From a virus (taxonomy: Duplodnaviria > Caudoviricetes), in IMG/VR virus record IMGVR_UViG_2926647115_000001: DNA of 64,000 nucleotides; one strand, given 5' to 3'. The first letter of the stretch is position 1. Each line of letters starts with the position of its first letter. The notes under the pieces are model-generated. The model was not told where the DNA came from, did not search any database, and saw only the letters and a list, made by a program, of their open reading frames with translations. A program made the translations under genes and the position numbers. Of this stretch, positions 1 to 64,000 are shown one piece after another.

Positions 1-10
1 CCCTGGTCGG

Positions 11-205
11 TGTGGAACAGGTGTGGAACCCGCACCGCGGATGCCCGTGCTACCGGTGAGCTGCTGCGATGCGCCGCCAGGCCGGCATGTGGAACGGTGT
101 GGAACCGCTCCGCGCCGGAGGGGGGTGGGTGATCGTTTCCGCAGGTCATGATCGCGTACCCCATGTCGTGTCGTGTGTGGAACCTCGGGGTTCCACTGGT
201 TCCAC
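11..205. repeat. Cluster of TGTGGAAC 8-mers (clt/TRS-like)
   Basis: TGTGGAAC at 11, 22, 88, 98, 176; inverted GTTCCAC at 190 and 199. Confidence 0.75.
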
Positions 206-220
206 CGCATGGATATGGGA

Positions 221-250
221 AGGCCCCGACACCGCGAGGTGTCGGGGCCT
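221..250 (-). terminator. Hairpin terminator
   Basis: AGGCCCCGACACC-GCGA-GGTGTCGGGGCCT just after the stop at 263. Confidence 0.75.
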
Positions 251-262
251 CGGCGTGCAGTT

Positions 263-862
263 TCAGTCGCGGGTGCGTCGGGTGACGTCGACGGCGCCGA
301 GCCGGTCGAGCAGGTTGCGCAGCTGGTCGAGAGTGCGGGGCTGCTCGGCCGCGAGCGCGGCGAACAACTCGGGCACGTCGGTGAACGCGGCGAACGCGTC
401 GTCGAACAGCGACACCTGCAGCGCGGGCCTCCCGGCGAGGTGGTGTTCCTGGACGGTGAAGTCCCATTTCACGCCGTCGCGGCCGGTGTCCGCGCTTGCG
501 GAGATGTTGATGGCCGGTACCTCGCCCGCGTAGGCGGCGTCGGCGAACCACGCCTCCTGCTGCACGAAGTAGGTGAGCAGGCAGTCGTCGCCGATCCGGC
601 GCGGCACCGCGGCAATCCCAGCGGGCGCGGGCCCGGTGTTCTTCCCGACCTGGCTCTCGTGCCAGGCCGCGGCCTCTCGCCACTTCCGGGTGCCTGTGGG
701 GTGGTGCACGGTTCCGCGGGCCTCGTGGTCGTTGGCCCTACGGGCCAGTTCCCGGGCGGCCCACAGGTTGTAGGCGTCCCAGTCGGCTGGGGTGTACTCG
801 GTGAACGGCTTGTTGCGGTGCTCGGCGGTGTTCCCGTAGGCGGTGAGGGCGGCGGTGTCCAT
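263..862 (-). CDS. Hypothetical protein
   Basis: AGGAG RBS, GC3-biased frame. Confidence 0.8.
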   Translation of the reverse strand: MDTAALTAYGNTAEHRNKPFTEYTPADWDAYNLWAARELARRANDHEARGTVHHPTGTRKWREAAAWHESQVGKNTGPAPAGIAAVPRRIGDDCLLTYFVQQEAWFADAAYAGEVPAINISASADTGRDGVKWDFTVQEHHLAGRPALQVSLFDDAFAAFTDVPELFAALAAEQPRTLDQLRNLLDRLGAVDVTRRTRD

Positions 863-925
863 GGCGTACTCCTGTTCTCGGTGGGGGTGGTGCCGCCTCG
901 CGTGGTGGCGGGGCGGCCGGGCGGG

Positions 926-1795
926 TCACTTCGCGGCGGCGGTCTCGCGGTCGTACTTGGCCTGGGCCTTGGCGAGGATCGCGTCCTGCTCGGTCTCGGG
1001 GGTGGTGCCGCGCTTGTGGGCGAGCGCGGCGGCGCACAGGCGGATCGTTTCGCGCATGGCGTCGGCGTAGCTCGAGTTCGGGTACAAGAGCAGATCTCCG
1101 GCGGCCTGGAGTGCGGCGCGGTGGGCGGCGGTCTCGGTCTTGAGGGTGCGGGTGCCGACGTAGTCGGGGATGACCAGCGGGGTGCCGTCGGGGTTGCTGA
1201 TGGCCTTGGCGGCTGCTGCGGCGGCTTTCGCGGCCTTGGCGGCGGCCGCGGCTTCGCGCTCCTCGCGGGTCTTGCGTTGGTTGGGGCTTTGGATGCGGGA
1301 GGGGCGGCCGGACTCGATGATGGCGCGCTGGTCGGGGAAGCAGGTGAGGCAGGACAGCGACCCGGCGGCGTCGACGGCCTCGGCCGCGGTGGCGCCGGAC
1401 AGCTCGGTGACCCAGTACCACTGGGTGCTGGCGTAGGTGTTGCGGCACCGCTGGGTGGTGTGGAGGTGGCCGTTGGTGTTGTCCACCAGGTAGTAGCGGG
1501 TCCAGCCGCCGCGGCGGTCGAACTCGTCGAGGAGGGGCCTGAGGTCACGGGCGCTGAGTTGCGCGGCATCGTCGTAGGCGCGGTCAATCCGGTGCTGCAA
1601 CTCGGCGATGTTCTCCCGCTGGCGGGCGAGGGTGTCCGGGGTGACGAACTGGGCGCCGGCGTTCATGTGCTCGATGGCGCGTGCCTTCTCGCGCTGCGTC
1701 TGCTCGGCCTTGGCGTGGTGGGCGTAGATGGCGGCCGTGACGCGGGCGATCTCGGTGTCGATCTCGGCGGGGGTCTTGGTGGCGAGGCTGGTCAT
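926..1795 (-). CDS. Hypothetical phage protein (coiled coil plus H..C..CxxC Zn motif)
   Basis: GAGG RBS before ATG 1795; GHLH..RC..CLTCFP. Confidence 0.8.
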   Translation of the reverse strand: MTSLATKTPAEIDTEIARVTAAIYAHHAKAEQTQREKARAIEHMNAGAQFVTPDTLARQRENIAELQHRIDRAYDDAAQLSARDLRPLLDEFDRRGGWTRYYLVDNTNGHLHTTQRCRNTYASTQWYWVTELSGATAAEAVDAAGSLSCLTCFPDQRAIIESGRPSRIQSPNQRKTREEREAAAAAKAAKAAAAAAKAISNPDGTPLVIPDYVGTRTLKTETAAHRAALQAAGDLLLYPNSSYADAMRETIRLCAAALAHKRGTTPETEQDAILAKAQAKYDRETAAAK

Positions 1796-1826
1796 CGCGG
1801 TTCCTCTCGTCTCCCTGTTGCGCTTA

Positions 1827-1855
1827 ACCTTACACAAGTTGCGCAACTTTCACAA
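1827..1855 (-). promoter_or_regulatory. Family A promoter with operator
   Basis: TTGTGA-17-TAAGGT; perfect palindrome AAGTTGCGCAACTT (1836-1849) in the spacer. Confidence 0.85.
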
Positions 1856-1896
1856 CTGGGCGGAGGTGCGGTCCAGCACACCCCCGCCCCGGACCG

Positions 1897-3102
1897 CTAC
1901 TCCTCGATCGCCTTGCAGCGGGTCAGCTGGGTCTCCTTCTGGCCGTTCCACTCCTTGTGCGCCTTGATCCAGCACTTGCGGAGGGTGAACCAGGTGTCGC
2001 CGGGCTCGTCGCCGAGCGCGTCCTTGGAGGCGAACCACTTGAACAGGTAGCCGTCGTCGGACACCAGGGTGTACACGGTGCTCGTGCCATAGGCGTTCTG
2101 GCTCCAGGACACGTTGCGCACCTGCACCCGCACCTCGACGTCCCGCTGCCCGACCGTGCCGTAGAACTCGTCCCGGACCTCGGCGCGCTCCCGCTGCCGG
2201 ATCAGGGTCTGCTCGTTGTGGCGTGCCCACGCCTGCGGCGCCGACACCGCCAGCCCCAGGTTCCAGGGGGACACGGCGTCGGCGGCGGCGATCGCCTTGA
2301 GGTTGCGCACGTACTCGCTGTCCCCGGGGAAGTCGTCGGACAGGATGAACTCGCGGATCTTGGCACCCATCCCGGCGGCCTCGGCGATCTCGGCCGCCAT
2401 CTCCGCGGCCAGCTGGCGGGCGTTCTTGTTGCGCGGGTCGAGCAAGTCCCCGACCACAACCTTGGTGGGGACCCCGTTCCAGTCGTTGGCGCGGACGTAG
2501 CCGTACCGCTTGATCGCAGCCCACGCGGCGGCAAACACGGTGTCGGTGGTGAACTCGCGCGGGCAGTACCCACCGTCGCCCAGGAGCCCGTCGATCTCGT
2601 CGCGCAGGTCGTCGGCATAGACGAACACCGGGGTTGCGGTCCAGCCGAGGAAGTCCTTGATGCAGGTGGAGCCGACCTGGATCTGCTCGCCGGCTTCGTT
2701 GCGGAGCAGGTAGGTGGCCTTGCGGTGGCGGTGGGTGCGGCAGTGGCCGCACCAGCCTTCGTGCAGGCCGTCGCGATTGACGGTGTCGATGCCGGGGGCG
2801 GTGCGCACGATCAGTCCGGCGTTGGGGTCCCAGTCCAGGGTGGCGAGGAAGGTCCAGCCGTTGTAGCGCGGGGCGTCGCCGGTGATGCGGGTGTCGTAGA
2901 CGATCTCGGTGACCTGGAGCCCGCCGACCTCGCGAGTGGTTTCGCGGCGGGTGGCGTGGACCTCGATGCGGCCGGTGAAGCCGCGCTTTGCGGCGCGGGT
3001 GTTGATCTTGGCGATCTTGTTGCGGGTGGCCTCCAGCTCGTCGGCGGTGAGGTGCCAGGTGTGGGCCTGGGTCTCGGTGGTGGTGTCGAGCGTGGCGGTC
3101 AT
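1897..3102 (-). CDS. Conserved phage protein (Zn ribbon, probable C-terminal OB fold)
   Basis: CGHC..R.R..TY..QVGSTCIKDFLG motif; 401 aa. Confidence 0.8.
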   Translation of the reverse strand: MTATLDTTTETQAHTWHLTADELEATRNKIAKINTRAAKRGFTGRIEVHATRRETTREVGGLQVTEIVYDTRITGDAPRYNGWTFLATLDWDPNAGLIVRTAPGIDTVNRDGLHEGWCGHCRTHRHRKATYLLRNEAGEQIQVGSTCIKDFLGWTATPVFVYADDLRDEIDGLLGDGGYCPREFTTDTVFAAAWAAIKRYGYVRANDWNGVPTKVVVGDLLDPRNKNARQLAAEMAAEIAEAAGMGAKIREFILSDDFPGDSEYVRNLKAIAAADAVSPWNLGLAVSAPQAWARHNEQTLIRQRERAEVRDEFYGTVGQRDVEVRVQVRNVSWSQNAYGTSTVYTLVSDDGYLFKWFASKDALGDEPGDTWFTLRKCWIKAHKEWNGQKETQLTRCKAIEE

Positions 3103-3138
3103 CGGTGCCCCCTGGGGTCGGTCTCTCCGTACCCCACG

Positions 3139-3190
3139 AAACTAACACAAGTTGTCTAACTTGCGCAACTGTTGCGACAGCTGTTACGGT
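3139..3190. promoter_or_regulatory. Back-to-back family A promoters sharing palindromic -35 TTGCGCAA
   Basis: Minus TTGCGC-18-TAGTTT; plus TTGCGC(3161)-18-TACGGT(3185). Confidence 0.75.
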
Positions 3191-3228
3191 CGATCCCGCA
3201 ACCACACACCGCACCCGGGGGTATCACC

Positions 3229-3462
3229 GTGGACCTCGCTGAACAGCTCACGAGCACCTACCCCATCAGCCTCGGCGTCGCCGCCGCCCTCATCGACGAG
3301 GTCACCAGGGCACTCACCAGCACCGCAAACCCCGCACCAGAGCTGGAAGAGATCACCGCCGAGATGCGCTGGGCCGTCGGCCACGACATCGACTGGCCGT
3401 CCGCCATCCGCGACATCGCGACCGCGTTCGGAACCACCCTCCCCGACACCGCACAGCTGTAA
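3229..3462 (+). CDS. Hypothetical protein
   Basis: GGGGG RBS, GTG start, codon bias. Confidence 0.7.
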   Translation: MDLAEQLTSTYPISLGVAAALIDEVTRALTSTANPAPELEEITAEMRWAVGHDIDWPSAIRDIATAFGTTLPDTAQL

Positions 3463-3488
3463 CCCCGCAACCGCAACAGGACACCGGC

Positions 3489-3665
3489 ATGCACATCGAC
3501 TGGAAACGGCTCGCCTGGATCGCGCTGCTGATCGGCCTGGTCCTCTACGTGATCAGCCACCCCCAGCGCTCCGCCGACCTCGTGGGCGACGCCGTGAGCT
3601 GGCTCCGCCAGGCCGCGGAAGCGGTCATCACGTTCATCACCTCCGTGTTCAACCGGATCGTCTAG
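3489..3665 (+). CDS. Small membrane protein
   Basis: MHIDWKRLAWIALLIGLVLYV; AGGA RBS; below the ORF-track cutoff. Confidence 0.7.
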   Translation: MHIDWKRLAWIALLIGLVLYVISHPQRSADLVGDAVSWLRQAAEAVITFITSVFNRIV

Positions 3666-3679
3666 GGACTCCGCACACC

Positions 3680-3997
3680 ATGACCACCACCGCAACCCCC
3701 ACGCCGAACGCTACGCGCGCTTCCCGCAACGGCTACTGGACCGACGAACGCCTCGCCATCTGGCGGCGGCTCACCCCGCAGCAGCGGGACTACGACCGCT
3801 TCCAGGGCTGGTACCCGCCCGGCCAGGGCACGTGCGAGACCGAAGGCGGCCGCCGCGCGATCGAGGAACGCGACGAAGCACGAGACGCCGCCACCGAGGA
3901 CGAGCTGCACGTCTGCACCTGCCACGTCAACCCGCCCTGCACCCACTGCGTGGAGTGCACCGACTGCCCGGAGGCGCGCAGTGATCAGCGCGACTGA
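3680..3997 (+). CDS. Hypothetical Cys-rich protein
   Basis: CTCHVNPPCTHC motif. Confidence 0.7.
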   Translation: MTTTATPTPNATRASRNGYWTDERLAIWRRLTPQQRDYDRFQGWYPPGQGTCETEGGRRAIEERDEARDAATEDELHVCTCHVNPPCTHCVECTDCPEARSDQRD

Positions 3998-4937
3998 CCT
4001 GTTCGGTGGTGGCGGCGGTGCATCCGAGGGGTTGCGCCAGGCCGGCCTGCATGTGGCGGTCGCCGCGAACCACCTGCCGATCGCGATCGCAACACACAAG
4101 CTCAACCACCCGGAGACGGAGCACCGCACCGAGAATCTGCTCGAGGTGGACTGGCGCACCTTCCCCTGGACCGAGGTGCTGTGGGCATCACCGTCGTGCG
4201 TGTGGCACGCCCGCTCCGGTGGCCGCAAACGCCCCCCGGCCGAGGTCGAGTTGAAGCGCGCCGACCCGGGAGCGATCGACCGGGCGACCGCGTTCGCCGT
4301 GATCGCGGCGGCCGAGGTGCACCGCTACCCCGTGATCGTGGTCGAGAACGTCACCGAGTTCCTGGCCTGGTCGCTGTACCGGTGGTGGCTGGATGGGCTC
4401 CGCGCGCTGGGCTACACGGTGGAAACGCTCGTGCTGGACGCCGCGGACTTCGGGCACGCGCAGAACCGGCCGCGGCTGTTCATCGTCGCCACCCGCGGTA
4501 TCAAGCTGGACCTCACTCTGCCGGACATCGCGCCGGTGACGGCCGCGGACATCCTCGACCCCGACCTGGGCCGCCCGGTCACCCGCCGCCTGTACGTGTC
4601 GGACCAGATCGAGCAGATCGACACCGAGGGCGTGACGCACCTGGTCACGTACCGGCGCAACGCGAAACCCCTGCGCGCGGACCGGCACCAGCTCGCCACC
4701 ATCACCGCCGGGGGCAATCACCACGCGATCGCCACGATCGTCGACGGCGTCCCGCACCACCGGATGCTGTCCAACCGGGAATGCGCACGTGCCCAGGGTT
4801 TCCCCGACACGTACCAGTTCCTCGGCAACAGCAAGGACGTGAAGAAGCTGATCGGGAACGCCGTCCCGGTCGGTATCGCCCGGTGGTTCGGCGAACGCGC
4901 CGCCGCCGCGCTTGACCCGTACGACCTGGCCGCGTGA
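3981..4937 (+). CDS. DNA cytosine-5 methyltransferase
   Basis: Motif I DLFGGGGG, IV ASPSC, VI ENV, VIII QNRPR, X IGNAVP. Confidence 0.93.
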   Translation: MISATDLFGGGGGASEGLRQAGLHVAVAANHLPIAIATHKLNHPETEHRTENLLEVDWRTFPWTEVLWASPSCVWHARSGGRKRPPAEVELKRADPGAIDRATAFAVIAAAEVHRYPVIVVENVTEFLAWSLYRWWLDGLRALGYTVETLVLDAADFGHAQNRPRLFIVATRGIKLDLTLPDIAPVTAADILDPDLGRPVTRRLYVSDQIEQIDTEGVTHLVTYRRNAKPLRADRHQLATITAGGNHHAIATIVDGVPHHRMLSNRECARAQGFPDTYQFLGNSKDVKKLIGNAVPVGIARWFGERAAAALDPYDLAA

Positions 4938-4972
4938 CGGCCAAACCACCACCAACGAAGGGAAGTGCCCCC

Positions 4973-5275
4973 GTGCTCAAGATCTACGGCGCAAGCGACG
5001 ACCTGATCGAGGTCGAGGGAGACGTGCGCGAGGAGTTCGACGCCCTTGCCACGCACAGGCTCGTGGCCGTGTCCAACGGCGTGCTGCTGCGCGTCGAGTA
5101 CGACCAGGACGGGGTGTGGCGGATCAAGCCGCTCGCCGGCGCGGACCGCGTCCACGTCGTCCAGGCCCCGGCGGGCGACGAGGACAACTACAGCGACGTC
5201 GCCACGATCGACGAGGACGTCGAGTGGGTTGCGTGCGGCGGCCAGTGGGCGGCCCGGAAGGACGGCCGCCGGTGA
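4973..5275 (+). CDS. Conserved phage protein
   Basis: IYGASDDLIEVEGD..EEF motif. Confidence 0.8.
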   Translation: MLKIYGASDDLIEVEGDVREEFDALATHRLVAVSNGVLLRVEYDQDGVWRIKPLAGADRVHVVQAPAGDEDNYSDVATIDEDVEWVACGGQWAARKDGRR

Positions 5276-5685
5276 ACCGGACGTTCCCGAACCTCGCGAG
5301 CACCGTCGAGGAGATGCGCAAGTCCATGCAGGAGCACTACGGCGTGTGGGTGTGCTTCGTCGGCGACGACGGCGACTTGGTGGCTCTCGGCCACCACGAG
5401 CCGAAGCGTGTGCTCGCGGCTTTCAACCGCTACTGCCGGATCGAGCTGAGCATGCGAAACGTCGCGGACGACCGGGACGTGTCCTACAAGGAAGCCGCGG
5501 AGATCCTGCGGTGGCGGCACGGGCGGTTGATCACCGCGTGTGAGTCACCTGACCACGACGATGAAATCCGGATGGGTCACAGCTGCCACCAGTGCGCACT
5601 GCTCGGCGGCGGCGGCGAGTGGTGGCTCGACTGGTCGAACCCGGAGCACCCGGACGCGTTCCCCATCACGATGTGGCAGGTGTGA
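5272..5685 (+). CDS. Hypothetical protein
   Basis: GTGA-coupled ORF. Confidence 0.75.
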   Translation: MNRTFPNLASTVEEMRKSMQEHYGVWVCFVGDDGDLVALGHHEPKRVLAAFNRYCRIELSMRNVADDRDVSYKEAAEILRWRHGRLITACESPDHDDEIRMGHSCHQCALLGGGGEWWLDWSNPEHPDAFPITMWQV

Positions 5686-6194
5686 TCGTGGTCGATCCCG
5701 AGAAGACGCGGGCTGCGGTGGACACGGTTGCCCGCCGGGTGCTGGCCGACGCTGCGCGGACCGCGCTGGAGTCCGGGCGCGTCGGCTGGGAGGACTACCC
5801 GGAGCTGGACGAACGGGACTGGATCGCTGTCACCGAACGGGCCCGGAAGCTCGCCGCCACGCTGCAGCACTCCGAGGCCATGTACGCCGAGGCGTACCGG
5901 TACCTCGCTGCGCAGGCCGAGCCCGACGGGCATGTCACCAGGCCCGACCCGGGGGATTTCCGGGACCGGTTCATCTACGCCGTGCAGCTCGTGACCTCGC
6001 GTCAGTTCGGCGCGAAGTCGATGGTGGCGCGGAAGTTGGGCACGGGGTGGAACGAGACGGTGCGGCTGTTCGAGCTTCTGGAGGGTTGGGGCGTGGTCGC
6101 GCCGACCGTCGGGTCGATGGCCCACAAGGTGTTGATGTCCGAGGCTGACGGGCGGGCGCTCGTCGCCGAGTTGCAGAAGGGGGAACGGGCGTGA
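5682..6194 (+). CDS. Protein with a stand-alone FtsK-gamma winged-helix domain
   Basis: AVQLVTSRQFGAKSMVARKLGTGWNETVRLFELLEGWGVVAP..HKVL resembles FtsK gamma; no ATPase. Confidence 0.8.
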   Translation: MIVVDPEKTRAAVDTVARRVLADAARTALESGRVGWEDYPELDERDWIAVTERARKLAATLQHSEAMYAEAYRYLAAQAEPDGHVTRPDPGDFRDRFIYAVQLVTSRQFGAKSMVARKLGTGWNETVRLFELLEGWGVVAPTVGSMAHKVLMSEADGRALVAELQKGERA

Positions 6195-6778
6195 CGGAGG
6201 ACCGGCCGTACGTCGTGGCGGAGGTCCACGAGGGGCCGATGGACTACGCCGTGCGCCACGGGGACCGGGACGTGAAGCAGTTCCATGGCCCGAGCGCGTG
6301 GATGCGGGCGACGACGTTGGCGAACCTGCTCAACGACGAGCTCGCCGCGCGGGCGGAGCGCACCTACGAGGACTGGGGTGTCCGGCACCGCAGCGAGGGC
6401 GCCGAGACCGTCGAGGTGCGCGACGACCGCCAGCACGCCCAGGAGTGGATCGTCGGCGGGTTCTTCGGTCCGTCGGCGGAGCTGGTGTGCCGCACCGTGT
6501 TCGTGGGGCCCTGGCGCCCCGCGCCGCCCGACACCGCGGCCGCGCCGGCCGAGGGGAAGCCACAGCCTTGCGCGGACGGATTCCACTGGGTCGGCCAGTC
6601 CTTCGACACCTGCGAACGGTGCGGCCTGCCCGCGTGGGAGCACGCGGGCGAAGCTCGGCTCGCCGACGGATCTCCGTTCACGGACGGCGGGTTTGTGCTG
6701 CGGCCGTGGGAGCCGGGCGAGGCCGACGCGATCCGCCGCAAGTGGGACCCGAGCTACGAGGGGGAACGGAACCAGTGA
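6191..6778 (+). CDS. Hypothetical protein
   Basis: GTGA-coupled ORF. Confidence 0.75.
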   Translation: MTEDRPYVVAEVHEGPMDYAVRHGDRDVKQFHGPSAWMRATTLANLLNDELAARAERTYEDWGVRHRSEGAETVEVRDDRQHAQEWIVGGFFGPSAELVCRTVFVGPWRPAPPDTAAAPAEGKPQPCADGFHWVGQSFDTCERCGLPAWEHAGEARLADGSPFTDGGFVLRPWEPGEADAIRRKWDPSYEGERNQ

Positions 6779-7218
6779 ACGAGCAAACGGCACCCGAACT
6801 GCTGCACCGGTTGCGTGCCCAGCTGAACGGCTTGCTGGGGGCGCTGATCGGCCAGGGCAACCGGGTGTGCGACGAGATGCGGGACGCGATCGCCTACCTG
6901 GACACCGAGGTACGGCCCGCGGTGGTCGCAGCGGCCCGGGCCCGCGCCGAGTTGGAGTTCGTGGCCGAGCGGTACCGGCGCGACGGCTCCGGGGTCCGGT
7001 TCTCCAAGGACCGGTGCACCGGGGTGTCCTCCGACGCGCTGGCCTGGTTCGCGGCCGGCGCGCGGCCGGAGCCGGAGCGGCACGAGTACCCAGCGGACCG
7101 CAGCGACCTCGCCGCGTGCGAGCGGACCTTCCACATGGCGCCGCCCCACCTGCAGGAGCGCATGTTGCCGGTGCTCGAGCGGTACCGCGCGGCGGTCGCC
7201 AAGGAGATCGGCCAGTGA
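6775..7218 (+). CDS. Hypothetical protein
   Basis: GTGA-coupled; YPADRSDLAAC motif. Confidence 0.75.
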   Translation: MNEQTAPELLHRLRAQLNGLLGALIGQGNRVCDEMRDAIAYLDTEVRPAVVAAARARAELEFVAERYRRDGSGVRFSKDRCTGVSSDALAWFAAGARPEPERHEYPADRSDLAACERTFHMAPPHLQERMLPVLERYRAAVAKEIGQ

Positions 7219-7697
7219 CGGCGCGGGCGACGGTGATCCAGTCCGCGCATCCGGCGGACACGCTCAAGATGATCCGGGAGACGCTGTGCGTGGCGCAGGC
7301 CGCGCTGACCCACGGCGCGCGCGCCGCCGGGCAGCGGGCGGCCGAGCACTCCGCGCGGCTGGGGCGCCTGATCGACGACATCGACCGGCAGCGCCCGCTG
7401 GGCCCGGACGGCAAGCACGGCAACCGGCACACCGGGACCTGCGGATGCGAAGACGTCGAACCCCCACGGCACAACGAGGTCACCACCTACGACGAGGTGC
7501 GGCTCACCGGGTGCCCGGGCGCCCCGTTCCCGCACTACGACTTCACCGCCCGCACCGAGGAGCACGTGCAGGCCCTGTACCGGCTCTACGCGCACGCGCT
7601 CGGCGAGGGGAACTGGACGAACCCGCAGCTGAAGCGCCGCACTGTCACGGTGATCGGCACCCCGTGGGTGGATGACGCCCCGGAGAGAGGCGACTGA
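7215..7697 (+). CDS. Hypothetical protein
   Basis: GTGA-coupled; RPLGPDGKHGNRHT.TCGC motif. Confidence 0.75.
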   Translation: MTARATVIQSAHPADTLKMIRETLCVAQAALTHGARAAGQRAAEHSARLGRLIDDIDRQRPLGPDGKHGNRHTGTCGCEDVEPPRHNEVTTYDEVRLTGCPGAPFPHYDFTARTEEHVQALYRLYAHALGEGNWTNPQLKRRTVTVIGTPWVDDAPERGD

Positions 7698-8128
7698 TGG
7701 ACAGCCGATGGATGGGGCGGGGTCCGGCGCTCGGGTACGTGTCCGCGGTTGCGGCACTGTTCCTGGCTGGTTGTGACGCCGCCCCGCCGCCGGACGCCCA
7801 GTACGGGGCCGTGTGCGTCGATCAAGCGACTGGGAACCGGCTCGACGACGACGCGTGCGGCGACTGGGACGACACCGGTCACACCAGCCACCCGGGCATG
7901 TTCTTCCTGTGGGTGCCGATGTCCAACGGCGCCACGGTGATCCCGCCGGTCGGGCAGCGGGTACCGGGCAACGTGGGCATCCGCCGTGTGCCGTCCGGGG
8001 CGCCTGTTGCGAAGGGGATGCCGAAGACCGGCGGCACCGTTTCGCAGATCCAGCGCGGTGGTTTCGGCGTGAAGTCCGGTGTGTCGGGTGGGGCCGGTGC
8101 GAAGGCCGGCGGGAGCGCTGGGTCATGA
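7697..8128 (+). CDS. Putative lipoprotein
   Basis: Lipobox LAGC; Gly-rich RGGFG tail. Confidence 0.75.
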   Translation: MDSRWMGRGPALGYVSAVAALFLAGCDAAPPPDAQYGAVCVDQATGNRLDDDACGDWDDTGHTSHPGMFFLWVPMSNGATVIPPVGQRVPGNVGIRRVPSGAPVAKGMPKTGGTVSQIQRGGFGVKSGVSGGAGAKAGGSAGS

Positions 8129-8154
8129 TCGAGGTTCGTAACAAGGGGGAACGG

Positions 8155-8616
8155 ATGGACAACGTGGACATCATCGAGCGGATCGACCACGCGATCGGCT
8201 GCCACTACTGCGGCGGCCCGCTCGGCGACAGCCCGTCCGAGGATTTCTGCACCTACGGGCACCAGCGGCGGTGGAACGACCTGTACCGGCGGTTGGGCAG
8301 TGTGGAGGCGGTGGCGGAGGAGTTGCGCGAGGAGCAGCGCCGCCACCGGGAGGCCGCCGAGCATGCGGCCGCGATGCAGCGGAAGATCACCGCGACGATG
8401 TCCGAACTGGAGACGGCATTCGGGCGCATCATCGCCGCGTTCCGCCCGTTCGCGCTGGCCGCCGCGACGACGTCGCAGGTGCTCGCCGAGGCCGGTCTCC
8501 TGCCAGACCGCGCGCCCGAGGATCCGGCGCGGCGAGCGCTGTGGTTGCGCCGCCACCGCAACACCGGACCGAAACCGGGACGGCCGCGTCCCCCGCGCAC
8601 CCTGAACAGGCGGTGA
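8155..8616 (+). CDS. Hypothetical Zn-finger protein
   Basis: CHYC..DFC; AAGGGG RBS. Confidence 0.7.
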   Translation: MDNVDIIERIDHAIGCHYCGGPLGDSPSEDFCTYGHQRRWNDLYRRLGSVEAVAEELREEQRRHREAAEHAAAMQRKITATMSELETAFGRIIAAFRPFALAAATTSQVLAEAGLLPDRAPEDPARRALWLRRHRNTGPKPGRPRPPRTLNRR

Positions 8617-8906
8617 CCGACATGCGTTCGATCTGGAAGTTCCCGCTGGACATCACCGACCGTCAACCCGTCAACATGCCAGCGGGCTCGGACATCCTCG
8701 ACGCCCAGTTCCAGCACGGCGTGCTGTGCGTGTGGGCCGCCGTCGAGCGGGAGAACCCTGTGGAGCCGCGGACGCTCGTGATCGTCGGCACCGGCAACCC
8801 GATGCCGGACGGGAAGCTGCAGCACATCGCCACCGTGCAGCACCCGGACCTGGGGCTGGTGTGGCACGTGTTCGAGGACCAGACCCCAGCGGAGGTGAAG
8901 GTGTGA
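8613..8906 (+). CDS. Conserved phage protein
   Basis: IWKFPL..GTG.P..LVWHVFE motif. Confidence 0.8.
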   Translation: MTDMRSIWKFPLDITDRQPVNMPAGSDILDAQFQHGVLCVWAAVERENPVEPRTLVIVGTGNPMPDGKLQHIATVQHPDLGLVWHVFEDQTPAEVKV

Positions 8907-9253
8907 TGGACCCGCTGGGCTGGTTCATCGCGATCATGGTCGTGCTGTGGATCGCGGTGCTTGTGTGGGCGCTGTTCACCCGCGACCGCGGGAACAACGA
9001 GCCGTACGGGCCGACCGGCCCGGGCGAGTGGATGCTGGCCTCCCGCGATCCGGACACCGGGCTCGAGGTGTGGCACCGCGACGGCGTACCGTGGCTCGAC
9101 TCGCCGCTCCCGGCGATCGGGCACGAGTGCTGGCCGCAGACGCGCGGAATTGAGGGCCACGAGGAGACCGAGCGGTGCCCGTGCGGCGCGATCCGAATCG
9201 GCGGAGGCCGGTGGCTGGAGCGAAACACCCGCACCCCGGGACAGGAGTCGTGA
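8906..9253 (+). CDS. Membrane-anchored hypothetical protein
   Basis: N-terminal TM helix; ERCPCG. Confidence 0.75.
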   Translation: MDPLGWFIAIMVVLWIAVLVWALFTRDRGNNEPYGPTGPGEWMLASRDPDTGLEVWHRDGVPWLDSPLPAIGHECWPQTRGIEGHEETERCPCGAIRIGGGRWLERNTRTPGQES

Positions 9254-9978
9254 TGCGCGCTGTGACCTGGACCCCGCTGATCACCGGCACCGTGGGCTCC
9301 CACGCCTATGGGCTGGCCACCCCCACCTCCGACATGGACACGCTCGGCGTCGCCGCAGCCCCGACAGAGGCGTTCCACGGGCTGCACGCCCCGACCGGGA
9401 AGGCCGCCACCCAGGTCTCGACCGACCCGGACGTCGCTGTGCACGAGGCCGGCAAGTTCGTGTCCCTGTGCCTGTCGGCGAACCCGACCGTCACGGAGCT
9501 GCTGTGGCTGCCGGAGGACTGCTACCAGGAGGTGCACCCGCTCGGACGGGAGCTGATCGCGCTCCGCGGGTCGCTGCTCGGTGCCGAGCGGGTCCGGAAC
9601 GCGTACCTGGGGTATGCGACGCAGCAGTTCCGGCGGCTGCGTGACCGGGGCACGTCGTTCTCCTCGAACACCGCGAAGCGCACCGAGAAGCACGCCCGGC
9701 ACCTGCTGCGCCTGGTGCGCGCCGGCATGTCGCTGTACCTCGCCGGTGAGCTGCCGGTGCGGGTCGACGACCCGCAGGAGTACCACGACTTCGGCCGCAC
9801 CGTCGCCGAGGACGCGGAGCGTGGTCTCGCGCTCGCGGAGGCGACGTTGGCCGCGGCCGGGATGGCGATGGACTCCAAACCATCCGCGCTGCCGGACGAG
9901 CCCGACAAGCGGGCGGCGGAGGCGTGGCTCCTGCGCGTGCGGGCGCACTTCTTCCAGACCGCGGGGGTGGCGGCGTGA
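9253..9978 (+). CDS. Pol-beta superfamily nucleotidyltransferase (phage/YcgL type)
   Basis: VGSHAYGLATPTSDMD; NPTVTELLW; KHARHLLRL. Confidence 0.9.
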   Translation: MRAVTWTPLITGTVGSHAYGLATPTSDMDTLGVAAAPTEAFHGLHAPTGKAATQVSTDPDVAVHEAGKFVSLCLSANPTVTELLWLPEDCYQEVHPLGRELIALRGSLLGAERVRNAYLGYATQQFRRLRDRGTSFSSNTAKRTEKHARHLLRLVRAGMSLYLAGELPVRVDDPQEYHDFGRTVAEDAERGLALAEATLAAAGMAMDSKPSALPDEPDKRAAEAWLLRVRAHFFQTAGVAA

Positions 9979-10550
9979 CCGGCAGTGTGTGGTTCACCTC
10001 CGACACGCACTTCGACCACAAGCTGGTGTCCGGGCTCCGCGGCTTCGACTCGCCGACCGAGCACGACGCCGCGATCGTCGAGACGTGGAACAGCTTGGTG
10101 CGACCCGGCGACACGGTGTGGCACCTGGGGGACGTCGGCATGGGCAGGTTGTCGCGGTTCGCGCACCACGTCGAGCAGCTGCACGGCACGATCCACCTGG
10201 TCACCGGCAACCACGATGAGTGCTCCCCGATCCACCGTGGCGCGCACCTCAAGCAGCGGGAGTGGTTGGGCGTGTTCGCGTCGGTGCAGGCGTTCGCCCG
10301 GATCAAGCTCGTGCACGGCCGCAGGGTGCTGCTGTCGCACTTCCCCTACACGGGGGACCACGGACAGGACCGGTTCACCCAGTACCGGTTGCGGGACGAG
10401 GGTATGCCGTTGCTGCACGGGCACACCCACAGCTCGGAGCGCGGCGACGGGCGCCAGGTGCATGTCGGGCTCGACGCGTGGGAGCTGCGGCCGGTGCGGA
10501 CTGAGGAGGTCGCCGAGCTGCTCGGCGTTCCGGGTCCGGCGGCGGGGTAG
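9975..10550 (+). CDS. Calcineurin-like metallophosphoesterase
   Basis: SDTH, LGD, GNHD and HGHTH motifs. Confidence 0.92.
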   Translation: MTGSVWFTSDTHFDHKLVSGLRGFDSPTEHDAAIVETWNSLVRPGDTVWHLGDVGMGRLSRFAHHVEQLHGTIHLVTGNHDECSPIHRGAHLKQREWLGVFASVQAFARIKLVHGRRVLLSHFPYTGDHGQDRFTQYRLRDEGMPLLHGHTHSSERGDGRQVHVGLDAWELRPVRTEEVAELLGVPGPAAG

Positions 10551-10585
10551 CGTGCAGGGCGGAGCACAACACGGAGGCACGAGGG

Positions 10586-10768
10586 ATGAGCGACACCAGG
10601 GCGACGTTGGCGGACTGGCCGGATTGCGAGACCGAGGGGTGCGACGGGAAGATCCTGCTGCGCCCGGAGGGCGAGAACAAGCGGACGAAGTGCGCCCGGT
10701 GCGAGATGGCCGGGCTCGCCCCGCGGACCGAGCTGCCGCCGCTGCCGGAGCCCTACGCGGCTAAGTGA
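10586..10768 (+). CDS. Small Zn-binding protein
   Basis: CxxxxC..CxxC; RBS. Confidence 0.6.
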   Translation: MSDTRATLADWPDCETEGCDGKILLRPEGENKRTKCARCEMAGLAPRTELPPLPEPYAAK

Positions 10769-10781
10769 CCAGCCAGCAGTG

Positions 10782-10817
10782 AAACGGCCCCGCACCGAGT
10801 TGGTGCGGGGCCGTTTT
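10782..10817. terminator. Bidirectional terminator
   Basis: AAACGGCCCCGCACC..GGTGCGGGGCCGTTTT between convergent units. Confidence 0.8.
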
Positions 10818-11030
10818 CGTGTCGGCACCCCAGCCGCACGCCTGTAGGGAAGCGGCCCCCGCGCCGGTCCCCGGCCGGAGGAGCGCGCGCGGCGGCCGCT
10901 TGCCGTCCGGCCTCCCACGGCCCCTGGGACCAGCCAGGACTGGTAGGCGTGTCCCCAGCTTCGTCGCCTGCGCAGGGCGACCCTGTTTCCGGGTGTTGCG
11001 GCGGCTGCTGCGCCGGCCGCCGCACCGGAG

Positions 11031-11101
11031 AGGTGATGGCGGGAATCGAACCCGCGTGGACGGCTTTGCAGGCCGTTGCCTAGCCACTCGGCCACACCAC
11101 C
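11031..11101 (-). tRNA. tRNA-Cys(GCA), CCA not encoded
   Basis: GGTGGTG/CATCACC acceptor stem, TGGCCGAGTGG D arm, CTGCAAA anticodon loop, GGTTCGATTCC T arm, U discriminator. Confidence 0.95.
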
Positions 11102-11127
11102 TGGCGCGCTGTTGCGCGCCGTCGAGC

Positions 11128-11448
11128 CTACGCGTCAGCGCCGAACGCGGAGTCCCTGGCGCGCCGGAGCGCGCGGATCATGCGGTTGCAGCCATCACGG
11201 TCGAGGGTGATGGCGAACCCGGTGCAAGGCTCGCCGTGGTCCAGGCCCCACAGGGTCTCGCCGGTGTTGCCCTCCGCGCTGATGCGCCGCTCGGGGAATC
11301 GGGCTGGGCTGTCAGGGTCTTCGGTCATGACCTGGACGTATCCGGGTTCCGGGTCGTGGTAGGCGTGCGCGGTGTTGCCCGCGGGCTTCCAGATCACCTG
11401 GGCGCGGTTGTGCTGGCCGTCGATGCCTTGGATGTTCTCGTGCGGCAT
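11128..11448 (-). CDS. Hypothetical phage protein
   Basis: LDRDGCNRMIRALRRARDSAFGADA; GGAGG RBS. Confidence 0.75.
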   Translation of the reverse strand: MPHENIQGIDGQHNRAQVIWKPAGNTAHAYHDPEPGYVQVMTEDPDSPARFPERRISAEGNTGETLWGLDHGEPCTGFAITLDRDGCNRMIRALRRARDSAFGADA

Positions 11449-11530
11449 GATGCCGCCCCCCTCCAGTTGTTCTCCCATCACGGGGTCCCATCGCGGGACG
11501 GGTTGATGCTACGCCCGCCGACACGTGAGA

Positions 11531-11560
11531 TCGCAACACTGGCGGGTATAGTCGTGTACA
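11531..11560 (+). promoter_or_regulatory. Family B promoter
   Basis: TCGCAAC..GGG-TATAGT-CGTGTACA. Confidence 0.75.
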
Positions 11561-11601
11561 ACTAGATCTCTGCTCACTGACACGACCACCGGGAGGTGTC
11601 G

Positions 11602-11730
11602 ATGCTGCGCATACTGGGCCAGCTCCTCGACGAACTGGCCGACCGCGCCGACGAGGACGCGGCGATGTTCCGCCGCGCCGCGGGCTGGCTCACCGAGATC
11701 GACCGCAAGGCCAATCGGAAGCCCGCATGA
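11602..11730 (+). CDS. Small hypothetical protein
   Basis: GGAGG RBS; ATGA overlap with next gene. Confidence 0.6.
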   Translation: MLRILGQLLDELADRADEDAAMFRRAAGWLTEIDRKANRKPA

Positions 11731-12095
11731 CCAGCATGGAACTGAACGAACGGGACGTGTTCGCTGCGATCCTGCCGGCCGAGCTGCGCGAGGACTTCGC
11801 GTTCTGGCTGCGGACACGCGCGCATTCGATGGGCGAGATGCCCAGCGACAGCAACGTAAAGACCTACCTCGCCCGCCCCACCATCACGGCCGTGCGCGAC
11901 GAGAGTTTGACGCCGCGGGAGCTGCAGGTGCTCCGCGGGATCGCCGACGGCAAAACAGATCGGACGATAGGCCGCGAGCTGTACCTGTCCGCGGACACGG
12001 TGAAGGCCACAGCGGCGCGGATATACCGCAAGCTGGGAGTGGCGAACCGCACGGAGGCCGCGGTCGCGGCGGTGCGGCGACGGTTGATTCCGTAG
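11727..12095 (+). CDS. LuxR-family HTH regulator
   Basis: LTPRELQVLRGIADGKT..IGRELYLS..TVK..IYRKLGVANR. Confidence 0.9.
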   Translation: MTSMELNERDVFAAILPAELREDFAFWLRTRAHSMGEMPSDSNVKTYLARPTITAVRDESLTPRELQVLRGIADGKTDRTIGRELYLSADTVKATAARIYRKLGVANRTEAAVAAVRRRLIP

Positions 12096-12109
12096 CAACC
12101 CTTCTCTAC

Positions 12110-12137
12110 CGCAACAGTCGCGGGTATAGTCGTTTAC
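12110..12137 (+). promoter_or_regulatory. Family B promoter (leaderless)
   Basis: CGCAAC..GGG-TATAGT-CGTTTAC-ATG. Confidence 0.8.
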
Positions 12138-12383
12138 ATGCCGCATCGTTGGATCGACGACACCGCACCGCACGAACTTCACGCCGCCGTCACCCATGCC
12201 GGCCCCGTCACGGTGCGCCGCGCCTACTTCGCCGACGGCACCGGCGCGGTCTCGATGCAACACCACTGCACCGGCCACGTGCGCGGCGTACGGACCCCGA
12301 CGCACCGCGCGGCGCGGGAGCTCGCCGAACAGTTCGCCGATCGCGTCGCCAGCCGCCTGCCCGAACCCGCAGACGCGGCATAG
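12138..12383 (+). CDS. Hypothetical protein
   Basis: ATG 7 nt after the -10 box. Confidence 0.7.
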   Translation: MPHRWIDDTAPHELHAAVTHAGPVTVRRAYFADGTGAVSMQHHCTGHVRGVRTPTHRAARELAEQFADRVASRLPEPADAA

Positions 12384-12460
12384 ACCGCCGGCCGGGGCGC
12401 GGTGACCGCCCCTTCGCCCCGGCCGGTCTCCAATCGACCCACCACACGCCCTGGGGAATC

Positions 12461-12661
12461 ATGTCCGCAGACCGCGACAGCCTCGCTCGCCACCGCGCCT
12501 ACAGCCTGCTGATGATCACCGTCCTCCTGCTGACGGCGGCGCTGCTGCTGATGCTGATCACCCCTGCCGCGCCTGGTGTCACGTTCGGCACCGCCGTTGC
12601 TGCCGGGGCTGCGCTCGTCACCGCCGCCACCGTGCGCCCGAGGGGCGGCGGTCGCAGATGA
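12461..12661 (+). CDS. Small two-TM membrane protein
   Basis: Two hydrophobic segments. Confidence 0.65.
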   Translation: MSADRDSLARHRAYSLLMITVLLLTAALLLMLITPAAPGVTFGTAVAAGAALVTAATVRPRGGGRR

Positions 12662-13440
12662 TGGGCCGCACCCACGCGCTCACCGGCTGGTGCGCCGGGT
12701 TAGCGCTCGCGCCCGCGCTCGGCGCCGGTTCGCTGCATGAGGCCGTGGTGTTCGGCGCCACGACCGCCGGGTTCGCACTCCTGCCGGACCTCGACCACCC
12801 GGAGGCACGCGCATCACGGTCCCTCGGCCCCATCACCGGCGGCGCGTCGTGGGCGCTGCGCGCCGCCTCGAGCGTGCTGTACCGGGCGACGATGGGGCCG
12901 CGCGACGAGCAGTGGCGCACCGGCGAGCACCGGCACCTCTCGCACACCGTGCTATTCGCCGTCGCGCTCGGGTTCGCCACCGCCGCGGCCACCGCTGTCG
13001 GGGGCGCGGCCGTCGTCGGGGTAGTGGTGTGGTTCGCGCTCCTGCTCGCCGCTGGGGCGCTCGGCCGGTGGATCTGGTTGGTCGGGGGCGGTGCCGCGGT
13101 AGTGTGGCTCGCCCAGGCCGGCGGTGACGTCGCAGGCCAGCTCGACCAGCTCGCCGGGTCGCTCGGGATCGCCGTCACTGTTGGGTGCTTCGTGCACTGC
13201 CTGGGGGACGCGCTCACCGAGTCCGGGTGCCCGTTCCTGTTCCCCATACCGATCCGCGGCGAGACCTGGTACGAGATCCGACCCCCGGCGTTCCTGCGGT
13301 TCCACACCGGCTCCGCGTTCGAGGAGAACATCGTGTTCTCCGTGTTCGCAGTGCTCGGGATCGTGCTGGTGCCCGGGGTGTGGCCCGTACTCACCGAGAT
13401 CTACACCAACGTCGGGAACACCGTGGAGGCCCTGTCATGA
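12658..13440 (+). CDS. Membrane metal-dependent hydrolase (YdjM-like)
   Basis: MMGRTH, LLPDLDHP, HRHLSHT, HCLGDALT motifs. Confidence 0.88.
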   Translation: MMGRTHALTGWCAGLALAPALGAGSLHEAVVFGATTAGFALLPDLDHPEARASRSLGPITGGASWALRAASSVLYRATMGPRDEQWRTGEHRHLSHTVLFAVALGFATAAATAVGGAAVVGVVVWFALLLAAGALGRWIWLVGGGAAVVWLAQAGGDVAGQLDQLAGSLGIAVTVGCFVHCLGDALTESGCPFLFPIPIRGETWYEIRPPAFLRFHTGSAFEENIVFSVFAVLGIVLVPGVWPVLTEIYTNVGNTVEALS

Positions 13441-13700
13441 CGTGGATCGACTGGGCATTCATCATCATGGTTCTGGCCGCGCTGATCGCGTTCGTCCTGT
13501 TCAAACACGTCGAGGACCGGCGTAGCGCTCGCGCCCGGGCCGAGCTGGCGGCCGCGGTGCGACGCGAGTTCACCTGCCACGCCTCGACTGTGCGCGGCGG
13601 CCGGCACACGATCTGCGGGGCACGGCTGCCGTGGCCGGGTCAGCCCTGCCCAGCCGGTCACCTCCACACCGACAACCCGCCCGGGAGCGACGCCGCCTGA
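13437..13700 (+). CDS. Membrane-anchored Zn-finger protein
   Basis: TM helix plus C..C..C..H. Confidence 0.7.
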   Translation: MTWIDWAFIIMVLAALIAFVLFKHVEDRRSARARAELAAAVRREFTCHASTVRGGRHTICGARLPWPGQPCPAGHLHTDNPPGSDAA

Positions 13701-13718
13701 TCAACAACGCCCGGCCGC

Positions 13719-14072
13719 TCACCGTGGCCGGTGGCGCGCCTTGCGCTGCTCCAGGCCCATCGCGCGGAGCAGGTTCAGCGCGGCGCGGCGGATGTCTCGC
13801 CCGTCGCCGTGGCCGCCGATCACCCACAGCAGCTCCGCCAGCGCGACGCCGGCGTCCTTCTGCAGCCGGTCGAGGTAGCGCGCGATCTCTGGTGCCCAGC
13901 GGCCGTGCAGGGTGGCGACGGGTTCACCGTCGGCGAACTGCTCACGGAGCACGATGTCGCCGCGGTCGGTGTGCTCGACGACCAGGAACGGCAGGCGCCC
14001 GGAGATCTTGCGCCACTGGTCGGCGAGTTCAGCGATGCGCGCGCGTTCGGCGCGGCCCTGGTCGTCACCCAC
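13719..14072 (-). CDS. Hypothetical protein, probably SOS-regulated
   Basis: LexA box immediately upstream. Confidence 0.7.
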   Translation of the reverse strand: MGDDQGRAERARIAELADQWRKISGRLPFLVVEHTDRGDIVLREQFADGEPVATLHGRWAPEIARYLDRLQKDAGVALAELLWVIGGHGDGRDIRRAALNLLRAMGLEQRKARHRPR

Positions 14073-14080
14073 CCCTTGAG

Positions 14081-14096
14081 TAGAACATGTGTTCGA
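14081..14096 (-). promoter_or_regulatory. LexA (SOS) box
   Basis: TCGAACACATGTTCTA, one mismatch to actinobacterial TCGAAC-N4-GTTCGA. Confidence 0.8.
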
Positions 14097-14126
14097 CTTG
14101 ATCGCCAGATGGGTGGGAGCGAGCTG

Positions 14127-14774
14127 TCAGCCGGCCGCGCCTGCTCCCTCGCGGCGCTCGCGGCGAGCCTGTCGTCGGGCCTCTAACCGGGCCGGGGCTT
14201 GGTAGACCTCCTCAAGCACCTCGCCCATGAGCTCGAGAATCTCGGCCGACTCTTCCTCGAATACCGGCTCGACGAAATCTCCGTGGGCCATGTCGTTGCC
14301 CAAGAACCGAACCTCGTGGGCCTGTTCCCGCACCAACTCGCGAATGAGACCGCGGGTGTGCAGCTCGTTGATCTTGCTGTCCAGATTCCCGCCGGTAATG
14401 CCCTTGTCCTTTGCGGTCGCCTCGATCACGGAGCGGGCGAGCAACACCGCGGATCGGAACGATCCGATGCTGTGGTCGGCGTGAGCCTCTGAGGCGGCGC
14501 TTGCGATATGGTCCGGAACGTCCGGAAAGTCGCGGCCGATCGGGTGTCTCGGTAGCCAGATGACCGGGATCTCTCCGCGATGCATCTGCGCGAGAATCGA
14601 CCTACCGACACCGGAGTTTGTGAACTTTTGTGCCGTCCGCGCGATGGAGAGCTGGCCGCATTCGTCGCAGGCAAAGACCGCACTCCACGTATCGTCTACA
14701 GCCCGCCTTGCCTCATCGCCGCGAGGCGTCTGGTGGGCCGAAACGCCGCAATGCCAACACACCCGGTTTGCCAT
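14127..14774 (-). CDS. DUF4145 (HEPN-like) protein with N-terminal Zn ribbon
   Basis: CWHC..CDEC; ARSVIEA..L.SKI..L..RFLGNDMAH. Confidence 0.85.
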   Translation of the reverse strand: MANRVCWHCGVSAHQTPRGDEARRAVDDTWSAVFACDECGQLSIARTAQKFTNSGVGRSILAQMHRGEIPVIWLPRHPIGRDFPDVPDHIASAASEAHADHSIGSFRSAVLLARSVIEATAKDKGITGGNLDSKINELHTRGLIRELVREQAHEVRFLGNDMAHGDFVEPVFEEESAEILELMGEVLEEVYQAPARLEARRQARRERREGAGAAG

Positions 14775-14843
14775 CCGCAGGATCTTAGCGGGGACGTACG
14801 ACGGTGCCCGCATGCCGGACCCACTGCGCGGGCAGGACTAGAC

Positions 14844-14898
14844 ACGAGAAAGCCCCAGCGGGGTTGGTATCCATCCCGGCCCGCTGGGGCTCTCTCGT
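14844..14898 (-). terminator. Hairpin terminator
   Basis: About 19-bp inverted repeat ACGAGAAAGCCCCAGCGGG / CCCGCTGGGGCTCTCTCGT. Confidence 0.8.
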
Positions 14899-14909
14899 CG
14901 TCAATGGCT

Positions 14910-14974
14910 GGAGGAGTGGAGAGGGCTACAGTCACATCCGAAGTGTTTGAGAAGGAAGTCCTCTCGATGCCTCC
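14910..14974 (-). ncRNA. Candidate small structured RNA (Y-RNA-like architecture) linked to the TerD-family gene
   Basis: TACAAT 7 nt upstream; GGAGG/CCUCC and GAGAGG/CCUCUC stems, pyrimidine-rich loop, cUUCGg hairpin; terminator downstream. Confidence 0.55.
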
Positions 14975-15001
14975 GTGAACCATTGTAGCGCAACAGTTTC
15001 G

Positions 15002-17155
15002 CTACTCCGGGATCAGGTCCGCCAGGTTGTCCACCGTGATCACCCGCGTCGACTCAGGCAGCCCCTCCGGCCGCTCCCAGCCGATGAAGGTGACCGGGCC
15101 GTCGACGTGCTGCCCGTGCCACGGCTCCACCTTGGAGTGCTGGCCGGCCATGCCGATCAGGTAGCCGACGTTCAGGTACTCGCGGTCGATGATGCCGCGC
15201 GCCAGCGTCCCGGCGGTGGCCCTGGTGTGCTCAACCTGGTTGAGCTGGGCCCGGCCGCTGGTGTAGAGGTGCAGCCACTTGGCCCACCACGCGCCGTCGT
15301 CGTCGCGCAGGAACAGCACTGGGAACGCGACCCGGCCGCGGCCGGTCAGGTCGGACTTCGCGCGCACTGTGCGGGGCTCGTAGGGCTGGCCCTTCTGGGC
15401 GCGGTCGCGGGTCATGTACCCGAAGAACGCCTCCGCGGCCTTGATGAACGACTCCCCGGCGAACAGGAGCACCTGCGGCATCACGTACCGGGCGTCGACG
15501 CTGCCGTGGGGGACGTCGATGATCTCGGTGGCGCCGTCGCGGGCGTCGGTGATGTCGCCGGAGTGCACGATCTCCCCGTGCCGAAGCGCGGTGTAGGAGA
15601 CGTGCCCGGCCTCGCGGAACCCGTCGGCGTACAGCTGCACGGACAGGTCGTAGTCGGTGCGGCGCTCGTTCTGCCGCCAGTGGATGAAGAACGACAGCAC
15701 GTCCCCGCTGATGCGCTGCATGGAGCCGCGGGGCACGACGCCCATGCCGCGTGGGGCGGTCTTGCCGGACAGTGGGAGCGCGATCCGCAGGAAATCGGGG
15801 TCGAACAGCACGGTGCCCTCCACCCGGTCGGCGAGGCGGGCGGTGATCTCGCTGTCGATGGCGGCGCACAGCTCGTGCACGAGGCCGTGCGGCAGCGGCA
15901 GGCGGTTGTCCTCGGTGACCCAGGCCTTGCCCTTGCGGTTGGTGAACACCCGGGGCGTGCCGTCGCGCTCCGCGACCCGGTTGATCAGGTGCTCACGCAC
16001 CGACAGCAGCACCCGCGCCGACACCTTGCCGCGGACGGCGTGCACGGCGTCCAGGATCGCGCTGTGCGCGTCCGGCCCCGCCGCGCGGGCAACCCGGTCC
16101 AGGGAGCGCATCAACAGCCCCGGCGCGGCCTGCAGGACCCGCACGGCGCCTGGCACGTCCCCGACGCCGAGGGCGGCGTCGACGCGGGCAGCGATCGACG
16201 GCACGTAGTCATCGCCGCGAGCGACGGTGAACACCCGGGCGGCGTTTGGGTACCGGTCCGCGTAGTCCTCGGCGTGGAGCCCGCCGGCCAGCCGCACCCA
16301 GGCGCGGGCGTGGGCCTTGACGTCGCCCAGCTTGGCGGGATTGGCGGCGACCGTGTCGAGCGCGGCGAGCAGCGCGCGCCGGTCTTTCCGGGACAGGCCG
16401 CGGAACCGAGTCGCGGTCTCGAGCGTGACGTCCCCGCCGGACAGCGCCGCGGCGAGCCGGAGCACGTCGGTCACGGTGTCCACCAGCAGCGGCCGGTGGT
16501 GGGCGAACCGCACCCGGTTGATGACCGCGCGGTTCTCGCGCGCGGGGATCGTGTCGGGCTGGGTGTTGTCGGCGCAGAACACGGCCAGGGTCTCGAACAG
16601 GGCGCGGTCGTGCTCCGGCAGCGGCACCGTGGAGGAGGCGAGCTGCAGGTAGAGGCGGTGGGCTTCATCCTGCAACGTGCCGCCGAGGTGCAGCACCGTG
16701 ACCCTGTCGCCCGCGGCGGCGATCAGCTCTTCGTGGGCGGCCAGCATCTCGTAGTAGGTGTGCTGGTACCGGCCGTACGTGGGCAGGTCCACCAGGTTGA
16801 TGGTGCCGAAGCTGGACAGCGTCACCTGCCCGTCGGCGGGGGCGAGCTGGCCGAGGCACTGGAGCCAGAACGTGATGGTGTCCGGCACGCCCTGCGGGAA
16901 CCGCTTGAAGTACACGTTGTGCTGGACGTGGTCGCCGGCCAGTTCGCGCACGGCGCCGAGCACCGACACGCCGAGGTCGATCACCACGCCCGGGGACATG
17001 GCGGACAGCTGCCGCAGCAGCTCGCCGGACAGCTTGAATCCGACGTCCATGAGGGCGGCGTCGAGCTGGCGGGCGACGGTGGCGCCGTCTCCGGAGGGGC
17101 CGGTCGGGATCGGCACCCGCTTGGTGCGCTGCACGAGCAGCGTGGTCAACGACAT
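15002..17155 (-). CDS. Large TerD-domain family protein (helical N-terminal region plus TerD-like C-terminus)
   Basis: HNVYFKRFPQGVPD; TVTDVLRLAAALSGGD; FFIHW..DYDLS..HSGDITDA..GATEIIDV. Confidence 0.85.
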   Translation of the reverse strand: MSLTTLLVQRTKRVPIPTGPSGDGATVARQLDAALMDVGFKLSGELLRQLSAMSPGVVIDLGVSVLGAVRELAGDHVQHNVYFKRFPQGVPDTITFWLQCLGQLAPADGQVTLSSFGTINLVDLPTYGRYQHTYYEMLAAHEELIAAAGDRVTVLHLGGTLQDEAHRLYLQLASSTVPLPEHDRALFETLAVFCADNTQPDTIPARENRAVINRVRFAHHRPLLVDTVTDVLRLAAALSGGDVTLETATRFRGLSRKDRRALLAALDTVAANPAKLGDVKAHARAWVRLAGGLHAEDYADRYPNAARVFTVARGDDYVPSIAARVDAALGVGDVPGAVRVLQAAPGLLMRSLDRVARAAGPDAHSAILDAVHAVRGKVSARVLLSVREHLINRVAERDGTPRVFTNRKGKAWVTEDNRLPLPHGLVHELCAAIDSEITARLADRVEGTVLFDPDFLRIALPLSGKTAPRGMGVVPRGSMQRISGDVLSFFIHWRQNERRTDYDLSVQLYADGFREAGHVSYTALRHGEIVHSGDITDARDGATEIIDVPHGSVDARYVMPQVLLFAGESFIKAAEAFFGYMTRDRAQKGQPYEPRTVRAKSDLTGRGRVAFPVLFLRDDDGAWWAKWLHLYTSGRAQLNQVEHTRATAGTLARGIIDREYLNVGYLIGMAGQHSKVEPWHGQHVDGPVTFIGWERPEGLPESTRVITVDNLADLIPE

Positions 17156-17263
17156 GTGGTTCCCCCTAGCTGTTGCGGTTGATCGTGCCATTCCCGGCGG
17201 GGCTGGCCGAAACGGTTATGCGTGGGCGGTGGTGTGCGCGTCCTCGCGGCGCAGGCTTCCGGG

Positions 17264-17449
17264 TCAGGGCAGGAGGGTCCAGTGCCCGGCGGGGAGCTGG
17301 GCGCGGACGTCGGCGTAGTAGCCGGTGGCATCGTGCTGGCGGGTGCCGTCGGTGAAGATCCAGGAGCCGTAGCCCTGGGGCTGTTTGCCGTGGGTGTCGA
17401 TGTAGTCGCTGGTGTCGACGGTGCGGCGGCGGGCGCGGTTGGTGTTCAT
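17264..17449 (-). CDS. Small phage protein
   Basis: HGKQPQGYGSWIF; first gene after a family A promoter. Confidence 0.75.
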   Translation of the reverse strand: MNTNRARRRTVDTSDYIDTHGKQPQGYGSWIFTDGTRQHDATGYYADVRAQLPAGHWTLLP

Positions 17450-17486
17450 GGTTACCCCCGGTGGTGTTGTGGTCCGTACCCCATGA

Positions 17487-17515
17487 ACCTTACACAAGTT
17501 GCGCAACTGCGGCAA
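17487..17515 (-). promoter_or_regulatory. Family A promoter with operator
   Basis: TTGCCG-17-TAAGGT with AGTTGCGCAACT in the spacer. Confidence 0.85.
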
Positions 17516-17599
17516 TTCAGTGCGACCGGTCCATGAGAGGGCGCGCACCACACCGCTCATCCCCACCGGGTTTTCCGGGTCGATCGCCGCTCCCCCTCA

Positions 17600-18025
17600 C
17601 TGCTGTTGCGTTTCGCGGTCGGGCTCGGATGGCACCCGAACCGGCCGCGGGCGTGGCAGTCCGGGCAGCTGCACACCGAGTACGACGGGTGAATCGCGCC
17701 AGCAACGCCGCCCGCGTCGCCGACCGGCACATGAAGATCATGTCTCGCTACGAGGACGCCGGGGTGTGCCCGTCCTGCCGGGAGCCGGTGACGCAGCGGC
17801 AGAAGTCGTTGACGTTCCACACGAACCTGGAGATCTCGGGCGGCCCGCCGGTGACATTCCACGTTGGCCGCGGCGGGTGCCGCCGCGATGCCGCCCGCCA
17901 CGAGGAGCGGTGGGTTGCGGCGGACCCGAAGCGCCGCAAGACCACGCTCTCGTGCACCGGGCACGTCACGAACCACAACGACGGCACCTACGACTGCCCC
18001 CAGCTCGGCGACTGCCCGGGCCCTG
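17600..18025 (+). pseudogene. Gene fragment (Cys-rich domain)
   Basis: Coding-like CPSCREPVTQRQKS..CPQLGDCP segment without a clean start or end. Confidence 0.5.
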
Positions 18026-18203
18026 CGTTCGCGGCCTCGGTGCGGGCGGTGCGGTCCTCCCAGAGGTGCGACAGGCCGGCATCACGTGCGACGTTGTAGA
18101 TCGTGCCCTTCGACACGCCAAACTGCTCGGCGAGCGCCCGGTGTGAGGGCGGGCCGTCGTCGGCGAGGATCGCGGCGCGCTGGTCTTCGGGGATGGTGGG
18201 CAC
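17988..18203 (-). pseudogene. Truncated HTH protein (terminase small subunit-like N-terminus)
   Basis: SHRALAEQFGVSKGTIYNVARDAGL..DRTARTEAANA then runs into the opposing fragment. Confidence 0.5.
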
Positions 18204-18243
18204 GTCCGCAGCGTGCGCGGGTCGTGTCACGGACAGGCTGGCG

Positions 18244-18484
18244 TTATCCGTGGGTGCGGCGGGCGACCTTCTTCGGTGATCGGCGGCGGTAGTCGGGGTT
18301 GTGGCCGGGCGTGCCGGGCAGGCGGCCTTGGTCGTCTGGGAGGACTTCGGGGGGCCCGCCCCAACTGCCATCCGCACCAGGGGATGAGTTCCCAGTCCTC
18401 GATGTCGTCCCTGAGCACTCGGCGGGCGTGGTCCTCGTTCTCGAAGTACCGCATCTCGCCGGTCTGCTTGTGCTTGGCGTTCAT
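18244..18484 (-). CDS. Small SOS-regulated protein (apparent frameshift in a C6 run near 18350)
   Basis: MNAKHKQTGEMRYFENEDHARR; LexA promoter upstream. Confidence 0.55.
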
Positions 18485-18568
18485 GGTGGTGATCGACGCC
18501 AACCCTGCTGCCCTCCGGCGTGACTGCGCTGGTCCGGGAGCTTCCCCCTCCCGAACCAGCGCATCCCA

Positions 18569-18597
18569 ACGGTAGAACACGTGTTCGATCGGAGCAA
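18569..18597 (-). promoter_or_regulatory. LexA-repressed promoter
   Basis: TTGCTC-17-TACCGT overlapped by TCGAACACGTGTTCTA (18573-18588). Confidence 0.85.
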
Positions 18598-18606
18598 GTC
18601 GTCTGC

Positions 18607-19206
18607 TCACCCAAGCCGAACCGGCGGCTCGGTTCCATGACGGGACCATCGCCCGCCCTGTAGGTCCTCGAACTCGATCTCCAGCACCAAGTCAGGCCGT
18701 ATGGTGTGCATTGCCGCCTCGATCAACTGGGCAATGTCATCGACCCCGGCTGGCCTCCAATCGGAAAAGACGACCTCTTCCTCGGGGAGCAGTACCTCAC
18801 GCTCGGGAACATCGACCAATAGCAGGCCGCGACCGGGGATGAAGATGGACACCAGCTTCACGTTGAGCACAGGCTCTGGGCCGCGGTTCCTTACCGCGGG
18901 GTCTTTCGTTACGCCGGAGAGTTTCCTGACCTCGCCTTGGCGGGACACCATCTCCGGCAGGATGAAGTGAGCGTTCGCGCGCTGCCGGCGGGCTTCGTCG
19001 GCGCGGCGATGTGCGGTCTCCTGCTGTGCGGCCCACAGCGCGACCCCGGCGGCGACGAGCGCACCGCCGCCCCCTACCCACTGGCCGAGGCCTGCCCACA
19101 CGTCGTGGTCGTCGATGAGGAACCATGCGATCAGCCCTCCGGCGACGGAGACGGCCGCTGGCAGGATCAGCCACCAGGCGCGCCGCGGGCGCAGCACCTC
19201 TCTCAT
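18607..19206 (-). CDS. Membrane protein (TM plus beta domain), paralog 1
   Basis: GQWVGG..VAL; VRNRGPEPV; FEDLQGGRWSR. Confidence 0.8.
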   Translation of the reverse strand: MREVLRPRRAWWLILPAAVSVAGGLIAWFLIDDHDVWAGLGQWVGGGGALVAAGVALWAAQQETAHRRADEARRQRANAHFILPEMVSRQGEVRKLSGVTKDPAVRNRGPEPVLNVKLVSIFIPGRGLLLVDVPEREVLLPEEEVVFSDWRPAGVDDIAQLIEAAMHTIRPDLVLEIEFEDLQGGRWSRHGTEPPVRLG

Positions 19207-19346
19207 TCTGACCCCCAGGTGTGTCGATCTCCATCGAGCACGGTAGCTCGCATTCGTCGACTCGTGGTGCAGGTGGCCCCGCCGCAGGGGGAGTGGCGCC
19301 GGGCCATCACGTTAAGCCCGTATGTTGGAGCACGTTGTCCTTCGAT

Positions 19347-20447
19347 CTAAGGCTTTTCGGTGGGCTTCGCTGCCTTTAGCGTGTCAGCGATGCTGGAGAA
19401 CAATCGGCCCACGTCGCCGACAACCGACGGGCTGCCTGGATCGTCATCGTGCTGCTCCAGGGAGGCGGCAAATACCCGCTCGCCAAGTTGCTCTCGCATC
19501 TTCTGCTTCGAGTCATCGGGCAGTGGTGCGATGTACGCCTCGAGAGTTAGAAGTTGAATCTCAAATCGCTTACCCCACTCCGCATTCCGTCGATGCTTCC
19601 CCGCTTCACGTGCAAGATAAGCCGCAAGGGCGGCGACAGGGATAGACAGGGCCAGGTGTGGTATTTGTGGTACGAATGCGGATGCATTCGACGGCGGCCC
19701 GGACAGTGCTATTCCGGCCATAACCACGATGGCAACGATAAGAATGACGGTAGTCAATCGCAGCAGGTTAGCTGCCCTGTATTCTGAATGAGCGTACGCG
19801 GCGAAGTGAATCGCCAGCTGGTTGGAGCCGGTTATTCCGGCGGCTTGCTTGCTGATCTCGAGTACACGCTGCGTTTCGTCTCTCGCTCGGTTAGTATCGA
19901 GTCTCGCTAGCCGTGCTTCGATCGCGTCAGTCGCCCTATCTAGGGACCTGTTGAGTCGGTCAACTTCTCGGCGCGGTAGGTAATTCGAGAGGACATGCGC
20001 TTGGGCGACTGCGTGGGCGAGTTCTTGAAGTAGTGACCTTTGAAGTGATTCTACCTCTTCATCAATGTTTGAAAGCTCCTCCGAGGTGGTATCCTCTAGT
20101 GCTGCCAGGATCATCCGCGGCTGTTTAAGTGATCTTTCAATTCTTCGGGCGCGTCCATAAATCCTGTCGACATCGTGGACCGCGATGGGTCGTTTCGTCT
20201 CGACAATTTGGCGCATCGCAGTCTTGATCGGATCCAAAACCTGGACGGAGATGTCGAATATTTCTCGCAGACTTCGAAGGGTGGAGGTGGACGGTAGATA
20301 GCCTTTTTTAACGTCCTCAACCTTTTTATTCTCGTCGAGAGCAGTCCGAACTTTGGTAATGTCAGTTTCCAGGTCCTCCTGTAGCGTTGCGAGAAAGTCG
20401 ACGAGGTCAAGTAGGGGACTGTGATTCTCCGCTACCTGGTCCGTCAC
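19347..20447 (-). CDS. Coiled-coil, two-TM protein (lower-GC moron)
   Basis: 366 aa; atypical codon usage; two C-terminal TM helices. Confidence 0.8.
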   Translation of the reverse strand: MTDQVAENHSPLLDLVDFLATLQEDLETDITKVRTALDENKKVEDVKKGYLPSTSTLRSLREIFDISVQVLDPIKTAMRQIVETKRPIAVHDVDRIYGRARRIERSLKQPRMILAALEDTTSEELSNIDEEVESLQRSLLQELAHAVAQAHVLSNYLPRREVDRLNRSLDRATDAIEARLARLDTNRARDETQRVLEISKQAAGITGSNQLAIHFAAYAHSEYRAANLLRLTTVILIVAIVVMAGIALSGPPSNASAFVPQIPHLALSIPVAALAAYLAREAGKHRRNAEWGKRFEIQLLTLEAYIAPLPDDSKQKMREQLGERVFAASLEQHDDDPGSPSVVGDVGRLFSSIADTLKAAKPTEKP

Positions 20448-20542
20448 CGTTCGCCTCCGTGTCTTTTGGCAGCTTGCTTGAGTGCTACGTCGCAGTAAGT
20501 ATGCGTGCCGTTACGAATGATGCCTCCGCTGGAATACGTCGG

Positions 20543-21101
20543 TCACGCGACAGCTTGGGACGTAGTGCGCCGATCGACAGGTGCGGTGCTCACCGGACGG
20601 CGCGGACGGGTTGACCCCGTCCTCAAGGGCAAGAGGTACTGTCCGGGGCCGACCCACCTGCGGCCGACCTTCACTGGCGCGGCGACTGGCCGCTGCCACA
20701 CCTCGCGCTGCTCGGCCTTCCGCCGCGCGCGGGCGCGCCGCTCCCGCTCGTAGATGGTGTGCGCCTTCCGGCACTCCGCGCAGGTGCAGCCCCACTTCGC
20801 GTACCGGCTGTTCGTGCCGTGGTCCGGGACGACGGCCGGTCGGGGGAACCCGTACTCGCGGGCCAGGGCGGTGCGGTCCTTGCGGTCGAGGCTGCCCCAG
20901 ATGCCCCACGGTCGCCGCGGCGCAGCGCGTCTTCAGCGCAGAGCATGCGGACGGGGCAGGCGGCGCAGATGACGCGGCACGCCGCTGCCTGCGCGCCGTT
21001 CGCTTGGATGAAGTCGAGCTCGGGGAAGATCTGGCACTTCCCCTGCGCGTGCCAGTCGGGGACCTCGCGGGGAGGCGGGGCGGTTCGGCGACGGCGGTCA
21101 T
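20543..21101 (-). CDS. WhiB-family regulator with C-terminal Zn motif (two apparent homopolymer frameshifts)
   Basis: DWHAQGKC..CAACPVRMLC..WGIWGSL..HGT..Y..GCTCAECR when frames are joined at about 21070 and 20910. Confidence 0.8.
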
Positions 21102-21302
21102 CGGTCCTTCCACAGCATCAGGCCGGCCGCGGCGATGAGCGCGGCGACGAGTAGGCCGGGGTCGGCGGTTCGTTCGAGGATCACGGTGCACCGTCCGGAG
21201 GCTGGAGGTCGTAGACCGCGAACACCGGCGCGCCGGTGGCGTGGGCGGCCTGCTTCGGGCTGCGTGGAACCGACCACCGGCGCAAGATCGTGTGCCGGTT
21301 CC

Positions 21303-21716
21303 TCACTCCTGCGGTCCTTCCTCGACGGCGTTGAGGAGCTGTTCAAGTCGGCTCGGTGTGCGGTTCGGGTCTTCGGGGAGCGGCGGCAGCACCCCGGAGA
21401 ACCAGGTGCCGCAGTGGGTGCAGAACCCGGAGCCGTTGCGGTACTTGCGCCGCTCGAACGGGCCGTGGTCGGGGTGTGCGGGGCAGGCGGCGAGCCGCTG
21501 GTACTTCCGCCACGCGGCGTCCTCGGCCTCGGCGACGGTGGCGCCCTCGCCGCGCAGGAACGTGCCGGCCGGGAACGCTTCGACGAACGCGGTTCGGTAG
21601 GTGCCGTCGCCCTTGAACACCAGGCCGGAGCGGCCGCCTTGGAGGAACACGTCGGCGGGCCAGGGGTGGCGGGTGAGTTCGCCGGTGCGCTGGATCTCGC
21701 GTGCCTGGTGGGTCAC
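21303..21716 (-). CDS. Conserved phage protein
   Basis: FVEAFP..FLRGEGATVAEAE..CTHC. Confidence 0.8.
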   Translation of the reverse strand: MTHQAREIQRTGELTRHPWPADVFLQGGRSGLVFKGDGTYRTAFVEAFPAGTFLRGEGATVAEAEDAAWRKYQRLAACPAHPDHGPFERRKYRNGSGFCTHCGTWFSGVLPPLPEDPNRTPSRLEQLLNAVEEGPQE

Positions 21717-22729
21717 TGCTGCGCTCCTTCCGGTCGGGGCACCTCGGTCAGGGATGTGCCGCCCTGGGGGGCGTTCTCGGCGTTGATCTGCCACCACGAG
21801 TAGGCGCGGCCGTCGCCGCCGCTCGCGGTCGTTGCGACCCATGCCTGAGGCGCGGGGAACGCCTTGCGGCACTGGAAGACGACGCCGTTCTGGTCGCTGC
21901 GGACGGCCTCGACGTCGTCGGGCTCGGGCGAGCCGATCGGGAAGCGGCGCGGCTCGGGCGCGGGTTGTGGTTGGGAGACCCGGGAGAGCTCCTGACGAAT
22001 GCGGTCCGCCTGCAGCGTGACCGCGCCGCAGGCGTCCCAGTTGTCGATGAGCGACAGCACCTCGTTGATGCCGGTCTGGAGGGCGTCGCGGTCGCGGCGT
22101 GTGGCCATGAGCTGGCTGTGGTACTCGGCCGCCTCCTGCCGGTGCTGGAGGCAGTTCGCGTGCAGCCGGTCGTTCTCGGCGCGGAGTCGAGCGGGCCCGT
22201 CGGCTGCGGCCCCCGTGGTGGCACAGCGCGGACAGGTCGGGTGGCAGTCGCCCGGCTCGCCGTCCGAATCCATCGTGACGCGGTGCGGCTCGTCGTCTGC
22301 GGCCCCCTGCCCGGTCTCGCCGGCGAACCGCTCGTGCGGGTCGTAGGCCTTGAGCGCGGCGTCCAGCGCGTGCTGGTGGTGGGCGGTGAAGAACGCCCGC
22401 CACTGCGGCACGTCGCGCTGGAACTGGTCGTACGCCTCGTAGTAGGCCTTCCAGGCATCGCTGCGGCGGGCTTCGAGGGCAAGGGCGTGGGAGTCGTCGG
22501 CACGCGCGTCGGCATCCAGGTCTGGGGCCCCCTGCTTCCGCCAGCCGGCCCGGTCGAGCGCAGCAAACAGCCGGTTTGCCACGCCAACCGCGTGGATCGC
22601 ATGGTCCTCGTCGCGGTTCTGGTAGAGGTCCACTTCGTCCAGGAGCGCGTCCGCGAGCAGGGTGACTCCCTCCCGCAACTCGGCGCCCTCGCGGGCCAGT
22701 TCTTCGCGCTGTTCGTCGTGGGTGGTCAC
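21713..22729 (-). CDS. Mosaic hypothetical protein
   Basis: GTG start; shares sequence blocks with 35699-36466. Confidence 0.75.
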   Translation of the reverse strand: MTTHDEQREELAREGAELREGVTLLADALLDEVDLYQNRDEDHAIHAVGVANRLFAALDRAGWRKQGAPDLDADARADDSHALALEARRSDAWKAYYEAYDQFQRDVPQWRAFFTAHHQHALDAALKAYDPHERFAGETGQGAADDEPHRVTMDSDGEPGDCHPTCPRCATTGAAADGPARLRAENDRLHANCLQHRQEAAEYHSQLMATRRDRDALQTGINEVLSLIDNWDACGAVTLQADRIRQELSRVSQPQPAPEPRRFPIGSPEPDDVEAVRSDQNGVVFQCRKAFPAPQAWVATTASGGDGRAYSWWQINAENAPQGGTSLTEVPRPEGAQQ

Positions 22730-23010
22730 AGGTGGGCTCCGTTCGGGTAGCAGCGGCGGCAGGTGCGGGACCAGGCGAAGTTGCGGCGGTCGGCGGGGAC
22801 GCCGGACTTGCCGCACTTGGTGCGGACCTCCACACGGGTGCTGCTGTTGCGGTTCCACAGCACGGCCTGGCATTCGACGGCGAGGTGGAGGATCGAGCGG
22901 GCGGTGAACGCTGGCACGACGGGGTAGGGCACGTCCCGGTAGGACACGTCGAGACCGTCCTCGATGCGCTCGGGCGGCTCGCGCACGACCGGCTCAGCGT
23001 GGGTGGTCAT
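22726..23010 (-). CDS. Hypothetical protein
   Basis: Coupled ORF; H..CG..CRRC. Confidence 0.7.
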   Translation of the reverse strand: MTTHAEPVVREPPERIEDGLDVSYRDVPYPVVPAFTARSILHLAVECQAVLWNRNSSTRVEVRTKCGKSGVPADRRNFAWSRTCRRCYPNGAHL

Positions 23011-23312
23011 CGGGCCCCCTCGCCAGCGCCGTCCCACCACCACTGGGCGACGCGGACGATGGCCTCCTGGTACGGCCGGTCCAGCTCCTGGGTGCGCTTG
23101 TCGAGCTTGTCGAACAAGACGATGGACGGGTGATCGGGCCGGGTCTGGTCCCGCCAGATCGCCCACGCGTCGTGGACGTGTTCGAGGGTGGTGTTCACGC
23201 CTTCGGTGAGCACGAGGAGCGCGTAGAAGCGGATGAGGTCGGGTTCGCAGTCGTCCAGTTCGGTGGTGAGCCGGTCGATGATGCGTTGGACGTAGGTGGG
23301 TGAATCAGCCAC
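23007..23312 (-). CDS. Conserved phage protein
   Basis: YALLVL..T.EHVHDAW..HPSIV.FD.L. Confidence 0.8.
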   Translation of the reverse strand: MADSPTYVQRIIDRLTTELDDCEPDLIRFYALLVLTEGVNTTLEHVHDAWAIWRDQTRPDHPSIVLFDKLDKRTQELDRPYQEAIVRVAQWWWDGAGEGAR

Positions 23313-24027
23313 GGCGGGTCTCCTCGGTGTCGGTGGTGGCGGGCCCGGACAGGGCGGCGATGACGGCCTCGATGTTGACCAGCTCGGGTCCGGACACCAG
23401 TTGCTCGCGCATCTCGCGGGCGCGGGCGAGCGCCTTCTCGATGCTGGCGTAGAGGTCGCGAGTCTTCGCCTGGGCCTCGTCTCGTTGGTGGCGATAATCG
23501 CGGGCCGCGAGAACGGCCCGCTCGAACCAATCGCGGGGCACCTGGTCCTGTCCGTCGGCCGGCAGACCAGCAGCGGGGATCGCGTCGGCAGCGTCGCGCA
23601 GGAGCCGGACGACGGTCGCCCGGAGGTTGCTGCCGAACGGGCGGTAGAAGCTCTCCAGCCTGTCAGCGGCGTCGCGCAGGAAGTCCGCGTCCGCCTCGTC
23701 CTTGTTGATGCCCTCAGGGCCATACGGGACGTGCGGACGGGGGACGGTGATCACGTCTCTGCACGGGGCCTGGCGGGCGGAGGCGTCAGGATGCTCGGTC
23801 AGCTTGGCCACGATCTGCCCAGCCACCTCGTCTGGCGTCCACGAGCCCTCCAGCTCGCGCAGCACCTCGGCGACCAGGGCGCGCGAGTTCGCGGGCATCG
23901 TGGGCTGCAGCCGCAGCCGGTCGCTGAGCCGCCAGATGACGCCCTGGAGCCGCTCGATCGTCTGCTCGGGCTGCTCAGTCTTGTCGCGGTCGGGTCGGTC
24001 TTGTGGGGTGGCGGCCTCGGTGGTCAC
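23305..24027 (-). CDS. Mosaic hypothetical protein
   Basis: 240 aa; C-terminus resembles a block in 35699-36466. Confidence 0.75.
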   Translation of the reverse strand: MTTEAATPQDRPDRDKTEQPEQTIERLQGVIWRLSDRLRLQPTMPANSRALVAEVLRELEGSWTPDEVAGQIVAKLTEHPDASARQAPCRDVITVPRPHVPYGPEGINKDEADADFLRDAADRLESFYRPFGSNLRATVVRLLRDAADAIPAAGLPADGQDQVPRDWFERAVLAARDYRHQRDEAQAKTRDLYASIEKALARAREMREQLVSGPELVNIEAVIAALSGPATTDTEETRRG

Positions 24028-24030
24028 AGG

Positions 24031-24357
24031 TCAGGCCTCCCCGAGGGCGACGGCCAGCGGCGCGGACAACGCCTTCATGCCGGTAACCATGAGGCCGGGG
24101 AAGTCGCGGCGGGCGGTCTCCACGCAGCTGGAGCACGGGGTGTGCACCATGCCGGGCCCGGTGACTCCGCCGCCGACGGACCAGCCGGGTGCGTCCGGCG
24201 CGAAGCGGTCGATGCCGCACAGGGTCGGGCCCGGAGTGCCGCGCTCGGTGCCGCGCACGAGGTGCACGAGGTCGTCGACCGGTGTGGCGTCGAAGAGGCC
24301 GCCCCAGGCGAACTGGAGCGTCGTCAGGTGCGTGATGGGCTGTTCGGCGGTGGTCAC
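24031..24357 (-). CDS. Hypothetical protein
   Basis: HLV..TLCG..CSSC. Confidence 0.75.
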   Translation of the reverse strand: MTTAEQPITHLTTLQFAWGGLFDATPVDDLVHLVRGTERGTPGPTLCGIDRFAPDAPGWSVGGGVTGPGMVHTPCSSCVETARRDFPGLMVTGMKALSAPLAVALGEA

Positions 24358-24360
24358 AGG

Positions 24361-24846
24361 TCATGCCTCTCCGCGCTCGGCACGGGCACGGGCGACCTCG
24401 GCTGCGTAGTCCACCGTGACCTCGACGAGCGGGCCGAAGTTGCCGTTGTCCCACTCCTCGCCGTCGTCGTCGAACGAGTCCGGGTGCACGTCGCCGTTCT
24501 GGTCCATCACCTTGACACCGGCGGGGATGGTGTCGCCGTTGAAGAACACGCGCGGCTTCCGGGCGTGGTCGTCCTGGGCGGCGCCGTCGAGGAGGTCTGC
24601 GATCTTGCGGGCCAGGGCGGCGCTGATGTCGACGCCGTTCGGGTCGTAGGCGTGGTTGATGCGGATCTCGATCTCCGCGCCCTCACCCGCGCCCGGTTCG
24701 TGCTCGGCAAGGACGTACCAGCCCTCGGGGATGTTCTCGCTGGGCTCGTCCGGGTACGGCGTGCCGGGCTCGACGTGGGTGGGGATGAACCGCTCGGGCA
24801 GATGCTCGCGGTCGAGGTCGGTCACGGTGGTCTCCTTGGTGGTCAT
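24361..24846 (-). CDS. Hypothetical protein
   Basis: GGAG RBS; codon bias. Confidence 0.75.
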   Translation of the reverse strand: MTTKETTVTDLDREHLPERFIPTHVEPGTPYPDEPSENIPEGWYVLAEHEPGAGEGAEIEIRINHAYDPNGVDISAALARKIADLLDGAAQDDHARKPRVFFNGDTIPAGVKVMDQNGDVHPDSFDDDGEEWDNGNFGPLVEVTVDYAAEVARARAERGEA

Positions 24847-24877
24847 GGGTTCTCCAGGAGTGGGGTTCGGCGAAGGG

Positions 24878-25097
24878 TCAGAAGAGGGTGAGCGGTTCGG
24901 GTTCGGCGGCGGCCTCGGTGAGTTCACCGCGTTGGGCGAGGAGCAAGTCCCACATGACGATCCGGCCGCCCTTCGGGGTGGGGAACCAGAAGTGGCCGTA
25001 CTCGCTGCGGTACCAGGTGTGGCCGGTGCGGTCGCTGACGGCGCGGACATGTTTGGGGGGGTGGGTCGCCGGCGGTCCAGGTGCGGGGCGCTGTCAT
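24878..25097 (-). CDS. Hypothetical protein (apparent frameshift in a G7 run near 25058)
   Basis: MTAPRTWTAGDPPP joins KHVRAVSDRTGHTW in another frame. Confidence 0.55.
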
Positions 25098-25573
25098 GGG
25101 ATGCGCACTCCGCGGTGGGCGAGGGACGTCACGAGGTCGGTGAGCGGGATGGTGGCGTGGTTGCCGCGGCGGCCGGAGCTGGTGCGTGTCCAGTCGACGG
25201 TGATGCCGGGCATGGCGCGGCCGTTGTCGTCGCGGGGGATCCAGCCGTGGATGCGCCAGGTGAGGCCGTCCCGGTCGGTGGTGGCGTGGAAGCACACGTC
25301 GGAGGGGCGGCGTTCGACGTGAATGGTGGTGACGTCGAGCGCGCGGCACCAGCGGACGAATTCCGCGGTGTCGGGCGGGAAGAGCCCGAGTTCCGGCAGG
25401 ACGGGTCGGGTGTAGTCCTCGGTCTTGGGGTCCCAGCGTTTCGCGCCGGGCTGGGCGGGCTTGATGTGTGTGGTGCGGAGCTGGAGGTGGTGTTCGCGCG
25501 CGACCGCGTCGAGGGTGGCCATGGCGTGCATGACCTCGGTGGTGTGCGTGTCCAGCAGGGCGGTAGTCGTCAT
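25094..25573 (-). CDS. Hypothetical protein
   Basis: ATGA-coupled. Confidence 0.75.
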   Translation of the reverse strand: MTTTALLDTHTTEVMHAMATLDAVAREHHLQLRTTHIKPAQPGAKRWDPKTEDYTRPVLPELGLFPPDTAEFVRWCRALDVTTIHVERRPSDVCFHATTDRDGLTWRIHGWIPRDDNGRAMPGITVDWTRTSSGRRGNHATIPLTDLVTSLAHRGVRIP

Positions 25574-25902
25574 GCGGGTCGGGCCTCCGGCGTGATGGCG
25601 GGTTGGGTGAAGGCGGAGCGGGGGTTGCGGACGAGTTCGAGCGCGCGCCGCAGCGGGACGAAATGGTCGCGAGCTTCGACCCAGGGGGCGCTGGCGATCC
25701 GGACGATGGGCTGGCCGCTGGTGGCGGTGATGAACAGGTGGCGCTTGTACTGGGGTTCGGGCCACTGCCGTGGTGACACCCACCCCGGTGTCGGCAGTGT
25801 TTCGGTCCAGCGCACGGTGTTGCCGTCGAGGACGGTCCAGGCGTCGGTGTTGGCGGCGGCGCGGAGCGCGGTGTGGAACTCGTCGCGGATGCGGGACGGC
25901 AT
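25570..25902 (-). CDS. Hypothetical protein
   Basis: GGAG RBS. Confidence 0.75.
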   Translation of the reverse strand: MPSRIRDEFHTALRAAANTDAWTVLDGNTVRWTETLPTPGWVSPRQWPEPQYKRHLFITATSGQPIVRIASAPWVEARDHFVPLRRALELVRNPRSAFTQPAITPEARPA

Positions 25903-25958
25903 GGTCTCTCCCCCAGGATCTGGAGCCCCCGGCTGGGTGCCGGGGGCGGGCTGCTGGT

Positions 25959-26162
25959 TCAGCAGCCGTGGAACACGGTCAGCTCGGTTCCCCAGGGGAA
26001 CGAGAGCGCCCGGACGGCGCCGTCGTGGGCGCGGACGGCCACCACGCGCTCCACCTGGTCGCCGAGGTAGAGGGTGGAGAAGTGCTCCACCACCCCTTCG
26101 TCGAGCTGCATGCCGATCAGCAGCGACTGGACGGGGACCTCGGTGGTGGTGATGGTGGCCAT
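25959..26162 (-). CDS. Small hypothetical protein
   Basis: AGGAGG RBS; first gene after a family A promoter. Confidence 0.75.
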   Translation of the reverse strand: MATITTTEVPVQSLLIGMQLDEGVVEHFSTLYLGDQVERVVAVRAHDGAVRALSFPWGTELTVFHGC

Positions 26163-26201
26163 GGGGGCCTCCTTTGTGGTTGGGGTGGTTGGATACCTCG
26201 A

Positions 26202-26230
26202 ACCTTACACAAGTTGCGCAACTGACGCAA
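26202..26230 (-). promoter_or_regulatory. Family A promoter with operator
   Basis: TTGCGT-17-TAAGGT with AGTTGCGCAACT. Confidence 0.85.
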
Positions 26231-26288
26231 CAGTTCAAGCCCCCACCGTGCTCCAGAGCACCTCAAACCGGGTCCCGAAGCGTCACCG

Positions 26289-26324
26289 TTGGCACACTCC
26301 GGCAAGTTGTGTAAGGTTGGGCGC
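26289..26324 (+). promoter_or_regulatory. Family A-type promoter (leaderless)
   Basis: TTGGCA-17-TAAGGT-7-ATG. Confidence 0.8.
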
Positions 26325-26807
26325 ATGACAGCGCAACAGGGCATCGCCGAGATCAGCGCACAGGAACTCCGTACCCGCAAGGCCGGCAGCGACGAGTCCG
26401 CCTGGTCCGACGTGCTCAACGACGCCGAGATCCGCAACACCGCCACCTACGTGCGGCGGCGCGGACGGCTGATGATGCTCGCGCTGAACCCGACCACCTA
26501 CGCCCGACTCTCCGGCCTCGTCGACGGCGCGAACGCTCCGGCTCCACAGCGGATCGTGTCTCCGCCGCGCCCGGTGAACGGCAGCGAGCGGCTGGACCTC
26601 TCGCACATCACCGACCCGAACGCGCGGGTCATCATGGACTCGCGGCTGGCGTTCCGGGAGCTGGCGCAGATCCAGCCGCGCGTGGAGAACGGCTGGCATG
26701 TGACGGTGGTGCGGTGGGATCGCCCGGCCGCGGTGTTCGTGCCGCCGTCATGGGCGCCGCAGCACGCCCTGGAGGCCGCGTTGGAGATGGCCCACTCGGG
26801 GGACTAA
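26325..26807 (+). CDS. Tandem Phd/YefM-like DNA-binding protein
   Basis: ISAQELR..WSDVLNDAE..YVRRRGR and ..VENGWHVTVVRWDRPAAVFVP. Confidence 0.6.
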   Translation: MTAQQGIAEISAQELRTRKAGSDESAWSDVLNDAEIRNTATYVRRRGRLMMLALNPTTYARLSGLVDGANAPAPQRIVSPPRPVNGSERLDLSHITDPNARVIMDSRLAFRELAQIQPRVENGWHVTVVRWDRPAAVFVPPSWAPQHALEAALEMAHSGD

Positions 26808-26877
26808 CCCTCAAGTTCGTAACACCCGGGCGCGCCTGTTGCGATACCCCGACCGTGAGCAGGTCGAGGGGAACCAC

Positions 26878-27061
26878 ATGGCAGTCACAACGCACCAACT
26901 GGCGACCAACAGCGCAACCCGTGCGCACCGCCGCCGACCGCACGCCCTGTCCCGGATGTCACAAGCCTGTCCGCTACTACGACAACCGGCCGGAAACCCA
27001 CCTCACCCCGAAAGACCGGCGCGGCCGGCGCGCCAACTGCCCAGGCCGCGCCGCTGCCTAG
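26878..27061 (+). CDS. Small Zn-finger protein (apparent frameshift near 26919)
   Basis: GAGGGG RBS ATG joins CPGC..H..CPG in another frame. Confidence 0.5.
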
Positions 27062-27633
27062 CGGGCGAACCACTCGAACCGCTCGTGCGCGCGTGACGGC
27101 GTCGGCCCGGCCTGCCCCTGGTACCGCGAGCCCGCCTCCGCCGACCCGTACGGGTGCTCGGCCGGGGACTCCAGCCGGAACAGGCACAGCTGCCCCACCT
27201 TCATGCCCGGCCACAGAGCGATTGGCAGGTTCGCCACATTCGACAGCTCCAGCGTGATGGTGCCGGTGAACCCGGGGTCGATGAACCCGGCCGTCGAGTG
27301 CGTCAGCAGCCCGAGCCGCCCGAGTGACGACTTGCCTTCCAGCCGCCCGGCGAGGTCATCGGGCAGGGCGAACCGCTCGAACGTCGAAGCCAGCACGAAC
27401 TCCCCGGGGTGCAGCATGAACGGCTCCCCCACTTCCGGCTCGACCAGTGTGGTCAGCTCGTCCTGGTGCTCGGCCGGGTCGATGTGCGAGTACCGGTGGT
27501 TGTTGAACACCCGGAACCCGCGATCCAGGCGCACGTCGATGCTGGCAGGCTGGAGCATCGCGGTATCCCAGGGCTCGACCCCGAATCGGCCGGCTGCGAG
27601 TTCTTTGCGGAGGTCGCGGTCGCTGAGCAGCAC
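27058..27633 (-). CDS. dcd: dCTP deaminase
   Basis: [43 protein letters not shown]. Confidence 0.96.
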
Positions 27634-27682
27634 CCGGACACGATACGCGGGGGCGATCCGGCTTGCGTCCGCCCTTCGGTCG

Positions 27683-27880
27683 TCAGCGGAACACTACGAG
27701 CGGAGTAGCGATCGCGTTCTCACACCCGGGTGTGTGCGCGCGGCCGTAGCGGGCGGGCCCGATGTGCGGGCGGAGAGCTTCCAGGGCGGCACAGTGTTCC
27801 GGGGAGCCAGAGCCGTGGGCTTCGCGGGCGGCGGTGGCGGCGTCGTTGACGGTGCAGTACTCGCAGCGGGTGGCGGACAC
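27683..27880 (-). CDS. Small hypothetical protein
   Basis: CEYC..HC..C; GAGG RBS. Confidence 0.5.
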
Positions 27881-27995
27881 GGGCGCCTCCTCGGGCGTCG
27901 GGGCCCGGGCTGGTGCCCCCCGGGCCGGGGTCGGTTCGCTCGTGTCCTGGCGGTCGCCGGGGCTGCCCCGGTTGGGGCGGCCCCGGCCTTCGCGG

Positions 27996-28232
27996 TTAGG
28001 CGTGGCTGTTGCGGTGCTTGTCGGCCTCGTACTTGGCGAACGTCAGGGTCGGCTCGATGAAGTACTTGTTGGTGAGGCGTTCACCGCCCGGCAGGTAGAC
28101 GGCCCAGCCGCGGCCTTCCCGGCGGATCTGGTAGCCCTCGTAGTTTTCGTAGGTGTTGCGATCTTTGCGGACCCATGCGCCGGTCTGGAGGTCGTGGCGG
28201 TGCTGGTTGTTCTGGGCGACCGTGGGGTGCAT
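27996..28232 (-). CDS. Small hypothetical protein
   Basis: GAGGAGG RBS downstream of a family B promoter. Confidence 0.75.
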   Translation of the reverse strand: MHPTVAQNNQHRHDLQTGAWVRKDRNTYENYEGYQIRREGRGWAVYLPGGERLTNKYFIEPTLTFAKYEADKHRNSHA

Positions 28233-28258
28233 GGTTCCTCCTCGTTTCCCCTGCTCTC

Positions 28259-28275
28259 TGTTAACGACTATACCC
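28259..28275 (-). promoter_or_regulatory. Family B promoter
   Basis: GGG-TATAGT-CGTTAACA. Confidence 0.75.
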
Positions 28276-28369
28276 CAGAGGGTGGGGTGGGACCACAACT
28301 CCGCAGGTGCTCCCCAGCACAGCAGTCGGGGCGGCAGCAACCGCCACCGCCCCGCTCACCCATCCGCCT

Positions 28370-28902
28370 CTACGCGGCCGCGCCCCCCGCCGATCGCGCC
28401 CACGCCGCCACCGTCGCGAAGTCCTCGTCGACCAGCCCGACCTTCGCTGACACCTCGTGCAGCAGGGTCGGCGTCCCGGCCCGCGCCCGCTCGAACCCCT
28501 CCCGCGGCTTCGGGTACTCGCCGAAGTCGTCATCCAGCCACACCAGCGGCCGCCCTGCGCGTACTCGAGCACCGGCCCGAACTTCCACGATGGGCCGCGG
28601 CCCTTCTCGACGTCGATCACCGGCAGCGCGGGCAGCCCGATCCGCGGGCCGATCCAGGTGTTCGCGTCGTGCTCCCACGTGGTGCACCACACCAGTTCGT
28701 AGCCGGTCTGCGCGGCGAGCGCGAGCAGCCGCGCCCCGTGGTCGGGGTGCAGCCACACCCGCAGCGCGTCCGGCCCGTCCCACGACCGCGGGTTCATCCG
28801 GTGCTTGCGGTACCCGGCCCGCAACCGGGGCTTGTTCGTGCCGGCGAAGGGGTTCAGGGGGCCATCGACGTCGAGCAGGAGCAGGCCCGTGGCCATGCGC
28901 AT
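28370..28902 (-). CDS. HAD phosphatase, RNA-repair (Swiss Army Knife) type; apparent 1-nt frameshift near 28554
   Basis: LLLDVDGPLN..LVWCTTW..K in one frame, GRPLVWLDDD in the next. Confidence 0.8.
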
Positions 28903-28913
28903 GTCCTTCCTGA

Positions 28914-29366
28914 TCAGAACGGGGGCTCGTCGGTGAACTGGCCGGCCGGTGCCGGGGCCGAGCCCCACGGTTCGTCGCTCGCCGCGGCTCCGCCGCTGCC
29001 GCGGCTGACCTTGTTCACCTTCGCGGTGGCGTAGCGCAGGGAGGGGCCGATCTCGTCGACCTCCAGTTCCACCACGGTGCGTTTCTCGCCTTCCTTGGTC
29101 TCGAACGACCGCTGCTTGAGGCGGCCCTGCACGATCACCCGCGTGCCCCGGGTCAGGGACTCGGCGACGTTCTCGGCGGCCTGCCGCCACAGGTTGCAGC
29201 GCAGGAACAGCGCCTCGCCGTCCTTCCACTCCCCCGTGGCTTTGTCGAAGGTGCGCGGGGTGGACGCCACGGTGAAGTTCGCGACGGCCGCGCCCGACGG
29301 CGTGAACCGCAACTCGGGATCGCTCGTGAGGTTCCCGACGACGGTGATGACGGTGTCTCCAGCCAT
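28914..29366 (-). CDS. ssb: Single-stranded DNA-binding protein
   Basis: [30 protein letters not shown]. Confidence 0.97.
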
Positions 29367-29469
29367 GTTGCCTCGCTCTCTCGTTCGCGCTCGTGCGTAT
29401 CGTCCCGCCCGCCACCGACGATTTCTGTGGTGTGCCGTCCCGGCGCAGGGGGCCGGGACGGCACACCAT

Positions 29470-29880
29470 TCAGTGGGTCGGCTTGTGCTCCTCGACGTAG
29501 TCCCGCATGAGCTGCAGCAGCTCGACGCCAGTGGGCAGGTCGGTGTACCCGGCACGCTTCACGTGCTGCCTGCACTCCTCGGTGTCCCCGCAATCGCAGG
29601 TGAAGTTGCTGGGCCCGCTGTCCCATTCATCCAGCGCCCCACCGTCGAACGTAGCGGAGTCGATGACCCAGCGGCCATCGACGAACCGCACGTACACGTG
29701 GAGACCGTTATCGATGATGTGGTCGCCGGTGGGTGCGTTGCGCAGCACCCAGTTGTCGCCATCGAGCCACATGAGGTCTTGGCCGCAGCCACGGCAGGGT
29801 TTGATGCGGTCAAAGCGGTCAGGGTCGTCGTCGGGCCGGTGGCCTTCGGTGGCGCAGCGCGGTTCGGTGGCGGTCACCAC
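29470..29880 (-). CDS. Hypothetical protein
   Basis: Coupled ORF; CRGC. Confidence 0.7.
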
Positions 29881-30155
29881 TGCACCTCCGCGAGGTGCTT
29901 CGCGAGCCCGGCCGCGATGGTTTCGATGACGGCGAAGCGGGTGTGCAAGGGCTGGTCGATGGTGGCGAGCTGTCCGTCGGCGGCGAAGGAGATGCGGTAC
30001 CCGCTGGGGGTGATCGCGACGGTGACGCCGGTGGGGTGGTTGAGGATCGCGTTGTCCTCGTTGGGCCGGGTGAATCCGTGTTCGCGGAGGAGGGCGTCGA
30101 GCGCTTGGGCGGCGGCCTCGACGGCTTCGCCGAGGAGCGGGTGCGTGGACTGCAC
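29874..30155 (-). CDS. Hypothetical protein
   Basis: AAGGA RBS, GTG start. Confidence 0.7.
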   Translation of the reverse strand: MQSTHPLLGEAVEAAAQALDALLREHGFTRPNEDNAILNHPTGVTVAITPSGYRISFAADGQLATIDQPLHTRFAVIETIAAGLAKHLAEVQW

Positions 30156-30210
30156 GGGCTGTTCCTTTCCGGTCGGGCGCGGTGGTGGCCGCGCCCGACC
30201 TGGTTGGGGG

Positions 30211-30777
30211 TTAGGCGTTGCGGGGGGTTTTGACGGATGCGCGGTAGATGCCGTCGCTGACGGTGTCGTACCGGCCGTACTGGTAGGGGCCGCCGCGCAG
30301 CTGCTCGTGCTCGGGCGCGTCGGCGGGGAGGCCGGACTTGCGGGCGACGAGGGCGCGCAGTTCCTCGCGGAACTCTGGCGAGATGCGGCGTTGGCGGTTG
30401 ATGTAGTCGGAGAGGAACTGGACCAGCTCGGCGTTGGCGCAGCAGCGGGAGTCGTGGACACCGTTGCGATCGCGGCTGTCGGCGCCGTAGGTCTCGGCGA
30501 CGCGGGCGCCGTGCTCGGGGCAGTACCAGGAGCTGGCGTTGTAGGCGCAGTCGGTGCGGCCGTCGAACCGCTCGCCGGCGAACGCGCCGGTGATCTGCTG
30601 GACCTGGTCCTCGGTGGGGCCGTCGGTCCAGGTGATGTCGACGGAGGCGCCGCCGCTGTAGCGGCTGGTTCGGACGGAGAACTTGACGCCGGGGAACGTG
30701 GCCTTGAGGTGCTTGCGGATGAGCTTCGCGGCTTCGGCGCTGTCGATGTAGCGGGCCGGTGCGGCGGTGGTCTCCAT
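30211..30777 (-). CDS. LPD29-like protein
   Basis: AKLIRKHLKATFPGVKFSVR..YSGGASVDITWTDGPT..FDG.TD. Confidence 0.85.
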   Translation of the reverse strand: METTAAPARYIDSAEAAKLIRKHLKATFPGVKFSVRTSRYSGGASVDITWTDGPTEDQVQQITGAFAGERFDGRTDCAYNASSWYCPEHGARVAETYGADSRDRNGVHDSRCCANAELVQFLSDYINRQRRISPEFREELRALVARKSGLPADAPEHEQLRGGPYQYGRYDTVSDGIYRASVKTPRNA

Positions 30778-30810
30778 GGTGTTTCCCCCTTCGGTCGGTG
30801 TCCGTCCTGA

Positions 30811-30952
30811 CGTAAATGACTATACCCCTACTGTTGGGGATCGCAACACCGTGTCCGCGTGCTCAGCAGCACACCCGTAACGCCTCTGATCAGCAAAGAT
30901 TCCCCGCAGGCCCTCTAGCCTGTTGCGACTCTTGTGGGTATAGTCGTTTACA
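30811..30952. promoter_or_regulatory. Divergent pair of family B promoters
   Basis: Minus TTGCGA-16-TATAGT (30846-30819); plus TGTTGCGA..GGG-TATAGT-CGTTTACA (30936-30952). Confidence 0.8.
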
Positions 30953-30981
30953 TCGCAACCGCAACACCCGAGGGGGACACC

Positions 30982-31467
30982 GTGGAAACCATCACCGCGC
31001 CGATCAACATCGACAAGCTCCAAGCCGCCTACGACGAGGCCGTCGCCACCACCGACCGCCTCCAGAACGAGGAAGCCGCCGCCCTCGACCGCCTGGACAC
31101 CCGCGAAGCCGCGCGGCTCCACGTGCTGGCAGCCGCCTCCCGCGCCGGCTCCAACTTCCTGGCCGCGCTGATCCAGCTCGACCGGTTCCGCAGCGCCGAG
31201 CGCCTGGAGTGGAAGCGGCACACCGTGTTCCAGCCGCACCGCGTGGACGACGGCAACCTGATCGCCCACCTGCCCGGCGGCGGCGAGCCGCTGTCGTTCC
31301 CGCTGGACTCCACCCTTCCGACCGAGCGCTACGACTCGCCGGTCGTGATCGACCCCGGCATGGGTGTTGTGCCCGTGGACGCCGCGAGCCTGGACGACCT
31401 GCACGGCGCGGTGCGCGCCTGGGCGCGGGTGTTCATCGGCCGTGACGACATCGAGTTCCCCGCCTGA
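30982..31467 (+). CDS. Hypothetical protein
   Basis: GAGGGG RBS. Confidence 0.75.
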   Translation: METITAPINIDKLQAAYDEAVATTDRLQNEEAAALDRLDTREAARLHVLAAASRAGSNFLAALIQLDRFRSAERLEWKRHTVFQPHRVDDGNLIAHLPGGGEPLSFPLDSTLPTERYDSPVVIDPGMGVVPVDAASLDDLHGAVRAWARVFIGRDDIEFPA

Positions 31468-31559
31468 TCCACCTCTCCCCCCGATCCCCGGGGGCCCGCC
31501 TGTTGTCGCCCACTCCCGGCGGGCCCCCGGACCCACCACACCACCCCAAGGAGACCCCC

Positions 31560-31661
31560 ATGTCCGACAACCCGTGGCGCGACGACGTCGACAGCGAGCC
31601 CGTTGACCCCGACTTCGACCGGCGAGTGCTCGACCGACTGCGCGACCAGGAAAGCCGCTGA
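31560..31661 (+). CDS. Small acidic peptide (33 aa)
   Basis: AAGGAG RBS; MSDNPWRDDVDSEPVDPDFD. Confidence 0.55.
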   Translation: MSDNPWRDDVDSEPVDPDFDRRVLDRLRDQESR

Positions 31662-31740
31662 CCGCCCGGCCCGCCCCGTGACCACACCGGGGCGGGCCGG
31701 GACACCACCACCTCAACCCGCGACAGGAAGGAACCCCGCG

Positions 31741-32196
31741 ATGTCCGACGAGATCGGGCGCTTGGATCACCTCGGGATCAACGTGGTCGTCTACGAGCGG
31801 CCGGACGGCAAGATCCAGGTCACCGTGGACACCTCCGGCCGCCCGGAGCAGGAGGACGACCCGCGCGTCGGGCCGATCAACCTGCGGGTGTCCCTCAATG
31901 ACGGGGACCTGTGGGACAACGGCCCCGTGGACCACGCCGTGATGGAGCTGGCCGAGCCCCAGGCGTTGCCGCTGGTGCGCATCGAGACCGGCGGCAACCT
32001 GGTGTGCCCCCGCTGCGGCGAGGTCAACCGCATCGTCGAGTTCGACCAAGCGTGCCGGATCAACACGCTGTCCGTCGAGGACGGCGCGGTGAAGGCCACG
32101 ACCGGTCAGGGCGACTGGGACCACGACCACTTCGCCTGCCAGGCATGCGGAAAGCGCGTCGAGCTCCCCGATGGCGTCGAGATCCACCACTCCTGA
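31741..32196 (+). CDS. Hypothetical Zn-ribbon protein
   Basis: CPRC..CQAC. Confidence 0.75.
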   Translation: MSDEIGRLDHLGINVVVYERPDGKIQVTVDTSGRPEQEDDPRVGPINLRVSLNDGDLWDNGPVDHAVMELAEPQALPLVRIETGGNLVCPRCGEVNRIVEFDQACRINTLSVEDGAVKATTGQGDWDHDHFACQACGKRVELPDGVEIHHS

Positions 32197-32229
32197 CCGC
32201 ACCGAAACGACACCGCGAACGGGGAAACG

Positions 32230-33141
32230 ATGAGCATCACGATCACGCACACCTACGCCGACGGCACCCTGCTGGACGGCACGAGCCGGGAGCAGGGCCG
32301 CCGGGGAGAACCGGTCCGGGCGGTGCTTGACCGCCACGGGTGGCGGTGGGGCCGCACCATCGGGTGCTGGTATCAGCGCAACAGCCGCGACCGGCCCGCC
32401 GATCCCGGGCGGATCGAGGCCACCGCGCGGGAGCTGCGGTCGCTGGGGCTCGAGGTCACGGTGGAGGTGGACAACACCCCGCGCGACATGGCGGCGGCTG
32501 AGGCTGACCGCGCCGAGCGCATGGAGGACCGGGCGGCCGCGTTGCAGGCGAAGGCGTCCCGGCGCGCCAACGCAGCGGCGGCGCGCGAGGCTGCCGCGAG
32601 CCGGGTGCTGGACGGCATCCCGATGGGTCAGCCGTTGCTGGTGGACCACTACAGCTACCGCGCCGACCGGAACCGGCGGGAGCGGGCGTTCAGCAACCTG
32701 GACAAGGCCTTGAAGCTGTCGCGAGAGGCTGATCACCACGCCGAGCGCGCCGCGACGGCGGCCCGCCACATGGACCACCGGTACAACCCGGTGACGGTGG
32801 CCAACCGGATCGTGGACCTGGAGGCCAAGTTGCGGCGCCGTTCGCTCAACGAGGAGTACCGGGCGAAGTACGAGAACGAGCTGGCCTACTGGCGCGGGGT
32901 GCGGGAGCAGCAGATCGCCGCCGGTGAGGTGGTCGAGTACGGGCCGCACAACGTCGCCGTGGACGGCTGGGTGAAGGGCTGGGCCGGGTCCGGCTGGTTC
33001 CGGGTGGTGCGGGTCAACAAGACCACGGTCACGCTCGCCACGACGCGCAGCGCGATCGATGAGACGAAGTGGCTGACCAACACGCTGCCCTATCACCGCA
33101 TCACGGGGTACCGGGCGCCCGAGGAGGTGGAGGCACGGTGA
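32230..33141 (+). CDS. DUF3560-domain protein
   Basis: IPMGQPLLVDHYS..RI..LEA.LRR..VVRVNKTTV. Confidence 0.88.
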   Translation: MSITITHTYADGTLLDGTSREQGRRGEPVRAVLDRHGWRWGRTIGCWYQRNSRDRPADPGRIEATARELRSLGLEVTVEVDNTPRDMAAAEADRAERMEDRAAALQAKASRRANAAAAREAAASRVLDGIPMGQPLLVDHYSYRADRNRRERAFSNLDKALKLSREADHHAERAATAARHMDHRYNPVTVANRIVDLEAKLRRRSLNEEYRAKYENELAYWRGVREQQIAAGEVVEYGPHNVAVDGWVKGWAGSGWFRVVRVNKTTVTLATTRSAIDETKWLTNTLPYHRITGYRAPEEVEAR

Positions 33142-33220
33142 TCACGACCGACTTGCCCGGCGGGTTCGACCAGGGGTTCTTCGGGGAGCGGGAGGGGTTC
33201 ACCCTTCCGCCGGTGTTCTG

Positions 33221-33535
33221 ATGGGCGGCCGGGAGGCGCCGGCGGTGGGGGTGCGCTCGTGCCGCCGGTGCGGTGGCCGGTTCACGCGGGAACGGCCGTT
33301 GGTGTGTCGGGGGTTGCACGGCCAGTGCTACGACCACGCGCGTGCGGTGGGTGAGCTGCATCGGTATCCGGTGACGCGGCGCACGATCGATCGGGAGGAG
33401 ATGGCCCGGTTGGAGGCTGCGGGGTTGTCGACTGGGGAGATCGCGGAGCGGTTCAGGGTGTCGCCGGGGGCGGTGCGGGTGGCGCGGCATCGGCTGCGGC
33501 GTGGGGGTGCCGTCGTGCCTGGGGGCGGATCGTAG
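33221..33535 (+). CDS. Zn-finger plus HTH protein
   Basis: CRRC..RGLH..CY; GLSTGEIAERFRVSPGAVR. Confidence 0.7.
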   Translation: MGGREAPAVGVRSCRRCGGRFTRERPLVCRGLHGQCYDHARAVGELHRYPVTRRTIDREEMARLEAAGLSTGEIAERFRVSPGAVRVARHRLRRGGAVVPGGGS

Positions 33536-33593
33536 GCTGTCCTCCCCCGGCGCTGCCGCTGTGAGCGGTCCGTGGCGGGTGTTCCCGCAGGTC

Positions 33594-33630
33594 AAAACCC
33601 TTGACTATGTTCAGGGTTTTGGATTAACCT
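33594..33630 (+). promoter_or_regulatory. Toxin-antitoxin promoter with palindromic operator
   Basis: TTGACT-18-TAACCT overlapped by AAAACCCT-N11-AGGGTTTT. Confidence 0.75.
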
Positions 33631-33657
33631 TGCGATACCGCAAGGGAAAGGCGCATA

Positions 33658-33912
33658 ATGGGACGCGAGGACGAGCTGGAGAAGCTGATCGCCTGGGCCG
33701 AGTCCCAGGGCTGGACGGTCAAGACCGACAAGAAGGGGTACCGCCACTTCTACAACCCGGCCGGCGACTGGGTTGTCCGCCACCCCGCCACACCCGGCAA
33801 CCCGCGTCGACGACTGGCCGAGGTCCAGACCGCGCTCAAACGCAACGGCCTGGAGGTCCCGCCGCCCAGCAGGGCAGAACAGCGACGCCGCGCCCGCAAG
33901 GAGGCCGACTGA
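33658..33912 (+). CDS. HicA-like toxin
   Basis: LIAWAESQGWTV..H.YNP.G..HPATP..LKRNGL. Confidence 0.7.
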   Translation: MGREDELEKLIAWAESQGWTVKTDKKGYRHFYNPAGDWVVRHPATPGNPRRRLAEVQTALKRNGLEVPPPSRAEQRRRARKEAD

Positions 33913-34631
33913 TGAAGAACTGGACCGTGGAGGTGCTTGTCCGGGTCCAGGGCAAGCAGCTCGACAACGACGACCTGATCGCCCTCGCGGACCTGGCCGA
34001 CGAGCAGCACGAGTGGACCCTGGCCCGGTGGGAGCTGGGCAACGGGTTCTGGATCATCGGCGACGCTGACGCAGTGACGACGGCCGAGGCCGCCGACAAG
34101 CTGTACCAGGCCGTCGCCGCGTGGATCGACCCGCTGCCGCTGAACGCGTCGGTGGCGAGCGTGCGTGCGGTGGACCCGGACGTGTTCGAGATGGAGACCG
34201 AGCAGTCGACGGTGCCGGAGCTGGTGTCGTCGGTGGAGGCTGCGGAGATCCTGGGCGTGACCAGGCAGCGGGTGAACCAGCTGGCCGACCGGCCCGACTT
34301 CCCGGCGCCGCTGTACCGCCTCAAGACCGGGCCGTTGTGGACGCGGATGTCGGTCGAGGCGTTCGGTAAGCGGTGGGTGCGCAAGCCGGGTAGGCCGCGG
34401 AAGGCTGAGCCGGATGGTGGCGACGAGCTGCGTCAGGCTCTCGGCACCGTGACATCGATGGTGGGCCGGGCGACGCGGTCGGCGGTGACCGGCAAGTTCA
34501 CGTCGAAGACGACACCCAAGAACGGGGTGGTCCGGGCCACCAAGGCCGCGGCGAGGCTCGGTGGCGCGGTGGCCGGCCGGTCGACGGCGGCGCGGCAGAT
34601 GCCGGGCGCGAAGAAGCGCGGGAACGCGTGA
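33912..34631 (+). CDS. Cognate HTH antitoxin-like protein
   Basis: ELVSSVEAAEILGVTRQRVNQLA..DFPAP..GPLW; coupled to the toxin. Confidence 0.75.
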   Translation: MKNWTVEVLVRVQGKQLDNDDLIALADLADEQHEWTLARWELGNGFWIIGDADAVTTAEAADKLYQAVAAWIDPLPLNASVASVRAVDPDVFEMETEQSTVPELVSSVEAAEILGVTRQRVNQLADRPDFPAPLYRLKTGPLWTRMSVEAFGKRWVRKPGRPRKAEPDGGDELRQALGTVTSMVGRATRSAVTGKFTSKTTPKNGVVRATKAAARLGGAVAGRSTAARQMPGAKKRGNA

Positions 34632-34677
34632 CGGTGGTGCACGTCGAGAGCTGAATACCTGCCCTGACGGGCGCGAG

Positions 34678-34711
34678 CAGGCCCCCGGGACCGTTTGGTC
34701 TCGGGGGCCTG
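34678..34711 (+). terminator. Hairpin terminator
   Basis: CAGGCCCCCGGGACC-GTTT-GGTCTCGGGGGCCTG. Confidence 0.7.
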
Positions 34712-34749
34712 TTGCGTGTCACGGGACTCTGCGGATGTTGCGGTCGGCG

Positions 34750-34787
34750 TTGCCTCCTCGAACCCGTTACGGGTATAGTCGTTAACA
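34750..34787 (+). promoter_or_regulatory. Family B promoter
   Basis: TTGCCT-18-TATAGT-CGTTAACA. Confidence 0.8.
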
Positions 34788-34947
34788 ACAGCGGATGGCC
34801 GCAACACCCGGAGGGCCCGTGACCGACACTCTGACCACCCCCGACCACCACGTCGAGGGTGTCGAGTGCGTCGGCGGCGACACGGTGTGCGACTACCGCC
34901 GCATCCACGGCTGACCGCTACCCGTTCCGCAACCACAAGGAGACCCC

Positions 34948-35487
34948 GTGCGCACCGCGCGCCGCTTCCTCGCCGCCGCGATCCTCGCCGCAACCGCCAT
35001 CACCGCCAACGCGACCCCGGCGGCAGCCGCGAACCCCACTCACATGCCCGTCCCCGCCAAGGGCCGCGGCTGCGACTACCAGACCACCCTGCAGACCACG
35101 CTTCGGGCGCTGCACGAGGACCCTGCCGACTGGTCCGTGGTGGACATGGCCGACGACCCGACCATCGCGGGCGTCACCCGCTACCCCGAGAACACCGTCC
35201 GCATGAACGCGGCGCTGCCGTGCGACCTGATCGCCGACGTCGCCCGCCACGAGCACATCCACCGTGTGCAGTGGGCCGTGTTTGGCCGCAGCGACGCCAA
35301 GACCCCGCTGGAAGACGCGTTCGGCGGCGACGAAGAGGTCGAACGCGTCGCTGACTGCGGCGCGATCCAGCTTGGGGCTGAGTACACGTACTACCTCGGC
35401 AGCGACCCCACGCTGTGCACGTCGCGGGAGAACCACGCCGCTCGGCTTCTGAACGACTGGTGGACCGCTCACCAGGCCGGCGCCTGA
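34948..35487 (+). CDS. Secreted HExxH metallopeptidase-like protein
   Basis: Signal peptide; RHEHIH..ERVADC. Confidence 0.75.
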   Translation: MRTARRFLAAAILAATAITANATPAAAANPTHMPVPAKGRGCDYQTTLQTTLRALHEDPADWSVVDMADDPTIAGVTRYPENTVRMNAALPCDLIADVARHEHIHRVQWAVFGRSDAKTPLEDAFGGDEEVERVADCGAIQLGAEYTYYLGSDPTLCTSRENHAARLLNDWWTAHQAGA

Positions 35488-35519
35488 CCCTTCGCCCGAC
35501 CCCACCCCTGGAGAACCCC

Positions 35520-35699
35520 ATGGATCGCCGAAAAGCTGCCCGAGAAGCACGATTCCGGGCCGGACTTTTCATCGAGACTGCGCTCGCCGGAGTCGAGTGG
35601 GATCGCACCGATCTCAGCGAGGACGACGCCGAGAAGGTCGAGCGTGAGATGACGAAGATCGCGAAGCGGCTCATCCGCTCGTCCGGACGGGAGGCGTGA
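35520..35699 (+). CDS. Small hypothetical protein
   Basis: GGAG RBS. Confidence 0.65.
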   Translation: MDRRKAAREARFRAGLFIETALAGVEWDRTDLSEDDAEKVEREMTKIAKRLIRSSGREA

Positions 35700-36466
35700 T
35701 GACCACCCACGACGAACAGCGCGTAGAACTGGCCCGGGACCTGGACACCGCGGTGAACACCGTGCCGTGGGAACGCGACGACCTCGCCCGCTACCTGGTC
35801 GAGCAGGGCTGGCGGAAGCAGGGGGCCGCAGACCCGGAGCTTCCTCAGCGCGTCGCTGACGACATCGAGAACCTGCTGCACGAGTTCGACGGTGTCGCCG
35901 TGAAGCGGATCATCGCCGACGAAATCGTCAACCGGATCGTGTGGCGCTACCTCGGCCAGAGGGCCGCAGCCGACGACACCGCCGGATCTCGCGCCGAGCC
36001 TGATCGGGTGCGCGCCGAGCGTGATGCGTTCGTCAAGGCCGGGCGGGCACTCGTGCGGGAACACGACTGGCTCAAGGGCCAGCGCGACGACCTCCAGGCC
36101 CGCAACGACGCAGCACGAGGCATCGCGGAGGAGATGCGCTCGCAGCTCGTCAACGGTCCGGAGCTGAACGACGTCCTCCGCATCCTCGCCGCTCTTGGAG
36201 GAGGTGGAGATCTTTCCGGCGGGTTGGGGGTGGACCAGCCCAACCCCCCGAACCCGCCCGCCGGGACGCGCGTGAAGGTCACAGCCCGCCAGTGGAGGGG
36301 CTGGACGGGTGAGCTGGTGGAAGCGAGGGACGCCGAGGCCGCTGAGCGGTGGCCGTTCTGGTTCCTCCCGGACAACGGGCACGCGCGGATCGGGCTACGT
36401 CGTGAGGAGTTCGTGGTCTGTCCGGCTTCGGAGACCAGCGGCCCGCAGGAAGGACAGCGGCGGTGA
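35699..36466 (+). CDS. Mosaic hypothetical protein
   Basis: Shares blocks with 21713-22729 and 23305-24027. Confidence 0.75.
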   Translation: MTTHDEQRVELARDLDTAVNTVPWERDDLARYLVEQGWRKQGAADPELPQRVADDIENLLHEFDGVAVKRIIADEIVNRIVWRYLGQRAAADDTAGSRAEPDRVRAERDAFVKAGRALVREHDWLKGQRDDLQARNDAARGIAEEMRSQLVNGPELNDVLRILAALGGGGDLSGGLGVDQPNPPNPPAGTRVKVTARQWRGWTGELVEARDAEAAERWPFWFLPDNGHARIGLRREEFVVCPASETSGPQEGQRR

Positions 36467-37269
36467 CCGCGCGCGAACTCACCCCTCACGAGGTCGAGGC
36501 CCTTGCCCGCGCCGAGCGGCTCGGCCACCACGTCGAGTACGACCCGCCCGCCGGGATGACCGCTGCTCGACGCTGGACCTGCACGCGCTGCGGATCGGGC
36601 GTCCTCGTCCGGGGTGCTGTGGTCTACGGGTCCGCGACGGAACAGCCCTGCGAGGCCGTCGAGGCTCCTCGAACCGACCCCCTTCCGGCCGAGCGTGCCG
36701 CGTGCACGGACGTGCGCTGCTCCCGCATCGACGGCCGCTGTGTGGGCTACCACTGTGCCCACTGCGGCCAGCCTTCCAGCATGCTCGGGCACCCCGAGTG
36801 CCGCGAGCGTGCCCGCGTGACGTCCCCCGCGGCCCCGGATGCGGCGAACACCGGTCCTGGCCCGGTTCAGGTGCCGGGAGGTGTCGCTACCGCGTCTACG
36901 GCCCGCTCAGGGCCGAAGCGGATTCAGCGTCGCCGCACCAAGGGGTGGCGTATGCCCGAAGGGGCGGTGTACGTCGGCCGCCCGACACGGTGGGGCAACC
37001 CGTGCGACTGGCGCGCCTACCCCACCATGCACCACGACGCCGAAGGCGAAGCGTGGCCGATCTCCGACGCCGAGCGGCGCCGGTTCGCGGTCTCCGACTT
37101 CGAGGCCGAGGTGGTATACGGGGCGGGCAGGCGAGCCAGCTATCCGAGCGATGAGGAGATCCGGCGCGAGCTGCGCGGCCGGCACCTCGTGTGCTGGTGC
37201 CCGCTCGACCAGCCGTGCCACGCGGACCTGCTCCTGCGCATCGCCAACAGTCCGGAGGGTCTGCGGTGA
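36463..37269 (+). CDS. DUF4326-domain protein
   Basis: RIQRRRTKGWRMPEGAVYVGRPTRWGNP..LVCWCPLDQPCHADLL. Confidence 0.88.
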   Translation: MTARELTPHEVEALARAERLGHHVEYDPPAGMTAARRWTCTRCGSGVLVRGAVVYGSATEQPCEAVEAPRTDPLPAERAACTDVRCSRIDGRCVGYHCAHCGQPSSMLGHPECRERARVTSPAAPDAANTGPGPVQVPGGVATASTARSGPKRIQRRRTKGWRMPEGAVYVGRPTRWGNPCDWRAYPTMHHDAEGEAWPISDAERRRFAVSDFEAEVVYGAGRRASYPSDEEIRRELRGRHLVCWCPLDQPCHADLLLRIANSPEGLR

Positions 37270-38087
37270 GCAGGCCGCCGTTCACGTACTTCGGCGGGAA
37301 GACCCGGTTGGCTGATCGGATCGTGGCCGCGTTCCCGCCCCACGAGCACTACGTCGAGCCGTTCGCAGGGTCGCTCGCCGTGTTGCTCGCGAAGGCGCCG
37401 AGTCGCATGGAGACGGTCAACGACTTGGACCGGGAGCTGATGACGTTCTGGCGGGTGCTGCGTGACCAGCCCGCCGAGCTGGCGCGCGTGTGCGCGTTGA
37501 CGCCGCACTCCCGTGCCGAGCACCTGGAAGCCTACGACCGGCCGGACACCCTCGACGACCTCGAGCGGGCGCGGCGGGTGTGGGTGTGTCTCACCCAGGG
37601 CCGCGCCGGGGTGCTGCGCAAGACCGGGTGGCGGCATCACGTCAACCCGTCCGGGCACAGCTTCGGGATGCCGGGGTACCTCGAGGCCTACGTCGAGCGG
37701 ATCCTCGACGCGGCCGAGCGGATCTCGCGGGTCTCGCTCGAGTGCCGGCCCGCGCTGGACGTGATCGCCGACTACGGCAGTCACCCGGGCGTGCTGCTGT
37801 ACGTGGACCCGCCGTACCTCGGTTCGGCGCGGGTGTGGGGCAACAACTACCGGCACGAGCTGCGCGGCGAGACCGAGCACCGCGAGCTTGCGGAGGCGCT
37901 GCTGTCCTGCAAGGCGTCGGTGGTGCTGTCCGGCTACGACTCGTCGCTGTACGCCGAGCTGTACGACGGGTGGCACGTCACCCGCATGGACGCCACAACG
38001 AGCCAGGGCGGCGCGAACAGTGCCCGCACCGAGGTGCTGTGGTCCAACCGGCTGCCGGAGCCTGACCTGTTTGGAGCGATCGCGTGA
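37266..38087 (+). CDS. DNA adenine methyltransferase (D12 class)
   Basis: YFGGK, YVEPFAGS, ND, YVDPPY, EVLWSN. Confidence 0.93.
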   Translation: MSRPPFTYFGGKTRLADRIVAAFPPHEHYVEPFAGSLAVLLAKAPSRMETVNDLDRELMTFWRVLRDQPAELARVCALTPHSRAEHLEAYDRPDTLDDLERARRVWVCLTQGRAGVLRKTGWRHHVNPSGHSFGMPGYLEAYVERILDAAERISRVSLECRPALDVIADYGSHPGVLLYVDPPYLGSARVWGNNYRHELRGETEHRELAEALLSCKASVVLSGYDSSLYAELYDGWHVTRMDATTSQGGANSARTEVLWSNRLPEPDLFGAIA

Positions 38088-38446
38088 CCACCGAGGAAGA
38101 GTTCACCGCCGAGCAGCAGGCGTGGGCCGCAGCCGGCGAGCGGCGCCACGCCGTCGACCAGCTCCCGGAGCGGCCAGCGGACGCGGTGTGCGAGGCGGTC
38201 GGGGACGCGGTGGCCGAAGCGCTCGCCACAGGCGCGTTCGACGAGCACCTGCGCGGGAAAGGGTGGGTGCTGGTGCACGTCGGTGACGGCACCTGCCCCG
38301 AGCCCCCAACCACGTGGCTGCACGAGGGCCTGGATCTGACCGAGCCCGGCGGGCTGGTCGACCCGATCGGGCACCTCGCGGCGATGTGGCGCGAGGCGTG
38401 GGAGGCCGGCAACCGCGTCGGACGTGCCAACGGTGGCGTGTCATGA
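38084..38446 (+). CDS. Hypothetical protein
   Basis: GTGA-coupled. Confidence 0.7.
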   Translation: MTTEEEFTAEQQAWAAAGERRHAVDQLPERPADAVCEAVGDAVAEALATGAFDEHLRGKGWVLVHVGDGTCPEPPTTWLHEGLDLTEPGGLVDPIGHLAAMWREAWEAGNRVGRANGGVS

Positions 38447-38494
38447 CCGGCTCCGCCTACGCGGTCGCCTTCGGGCAGCGGGCAGGATGACCTC

Positions 38495-38728
38495 ATGTTC
38501 AAACGCAAGAAGCCCACTCCGCCCCCGCCCGGACAGTTCGTGGCGAAGTACGACGGGGAATGCGCCGCATGCGGGGCTGGCATCAAAGCCGGGGACCAGG
38601 TGGGGCGAGTGTTCATGGCGCGACGCCGGATCGGTGGCGGCATCGCTGACGACCCCCGCAACCGTGTCTGCTGCGCTCGCTGTCACGCCGACGCTGCAGT
38701 CAAAGGCGACCCGTCACTGAGGTGGTGA
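38495..38728 (+). CDS. Small Zn-binding protein
   Basis: AKYDGECAACG.I..G..CARC. Confidence 0.7.
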   Translation: MFKRKKPTPPPPGQFVAKYDGECAACGAGIKAGDQVGRVFMARRRIGGGIADDPRNRVCCARCHADAAVKGDPSLRW

Positions 38729-38944
38729 CCGGGGACAGTCGTTGATACGACCGTGGTAAAACGGCGCACCCCACGGTGCGGCCCGGCATCCGGCTGGCGG
38801 GCAGTGCCGGGTTCCGCCGCGGGGATCGCTCACGTCCGGCGGGCGGTGGCCTGGTCCGGGTCGCGGTAGCTGAACGAACCGAGCCCGGCGGCGGGTGCAG
38901 TCACGAATACAGCCACGAGAATCGCCGCTCTCAGCGGCACGACA

Positions 38945-38974
38945 AAGGCCCGCCACCGCGAAGGTGACGGGCCT
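38945..38974 (-). terminator. Hairpin terminator
   Basis: AGGCCCGTCACC-loop-GGTGGCGGGCCT followed by TT. Confidence 0.75.
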
Positions 38975-38997
38975 CCGTGTCGCCCTCCCCAAGGGAC

Positions 38998-40620
38998 CTA
39001 CCGCTGATTCGCGGCGATGTCCCAAGCCTGCTCACGCTGCCGATCCTCACCCGTGGACTCCAGCCGCGCCCAATCCTGCTCGTGCGTCCGCCGGAACTCC
39101 GTCTGCGACTCGCCGATCTGCTCAGCCACACCGTTCGCCAGCGTGCCGAACCGGTCCACAACCTCCATCATCGCGGGCTCCAGCCGCACCGACCCCTTCG
39201 CCGCCTCCGAGAACCGGCGGAACAGACCACCGATCGCCTGGCTGGCCTGCGCCGCGCCGCCGAGCTCGTCGTACAGCTCCGACGCCGACCGGAAGTGATC
39301 GATCGGGGTGCCGGCGGCCTCGACCAGCGGCGCGAACCGGGTGTTGCCCGCGGCGGCCGCGCCGACACCGCCAGCCGCCGCGGCGGCCTCGTTGGCGCGG
39401 ACGACCCGCGCGCGGTGCTTTCCTCCGCTCATCGTCCCTCCTGGGGTGTCTCGCGGGATCCGCTGGCCGGGCTTCTGGGGGAGTTTCCGGAAGTCGCTCG
39501 GGCCGTTGATGTCGCGGGGTCCCTTGGGTTTCGGTGGTGTTGCGGTGGGCTTGGGGTTGCCCATGGTGGTGTTGCGCTTCCGGTTGCGAAGTTTAGCAGC
39601 TTGGGCAAGTTTCGACGTGAACTGTTTGAGGCCGAGTGGGTTTTTTCCTGTGGCGTGTCGGGGTTTGCGGGGGTTGTTGCGAGCCCCGGGGGTGGGGGTT
39701 TTCCGGGGGCGGTTGGGGTTGTGGGTGCGGCCCCTGCCGCCGAGGAGGCCGCGGGCACGGCTGCGGCCCGGGTTGTTGCGGCGCCCGGCGAGGATGCCTT
39801 TACCGCGGCCTGGGGTGCGCCCGTGGCTGGGGCTGCTGCGGTGACCGCGGCGGCCGCTGGTGGCGGCGCCGCCGCGTTTGCTGCGTTTGGTGCCGGTGTG
39901 GCCGCTGCTGCGGGTGCCGGTGGTCTTGGTGCTCTTGCCGGTCGCGGTGCGGCGGGTGGGGCGGGTGTTGGCGGGGCGTTTGCTGGCGAGGCGGGCGGCG
40001 ACGCTGTTGGGGTTGCGGCGTGCGGTGCGGGCGGCGAGGGGGTTGGTGCGGCCCCGGGCGGTGCGGGTGGCGCGGCTGCGGCGGCCGAGGCCGGGGATGC
40101 CGAGGCGGGAGCGGCCGGGGCCGCGGCCGCGGGTGTTGCTGCGTCCAGGGCCGGAGCGGCCGAAGCCCGGGCCACCCTTGGAGCCGGTGGGACGACCGCG
40201 GCGGCCGAGGCCGAGTCCCTGACTGCCAGGGCGGGCCGCGCCGCGTCGGCGGGCGCCGGTGGTGCCGGGGTGGGAGAGGCTGGCCAGGCGGCGTCGGGCG
40301 CGGGCTGTTCCGGCCGGGCTGGTGGCGCGGGCGCCGCGGGTGCCGTTGCCGGCGCGGCGCGGGTCGGGTGTGCGGAGTCCGAGGCGTGCGGCGATGGTGG
40401 GGCCGAGCTTGCGGGCGCCGTAGCTGACGGCGACTGCGCCACCGGCGGCGGCGCTGGTGATGGCGAGGCCGGTGGGGCCGAAGTGCATGCCGATGGTTTG
40501 GGCTCCGCCTGCGGCGGCGAGGGTTTCGGCGGCGAGCGCGGGTTTCGACGTGAGGCGGCGGGGCTTGGGCTGGTCGGCCAGTTCGGTGTCCGGGGCCGGG
40601 GTCTTGGGCTTGCCGGTCAT
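38998..40620 (-). CDS. Actinomycete plasmid/AICE transfer-region protein (TraA-like C-terminus, Arg-rich linker)
   Basis: N-terminal hydrophobic segment; C-terminal FRRTHEQDWARLE..EQAWDI. Confidence 0.6.
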   Translation of the reverse strand: MTGKPKTPAPDTELADQPKPRRLTSKPALAAETLAAAGGAQTIGMHFGPTGLAITSAAAGGAVAVSYGARKLGPTIAARLGLRTPDPRRAGNGTRGARATSPAGTARARRRLASLSHPGTTGARRRGAARPGSQGLGLGRRGRPTGSKGGPGFGRSGPGRSNTRGRGPGRSRLGIPGLGRRSRATRTARGRTNPLAARTARRNPNSVAARLASKRPANTRPTRRTATGKSTKTTGTRSSGHTGTKRSKRGGAATSGRRGHRSSPSHGRTPGRGKGILAGRRNNPGRSRARGLLGGRGRTHNPNRPRKTPTPGARNNPRKPRHATGKNPLGLKQFTSKLAQAAKLRNRKRNTTMGNPKPTATPPKPKGPRDINGPSDFRKLPQKPGQRIPRDTPGGTMSGGKHRARVVRANEAAAAAGGVGAAAAGNTRFAPLVEAAGTPIDHFRSASELYDELGGAAQASQAIGGLFRRFSEAAKGSVRLEPAMMEVVDRFGTLANGVAEQIGESQTEFRRTHEQDWARLESTGEDRQREQAWDIAANQR

Positions 40621-40657
40621 CCTCGGTTCCTCCTCGGTTCCTCCTCGCCGAGGAGGT

Positions 40658-41017
40658 CTACTGCGGCTGGTAGTGGGGGTGGTTGGGGTAGCTGGAGGCG
40701 AGCTGCTGTTGGCGGGCGGCGGCCTGCTGGTCCTCGAAGGACTTCTGCATGAGCATGCCGACGACGAGGTTGATGGCGTCTTTGGCGTCCTGGAGGGCGG
40801 GGAGGATGACGCCGTACTTGAGGTGGCGGGTGACGCCGGTGTCGTCGGCTTGGTAGGTGGGGTCGTCGTCGGGGTCGGTGTCGGTGTCGGGTTCGGGTTC
40901 GGTGGCGCGGATGGGTGCGGTGTAGGTGTCGAAGTCGCGGATGCGGGTGTTGAGGGCGCTGGCGAGGTGTGCCCAGTCGGCGGCGAGGGTTTCTGCGCTG
41001 GTGTGGGGCTGGTTCAT
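40658..41017 (-). CDS. Hypothetical protein
   Basis: Downstream of a family B promoter. Confidence 0.75.
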   Translation of the reverse strand: MNQPHTSAETLAADWAHLASALNTRIRDFDTYTAPIRATEPEPDTDTDPDDDPTYQADDTGVTRHLKYGVILPALQDAKDAINLVVGMLMQKSFEDQQAAARQQQLASSYPNHPHYQPQ

Positions 41018-41176
41018 GGTGGTGTTGTCCCCTGGATGCGGGTCGGGCGAGCACCTGGGGGGTGAGGTGCTCGCCCGGCGCGAGTGGGGAGTGCTCCTTT
41101 CTGGGGTTGGGGTGGCGGGGCGCCCCGGTGAGGGGGGAGGGTCGGGGCGGCCCCGCCAGGTGGTTCTCGCACCACC

Positions 41177-41214
41177 TGTTCGTGACTATACCCGTCGATG
41201 TTGTGGTGCCGCAA
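41177..41214 (-). promoter_or_regulatory. Family B promoter
   Basis: TTGCGG-18-TATAGT-CACGAACA. Confidence 0.8.
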
Positions 41215-41265
41215 CCGGCCCGGCCCTATGGTGTTGCCATCGCCACAACAGTCGAGGGGGAACCA

Positions 41266-41661
41266 GTGGCTATCGCGTATATCGAAGTGCCCGTCTACTG
41301 CCGCGTCGGCGACAGCGAGGAAAACCAGCTCGGCGTCATCTCGTTCGAGCCTGACCTGATGACCAGCGCGGAAGCCCGTGACCACGTGGTGGTGCAGGTT
41401 CAGGCCAGGGCCGCGGAGTTCTTCCGGGACATCGCCCATGAGCTGGGCGGCACCCGCTCCTTCCAGCGAGACCTGCGAGACCTCATCAACCGGCACAGCG
41501 TCGACAACGACGCCAACACCGCGGACTACATCTTGGCCCGGTACCTGCATCGCTGCCTGGAGGCGTTCACCGAAGCCGTCGAGGTGCGGGACCGGCACAG
41601 CGCCCCGCCGTCGCGGGACGTGCTGCTGGGGCAGGCCGCCGGGATCGAGAGGCGGGTCTGA
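41266..41661 (+). CDS. Hypothetical phage protein
   Basis: LINRHSVDNDANTADYILARYL. Confidence 0.75.
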   Translation: MAIAYIEVPVYCRVGDSEENQLGVISFEPDLMTSAEARDHVVVQVQARAAEFFRDIAHELGGTRSFQRDLRDLINRHSVDNDANTADYILARYLHRCLEAFTEAVEVRDRHSAPPSRDVLLGQAAGIERRV

Positions 41662-41663
41662 TC

Positions 41664-42044
41664 GTGCAGCAGGAACCGAGCATCGGCCAGACCGTGCACT
41701 ACGTGTCGCACGGCACGCCGGGCGGCGAGTACACCAAGCAGTGCCGGGCCGCGGTCATCACCCAAGTCACCGGGCGCGCCGTCGACCCCGCGACCGGGGA
41801 CCCGACGGACGCGTGGGTCGTGGGGCTGCTCGTGCAGAACCCGACCGGTGTGCACCTCGCCCAGGTTTGTGTGCAGTCCGAGCAGTCGCACGACGGCGGC
41901 ACGTGGCACTGGCCGGAGCACGTCACGTCCCTATCGGACCGGATGGCCGAGCTGGAGAAGGTGGTGGCCGACCTCGCCAAGCGGGTGCGCGACTGCGAGA
42001 CGGGGTTCCCCGGCATGGGGCGGCTGCTCGGGGGCGGCCTGTGA
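41664..42044 (+). CDS. Hypothetical phage protein
   Basis: PSIGQTVHYV..CRAAVIT..GTWHWP. Confidence 0.8.
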   Translation: MQQEPSIGQTVHYVSHGTPGGEYTKQCRAAVITQVTGRAVDPATGDPTDAWVVGLLVQNPTGVHLAQVCVQSEQSHDGGTWHWPEHVTSLSDRMAELEKVVADLAKRVRDCETGFPGMGRLLGGGL

Positions 42045-42205
42045 CCGTGGAGGTGGCCGTTGACTTCGACGGCGTGATCCACGCGTACGCGAGCGCCCCG
42101 GCGTCCGCGGACGTGGTCCGGGCGCGGCTGTTGGGGATCGCTGTGGCTCTCCTGGGTGGCCTGGAGCTGCTGCAGTGGGCCGCGCGGAAGCGGAGGGAAC
42201 GCTGA
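42041..42205 (+). pseudogene. HAD N-terminal fragment fused to a TM tail
   Basis: VAVDFDGVIHAY then an unrelated hydrophobic tail; 54 aa. Confidence 0.45.
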
Positions 42206-42630
42206 TGCCGTACACGAGGCATGGGCACTGGTACGGGTCCGGGACGCCGGTCACGCCGCGGCCACGGGTCGCGCGGTGCGGCGGGTCCGGGCTGTGCCGG
42301 GACTGCGCGCTCGATGCGTCCGGTGCCGCGCCGGCCGCCCCGGACCGGCCGTGTGAGCACGAGGTGTTCCAGGCGGAGGTGGCGGTCAACCGGCTCACCA
42401 AGCACGAGGGTGGCCCGGTGGTGGGGTTCCGCGCCGACGTCCGCGTCCGGTGTGCGCAGTGCGGCGAGCGGTTCCGGTGGAGCGGGGTTCCGGCCGGGCT
42501 GCTGCCGGACCGGCCCGCGGTGAGCGTGGACGGCACCGAGCTGCGCGCGCCGCTGCGGCCCGCGTCCGCGGATCCGGACTTCGGGCTCGGCCTGCCCGGG
42601 TTCACCGTGCGGCCGGGAGGTCAGGGGTGA
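42205..42630 (+). CDS. Hypothetical protein
   Basis: ARCGG.GLC.DC; CAQC. Confidence 0.75.
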   Translation: MPYTRHGHWYGSGTPVTPRPRVARCGGSGLCRDCALDASGAAPAAPDRPCEHEVFQAEVAVNRLTKHEGGPVVGFRADVRVRCAQCGERFRWSGVPAGLLPDRPAVSVDGTELRAPLRPASADPDFGLGLPGFTVRPGGQG

Positions 42631-42923
42631 GCGAGCGGAACCGGCCTGGGAAGGCGTCGGTGCGCAAGGTCGACGGGCAGTGGCGGACGGTTCGGCCGGC
42701 GTACGGGTTCGGGTTGCCGCACGAGACCGCCCACCGCCGGTGGGAGGACGCGCTCGATGCCGCGCTGGGACGGTCGCGGGGCCGCTCCGGGTACGGCAAC
42801 ATGACCGCGCTGCACGCCGAGCTGGCCGACCCGTGGCACGACGGGATCGCCGCCCGGCCCGCATGGTCACCGCTGTACCACTCTGGGGGCGCCTCCCCAC
42901 CGCGGGGACGGTCGGTGCCGTAG
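42627..42923 (+). CDS. Hypothetical protein
   Basis: GTGA-coupled. Confidence 0.65.
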   Translation: MSERNRPGKASVRKVDGQWRTVRPAYGFGLPHETAHRRWEDALDAALGRSRGRSGYGNMTALHAELADPWHDGIAARPAWSPLYHSGGASPPRGRSVP

Positions 42924-43040
42924 TCTGCCCCCGGCTCGGACAACTGGCGGTTTCGCCAGCTGGCCCGGGCCGGGTGAGCCCCGAGGGCGGGTGGAGTCGC
43001 CCCCGGGTCACGCGTCGGCCTTGGTCGACGCAACGCCCTG

Positions 43041-43267
43041 CTAGGCGCCCGACCGGAGTCGCAGCACTTCGCGGACCATGTCGAGCCACCACGGGTGCTG
43101 AGGGACGCACAGCGGGACGAGCAGGAGTGCGGCGTTTGTGGACGCTGCACTCCTCACCCGCCGCGCGGCGCACTTGAGTTGGTGTCCAGCCCTACTGCAC
43201 CAGCAGGCGCATGGTCCGGGCTCTTGGGATCCTCCGGCCCCCTCGGGCCGGCTGGGTCTCTCGCTCA
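43041..43267 (-). CDS. Possible small protein
   Basis: GGAG RBS; weak codon bias. Confidence 0.4.
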
Positions 43268-43643
43268 TCGACTCTCCGTTCTTGTTGATCCGCTCGTCGC
43301 AGGCGACCGCGGTGCCGTCCAACCTTGCATCCTCTGTCCTAAGTGGACAATATCTTACGTTAGCTGATCCGTGGACCCATACTTTTCGTCAATGCATGCC
43401 ACCCGGCCGACCCCAAGGTTTCCGCAGGTCAGCCCGTATAGGGCCGCGAGACAGCGCAGCCAACAGATCACGCACTCCACGTCGGGCCACTTGCCAGACA
43501 GCAGATCTCGTAGGCGAACCGACCGCCGTGGTTAGCCGGCCGGAGGGCGCTCTCCGGCCGGCGCCAGCAGCCACGTTCGAGAGGGCTGACGTAACGAAGA
43601 AGGGTCTCGCGCGTACTCACCTGTGAGGAAAGGATCACCCGCC

Positions 43644-44054
43644 ATGACCCAGCCGCCGTACCCGCCTCCCGACCCGTGGGCGCCGAGACCCCCGCAACCG
43701 CAGCAGCCGTACCCGCCGCAGGGGTACCCACAGCAGCACCCGAGCTGGCCCATACCCCAGCAGCCGCCGTACGGGTACGGCTACCCCGCACAGGGCTTCC
43801 CGCAGCCGCGGAACGGGCTCGGCACCGCCGGGTTCGTTGTGGGTGTCGTGGCGCTCGTGGTCGCCGGTGTGCTGCCCTTCACGTTCTGGGTGTTCGGTCT
43901 CGCCCTCGGGGTCGTCGGCGTGTCGTTGGCGGGCGTGGGCTTGAGCTACGCGAACCGCGGACAGGCGACGAACGGCAAGCTGGCCACTGCCGGTGTGGTG
44001 TGCTCGACCCTCGCGATCGTATGCGCCGTGATCGGCGCGTTCTTCGCGGTCTAA
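43644..44054 (+). CDS. Pro-rich membrane protein (DUF4190-like)
   Basis: PQY-rich N-terminus, NGLGTAGFVVGVV, three TM helices. Confidence 0.85.
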   Translation: MTQPPYPPPDPWAPRPPQPQQPYPPQGYPQQHPSWPIPQQPPYGYGYPAQGFPQPRNGLGTAGFVVGVVALVVAGVLPFTFWVFGLALGVVGVSLAGVGLSYANRGQATNGKLATAGVVCSTLAIVCAVIGAFFAV

Positions 44055-44122
44055 CTGGGCCCGGAACGACTGCGGCCCCGGAACCGTTGAGGTCCCGGGG
44101 CCGCGGCCGGAGCCGTGAGGAT

Positions 44123-44470
44123 TCACGGGTTGTTTGGACGGTTGACAGCGTACCCGAGAGGCGCGGCGGGTGTTGCGACTGTTGCGATCGTGTCGCCGTC
44201 GGTGTCGGGTTCCTGGTCCTGCCGGTCGAACTCGTCCCGCACCGCCTCCGCCAGCACGCGGTCGGTGGTGGTGAAGCCACCGGCCTTGCCGACCTCGTAC
44301 CCGCCCTCGGTTTCGTTGATGCGCCTGTACGGCCAGGGCCGGACGTTGTCGCCGTGCCTGATCTCGACCTGCACGCCGGGCCGCACCACAGCGTCGGCGA
44401 ACGTTTCGGCGTCGGCGGCGGTGCGGTAGCGGGCCTGCTCGACCCCGCCGACGATCACGTGATGAAACAC
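44123..44470 (-). CDS. Hypothetical protein
   Basis: GAGGGG RBS. Confidence 0.7.
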   Translation of the reverse strand: MFHHVIVGGVEQARYRTAADAETFADAVVRPGVQVEIRHGDNVRPWPYRRINETEGGYEVGKAGGFTTTDRVLAEAVRDEFDRQDQEPDTDGDTIATVATPAAPLGYAVNRPNNP

Positions 44471-44634
44471 GCTGAACCCCCTCGGTCTCCCCTGCTGTGC
44501 AGGGTATCCGAGCTGACCGGGGCTACATAGGGCGAAGCCTGCGAGACGACCGTCCGAACGTGCCGTGGGCTCACGTCCCGGCCGCGCGCGGCACTGGGTA
44601 GAACCGGCGCGATCCAGTCCAGCGGGCCGGCAGG

Positions 44635-45009
44635 TCAGTGCTCCCAGCCCTGCGCCTCCGCGAGAAGCGCCTTCCACCGCTGCGCGGTGAGCGGCTCCTC
44701 CCACATCCCGACGGCGCCGTTGTGGTGCACCAGGCGGGGCGGTTTCGGCGGATGGTTGGCCGGCAACTCGCACACCACGTCGAGGGCGCCATACAACTGG
44801 TCGTACAACGCTTGCGGCATCGTGCCCCGGTCGGGCACGTACCGGGCGCCGCACACCTCTTGCTGCGGCGGCAGCGGTCGCGGGGTGATCTCGACGTCGG
44901 CGAGGGCGCCGTGGAACGCGCCACCGCAACGGCAGTCGCAACCGGCGGCGGTGTCCGGGGCCGCGGTGAGGCAGGCGCCCGAGCAGTGTCCGGACGCGAC
45001 CGCCTCCAT
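44635..45009 (-). CDS. Hypothetical Cys-rich protein
   Basis: C..AC..A..CDCRCGGAFHG. Confidence 0.7.
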   Translation of the reverse strand: MEAVASGHCSGACLTAAPDTAAGCDCRCGGAFHGALADVEITPRPLPPQQEVCGARYVPDRGTMPQALYDQLYGALDVVCELPANHPPKPPRLVHHNGAVGMWEEPLTAQRWKALLAEAQGWEH

Positions 45010-45047
45010 CGCCGTGTAGGTGCCGGCCGGGCCGCTCTCGCCGCTGC

Positions 45048-45650
45048 TCAGAACTTCCACTCCCAGCCGCCAGAGGTGAAGGAGGAGGTGAGGGCGAGGA
45101 TCCCGCTCAGTTCCGGCACGTCCAGCTCGATCTTGCCGGTGAACTTCTGGTTGGGGCCGAACTGGTAGGGCAGCTGGTCGTCGCTCGGGTCGGTGCACAT
45201 GCCCATGTCGGCCTGCTTGGTGACACCGTCCTTGGTGACGATGGAGAAGTTCGACGCGGTGAGCGTCCAGCCCAGCACGTCGGCGGCGTGCTGGTCGGAG
45301 CCGGTCGCGGCGCGCACGTGCAGCACGAGCGTGTGCCCCTTCGGCTTGGTGCCGTACTGGAAGCACTTCGGGTCGGCGTCGATCTTGTCGATCGCGAACG
45401 TCGCGTTCCCCGCTCCAGGGTCCTTCGACGAGATGATGGACGCGGTCTCCCCCAACTGCTTGACCACCCGGCCGCGCTCGTTCGTCTCAGCCGCCGACGC
45501 GGCCTCCGTGGTGGGCCCGGCCTGCGTGGTGGCGGGCACGGCGGGAAGGCTTGGCTGGCCGGCGGTGTCGCTGCCGGTGTTCTTGGAGCATCCGGCGAGC
45601 ACCGCAACAGCGGCAGCGGCGATGGCGAGAGCGGTGGCGGTTCGGCGCAT
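45048..45650 (-). CDS. Lipoprotein
   Basis: Lipobox LAGC; C-terminal GGWEW. Confidence 0.85.
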   Translation of the reverse strand: MRRTATALAIAAAAVAVLAGCSKNTGSDTAGQPSLPAVPATTQAGPTTEAASAAETNERGRVVKQLGETASIISSKDPGAGNATFAIDKIDADPKCFQYGTKPKGHTLVLHVRAATGSDQHAADVLGWTLTASNFSIVTKDGVTKQADMGMCTDPSDDQLPYQFGPNQKFTGKIELDVPELSGILALTSSFTSGGWEWKF

Positions 45651-45836
45651 GGGTTCCCCTCGAAATGTGGTTCGCATCCTCCATACGATCAAGGCCACGC
45701 GGCGTTACACGGTTGCGGTCGTGGTTCACCCGGTCAGCCCATCCACAACACTTCCCCAGCTTGTGGATCACTCGCCGCTACCCGCATGCGGAGAGACCCC
45801 GACAGGTTCGGCTGCCGGGGTCTCTGGGGGTGGGGG

Positions 45837-46193
45837 TCAGCGGCGTTTGCCGTTCCCGACCGGGTTCGTCACCACCGACGTGATGCCCTTGGCTGCGGTA
45901 ATCCACTTGGCGGGCGTCCCGCTCTTGGATTTCCCGCGGTTCTTCGGCACGTTGTCCTTGACCTTGCCGCTCTTGGAGGGGTTGCGAACGCCGACCTTCT
46001 TGCCGTTCTTCGGCTGCTTGATCACCGGCGGAGCGCCCTCGCGCTGCGGGTGGAGGAACGCATCCAGTTCGGCCCCCAGGTTGCGCCGCGGCGGATGCTT
46101 CTTGTGGCTGAGCCGCCTTTTGCCGGCGCAGTGGCAGCACGTCCGCTCACCGCAGTAGTGCCCGCACCGGCCGCACGTTCGCATCTTCGCCAC
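45837..46193 (-). CDS. Basic Cys-rich protein
   Basis: AGGAG RBS; CGRCGHYCG..CCHC. Confidence 0.6.
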   Translation of the reverse strand: MAKMRTCGRCGHYCGERTCCHCAGKRRLSHKKHPPRRNLGAELDAFLHPQREGAPPVIKQPKNGKKVGVRNPSKSGKVKDNVPKNRGKSKSGTPAKWITAAKGITSVVTNPVGNGKRR

Positions 46194-46353
46194 GCCGCTC
46201 CTCCTGCTCCCCGATCTCGGTAGTGGTATCGCTGACCGGTGCCCTGTCGGTTACAGGTCTCGGGTCCGCAACGGGGTGGGCGAGGTAGTCGGCGATCGCG
46301 TCTTCCGGGTCGAGGTGCGCCCGCTCCGGCTGCACCCACACCGGCGCCGTCAC
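46147..46353 (-). CDS. Small hypothetical protein
   Basis: GTGA-coupled to dnaB. Confidence 0.55.
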   Translation of the reverse strand: MTAPVWVQPERAHLDPEDAIADYLAHPVADPRPVTDRAPVSDTTTEIGEQEERRGEDANVRPVRALLR

Positions 46354-47828
46354 TGGCCGTCTCCGTAGAAGCTGCCGAACTGGGCGAAGTGGCGCCGGTC
46401 GGCGAGGGTGATCACCGCGTGGGAGCGGCCCTTGCGCTGCTTGTCCAGGATCAGGTCGACCTCCCCGGCGCGGGGGTTGTCCCCGCCGGTGCGGTCGCCG
46501 TACTGGGCGACGTCGTGCAGCAGCATGATCACGTCGGCGTCCTGCTGCAGCTTGTCGCTCGAGCGGATGTCGGAGGCCTTCGGCACGCCGCCGGAGCGTT
46601 CCTCCGGGCCGCGGTTGAGCTGGGCGACCAGGATGACGATGCACCCGAACTCCCCGGCCATCACCTTGAGCGATCGGGACACCTCGCCGAAAGCCTGGTC
46701 CTCGCGGTCGGCGCGGGGCAGCTGCATCAACCCGATGTAGTCCACCACCACCACGCCGAGCTGCCCGACGCCGGATTCGCGTCGCACCTGGGAGCAGCGC
46801 GAGCGGATGTGCGCGAGGTTCACGGCCTTGGTGTCGTCGTAGTACATGAGCGCGCCCTCGGTCTCGTACCGGGCTGCGGCCTTGCGCAGCTTCTCCCGCT
46901 CGTAGTCCGTGGCCGGGGTCTTGCCGGTGGCCGAGTCGTGCCGCACCCCGGCGAGGGCGGCGAGGTCGCGGATGTAGAGCTCGCGGCGCGTCATTTCCAT
47001 CGAGAAGAACAGGGAGCACTCGCCGCGGTCGAACACGTAGTGGCGGGCGATCTGCGCGGCCCATGTCGACTTCCCGACACCGGAGCGGGCAGCGACCACC
47101 ACGAGACCGCCGGTGGCGACGTCGAGCACGTCGTCGACGTCCGCGAGCCCGGTGGTCATCGACCCGGGGTCGGGCTCGCCCCAGTGGTCGAGGATGTCGG
47201 TGATCAGCCACGAGGAGTCCGCGGCGGACACCAGCTCTTGGGTGCCCAGGCCCAGCGTCTCCTGGAGGTACGTCTGGTGGGCCTGGTCGATGCGCGAGTC
47301 GAGCGAGCCGATGTCAAGCCGCGACGCCGCGGCCTGCCCCACAGCGCGGGCGAACTCGAGCGCGGCTCGGCGGCGGTATGCCTCGATGACCAGGTCGGCG
47401 TAGTAGGTGGCGTTCGCGGCGACCGACACCCGCTCGGTGAGGGTGAGCAGGTAGGGGGCTGCTCCGACCTTGGCCAGCTCACCCCGCCGTTCGAGCTCGT
47501 CGGCGACCTTGATGACGTCGATGCCGGACACGGACCGGTCGTCGAGGTCGCAGATCGCCTGCATGATCGCCTGGTGCTTGGGCAGGAACAGGTGCTTGGG
47601 CTGCAACAACCGCCGCACCTCCGCCAACGCCGGGTTGTTCATCGCCGCCGGCCGCCCGTCCACGTCGGTGGCCTGGATCGGCATCATCAGCGCGCCGAGC
47701 ACGCTCATCTCGGCGTCGGCCTCAGTGCGGGTGGGGAACCAGCCGGTCGGGTCGCCGGGCTCGTCGTCGCCCGGTGGTTCCCATGGCACGGCGGCCGGGT
47801 CGTCTGTCATGCTGGTCAACGGATCCAT
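46350..47828 (-). CDS. dnaB: Replicative DNA helicase
   Basis: AEMSVLGALM; AARSGVGKS; FSMEM; VVDYIGLM; AQLNR; QQDADVIMLL; KQRKG. Confidence 0.95.
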   Translation of the reverse strand: MDPLTSMTDDPAAVPWEPPGDDEPGDPTGWFPTRTEADAEMSVLGALMMPIQATDVDGRPAAMNNPALAEVRRLLQPKHLFLPKHQAIMQAICDLDDRSVSGIDVIKVADELERRGELAKVGAAPYLLTLTERVSVAANATYYADLVIEAYRRRAALEFARAVGQAAASRLDIGSLDSRIDQAHQTYLQETLGLGTQELVSAADSSWLITDILDHWGEPDPGSMTTGLADVDDVLDVATGGLVVVAARSGVGKSTWAAQIARHYVFDRGECSLFFSMEMTRRELYIRDLAALAGVRHDSATGKTPATDYEREKLRKAAARYETEGALMYYDDTKAVNLAHIRSRCSQVRRESGVGQLGVVVVDYIGLMQLPRADREDQAFGEVSRSLKVMAGEFGCIVILVAQLNRGPEERSGGVPKASDIRSSDKLQQDADVIMLLHDVAQYGDRTGGDNPRAGEVDLILDKQRKGRSHAVITLADRRHFAQFGSFYGDGQ

Positions 47829-47918
47829 TCCTCTCGGCCCCCCTCGGGGCTTCCTTTGGGTCCACAGGCCTCCACCAGGTCCTGGCCGACCAGGTGGAGG
47901 CCGTCCTATGTGTGGGGT

Positions 47919-48533
47919 TCAGCGGCGCGCCTTGCGGCGGTCCTCGCCCACCACAGGCACCACCTCGCAGGTTTCGCGCAGTCGGGACACCACCCGCTCC
48001 GGCAGCGCGGTCGCGAGGTCCCGCGGCTGCGCGTTGGTGGTGTAGATCCCCGGCAGCAGGTTGCGGTACCGGTGGTCGATCAACCGACTGGTGACGTTCG
48101 CGGCGAACGCGGTGTCCCGGGACGCGCCAAGATCGTCGACCAGCAGCAGCTTGGCCGTGGCGTACGCCCGGTACACCTCCTCGGTGTTCACCCCGGGCTG
48201 CGGCTGCAGCGACGCGAACAGGTCCTCCGCCGTGGTCATCGCCGGGACCGCAACCAGCCCGTGGTCGAACATGTAGCGCACGGCGGCGTAGGCGGCGAAC
48301 GTCTTGCCGGTGCCGGTCGGGCCGAGCAGCAGCAGCGAGGTGCCCCGCTCCCCCGCGAGCACCCGGTCACACCAGTCCCGGACGGCGGAGTGCACCGGCG
48401 CGTCCAGGAGTTCCAGGCGGGCGTCGGCGAACAGCGGCGGGATCGCGGCTTCCATCGCCTTCCGCTTCTGCTCGACCACCTCCGGGTCGATTCGGCGGGT
48501 GAGCGCTTCGGTCATGGCTGCGGTTCCTTCCAT
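47919..48533 (-). CDS. DnaC/IstB-like helicase loader ATPase
   Basis: GPTGTGKT; LLLVDDLG; IDHRY..TTN; RVVSRL. Confidence 0.92.
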   Translation of the reverse strand: MEGTAAMTEALTRRIDPEVVEQKRKAMEAAIPPLFADARLELLDAPVHSAVRDWCDRVLAGERGTSLLLLGPTGTGKTFAAYAAVRYMFDHGLVAVPAMTTAEDLFASLQPQPGVNTEEVYRAYATAKLLLVDDLGASRDTAFAANVTSRLIDHRYRNLLPGIYTTNAQPRDLATALPERVVSRLRETCEVVPVVGEDRRKARR

Positions 48534-48546
48534 GTGTTGCGGGGGG

Positions 48547-49476
48547 TTACAGCGGCTGGTGGTAGCCGGACTGGTCCTCGGGGTTGCGGTAGTACGGGCC
48601 CCACCCGGAGGCGTTGCGCAGCTGCCCCGGAGGACCGCCGCGCCCGTAGGCGGTGAGCATCCAGTTCTTCCAGGTCTTCGCCCAGTCGAGCTTCGTCGCG
48701 CCTTGGCCGCTCTTGGACTCCCAGTAGAGCTTGAACTTCTGCGTCTCCAGGTCGTGATTCACGCCGGGAGCGTGCTGACTAGCCCACACGAGCAGGTCCG
48801 GTGTGGGCGCGAAGTCCTCCGGGATCCGGGTTGCTCTCCTGGCCTTCGGCTTGGACGCGCCAGCGTCCGAGCGGCCGCCCTGGACCGCGAACAACGCCGG
48901 CTCCGGCTCGCTGGCGGCCCCATGACGGTTCGGTGTGGGTTCGTTGGTGGGTAACTGATGGTTCTGCATTGGATCACCAGAGAACGGTTCTCGCGTGTTC
49001 GGAGAACCGTCTTCGGATGACCCAGTAACGGTTTTCGGATGATCCGAAAACCGCTGGTCAGGGGGCGTTTTTGGCTCTTCCGAAAACGGGTCCTGACCTG
49101 GGGTTTCGGGCTCCGGCGGGCTCTCGTGGAGGTCGCGGTCGTCGAACTCGGGGAAGTCGGGGTTGCGCCGGTTCTTGCGAGGCACCTCCAGCTGCTTCAA
49201 CAGCGCCATGTTGATCACGTACTTGTTGCCGGTCGCGGTCTTGCGCTTGCGGAGCAGGTTGGCCTCCACACACGCGGCGGTCGCGGCCGACACTGTGCTC
49301 GGTCCACACCCAGCTTCGAGCGCAATGGTGTCGACGTGGGGCCAGGACATGTTCGACTCGTTGGCGTGGTCGGCGAACACCTTCATCACGGCCTTGGCGG
49401 CGAGCCGCGCCCGAGGCGGCAGGGTCGTCCGGGAGAAGTCGGCCCGGCTCACTGCCGTCATGTGGACGATGCTCAT
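48547..49476 (-). CDS. Phage replication initiator (N-terminal wHTH)
   Basis: ADHAN..SWP.V.TIA.E.G; KF..YW..K.DW..TW.NW; sits before dnaC/dnaB. Confidence 0.85.
   Translation of the reverse strand: MSIVHMTAVSRADFSRTTLPPRARLAAKAVMKVFADHANESNMSWPHVDTIALEAGCGPSTVSAATAACVEANLLRKRKTATGNKYVINMALLKQLEVPRKNRRNPDFPEFDDRDLHESPPEPETPGQDPFSEEPKTPPDQRFSDHPKTVTGSSEDGSPNTREPFSGDPMQNHQLPTNEPTPNRHGAASEPEPALFAVQGGRSDAGASKPKARRATRIPEDFAPTPDLLVWASQHAPGVNHDLETQKFKLYWESKSGQGATKLDWAKTWKNWMLTAYGRGGPPGQLRNASGWGPYYRNPEDQSGYHQPL
48978..49092. repeat. Iteron-like repeats inside the initiator gene (candidate origin)
   Basis: GAGAACGG/GAGAACCG, TTCGGATGA x2, TCCGAAAAC x2, near-palindrome TTTTCGGATGATCCGAAAA. Confidence 0.65.
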
Positions 49477-50147
49477 CGGTTCACCTCAACCGCCCCGAGG
49501 CGCAACGCGGCACGCTTCACGAGACCCACCGGATCCCGCCTACCACGGAACTCGAACCACTCCCCGTGGGTGCGGTACCGCGAGAATTCGGCATGGAGCT
49601 GCTGCTCGATGCGCCAGCTTCCCGTGGCGTGCCACAGCACCTCCAGCGGCTTGCCCGAGCCATTTCGCAGCTGCTTCACGCGAGCGCGCACGTCCTTGGC
49701 GATCCCGATCTTCACCAGCGATTCGCCCGGAACACCGATCACGTAGAGGTTGGTGGGCTCGGTGGCCCTGGACCGGCTCGGTTCAGGGGCTTCGACCGGC
49801 TCGGCAAGGGTCTCTTCGTGATCCTGGTGCTCGAGTTCCGCTTTGGCCAGGCGAGCGCCCTCCACGATGAGGTTGCGCACCTCGTCGGGGCTTGCGTCTC
49901 CGCGAACCACGGCGTCGAGCGCGTCCACTACAGCGGCCAGCTCGATACGCCACCGCGCGAACTCGTGGTGGATCCGGGGATGGTCCTTCACCTCCACGGC
50001 ACCGGACTCGTCGCGCACGATCGGACGCGGCGTGGGGCCACCGTGCTCCAACGCGATGTCGTGAATCCACTGACCGCCGATGTAGGCGTGGAAGGTGGCG
50101 GTAGAGATGGGGCCCGGCATGTGCGGGTCCCGCCCGAGGTGCTTCAT
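49473..50147 (-). CDS. GIY-YIG (T5orf172/MUG113-like) domain protein
   Basis: LYVIG..VKIGI..R..QL..E..LH.EF..R..GEWF. Confidence 0.85.
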   Translation of the reverse strand: MKHLGRDPHMPGPISTATFHAYIGGQWIHDIALEHGGPTPRPIVRDESGAVEVKDHPRIHHEFARWRIELAAVVDALDAVVRGDASPDEVRNLIVEGARLAKAELEHQDHEETLAEPVEAPEPSRSRATEPTNLYVIGVPGESLVKIGIAKDVRARVKQLRNGSGKPLEVLWHATGSWRIEQQLHAEFSRYRTHGEWFEFRGRRDPVGLVKRAALRLGAVEVNR

Positions 50148-50191
50148 GGTTCCCCTCAGCTGTGGTGGTTCGTGGTGAGAATGGTGCCGGG

Positions 50192-50449
50192 TCAGCTGGC
50201 GAGCTGGTCTTGCTCGTCGGCCGCGGTGAGCGGGGTGAGGATCGCCTTGATGTCGGACACGCGGACCCGGCGGCGGCCGCTGGGGAGTCGGACGTACTGG
50301 AGGTAGCCGTTGGCCATCCACTTCTCGATGGCGACGCGGGAGACACGTAGGCCGCCGGCTTTGAGGATGCGTTCGGCATCCAGGGCGGAGATCCACTCTT
50401 CGACGTCTGGGGGGATGGTCGGGGTCTTGCGGGTGGTGTTGTGATCCAT
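50192..50449 (-). CDS. MerR/excisionase-like HTH protein
   Basis: VSRVAIEKWMANGYL..RLPSGRRRV..DI. Confidence 0.8.
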   Translation of the reverse strand: MDHNTTRKTPTIPPDVEEWISALDAERILKAGGLRVSRVAIEKWMANGYLQYVRLPSGRRRVRVSDIKAILTPLTAADEQDQLAS

Positions 50450-50476
50450 GCCGCCAACCTAACACAAGTTGCGCAC
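50450..50476 (-). promoter_or_regulatory. Family A promoter (leaderless)
   Basis: GTGCGCAACTTGTGT-TAGGTT-6-ATG. Confidence 0.75.
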
Positions 50477-50542
50477 TTTCGCGCTCAGCTGTTGCGCAGG
50501 TCCTCGATCACAGCAGGTCGCGGAGGGTATGGTGTCTCCATC

Positions 50543-50947
50543 ATGGACCGCAACACCGCCACCGCTCCGCAACACCTGTCCCTCGCGCTCGCCGAGTACG
50601 TCACCGCCCCGCCCTGCCCCGACTGGGGCCGCTGGCGGCTGTGCGCCGACACCCCAGCCCTGTACCTCCCCGCCGACCCGGCCGACCCCGGCTGGGGCGA
50701 CCTCTGGTGGCTCCCGCTCGACGGGTGCCGAACCGCGGAGGACGCCTTCCGCTGGACCGCGCACCTGTCAGCGAAGACCTGGGCCGACAACGCGGTCATT
50801 GGCGGACTCGTCAACGCGCTGCGTGACGTGCTGGGGCTCGGCGACCGCGCCGCGCCGCTGTCCCACGATCAGGTGCGGGACTACGCGCGCCGCGCCGCCC
50901 ACCGCTGGCCCGACCTGGCCGGCGCGGTCGGCCGCGCCGCGGGGTAA
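50543..50947 (+). CDS. Hypothetical protein
   Basis: W..HLSAKTW motif. Confidence 0.75.
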   Translation: MDRNTATAPQHLSLALAEYVTAPPCPDWGRWRLCADTPALYLPADPADPGWGDLWWLPLDGCRTAEDAFRWTAHLSAKTWADNAVIGGLVNALRDVLGLGDRAAPLSHDQVRDYARRAAHRWPDLAGAVGRAAG

Positions 50948-51063
50948 CCCGGCCAGCGCCGGCACCCTCCAACGACACCGGCGTCCGCGTTGGAAGTTCG
51001 GGCCGACGCTCCAACGGGTGTTGCCCCGGTCGCGCCCCTCACGGATGCGGCCGACCATGAGAC

Positions 51064-51978
51064 ATGGCCACCCCACCTCCGCCAATCCCGGTCGCGAAGC
51101 CGAAGAAGGCCGACGCGCTCCCGGCTGGTGGGTACGCCTACGAACCCAAGCTCGACGGGTGGCGCGCGGTCGTGCACGTTCCGGCCGGGGTCGTGCACAC
51201 CGCCAGCGGCGCGGACATCACCTGGCGGGTGCCCGAGATCCTGGACGCCGCGCGCCAGCTCGGCGGCGGGCTCGTACTGGACGGGGAGCTGGTGACCTAC
51301 CGGGACGAGCGGATCGACTTCTCCCCGCTGATGTGGGGCCGCGCCCGGCGCCGCCGCGAGGGCGTGGCCGCCTACTTCGTGGCGTTCGACCTGCTCGCCG
51401 CCCGCGGCCGGGACCTGCGCGAGCAGCCGTACGAGCGGCGCCGCGACCGATTGGCGGCCGCGGTGGCCGGCGGGGCAGGGCTGGTGCAGTTGATGGAGTC
51501 GACCACCGACCTCGAGACCGGGCAGGGGTGGATCAGCGAGGAGTGCGCGACGTATGGCATCGAGGGTGCGGTGGCGAAACCGCTCCGGAGCCGGTACGTG
51601 CGGGGCGAGCGCTGCGGCTGGGTGAAGGTCAAGCAGTACGACACCGAGGACGCGGTGGTGCTCGGCGTAACCGGGCCCGTTGACCACCCCGCCGCGCTGG
51701 TGCTCGGCCAGGCCGACGACGCGGGCGTGGTGCGGGTGGTGGGGCTGTCCACTGTGCTGCCCACGCGGATCAAGACAGTCCTCGCTGGGCGGCTCCGGCC
51801 GGCCGGTCCGCGGCAGAAGGCCCCCGGCATTCTCGGGGGTCTACCGGGGGCCCACGACGCGTTCGAGTTCCAGCCGGTCGAGCCCGGGATCGTGGTGGAG
51901 GTGCTGGCAGACGCGGCGCGGGAATGGGGCCGGTTCCGGCACCGGCCGCGTCTACTCCGCGTCAAGCCCTCTGGATGA
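51064..51978 (+). CDS. ATP-dependent DNA ligase
   Basis: YEPKLDGWR; LDGEL; AFDLL; EGAVAK; WVKVK. Confidence 0.93.
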   Translation: MATPPPPIPVAKPKKADALPAGGYAYEPKLDGWRAVVHVPAGVVHTASGADITWRVPEILDAARQLGGGLVLDGELVTYRDERIDFSPLMWGRARRRREGVAAYFVAFDLLAARGRDLREQPYERRRDRLAAAVAGGAGLVQLMESTTDLETGQGWISEECATYGIEGAVAKPLRSRYVRGERCGWVKVKQYDTEDAVVLGVTGPVDHPAALVLGQADDAGVVRVVGLSTVLPTRIKTVLAGRLRPAGPRQKAPGILGGLPGAHDAFEFQPVEPGIVVEVLADAAREWGRFRHRPRLLRVKPSG

Positions 51979-52740
51979 CCGTTCCTGGGGCCGGTACGCA
52001 CTGTGTGTGCGCCACCCCCCAAGGCTCAGTGATCCGAATAGGACGCCGGCAAAGCCGGCAGCAGCGGTGAGGGCAGTGCTGTAATCGCCTGTGACGACCG
52101 CCAGGGTTACGCCGATCGGAACTGTGATGAGGGCGAACACGGCCCAGATCTTGAGGAGGCGGCGGAATTCCAGGCGGTTGCGCTCGACCTTGCTCAAGAC
52201 TCGAACAGGCGGCCCGTTTTTGTGACGCCGCCACCGCAGCCCGTCGGCGTCGACGAAGGTGAACGTGACCGCACCTGTTGAGGCGTCCACCTCGTCGTTC
52301 ATCTGGTCACGGAACCGTAGTGCCGCGGAAGAGCTCTCGTTCGGGCCGATGACAGGCGCCAGCTGGTACAAGCCCTCGCTCCTGTGGTGGACCACGCCAG
52401 GCCGGTGGATCTCCCAGTCGTTGAGCCGCCATACCAGCGCGTTCGCCGACACATCCAAGATCGCGACTTCCGAAATTGGCAGCTGCCCGTAGTTCCGCAC
52501 TGATACTTCGAGCTGGTCGGCGTTGAGGGTCTCGACGGTATTTACGGTGGCGGCGATCGTCCGAGCTTGCGCTGCCTGCCGGTCGGCCAGTTCCCGACGA
52601 CGCCGTCGGCCTTCTGCAAGCGCGAGACCGAGAGCAACGACGACGGCCAAGAAGCTGGCGATCGCGCCTGCCCACTGGCCCCACGCACCGAAAGTCTCCG
52701 GGTCGGTGCCCCACGGTGGGAGCCAGCTCGTTGCCTGCAC
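51952..52740 (-). CDS. Membrane protein (TM plus beta domain), paralog 2
   Basis: GQWAGAI..VAL; VRNYGQLPI; FVDADGLRWRR; extra C-terminal TM helices. Confidence 0.75.
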   Translation of the reverse strand: MQATSWLPPWGTDPETFGAWGQWAGAIASFLAVVVALGLALAEGRRRRRELADRQAAQARTIAATVNTVETLNADQLEVSVRNYGQLPISEVAILDVSANALVWRLNDWEIHRPGVVHHRSEGLYQLAPVIGPNESSSAALRFRDQMNDEVDASTGAVTFTFVDADGLRWRRHKNGPPVRVLSKVERNRLEFRRLLKIWAVFALITVPIGVTLAVVTGDYSTALTAAAGFAGVLFGSLSLGGWRTHSAYRPQERSSRGLDAE

Positions 52741-52805
52741 GCGAAGATCGTCGCCCCTCCACCATCGGGCGTTACCGCGGACCGGCCGGGCGGGCACGAA
52801 CTCGA

Positions 52806-53369
52806 TCACCCTGGGAGGTGGCGCGCCTCTCCTGGCCGCTGCCAGATGTAGCGGCGGGGCGCGTCCTGGTCCGGGTCGTCGCGGTACCACTGCTTGCCGT
52901 CCGCGTCTGTCCAGCGGATCAGCCAGCCCATGAACCCCTGCGATGGGTCTTCCTGGAGGCGCATCGTGAGGGTGGTGCTTTCCCCGCTCGCCACCACCGG
53001 TTGCCGTACCATAAACCGCTGGGCGGACTCAGGGTTGCCGGGTTCGATCTCTCGCCAGATCTCCGGGTGGACGTCGAGCACAGGGCGGTCGCCGTGGTTG
53101 GCGAACGGGAACTCCATCAGGTACGGGAGCTCATCGTCGGGCATGGCCGGATCAGCCTCCCGCACACCCACGTGGCCCTGCCCGGTGATGACCAGACGGG
53201 CCTGGGCGAGCGACTTCGCCTCCTCCTCGGCGACTCGGCGCTTCTCGTCCGCACTCCGCTGCCGGAGGTTGGCAATGCCGAAGGTGATTGCCGCGAGCAC
53301 GCCGACCGTGTTCGCGATGGTGGCGGCTGTCGCCCACCAGGAGATCGGCTGCACGAGCTGAACGACCAT
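52806..53369 (-). CDS. Membrane protein (TM plus beta domain), paralog 3
   Basis: TM helix; AQARLV; NHGDRPV; WTDADGKQWYR. Confidence 0.75.
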   Translation of the reverse strand: MVVQLVQPISWWATAATIANTVGVLAAITFGIANLRQRSADEKRRVAEEEAKSLAQARLVITGQGHVGVREADPAMPDDELPYLMEFPFANHGDRPVLDVHPEIWREIEPGNPESAQRFMVRQPVVASGESTTLTMRLQEDPSQGFMGWLIRWTDADGKQWYRDDPDQDAPRRYIWQRPGEARHLPG

Positions 53370-53905
53370 CCCGCAACCGTAGGAGGCGTCGATCAGGCCG
53401 TGATCACCGGAGTCGCACGCGGGTGGAAACCGACGGCTGCCCCAAAGCGGACCACTGTGACGCATGCCACATTCGTCGACCGGACACGGACGTTTCGCGC
53501 TGATCGGCCCGACCCAAGGCCCCACTTCACTGCACATCGCGCCAGGTGCCCGCACGAGGGCGGCCTGAGCGCCCTTGTGAGCGGTCCGGCTTTTAAGCCA
53601 GGTGCTCCCCCACGCACGTATTTGTCGGCCGCAGTACTTCTTATTAGAATGGCGCCACCGGAGACCGGCCGGCGCATTCGAACGACCGACTTGACATTCC
53701 CGCCTTGGGGCGTCATCCTCTTCCACATCAGGTAGCAAACCCCTCCCGGCATTACGAGACAGGCCACTCCTGCACTCAAACGCCGGTGTCAGCGGAAGAA
53801 AACCGCAGGTCAACGCGGGTGCGAGCCGCCTGAGCGCCGAGATAGTCTGAAAAACTAATTTCGGCGGATCGTAGTTAAATCGGAATTAGTATAGGGAGAT
53901 TAATC

Positions 53906-54208
53906 ATGACAGTTATCGCTTTGCGGGACGACGACGACAACAACTTCGAGTATCGTCGCAAGAGAATCGGATACACATCCCAGGAGATCGCAGCCATGCT
54001 CGGGGTCACCTACCAGACCGTCCGGAACATGGAGCACGGCCGATGGTCCTACCACACGGCCGACTACGACAGTCTGCTCACTCGCCTGACCGATGATCGG
54101 CGACAGGAGCTGAACCGTGAGCTGCCGTTCGACCAGGACGTGGAGGAGTTCAAGGAGCGGATGCGTGAGCGACTCCAAGGCGACACGGACCGGGGCAAGG
54201 ACCAGTAG
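53906..54208 (+). CDS. XRE-family HTH protein
   Basis: RRKRIGYTSQEIAAMLGVTYQTVRNMEHG. Confidence 0.85.
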   Translation: MTVIALRDDDDNNFEYRRKRIGYTSQEIAAMLGVTYQTVRNMEHGRWSYHTADYDSLLTRLTDDRRQELNRELPFDQDVEEFKERMRERLQGDTDRGKDQ

Positions 54209-54305
54209 TCCCAGGTCAGAGCACGAAAGGGCCCCGCGCTCGACCTCGCAAACGTGCACGCGAGGGAGCGCGGGGCCTCATGTGACCGCCCTCCGGGAAG
54301 CAGTT

Positions 54306-55049
54306 TCAGGCCGCGCCGGTGAACAGGGGCATGGTGATGCGGATCGGCCACTCGTAATGCACGTCGCGGTGGATGTGCATGCCCTTGGCGCGGGCGTCGG
54401 CCTGCTCGGCCTGCACCCGGTACGCGGCGGCCTGGAACCGCTGCAACGCGTCCAGCGGCATCGTGGCGATGCGCGGGAACCGCTCGGCGATCCCCCACGC
54501 GAGCCGGGCCGCGGCGAGACAGTCCCCCGCGCTGGTGTGCGCGTCCTCCGGGGTCAACTCGATGCCGTACGCGGCGCACGCCGGCCCGAGCTGCCGTTTC
54601 CCGTGCCGGGTCGGGTCCAGGCGTCGGTCCAGCACCAGCGGGTCGATCACGTACAGCGTGGAGCCGGCGTCGCGTACCAGCTCGTGCAGCGTCGGGAGCC
54701 CGTGGCGGGCGCACTCGGCGGCGAGCATGGTGAGGTCGAACGGGGCGTTGTAGATGACGAGTGGGGCCCCGGAGATGACCTGGTCGGCCAGCATCCCCAC
54801 GAGCAGCCGCACCGCGTCGACGGCGGGGATGCCGTCAGTGCGGGCCTTCTCGGTGGTGATCCCATGCACCGCGGTCGCCTTCGCGGGGATCTCCACCCCT
54901 GGGTCGGCCAGGATCGTCTCGTGCCCGGCCCGCTCGCCCGGGCGCCAGCTCCACACGGTGCCGGTGACGATCCGGTCCCGCTCGGGCTCGACCCCCGAGC
55001 TCTCGATGTCGAACGCGACCAGCGGGCCGCGGTGCCAACCGTCCCCCAT
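54306..55049 (-). CDS. DEDDh 3'-5' exonuclease (DnaQ-like)
   Basis: AFDIESSG; VHGIT; YNAPFD; DP; AHTSAGD. Confidence 0.92.
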   Translation of the reverse strand: MGDGWHRGPLVAFDIESSGVEPERDRIVTGTVWSWRPGERAGHETILADPGVEIPAKATAVHGITTEKARTDGIPAVDAVRLLVGMLADQVISGAPLVIYNAPFDLTMLAAECARHGLPTLHELVRDAGSTLYVIDPLVLDRRLDPTRHGKRQLGPACAAYGIELTPEDAHTSAGDCLAAARLAWGIAERFPRIATMPLDALQRFQAAAYRVQAEQADARAKGMHIHRDVHYEWPIRITMPLFTGAA

Positions 55050-55065
55050 GCTCCCCTCTCCCTGG

Positions 55066-55539
55066 TCAGGCGGCTGGGACGCGGGTGGCGGCAGCGCACG
55101 TGGCGCGCTGGTAGCCGATCCCGGTGCACGCCTCGAACACGTCTTGGGGGTACACGTCGATGAGGTCCAGGGCGGCGGAGAGCCGGGCGAAGTAGGCGCG
55201 CGGCAGGAGCGCGTACACCTCGTCGCGCCACGCGATGCCGTGCATAGTTTCGGCCTGGCGGGCCAGCTCGGCGGGGGTGATCGACTCCGGGTCGCCGATG
55301 GTGGTGTCGTAGGGGGCCACGACCTGGTCGAGGGTGAGGAGCCCGTGCCGGGCGGACATGATCAGTACGCGGGCGCTGCGGCCGCCCTCGCGGTCCTGGG
55401 CGGCGAGGGTTTCGGCGGTCGCGAGCACGTGTCGGAAGTGCGGGGAGGTGTAGAGGTCCCGGGCCGGCATGGGACGGTCGGCCTTGATGGCGGCGCAGGG
55501 GACGATGTAGGTGACCGGGCGGGGTTCCTCGTGCGTCAT
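55066..55539 (-). CDS. DUF6884-like protein (leaderless)
   Basis: IVPCAAIK..PARDLYTS..IMSARHGL..PYD. Confidence 0.8.
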   Translation of the reverse strand: MTHEEPRPVTYIVPCAAIKADRPMPARDLYTSPHFRHVLATAETLAAQDREGGRSARVLIMSARHGLLTLDQVVAPYDTTIGDPESITPAELARQAETMHGIAWRDEVYALLPRAYFARLSAALDLIDVYPQDVFEACTGIGYQRATCAAATRVPAA

Positions 55540-55568
55540 GTAAACGACTATACCCGCTATTTCGCAAC
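55540..55568 (-). promoter_or_regulatory. Family B promoter (leaderless)
   Basis: GTTGCGA..GGG-TATAGT-CGTTTAC-ATG. Confidence 0.8.
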
Positions 55569-55592
55569 CGTGCGCTGCTGCGGCACTCGCGG

Positions 55593-56078
55593 TCACGCCG
55601 GGATCAGGGTGGTGTCGTCGCCGACCGTGGCCAGCTCCTTGAGCACGGCCGCGCCGACCCCGGAGTGCCGAACCCGCAACGGGATTCCCGCCTGTCCGGC
55701 AAGGAACGCGCACCCGATCGACCCCGGCGAGCGGGCGAGGATGAACGCGATGCACAGGTCCGCGCCGAGGTTCACCATGTGCCGGTTCCGCCGCGGGCCC
55801 GCGGCGGGACAGTATGTCTCCGCCGGGTTGCGCCGCGACGGGCGCCGGTGGCCGGGCTGGCACACCTCAGGGTCCGGGTCACACGGCCCGAACCAGTCCG
55901 CCCGGTGCCGCTCCACCTTGCCGCCCCAGTGGGTCCAGCACGCGTCCGCCAGCGCGTCCGCGCCGCTGTCGCAGCGGCCGTGCACGAGCACGTTGTTCGG
56001 GTGCCACACCTCGGCCAGGGCCTCGCGGATGATGCCCTTGTCCACCCAGTTGCGGGACCCGGTGACCAGGATCCGCAC
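55593..56078 (-). CDS. SLOG-family protein (YspA/DUF2493-like)
   Basis: RILVTGSR; VHG..GADALA; AGPRRN.HM; AF..S.G. Confidence 0.88.
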   Translation of the reverse strand: MRILVTGSRNWVDKGIIREALAEVWHPNNVLVHGRCDSGADALADACWTHWGGKVERHRADWFGPCDPDPEVCQPGHRRPSRRNPAETYCPAAGPRRNRHMVNLGADLCIAFILARSPGSIGCAFLAGQAGIPLRVRHSGVGAAVLKELATVGDDTTLIPA

Positions 56079-56199
56079 GGCTACCCCTGCCGCCAGTACC
56101 GTGGGCGTTGCCGCAACCGCGCCCGCCGCCACATCGACCCGACAGGGTGCTGGCCTACGTGCTCGACGCGCGGTGCGCCGGCCTTGGGTACCCATCCCA

Positions 56200-56679
56200 T
56201 CACGCCACCGCCGTGCCCGGGGCGGACAGTTCGGCGCGGATCGCAGCCCAGTCCCGGGGGCGCCACAGCCGGTACAGCCCGGAGGGCTCGAGGTGCTCGC
56301 GCCAACGACGCTGCTCCGGGCTCAGGGACTTCGTGTTGGTCTTCAACTCCACGAGCAGCACTGCGCCGTTGCGTGCCAACTGCAGGTCCGGGAAGCCCTT
56401 GTCGCCCTGCACCGGCGTGGAGACGCCGCCGGACTTGCGGTACGCGGGCCGGAAATGGCAGGCCATCCACCCGCAGAACGCGGCGACCTTCATCACCACG
56501 TACTGGAAATCGTCCTCCAGCATGTCCTTGGGCAGCTCGGGCACCCTGGCCAGCACCGCGGGCGCGACCTTGCGCCAGGTGGTCACGACCTTGGCCGGGC
56601 GCAGCGCGGCCGCGGTGGCGCGCGGAACGTGGGGTGTTGCGCGCCGACCGTTGCGGATGACGGCCGCTCGGCTGCTCAT
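56200..56679 (-). CDS. VRR-NUC domain nuclease
   Basis: GFPDL..VELK..LSPEQ..W..WRP.DW. Confidence 0.88.
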   Translation of the reverse strand: MSSRAAVIRNGRRATPHVPRATAAALRPAKVVTTWRKVAPAVLARVPELPKDMLEDDFQYVVMKVAAFCGWMACHFRPAYRKSGGVSTPVQGDKGFPDLQLARNGAVLLVELKTNTKSLSPEQRRWREHLEPSGLYRLWRPRDWAAIRAELSAPGTAVA

Positions 56680-57170
56680 GATGCCCGTGCCTCCCGCTGA
56701 TCGGTGGGGGTGCCGTCGACGAGACGGTACCGCGCGCCACCGACAGTGTTGCGCATCAGTACGCCACCGACCGCAACACCAGTCGGCTCGGCCACATCCC
56801 ACAGGCGGGTCAGGTCGCCGCGGTCATCGAGCAGGAACCAGCCGAAGCCCAGGTAGTTGTTGCTCCAGATCCACGCCTTCTTCTTGGCCGGGTCCTCGTT
56901 CGTGCGTAGTTGTGCCCAGCCCAGTTCGTAGGCCCGCGCCGGGTGCCCGGTGATCCACCCATGGCACCCCGTGGTGCCGGAACCGCACGCGGCCAACGCG
57001 TTCGAGGGCCGCCACAGATCCGGCTTCGGGCACTGTCCGCGCAGCTTGCGGTGGTGGTAGGTGACGCCACCGACGCACACGCCCGGGATCCGCACCTCAC
57101 ACTGGAAGCCCGCGCGCTCGAACACGATCTCTCGCGCACGCCCCTCGGTGAACGTCTTCCCGCTGCTCAC
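56676..57170 (-). CDS. HNH-type nuclease-like protein
   Basis: CE..C..HHRK.R..N..CGSGTTGCHGWI. Confidence 0.8.
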   Translation of the reverse strand: MSSGKTFTEGRAREIVFERAGFQCEVRIPGVCVGGVTYHHRKLRGQCPKPDLWRPSNALAACGSGTTGCHGWITGHPARAYELGWAQLRTNEDPAKKKAWIWSNNYLGFGWFLLDDRGDLTRLWDVAEPTGVAVGGVLMRNTVGGARYRLVDGTPTDQREARAS

Positions 57171-58120
57171 GCCGCGGCCCCCACCGGCTCTGGGAACTCC
57201 TGTGGGAACGGCTCCGGCCAGTCGGCGGGCTTCTCGCCCTTACCCTGCGCGCCGACCGCGCGGGCCAGAACGGTGCCGAGCTGCTTGAACCAGAACGGCA
57301 CACCCGCCTCGGCGCACTGGTCGCGCAGCGACCGTGCCCATTCCAGGTCCATCCGGCGCGCGCCGCGGCCCGACTCGCCCCCAACGATCACCCAAGAGAG
57401 GTCCCGAGCCGGCACCTGGGTGACGGTCATGCCGCCGATCCCGCCGCCACCGCGCCGCTTCCCGGCGTAGTCGTAGAACGGCCCGGCGGTGCTGGCGCCG
57501 GTGAGCCACAGGTACCGGGCGAGATCCACCGGCCCGAGCAGCGGCTCGCACGAGAGGAACCGCACCGCGGCCGGGGTGTCGATGAGCGCGGGCACGCGGA
57601 TGTCGGCCCACTTCTGGTCCTCGACCGACACGCCCAGCCACACGTTCGGCAGCGGCCACCGCTGCACCAGCGACAGCAGGTCGGCCTTCCACCCGTCGCG
57701 GTGCACCGACGACAGCACCTCCCGCTGAAACGCCCGGTCTCTCAGCAGCGACCGCATCCGGGCGTGCCGCTTGGTGAGCACCTGGTAGGTGTGCTGCGGG
57801 GTCATCGCCATCACGGCGAACACGCGGGCCAGGAACTCGTCCGGCACCTCGTCGTGGAACAGGTCGCTCATCGAGTTGACGAACACCTTGCGGGGCTTGC
57901 GCCACCGCAACGGCTCCCCCAGCACGTCCTCGTGCACTGTGACACCGAACCCGGGGCCGGAGGTGGCCGGCGACCCGTCGCGCTGGTACTTCTCGGAGCC
58001 CGTCGCCTTGAGCCGCTTCGCCAGGGTGAGCGCGTAGCAGTGGTCGCACCCGGGCGAGACCCGGTCGCAGCCGGTTGTCGGGTTCCAGGTGGCCTCGGTC
58101 CAGCTGATTCCCGTGCTCAC
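57167..58120 (-). CDS. Phage Gp37/Gp68 (DUF5131) protein
   Basis: ISWTEATWNPTTGCDRVSPGCDHCYA; FVNSMSDLFH; WVIVGGESG. Confidence 0.93.
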   Translation of the reverse strand: MSTGISWTEATWNPTTGCDRVSPGCDHCYALTLAKRLKATGSEKYQRDGSPATSGPGFGVTVHEDVLGEPLRWRKPRKVFVNSMSDLFHDEVPDEFLARVFAVMAMTPQHTYQVLTKRHARMRSLLRDRAFQREVLSSVHRDGWKADLLSLVQRWPLPNVWLGVSVEDQKWADIRVPALIDTPAAVRFLSCEPLLGPVDLARYLWLTGASTAGPFYDYAGKRRGGGGIGGMTVTQVPARDLSWVIVGGESGRGARRMDLEWARSLRDQCAEAGVPFWFKQLGTVLARAVGAQGKGEKPADWPEPFPQEFPEPVGAAA

Positions 58121-58605
58121 CGCTTGTAGGCCCCTCTCTGGATCAGGAACGCCAGCAGCTCAAGGTGGTGCCACGTGATGCCGCACAGGGCTTCGAACGC
58201 CGCCTCCGGGCCGGACCTGGCGGCCACCACGTCGTGGTGGGCCGTGATGATGTCCTGGGAGAGGCGCTGGTCTCCGTTGACGAAGGTGGTGACGGACTGC
58301 ATCGCGGGGAGCAGGTGCGGGTCCTTGCCGGTGTCGCTGCCGTGCTTCTGCAGCAGCGCGAACACCTCACCCTTCCCCGGGCCGGCCAGCTCGATCAGAG
58401 CTTGGCCGGCGAGTACCGGGCCGACCCCGACCGCGTACCAGGTGTGCAGGAGCGCGGTCTCGTCGTCGTTCCTGGGGAACAGCTCCGCGAAACGCGCGTC
58501 GACGGCCGCCCTGTCCCGGTCCGCGATCGCGAAGGCCAGGTGGAGGTACTTCTCCGCGAAGTGCATCGCCTCGTCGGCGTTCGGTGGGGTCGCGCTGATG
58601 GTCAC
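58117..58605 (-). CDS. Hypothetical protein
   Basis: Coupled ORF. Confidence 0.75.
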   Translation of the reverse strand: MTISATPPNADEAMHFAEKYLHLAFAIADRDRAAVDARFAELFPRNDDETALLHTWYAVGVGPVLAGQALIELAGPGKGEVFALLQKHGSDTGKDPHLLPAMQSVTTFVNGDQRLSQDIITAHHDVVAARSGPEAAFEALCGITWHHLELLAFLIQRGAYKR

Positions 58606-58967
58606 GACGTCTCTCCTTCCGGCAGGTTCCACAGCTGCTCGATCAGCACGGCCACGACCTGCCGGGCGAGCGGGTAGTAGATGGGCCGCGGCTGACCGGG
58701 CAATGTGGACAGGGCGTGCGCGTAGATGGACAGGGCGATGTCGAACAGCGCGGCGGGTTTGGCGTGCGGCAGCGACGAGATCAGCGACGCAACGCGGCGG
58801 GCGACGGTGACCCCGACGTGCAGGTCCGTGAAGCGGGCGGCGCGGGCGGCCCGCACCAGCGGATCGTCCGCGCCGGGCCGGTAGCCGGCCCGGGCGTGGC
58901 GCCGGGCGGCGATCTGCATCCGCTCGGCGGCCGCGCGCATATCGGCGACCGTGTGGGGTGTCGGCAT
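58602..58967 (-). CDS. Hypothetical protein
   Basis: AAGGA RBS. Confidence 0.7.
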   Translation of the reverse strand: MPTPHTVADMRAAAERMQIAARRHARAGYRPGADDPLVRAARAARFTDLHVGVTVARRVASLISSLPHAKPAALFDIALSIYAHALSTLPGQPRPIYYPLARQVVAVLIEQLWNLPEGETS

Positions 58968-58981
58968 GAGATGTTCCTTCG

Positions 58982-59200
58982 CTAGCAGGACACTCCGGCG
59001 CGCCGGAGTTCGCTGCGGGTGTTGTAGAGAGACCGGATGTCGCTCGGCGAGCCCGGAACCGACACGGTGGTTTTGCCGTCCGGCGCGAGCAGCCACGTGT
59101 GCTTGGTCTTCTTCTTCCAAGACCAGCCCGCGTCCAGGGCAGCCTGGATCGCGGGCTGCAGGTGGCGCGGCACGAACTTCTTCCACTCGGCGCGGCTCAT
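58982..59200 (-). CDS. Orphan HicA-like protein
   Basis: ALDAGWS..H..APDG..VPGSPSD.R..N.RSELRRAG. Confidence 0.7.
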   Translation of the reverse strand: MSRAEWKKFVPRHLQPAIQAALDAGWSWKKKTKHTWLLAPDGKTTVSVPGSPSDIRSLYNTRSELRRAGVSC

Positions 59201-59332
59201 GTCAGCGACTGCACGATCGCGGCGGCGATGATCCCGACCGCGGCGAGGAGTGTGACCGCCACCAGCACGAGCTGACCGAAATCGTCCGCCATGTCCCCGG
59301 CGTCACGCACCTGCGCGGGCGCGACGTGCGGG

Positions 59333-59884
59333 TCACGCCTGCGCCGGCCGGTCATCGGTGTCACCGCCGTCCGTGGTGGTTTCGACGGGGGCCGGGTCGG
59401 GAACGGGCGCCGCGTCCACGGCGGCGGGCTCGGCGGAGTGGACGGCATCGGGGCGGTACTCCTCGACCGGCTCGGCGGCGGTGGGGTTGTCGGTGACCAG
59501 GCCGGGCTGGTCGTCCTGTGCGGCGCCCTCGCCGGGGCGGTCGCCAGGGATGAGGCCGGTGCGGGTCAGAGCGACCGGCGCCAACTCCTGCGTGTCCTCG
59601 GCTCCGGCGGGCAGGCCGTTCGCCTGCCGGAGCTCATCCAGGGTCGCGAGCAACGCCGGGTCCCGTGGCATGGGCTGCGGTGTTGGGGCGGGCATGGACA
59701 GCCACATCCGCTGCACCGAGCGGCGGGCCTGTTCCTGCACCACCAGCGTTTCCAGCTTGCCGAGCATCGTGCTGAGCACGGCGACTTCGCGGTCGCCGAG
59801 CGCGGGCAGTGCGCTTCGCGCCTCCTGCAATGCGGCCGCGAACGTGGTCGGGGTGAACACGCGCGGCGCGTGGGCGGTGGTCAT
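59333..59884 (-). CDS. Hypothetical protein
   Basis: AAGGA RBS. Confidence 0.7.
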   Translation of the reverse strand: MTTAHAPRVFTPTTFAAALQEARSALPALGDREVAVLSTMLGKLETLVVQEQARRSVQRMWLSMPAPTPQPMPRDPALLATLDELRQANGLPAGAEDTQELAPVALTRTGLIPGDRPGEGAAQDDQPGLVTDNPTAAEPVEEYRPDAVHSAEPAAVDAAPVPDPAPVETTTDGGDTDDRPAQA

Positions 59885-59911
59885 CGGGGTGTCCTTCCGG
59901 TGAAAGAGGAA

Positions 59912-59939
59912 GCCCGGGCCGCGGTGTTGCGGCCCGGGC
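59912..59939 (-). terminator. Hairpin terminator
   Basis: GCCCGGGCCGC..GCGGCCCGGGC followed by TTCCTCTTT. Confidence 0.65.
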
Positions 59940-59947
59940 CGGGTGGG

Positions 59948-60862
59948 TCAGGACTCTTCGCGCTTGTGCGCCGTCAGGTCCGGGTCGTCCGGGGACAGCG
60001 GGGTACCGGCGGCCGGGTCGTCCTCGCGCACGATCTCGCCGTCGAGCACGTCGCCGTGGTTGACGTGGTCCTCGACGTGCCCCTCCACGGTGCGTCGCAC
60101 CGTGTTCTCCGCGGCCAGCGCGATGTTCAGGCTCACCGACAAGGGGATGATCTTGGACAGCTGCCGCAGCGCGGTCTTTTTGCCCATGGAAGCCCACTCG
60201 GTTTTCCACGGGCTGTCGTCCTTGTGGCTGCCCTTGGAGTAGGTGCGGCGGATGCGCTCGACCTCCCGCGCGTGCATCACGGTGAACGCAGACCCGCCGT
60301 TGGTCATCTTCACCGCGGCCCACACATGCGTGGCGCCCTCGATGCTGTTGCGCTCCTCGCGGGTGGGCTTGTGCCGCAGGAACGACTCCGTGCCCTTCTC
60401 ATAGTCGAACGGCTCGCCCTCGTAGACGACCTCGGCGTCGATGTTGGCGACCATCCCGGACTGCCACGCCAACTTGACCAGGCCGCGGTAGCCGGGAATG
60501 AACGTGCACACCCGGCCGTAGGGCACGAGGTACGCCTCACCGAGCGGGCCGGGCTCCAGCCCGAGCTGTGCGGACGTCATGAGCGCGCCGAGCACGGTGT
60601 CGGCCTCGCAGTCCAGCAGCTTCGGGGTCCTGCGCACCACCGTGAGCGCGATGCGCGTGAACCGCTCCGCGTTGAGCGCGGTGCCTGCCAGTGCGCTGAC
60701 GATTCCGGACTTCTGCTGGTTGATCAGCGACCGCAGGTCCTTGCCGTCGGTGCTGATCAGTTCGCCGTTGCGACGGGCGCGGGCGATGTCCGAGGGCAAC
60801 GCGATCTCGCCTCGCGGGCGGCTGTTGCTCTGCCGCGGCGCGTCGACCTTGGTGGGGGGCAT
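59948..60862 (-). CDS. recT: RecT-family ssDNA annealing protein
   Basis: AQLGLEP..GEAYLVPY..GYRGLVKLA..W..M..KT.LR.L.K..P.S. Confidence 0.93.
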   Translation of the reverse strand: MPPTKVDAPRQSNSRPRGEIALPSDIARARRNGELISTDGKDLRSLINQQKSGIVSALAGTALNAERFTRIALTVVRRTPKLLDCEADTVLGALMTSAQLGLEPGPLGEAYLVPYGRVCTFIPGYRGLVKLAWQSGMVANIDAEVVYEGEPFDYEKGTESFLRHKPTREERNSIEGATHVWAAVKMTNGGSAFTVMHAREVERIRRTYSKGSHKDDSPWKTEWASMGKKTALRQLSKIIPLSVSLNIALAAENTVRRTVEGHVEDHVNHGDVLDGEIVREDDPAAGTPLSPDDPDLTAHKREES

Positions 60863-60887
60863 GGGTGTTTCCTCCAGTGGTTGTGGT

Positions 60888-61829
60888 TCACCACGCGGTG
60901 GTGGTGTCGAACTCGCCGCGCGCGTGCGCGGCCTCGTAGCCGCTCACGGCGTAGAGCGGCAGGCTGATCGGGACGACGCCGTCGGTGTAGCTCGGCCAGT
61001 AGCCGGTGGCGATGCATTCCTGGTAGATGCGGATGGCCTTGCGGTTGAGCCGATCGCCCCAGTACACGGCCTCTTCGTCCAGCTCGACGACGGTCGGAAG
61101 GTACGGGGGTTCCTTCTCCTGGAAGATGAACAGGAACACGATCTCGTCGGCGACGTCGAGCGCGCGCAGCCCGGCGCGGTAGAACGCCTCCTGCTGGTGG
61201 TAGCCGTGCTCGTACACGGCGCGCTGGATGGCGTGGGGCTCGGCGCTGCGGGCCGTCTTGTAGTCGACGATGGTCAGGCGGCCGTTGTGGTCGATCGCGC
61301 GCATCCAGTCCACACGCGCCCGGCACATCACCCCGCTTCGGTCCTCCCAGATCAGCGTCTGTTCAGGCCGGCCACCGTCGGCCGGGTCCAGCAGCGCCCC
61401 GGCGTGCTCGTGGTTCCGCAGGGCAGCGGCCATTGCGTTGATCCGCTCGTACTGGTGGGGAAGCAGCGGGATCGCTCCACGGGCGCGGGCTTGCTCGGCG
61501 GCCTGTTGCGCCGCCTTGGTGCGCCAGTCCTTCGCGTCGACGACGACGAGATCCGGGCCGCAGCCGAGCACCTTCCGGTGCGCGGCGGATCCGAAGTCGA
61601 GGTCCTTGTTGGGCTCGGAGTGGTGTTTGCGGTCGTGCTCGAAGATCGCCGGGCAGGACGGGGGCAGCAGCTTCCTCGCGCCGGACGACGACAGCGAGCC
61701 GCCGGGGACCGGGTCGGCGTGGTACGCCTCTTCGGGGACGTCGTCGTAGATGCCGGGCTCGTCCAGCACAACCGGCTGGTCGAGCCCGGCAGGAGCGGTG
61801 TCCTGCGCGGGCTCGAGGACGGCGGTCAT
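60888..61829 (-). CDS. RecE-like PD-(D/E)XK exonuclease (DUF3799-like)
   Basis: YHAD..LSSS..FGSAAH..RARVD..IVDYKT..YHQQ.AFY. Confidence 0.9.
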   Translation of the reverse strand: MTAVLEPAQDTAPAGLDQPVVLDEPGIYDDVPEEAYHADPVPGGSLSSSGARKLLPPSCPAIFEHDRKHHSEPNKDLDFGSAAHRKVLGCGPDLVVVDAKDWRTKAAQQAAEQARARGAIPLLPHQYERINAMAAALRNHEHAGALLDPADGGRPEQTLIWEDRSGVMCRARVDWMRAIDHNGRLTIVDYKTARSAEPHAIQRAVYEHGYHQQEAFYRAGLRALDVADEIVFLFIFQEKEPPYLPTVVELDEEAVYWGDRLNRKAIRIYQECIATGYWPSYTDGVVPISLPLYAVSGYEAAHARGEFDTTTAW

Positions 61830-62095
61830 CAGGCCGCCGCTCCCAGCTGGATCGGCTCGACGTAGGTGGAGACCTCGATGTACGGGTCGTCGTCACCGGT
61901 GTGGTCGGCCAGGGCCTCAGCGATGCACGCCTCGCGCTCGCAGGTGTGGCGGGTGTCGCGGTCGCCGTCCTCGTCGGTGACGTAGATGTTGGTGACGCAC
62001 ACCTGGCCGAGGGCCTGGCAGTACTCGCACGGTTCGCCGTGCTGGTCGGACGGCTTGGCGATCGCGACCGGCTTGATGTCGGTGGTGTTGCGCAT
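61829..62095 (-). CDS. Hypothetical Zn-binding protein
   Basis: CEYC..C..C; GAGGGG RBS. Confidence 0.75.
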   Translation of the reverse strand: MRNTTDIKPVAIAKPSDQHGEPCEYCQALGQVCVTNIYVTDEDGDRDTRHTCEREACIAEALADHTGDDDPYIEVSTYVEPIQLGAAA

Positions 62096-62127
62096 GGTGT
62101 CTGCCCCCTCTGGCTGGCGTCAACTTC

Positions 62128-62164
62128 TGTTTGTGACTATACCCCTAGACAGGTATGGCCGCAA
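62128..62164 (-). promoter_or_regulatory. Family B promoter
   Basis: TTGCGG-17-TATAGT-CACAAACA. Confidence 0.8.
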
Positions 62165-62191
62165 CAGTTCAGCGCAACAGTGGCGCTCGCC

Positions 62192-62443
62192 CTAGCCGGG
62201 CCGCCTGCGCGTCACCACGAACGCCGACAGTGGATGCCCGAGCGCACGCGCCAACGCCTGCGCCGTCTCCGGCATAGGCCGCGTTTTACCTGCTAGGACA
62301 CGGCTCACAGTGGCCGTAGACACTCCCGAGCGGCGCGCAAGCTCCAGCCCGGTCCACCCCCTCGACATCCGCACCCTGTTGAACAACTCGGACGAGTAGC
62401 ACACCTCGCCGGTGTTCTGTTTCCCCCTCAACAGTTGCGACAT
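62192..62443 (-). CDS. Cro-like XRE HTH protein
   Basis: R..RGWTGLELARRSGVSTATVSRVL.G..P. Confidence 0.88.
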   Translation of the reverse strand: MSQLLRGKQNTGEVCYSSELFNRVRMSRGWTGLELARRSGVSTATVSRVLAGKTRPMPETAQALARALGHPLSAFVVTRRRPG

Positions 62444-62592
62444 GTTGCGACACTAACACAACACTTTAGGTAGATTGCGCACAAAGAGTTACTCGGAGTT
62501 GCGGCCATTGGGGTGGCGCCGAAAGCGGGCAAAGGTTACTCACCGGTGTTCCACCGCGCTTCAGCGCGTTGCACCGCGCTATGCTCCCGCGT
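62433..62592. promoter_or_regulatory. Lysis/lysogeny-type switch region
   Basis: Minus TTGTGT-TAGTGT-6-ATG; tandem GTTGCGACA x2 over the cro start; plus TATGCT-7-ATG. Confidence 0.75.
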
Positions 62593-63102
62593 ATGGGCGA
62601 CAACACCACTCTGAACTGGCAAAACCTGGACGACGAGTTAGATCGTCGCAGGAACGAACTGAACATGACCTGGGGCGACGTGGCCGATAAGGCCGGTCTC
62701 TCCGAGACCATGCTGCGCAAGGTTCGCCGCGGCCAATCCACGCGCCCCACACCGCGCACCAAAGCGGCAATTGAGAAAGCGGTGTCGTGGGAAACCGGCA
62801 GTTTCGACGCCGTGCTCCGCAACGAGCCTCCGACGCCCAAGGGCGACACACCCGGCGCCCGCGGCACTCACCTGGCCGCGGTCCCGACTGCGCGCAGTGC
62901 GACGGCCACGAGTGCTTCCGAGCCGGCGGCGACCGCAACACCCGCACAGGACGTGCCGGAGGATGCGGAGCGTGAGCTGTTCGACCGGTGGCGCAGCCGG
63001 GTGGGCGAACGCTTCAGCCACGACTGGTTCTGGGAGCTCGTCGAGGACTTCACGACCGTCCGGAAGATGGCCATCCAGGGATCTCGCACTGACCGCAAGT
63101 AG
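62593..63102 (+). CDS. Immunity repressor-like XRE HTH protein (leaderless)
   Basis: RRNELNMTWGDVADKAGLSETMLRKVRRG..IEKAVSWETGS; divergent from the Cro-like gene. Confidence 0.85.
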   Translation: MGDNTTLNWQNLDDELDRRRNELNMTWGDVADKAGLSETMLRKVRRGQSTRPTPRTKAAIEKAVSWETGSFDAVLRNEPPTPKGDTPGARGTHLAAVPTARSATATSASEPAATATPAQDVPEDAERELFDRWRSRVGERFSHDWFWELVEDFTTVRKMAIQGSRTDRK

Positions 63103-63282
63103 TGTTACAGGGTTTCACCGTCCCTCCCCCGCGCGGGGAAGGGTCACGAACTGAATTCGCCTGTTCGGACGAAAGCTCGTCGCGATCGGCACGGCAAATT
63201 CGGACGACTGGTTGAACAGCCACCAGGGGTAAGGGCTATCGTCTACGGAGGAACCAATTTTCTCCACCCCGGGGGGGTAACG

Positions 63283-63498
63283 TTGCGTAACATCCTTGCG
63301 GTCGCTTCACTGGTGGCGGGCGTGTCCGCTGCCGTCACGGCGACCGTCGTCCGGCGTGGTCTCGAAGCCGAGATCGACCGGAAGGCGTCGAGCTTCAGCC
63401 TGCGAAAGCTGGAGAACCGGCTGGACGCGCGGCTGGATGCCCTTGAAGCGTTCCAGGAGTTCAAGGCTGCCGCCGCGACGGCCGGCACTGCGGCCTGA
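63283..63498 (+). CDS. Small membrane-anchored protein
   Basis: Hydrophobic N-terminus, coiled coil; terminator follows. Confidence 0.6.
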   Translation: MRNILAVASLVAGVSAAVTATVVRRGLEAEIDRKASSFSLRKLENRLDARLDALEAFQEFKAAAATAGTAA

Positions 63499-63513
63499 CG
63501 CGACTCATAGAGG

Positions 63514-63565
63514 AAGCCCCGGCTGGTCCCCTCGGGGCGGGGAAATTGACCAGCCGGGGCTTTTT
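63514..63565 (+). terminator. Intrinsic terminator
   Basis: AAGCCCCGGCTGGTC..GACCAGCCGGGGCTTTTT. Confidence 0.85.
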
Positions 63566-63679
63566 CATGCCGACGAAGAAATGGTTACGGTCCCCTCGAC
63601 CCTATTCACAGAAATCACACGCGCACTCAAACCCGGCAGAACCGCATCACGGTTCTGCCGATGTAATTACCCACACGAA

Positions 63680-64000
63680 CTAACTCGCCTTGCGGGGCTT
63701 CCTGTTCCGCGCGGCGCTTCGGCTCGACGCGCCGAAGACGCTGACGTCCACCGCTGGCGCCGCAACTGCCTGCCCGGGAACCTCCCCCGCAGAGGGGGTT
63801 TCCTTCGCGGGTTGTTCGTGAAGCTGGGCGATCTGCTTGATGTGCTCGTCGGTGAACCGCACGGGCCCGCGCTTGCCACCGAGCCGCAGGAACGGGAACC
63901 GCCCCTGTTGCACCCCGCTACGCACCCAGTACACGGACGTCTTGAACAGCTGGGCGACTTCCTGGACCGTGTACGTCGTGATCGGGGCGGCGTGGGTCAT
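63680..64000 (-). CDS. Excisionase-like HTH protein
   Basis: YTVQEVAQLFKTSVYWVR..GRFP.LRLG..VRFTDEHI. Confidence 0.85.
   Translation of the reverse strand: MTHAAPITTYTVQEVAQLFKTSVYWVRSGVQQGRFPFLRLGGKRGPVRFTDEHIKQIAQLHEQPAKETPSAGEVPGQAVAAPAVDVSVFGASSRSAARNRKPRKAS

What the first reader, a model, noticed from the sequence alone, without database searches (positions are those of the whole stretch)
14844..17155. Large TerD-family protein followed by its own small structured RNA: candidate Ro60/Y-RNA-like ribonucleoprotein system
Seen: about 15 nt after the stop of the 717-aa gene is a near-consensus -10 box (TACAAT, minus strand 14987-14982). Seven nt later a 65-nt non-coding segment starts whose ends pair (GGAGG 14974-70 with CCUCC 14914-10; internal loop; GAGAGG with CCUCUC). 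It encloses a pyrimidine-rich ACUUCCUUCUC strand and an ACAC-UUCG-G(A)UGU hairpin; the cUUCGg tetraloop reads correctly only on the gene's strand. A long terminator follows. Established: bacterial Y RNAs lie next to their Ro60/TROVE gene, pair 5' with 3' through a bulged stem and act in RNA repair/decay. Inference: the long helical N-terminal region (including PGLLMRSLD, loosely like TROVE's ALLRNL) plus TerD domain forms a Ro-like scaffold for this RNA. I do not know of such a pairing being characterised for this family. The unit is the end of a family A (early) operon.
Basis: partly seen in the sequence, partly recalled or inferred. Interest (0 to 1): 0.85.

Follow-up and report, generated by a model that had tools for sequence, protein, structure and literature searches.

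The report
Ro60-like TerD protein with partner RNA
A small folded RNA with its own promoter sits just after a 717-residue helical+TerD protein gene in a prophage, and the same RNA-protein gene pair recurs in many actinobacteria, a Chloroflexi genome and distant phages, so it is probably an undescribed RNA-protein particle built like Ro60 with its Y RNAs.

Summary
The -10 box, the 65-nt element and the terminator are all there.

On its own the 70-nt core does not fold better than shuffled sequence (z -1.5). The case is comparative:
- A covariance model built from 34 copies finds the element next to every full-length homolog examined (40 loci, 52 copies). 96% of cells are paired and 11 of 17 pairs show compensatory changes.
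- It occurs once in the window's own genome.
- In an even sample of 151 genomes of the phylum, RNA and protein occur in the same two genomes only.
- Among 80 viral contigs fetched with a loose 16-nt pattern, 16 of 18 model-positive loci carry the protein. Only 1 of 62 model-negative loci does.
- 40 of 44 first or isolated copies have a TAnnnT box 5-9 nt upstream (background 1%).

In the predicted structure the C-terminal domain has the TerD fold (Z 15.4). The best match for the N-terminal helical domain outside its own family is Ro60/TROVE, both in the PDB (Z 8.8, 225 residues) and among viral models. Sequence profiles show no TROVE signal.

Neither RNA-protein binding nor expression has been shown. 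I found no Rfam family and no paper describing this pair. This scan has reported the same system on other DNA.

The parts
15002..17155 (-). Gene for the 717-aa protein (an upstream in-frame ATG at 17191 would give 729 aa). Domains: N-terminal alpha/beta cap; a highly conserved His/Tyr-rich segment modelled with low confidence (residues 76-133); an alpha-helical repeat domain (about 134-394); a beta-hairpin plus long helix (401-444); a TerD-fold beta-sandwich (about 479-650); a small C-terminal alpha/beta tail.
   Evidence: ORF. GGGGGAA ribosome-binding site before 17155. More than 2200 homologs of about 720 aa. AlphaFold2 model: pLDDT 84.8, pTM 0.81. TerD fold: Z 15.4 and Foldseek probability 1.0. 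Ro60 is the top hit for the N-domain: Z 8.8 over 225 aligned residues.
14982..14987 (-). -10 promoter box TACAAT for the RNA gene, 7 nt before the first G of stem P1. There is no recognisable -35 box.
   Evidence: Sequence. The same box is present in the same-genus relative G022. 40 of 44 first or isolated copies have TAnnnT 5-9 nt upstream against a 1% background, and no downstream tandem copy has one. The Chloroflexia copy has a full TTGACA-17-TATAGT promoter. The simple sigma-70 scan finds nothing here because it requires a -35 box.
14907..14976 (-). Core of the small RNA (covariance-model match). The conserved 'handle' is P1 + internal loop + P2 + the single strand CUUCCUUCU + UAG.
   Evidence: Covariance model R1: 42.1 bits, E 1.9e-7 in the loci search and 2.9e-6 against the whole genome, where it is the only match.
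14970..14974 (-). P1 5' strand, GGAGG. The family consensus is GGCGAGG.
   Evidence: Helix 1 is 95.9% paired, and 4 of its 7 pairs show compensatory changes.
14957..14966 (-). P2 5' strand. It ends in the invariant C-U that pairs with the invariant A-G of UAG.
   Evidence: In helix 2, 7 of 10 pairs show compensatory changes.
14950..14958 (-). CUUCCUUCU: its first two bases close P2 and the rest is single-stranded. It is invariant in all 34 seed sequences and is kept in phage copies from 27% to 67% GC.
14930..14948 (-). Variable apical arm. Here it is a short hairpin, ACAC-UUCG-G(A)UGU. The same bases can also be read as a CAC/GUG stem with a 7-nt loop UUCGGAU that is close to a tRNA T-loop.
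   Evidence: The arm differs in sequence and length between copies (20-55 nt). 7 of 52 copies carry a GGUUCGAnUCC T-arm look-alike.
14919..14928 (-). Invariant UAG and the P2 3' strand.
14910..14914 (-). P1 3' strand, CCUCC, preceded by the 3' side of the internal loop (CACU, 14918-14915).
14844..14898 (-). Long GC-rich hairpin, the probable intrinsic terminator of the RNA gene and of the protein gene. The primary transcript would be about 130 nt.
   Evidence: Fold. Strong hairpins follow the last copy in most loci, with different sequences. It is not called by the U-tract-based scan.

Best explanation
The gene at 15002-17155(-) and the small-RNA gene immediately after it form one two-part module, which here sits in a prophage.

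The RNA is transcribed from its own -10 promoter. It starts at or next to the first G of P1 (14974-14976) and ends at the hairpin near 14844.

Its conserved 'handle' is the proposed docking site for the arginine-rich helical-repeat domain of the protein. The handle consists of P1, a 3x4-nt internal loop, P2, the invariant strand CUUCCUUCU and UAG. The resulting particle would follow the plan of Ro60 with Y RNA. The apical arm varies: a simple hairpin here, and a tRNA T-arm look-alike or several hairpins elsewhere. It would be the exchangeable adaptor or gate that brings in, or mimics, other RNAs or RNA-processing enzymes. A TerD beta-sandwich stands where Ro60 has its vWA domain, possibly as a Ca2+ or small-ligand-sensing or assembly module.

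Shown: the RNA gene, its structure, its promoter, its strict linkage to the protein, and the TerD fold.

Inferred: direct binding, which surface binds the RNA, kinship with Ro60, and a role in RNA surveillance or repair or in phage-host conflict.
For: 1. The RNA is conserved. The model finds 52 copies in all 40 loci with a full-length homolog, including a Chloroflexia MAG that was not in the seed.
2. Covariation: 96.1% of cells paired against 45-57% for slid partners; 11 of 17 pairs and 112 cells with changes on both sides; 0 of 500 shuffles reach any measure.
3. Linkage:
- There is one copy in the 7.3-Mb genome.
- In 151 evenly drawn genomes of the phylum, RNA and protein occur in the same two genomes. 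In G079 the RNA lies 25 nt after the gene.
- In the genus, the three genomes with the full-length protein (G000, G018, G022) all have the RNA.
- In viral contigs, 16 of 18 model-positive loci have the protein beside the RNA on the same strand, against 1 of 62 chance pattern hits.
- Weaker model matches (E 0.002 to 0.027) lie next to 23-31% identical homologs in Xanthomonas phage XacN1, Rhodobacter phage RcXuper, Rhodococcus phage Weasels2 and a gut phage scaffold.
4. No other protein gene is conserved around the pair, so the pair itself is the unit.
5. The RNA lies downstream in some loci and upstream in others, in arrays of 1-5 copies with one promoter per array. It is therefore a gene, not a UTR.
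6. The protein has at least 15 invariant arginines in the helical domain.
7. Ro60/TROVE is the first structural hit outside the family in the PDB and in BFVD.
8. RlaP 'RNA repair pathway' nucleotidyltransferases (PF10127) lie within about 0.5-6 kb in the window, XacN1 and RcXuper, with a tblastn homolog in one viral contig.
Against: - No experiment or RNA-seq shows the transcript or the complex.
- There is no sequence similarity to TROVE: Pfam gives none and hhalign gives probability 0.2%.
- The structural scores are in the range that helical repeats can reach by chance. Z is 8.8 against 7.9 for the next unrelated row, and Foldseek against the PDB finds nothing at E <= 0.001 for the N-domain.
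- Language-model neighbours include no TROVE cluster.
- Rfam Y RNA and YrlA models do not match.
- The window's own core fold is not better than shuffles.
- Strict co-occurrence proves a functional link, not physical binding.
Confidence: 0.6

Rival explanations
1. The RNA is a trans-acting regulatory sRNA. Its invariant pyrimidine strand CUUCCUUCU pairs with purine-rich sites such as Shine-Dalgarno-like AGAAGGAAG, or mimics the 16S rRNA 3' tail. It travels with the protein gene because both serve one pathway, but the protein does not bind it.
For: The 9-nt strand is invariant from 27% to 67% GC copies, as expected for a pairing or mimicry element. It resembles, without matching, the genome's own 16S tail, which reads ...CACCUCCUUUCU. 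It has its own promoter and terminator.
Against: The whole handle, both stems and the internal loop, is conserved, not only the strand. No conserved complementary site was found at the 5' ends of the partner genes. The 9-mer complement occurs 29 times in the genome, about the chance level, with no obvious conserved target. Strict adjacency across phyla and phages, with no other conserved gene, is more typical of a protein-RNA pair.
Confidence: 0.15
2. The RNA is a dedicated inhibitor or regulator of the protein, in the manner of type III toxin-antitoxin pairs such as ToxI/ToxN. An array of small RNAs next to the gene would be processed into units that bind and silence a harmful protein until infection or stress.
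For: Tandem arrays of 2-5 units with 7-20 nt spacers under one promoter occur beside the gene. The pair has a mobile, sporadic distribution in phages and prophages. There is a two-gene unit with no other partner.
Against: Most loci have a single copy. The units have variable arms rather than identical repeats. The protein shows no nuclease fold or toxin family and no PADLOC defence model. This rival still implies an RNA-protein particle, so it overlaps the main reading.
Confidence: 0.1
3. The element is a cis-acting part of the protein's mRNA, such as a 3' UTR stabiliser or tandem terminator, or the leader of the next gene. It would not be a separate RNA.
For: It lies 27 nt after the stop codon, is followed by a terminator, and lies upstream of the next gene at 14813.
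Against: A positioned -10 box is present in 40 of 44 loci and a full promoter in the Chloroflexia copy. The element lies upstream of the gene in several phages. Arrays occur. The downstream gene is not conserved between loci.
Confidence: 0.03

Closest known systems
Ro60 (Rsr; TROVE HEAT-repeat ring + vWA domain) with its Y RNAs: Yrn1 of Deinococcus, YrlA/YrlB of Salmonella, mycobacteria and mycobacteriophages (Chen et al. 2014, PMC4201824), and the phage Ro60 of Thermus phage phiLo (PMC12135203; PDB 9l5y)
   Same: - One large helical-repeat protein gene has one or several small-RNA genes on the same strand right beside it, in bacteria and in phages.
- The RNA's 5' and 3' ends pair through an internal loop, giving a conserved handle and a variable module.
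- A subset of the RNAs carries a tRNA T-arm look-alike, as YrlA does.
- Most copies begin GGCGAGG, one base away from the GNCGAA(N)G motif proposed for Rsr binding in PMC4201824.
- Ro60 is the best structural match for the helical domain outside the family.
- RNA-repair-type genes lie nearby in some phages.
   Different: - No TROVE sequence signal.
- A TerD beta-sandwich stands in place of the vWA domain.
- The RNA does not match the Rfam Y_RNA or YrlA models.
- The RNA has its own invariant CUUCCUUCU...UAG signature.
- Most actinobacterial copies, including this one, have no tRNA-like domain.
- The genomes of this genus that have the TerD-type protein showed no TROVE gene (small numbers).
TerD family (PF02342; tellurite-resistance / stress proteins, e.g. 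Klebsiella TerD 2kxt, SCO6318 2qz7)
   Same: Residues of about 483-652 superpose on TerD structures: Z 15.4 and 13.2, rmsd 2.7-3.2 A over 153-154 residues. A GDxT...DGxxE stretch is kept. From my own knowledge it resembles the TerD Ca2+-binding motif.
   Different: Classical TerD proteins are single-domain proteins of about 190 aa in ter operons, with no known RNA partner. Here the domain is the C-terminal quarter of a 717-aa protein and falls below Pfam thresholds.
MXAN_6230/SCO0854 family RING domain-containing proteins (NCBIfam NF041916)
   Same: The same helical + TerD-like body. NF041916 aligns to residues 332-668 at E 7e-101. The Atlas structure search gives TM 0.77 over the N-domain.
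   Different: The score is 339 bits against a cut-off of 600. There is no RING domain. Whether the RING family has an RNA partner was not determined, because no true member occurred in the 151 genomes sampled.
Type III toxin-antitoxin systems (ToxI RNA repeats with ToxN)
   Same: A small structured RNA, sometimes in tandem arrays, is encoded beside its partner protein on mobile elements.
   Different: There is no endoribonuclease fold. The units are not identical repeats, most loci have a single unit, and the order of RNA and gene varies.

Membership tests
Ro60 / TROVE (PF05731) | Sequence match to the TROVE domain | tested here: not met
   Pfam gives no hit at E up to 1 for the protein or any of 56 homologs. 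hhalign of the family alignment against 7 actinobacterial TROVE proteins gives probability 0.2%.
Ro60 / TROVE (PF05731) | HEAT-repeat ring (doughnut) fold | tested here: inconclusive
   N-domain model: the top hit of 48,161 chains is phage phiLo Ro60, Z 8.8, rmsd 4.8 A, 225 residues. Xenopus Ro60 scores Z 7.0 over 278 residues. Full model: three Ro60 entries score Z 5.9-7.1 over 303-330 residues. BFVD: the first hit outside the family is a TROVE protein, E 0.026. These scores are within reach of unrelated helical repeats. Ring closure could not be inspected.
Ro60 / TROVE (PF05731) | C-terminal vWA domain with a MIDAS site | tested here: not met
   The C-terminal domain is a TerD beta-sandwich.
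Ro60 / TROVE (PF05731) | Cognate small-RNA gene(s) on the same strand within a few kb | tested here: met
Y RNA / YrlA (Rfam Y_RNA, YrlA) | Match to the Rfam covariance models | tested here: not met
   No Y RNA or YrlA match at E up to 10 in the window or in Streptomyces, Streptosporangium or same-genus copies.
Y RNA / YrlA (Rfam Y_RNA, YrlA) | 5' and 3' ends pair in a stem interrupted by a bulge or internal loop, which is the protein-binding handle | tested here: met
   P1, a 3x4 internal loop and P2, with covariation. That the protein binds there was not tested.
Y RNA / YrlA (Rfam Y_RNA, YrlA) | tRNA-like domain (T and D arms) | tested here: not met
   The window's copy has only a short hairpin. 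7 of 52 family copies have a T-arm look-alike. No D arm was identified, and neither ARAGORN nor Rfam tRNA models call these elements.
TerD (PF02342) | TerD beta-sandwich fold | tested here: met
   Z 15.4 (2qz7_B) and 13.2 (2kxt). Foldseek probability 1.0, TM 0.65-0.68 by target.
TerD (PF02342) | Pfam sequence match above threshold | tested here: not met
   No hit for this protein. 5 of 56 homologs hit, best E 1.6e-5.
NF041916 RING_SCO0854 | Score above the curated cut-off, and a RING domain | tested here: not met
   338.8 bits against a cut-off of 600. Only profile positions 388-731 are matched.
Type III toxin-antitoxin | Protein is a sequence-specific endoribonuclease that processes the repeat RNA | tested here: inconclusive
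   No nuclease family or fold was found among the matches. Activity was not tested.

The most novel reading that the evidence does not exclude
This is a second, widespread class of Ro/Y-type ribonucleoprotein that has gone unnoticed. A helical-ring + TerD protein always travels with its own 'handle' RNAs, whose invariant CUUCCUUCU strand and swappable apical cargo (hairpins, tRNA T-arm mimics) let phages and bacteria gate, decoy or repair RNAs during infection or stress. It is either a very old sister of Ro60 or an independent invention of the same plan.
Probability: 0.5. Interest if true: 0.9.

Novelty: new variant of a known kind. Interest (0 to 1): 0.8.

Why it matters
Ro60 with Y RNA is one of the few ribonucleoprotein types shared by bacteria, phages and animals, and its bacterial roles are still being worked out.

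A second protein family, with thousands of members in soil actinomycetes and in phages of several hosts, is locked to its own structured RNA and shaped partly like Ro60. If confirmed, this would:
- widen that class of particles;
- give function to a large 'TerD family / hypothetical' protein group;
- add an RNA family absent from Rfam;
- offer a compact two-gene system (protein plus a roughly 70-nt RNA with a defined handle) that is easy to test by pull-down, gel shift and cryo-EM.

Its frequent location in phages and prophages, sometimes beside tRNA genes and RlaP-type RNA-repair nucleotidyltransferases, points to a role in RNA-level conflict between phage and host.

Tried and rejected
- Rfam at gathering thresholds on the window and five loci: only a tRNA.
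- Rfam at E up to 10 on four copies: only sub-threshold chance rows, such as ar14 at 22 bits, Scr4115 at 20 bits and miRNA hairpins on the terminator. Rejected as membership.
- megablast against the phage collection: no match.
- PDB by sequence profile: nothing.
- Foldseek against the PDB with the N-domain: no hit at E <= 0.001.
- ESM Atlas: only the protein's own family and the RING relatives, no TROVE cluster.
- PADLOC: the protein matches no defence model.
- hhalign against TROVE: no signal.
- Conserved neighbours: none within +/-4 kb in 38 loci.
- Autoregulation by pairing of CUUCCUUCU with the gene's own ribosome-binding site: no conserved complement.
- Pairing with, or mimicry of, a stable RNA: the genome's 16S tail is similar but not identical, a guessed SRP-RNA pattern found nothing, and the 9-mer complement is at chance frequency. 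Left open.
- A small ORF through the element: the frames from ATG 14983 and GTG 14935 are not conserved and hit early stops in G022 (reading).
- Expression: no RNA holder was listed by the look-up of sequencing runs.
- The NF041916 RING relatives could not be examined for an RNA partner, because none was found in the 151 genomes sampled.
- The actinobacterial model found no copy beside the homologs of Lactobacillus phage LpeD and Salicola phage SCTP-2 at E up to 1. This may be divergence rather than absence.
- Literature searches (TerD with TROVE, Y RNA or YrlA; SCO0854; Streptomyces with Rsr) found no description of the pair.
Full report
**Where the window lies.** The window is positions 555,629-619,628 of a single-contig, 7.3-Mb, 70% GC actinobacterial chromosome. 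It is not a free phage genome. The surrounding genes are phage-type, however: DNA methyltransferase, DnaB-like helicase, replication initiator, RecE-like exonuclease and a nucleotidyltransferase. The locus therefore sits in a prophage-like element, as other notes of this scan say for this genome.

**The observation.**
- stop codon TAG at 15004-15002
- TACAAT at 14987-14982
- a 7-nt spacer
- GGAGG at 14974-14970, pairing with CCUCC at 14914-14910
- GAGAGG pairing with CCUCUC
- the CUUCCUUCU strand at 14958-14950
- a cUUCGg-type hairpin at 14946-14934
- a long GC-rich hairpin at about 14898-14844

RNAfold returns the proposed fold. The 70-nt core by itself is unremarkable, with z -1.54 and 17 of 200 shuffles folding as well. 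A single-sequence argument would therefore not carry the claim.

**Comparative evidence for the RNA.** The protein (P0001/P0002) has more than 2200 homologs of about 720 aa. The closest non-self one is 57% identical. I fetched 40 loci from reference genomes and two from the same genus.

Directly after the stop codon of essentially every homolog lies the same element. It reads: a TAnnnT box; about 7 nt; GGCGAGG-CCAU-GAAGGGGC-UUCCUUCU; a variable arm; UAG-(G)UCCCUUC-GCUUU-CCUCGCC.

A MAFFT alignment of 34 copies gave an RNAalifold structure of two helices, and 8 of its 17 pairs showed double changes. The covariance model R1 built from it finds 52 copies. All 37 full-length loci, both same-genus loci and the window have at least one. 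This includes a Chloroflexia MAG that was not in the seed. Loci with only truncated or spurious protein matches have none.

On the 52 copies:
- 96.1% of cells are paired, against 45-57% when partners are slid by 1-3 columns.
- 11 of 17 pairs carry compensatory changes, in 112 cells.
- None of 500 shuffles reaches any of the five measures.

The alignment was fitted to the model, which favours the structure. The size of the effect, and the independent MAFFT result, make the helices secure.

**It is a gene with its own promoter.** 40 of 44 first or isolated copies have TAnnnT ending 5-9 nt before P1. The background in the same loci is 1%. None of the downstream members of tandem arrays has such a box. 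The Chloroflexia copy, 250 nt from its gene, has a textbook TTGACA-17-TATAGT promoter ending just before P1. In G022 (protein 65% identical) the promoter and handle are conserved, while the apical hairpin and the terminator differ in sequence but keep their pairing. Strong hairpins follow the last copy in most loci.

**Linkage to the protein.**
- The model hits the window's own genome once.
- In 151 genomes drawn evenly from the phylum, RNA and protein occur in exactly the same two genomes. In G079 the RNA lies 25 nt after the gene.
- No other protein-coding neighbour is conserved.
- A loose 16-nt pattern scanned over IMG/VR returned 80 loci, most of them chance matches as expected from the size of the collection. 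18 are model-positive, and 16 of these have the protein next to the RNA on the same strand. Of the 62 model-negative loci only one has the protein, and there the pattern lies just upstream of the gene.
- In deposited phages: three strong model matches (E 1.6e-13 to 2.5e-9) follow the homolog in a 485-kb uncultured phage.
- Weaker matches precede the gene in a gut phage scaffold (E 4.6e-5 and 0.006).
- One weak match (E 0.008) lies in the gap after Rhodococcus phage Weasels2 gp266.
- Weak matches also precede the 23-25% identical homologs of Xanthomonas phage XacN1 (E 0.002 and 0.027) and Rhodobacter phage RcXuper (E 0.007).

The RNA can therefore lie before or after the gene, singly or in arrays of up to five. 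That excludes a UTR or leader role.

**The variable arm.** Its length is 20-55 nt. In 7 of 52 copies it begins with a GGUUCGAnUCC hairpin, a tRNA T-arm look-alike. The window's arm is a short hairpin, and the cUUCGg reading is not a family feature.

**The protein.** Pfam finds nothing in it. NCBIfam aligns residues 332-668 to the SCO0854 RING family, below its cut-off. PHROGs gives one family of unknown function.

The AlphaFold2 model from 56 homologs is confident (pLDDT 84.8, pTM 0.81). Residues of about 483-652 have the TerD fold: Z 15.4 and 13.2 and Foldseek probability 1.0.

The helical part matches nothing strongly. Even so, Ro60/TROVE is consistently the first hit outside the protein's own family:
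- Full model: phage phiLo Ro60 Z 7.1 over 306 residues, Deinococcus Rsr Z 6.2 over 303, Xenopus Ro60 Z 5.9 over 330.
- N-domain alone: phiLo Ro60 is rank 1 of 48,161 chains, with Z 8.8 over 225 residues. The other helical-repeat rows align only about 100 residues.
- BFVD: ranks 1-4 are family members from Campylobacter, Lactobacillus and other phages. Rank 5 is a TROVE-domain protein, E 0.026.

These scores are within the range that helical repeats can reach by chance. Sequence profiles show no relation. I therefore rate homology with Ro60 as possible (about even odds) and membership of TROVE as not shown.

The helical domain has many invariant arginines. The most conserved stretch of the whole protein is GDHVxHNVYF...PDT..FW together with YGxYQH. 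It is modelled with low confidence. That would fit a site which becomes ordered on binding a partner.

**Context clues to function.** The window's genome has no TROVE gene. Eight of 24 genus relatives do, and none of them is a genome with the TerD-type protein (small numbers). RlaP nucleotidyltransferases (PF10127, 'RNA repair pathway') lie 5 kb away in the window, 1.4 kb away in XacN1 and 0.5 kb away in RcXuper. A tblastn homolog lies about 6 kb from the gene in one viral contig, though it was not checked against Pfam. tRNA genes flank the homologs in Weasels2 and RcXuper.

**Reading.** The best-supported reading is a self-contained, mobile two-gene module that makes an RNA-protein particle on the Ro60/Y-RNA plan. 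It has a conserved RNA handle for the protein and an exchangeable apical module. Binding itself is inferred.

**Novelty.** The RNA is absent from Rfam 15. I found no paper on the pairing. This scan has reached the same conclusion on other DNA. I did not count those notes as evidence. They gave me the pointer to Chen et al. 2014, whose YrlA features I compared here.

Noticed in passing
window 14127-14813 (-): The gene right after the RNA's terminator is a DUF4145 protein (PF13643, E 4.6e-13). It also matches phrog_1305 'DNA binding protein' and the PADLOC model PD-T7-4 (E 6.9e-9). It is a candidate single-gene anti-phage defence carried by the prophage.
   Followed up: partly
window 9175-9978 (+); L188 1-733; L190 4376-5365; L147 8827-9714: RlaP-type nucleotidyltransferases (PF10127, 'RNA repair pathway DNA polymerase beta family') lie near the TerD-type gene in the window, Xanthomonas phage XacN1 and Rhodobacter phage RcXuper. 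One IMG/VR contig (L147) has a tblastn homolog that was not checked against Pfam. None was found within +/-4 kb of the chromosomal actinobacterial loci.
   Followed up: partly
window 11030-11101 (-): tRNA-Cys (GCA) inside the prophage-like region, about 3.8 kb from the RNA gene. Phage homologs in Weasels2 and RcXuper also sit beside tRNA genes.
   Followed up: no
protein residues 76-133 (window about 16757-16930, -): The most conserved stretch of the family (GDHVxHNVYF..FP...PDT..FW and LPxYGxYQH, with three invariant His) is predicted with pLDDT below 50-60 in both models. It may be a metal, ligand or RNA site that orders only on binding.
   Followed up: no
L021 about 3920-4000: In Jidongwangia harbinensis a further CUUCCUUCU element, with a perfect GGGGUUCGAAUCCCC T-arm look-alike, lies just upstream of the gene, in addition to the downstream copy. 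The model did not report it at E 0.1.
   Followed up: no
L035 and L036 (Streptomyces sp. NBC_00873, both chromosome ends): Two identical truncated copies of the protein gene (matching 1.2 kb) lie at mirror positions near both chromosome ends, presumably in the terminal inverted repeats. The model finds no RNA copy in either locus.
   Followed up: no
L003-L030, about 60-20 nt before the start codon: Streptomyces loci share a conserved upstream motif (GAAAACCCGnaTGCG ... CTGGGATCAT) just before the protein's start. It may be a promoter or operator for the protein gene.
   Followed up: no
genus relatives G001-G024: Canonical TROVE (Ro60) genes are present in 8 of 24 genus relatives, but in none of the three genomes that carry the TerD-type protein (G000, G018, G022). 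This hints at mutual exclusion, on small numbers.
   Followed up: partly
L027 6296-6556; L028 6255-6762: Nocardiopsis genomes carry arrays of 3-5 handle RNAs with 0-10 nt spacers (one larger gap in L028) and different apical cargos, one of which is a GGGUUCGACUCCC T-arm look-alike. They are good material for studying processing and cargo diversity.
   Followed up: partly
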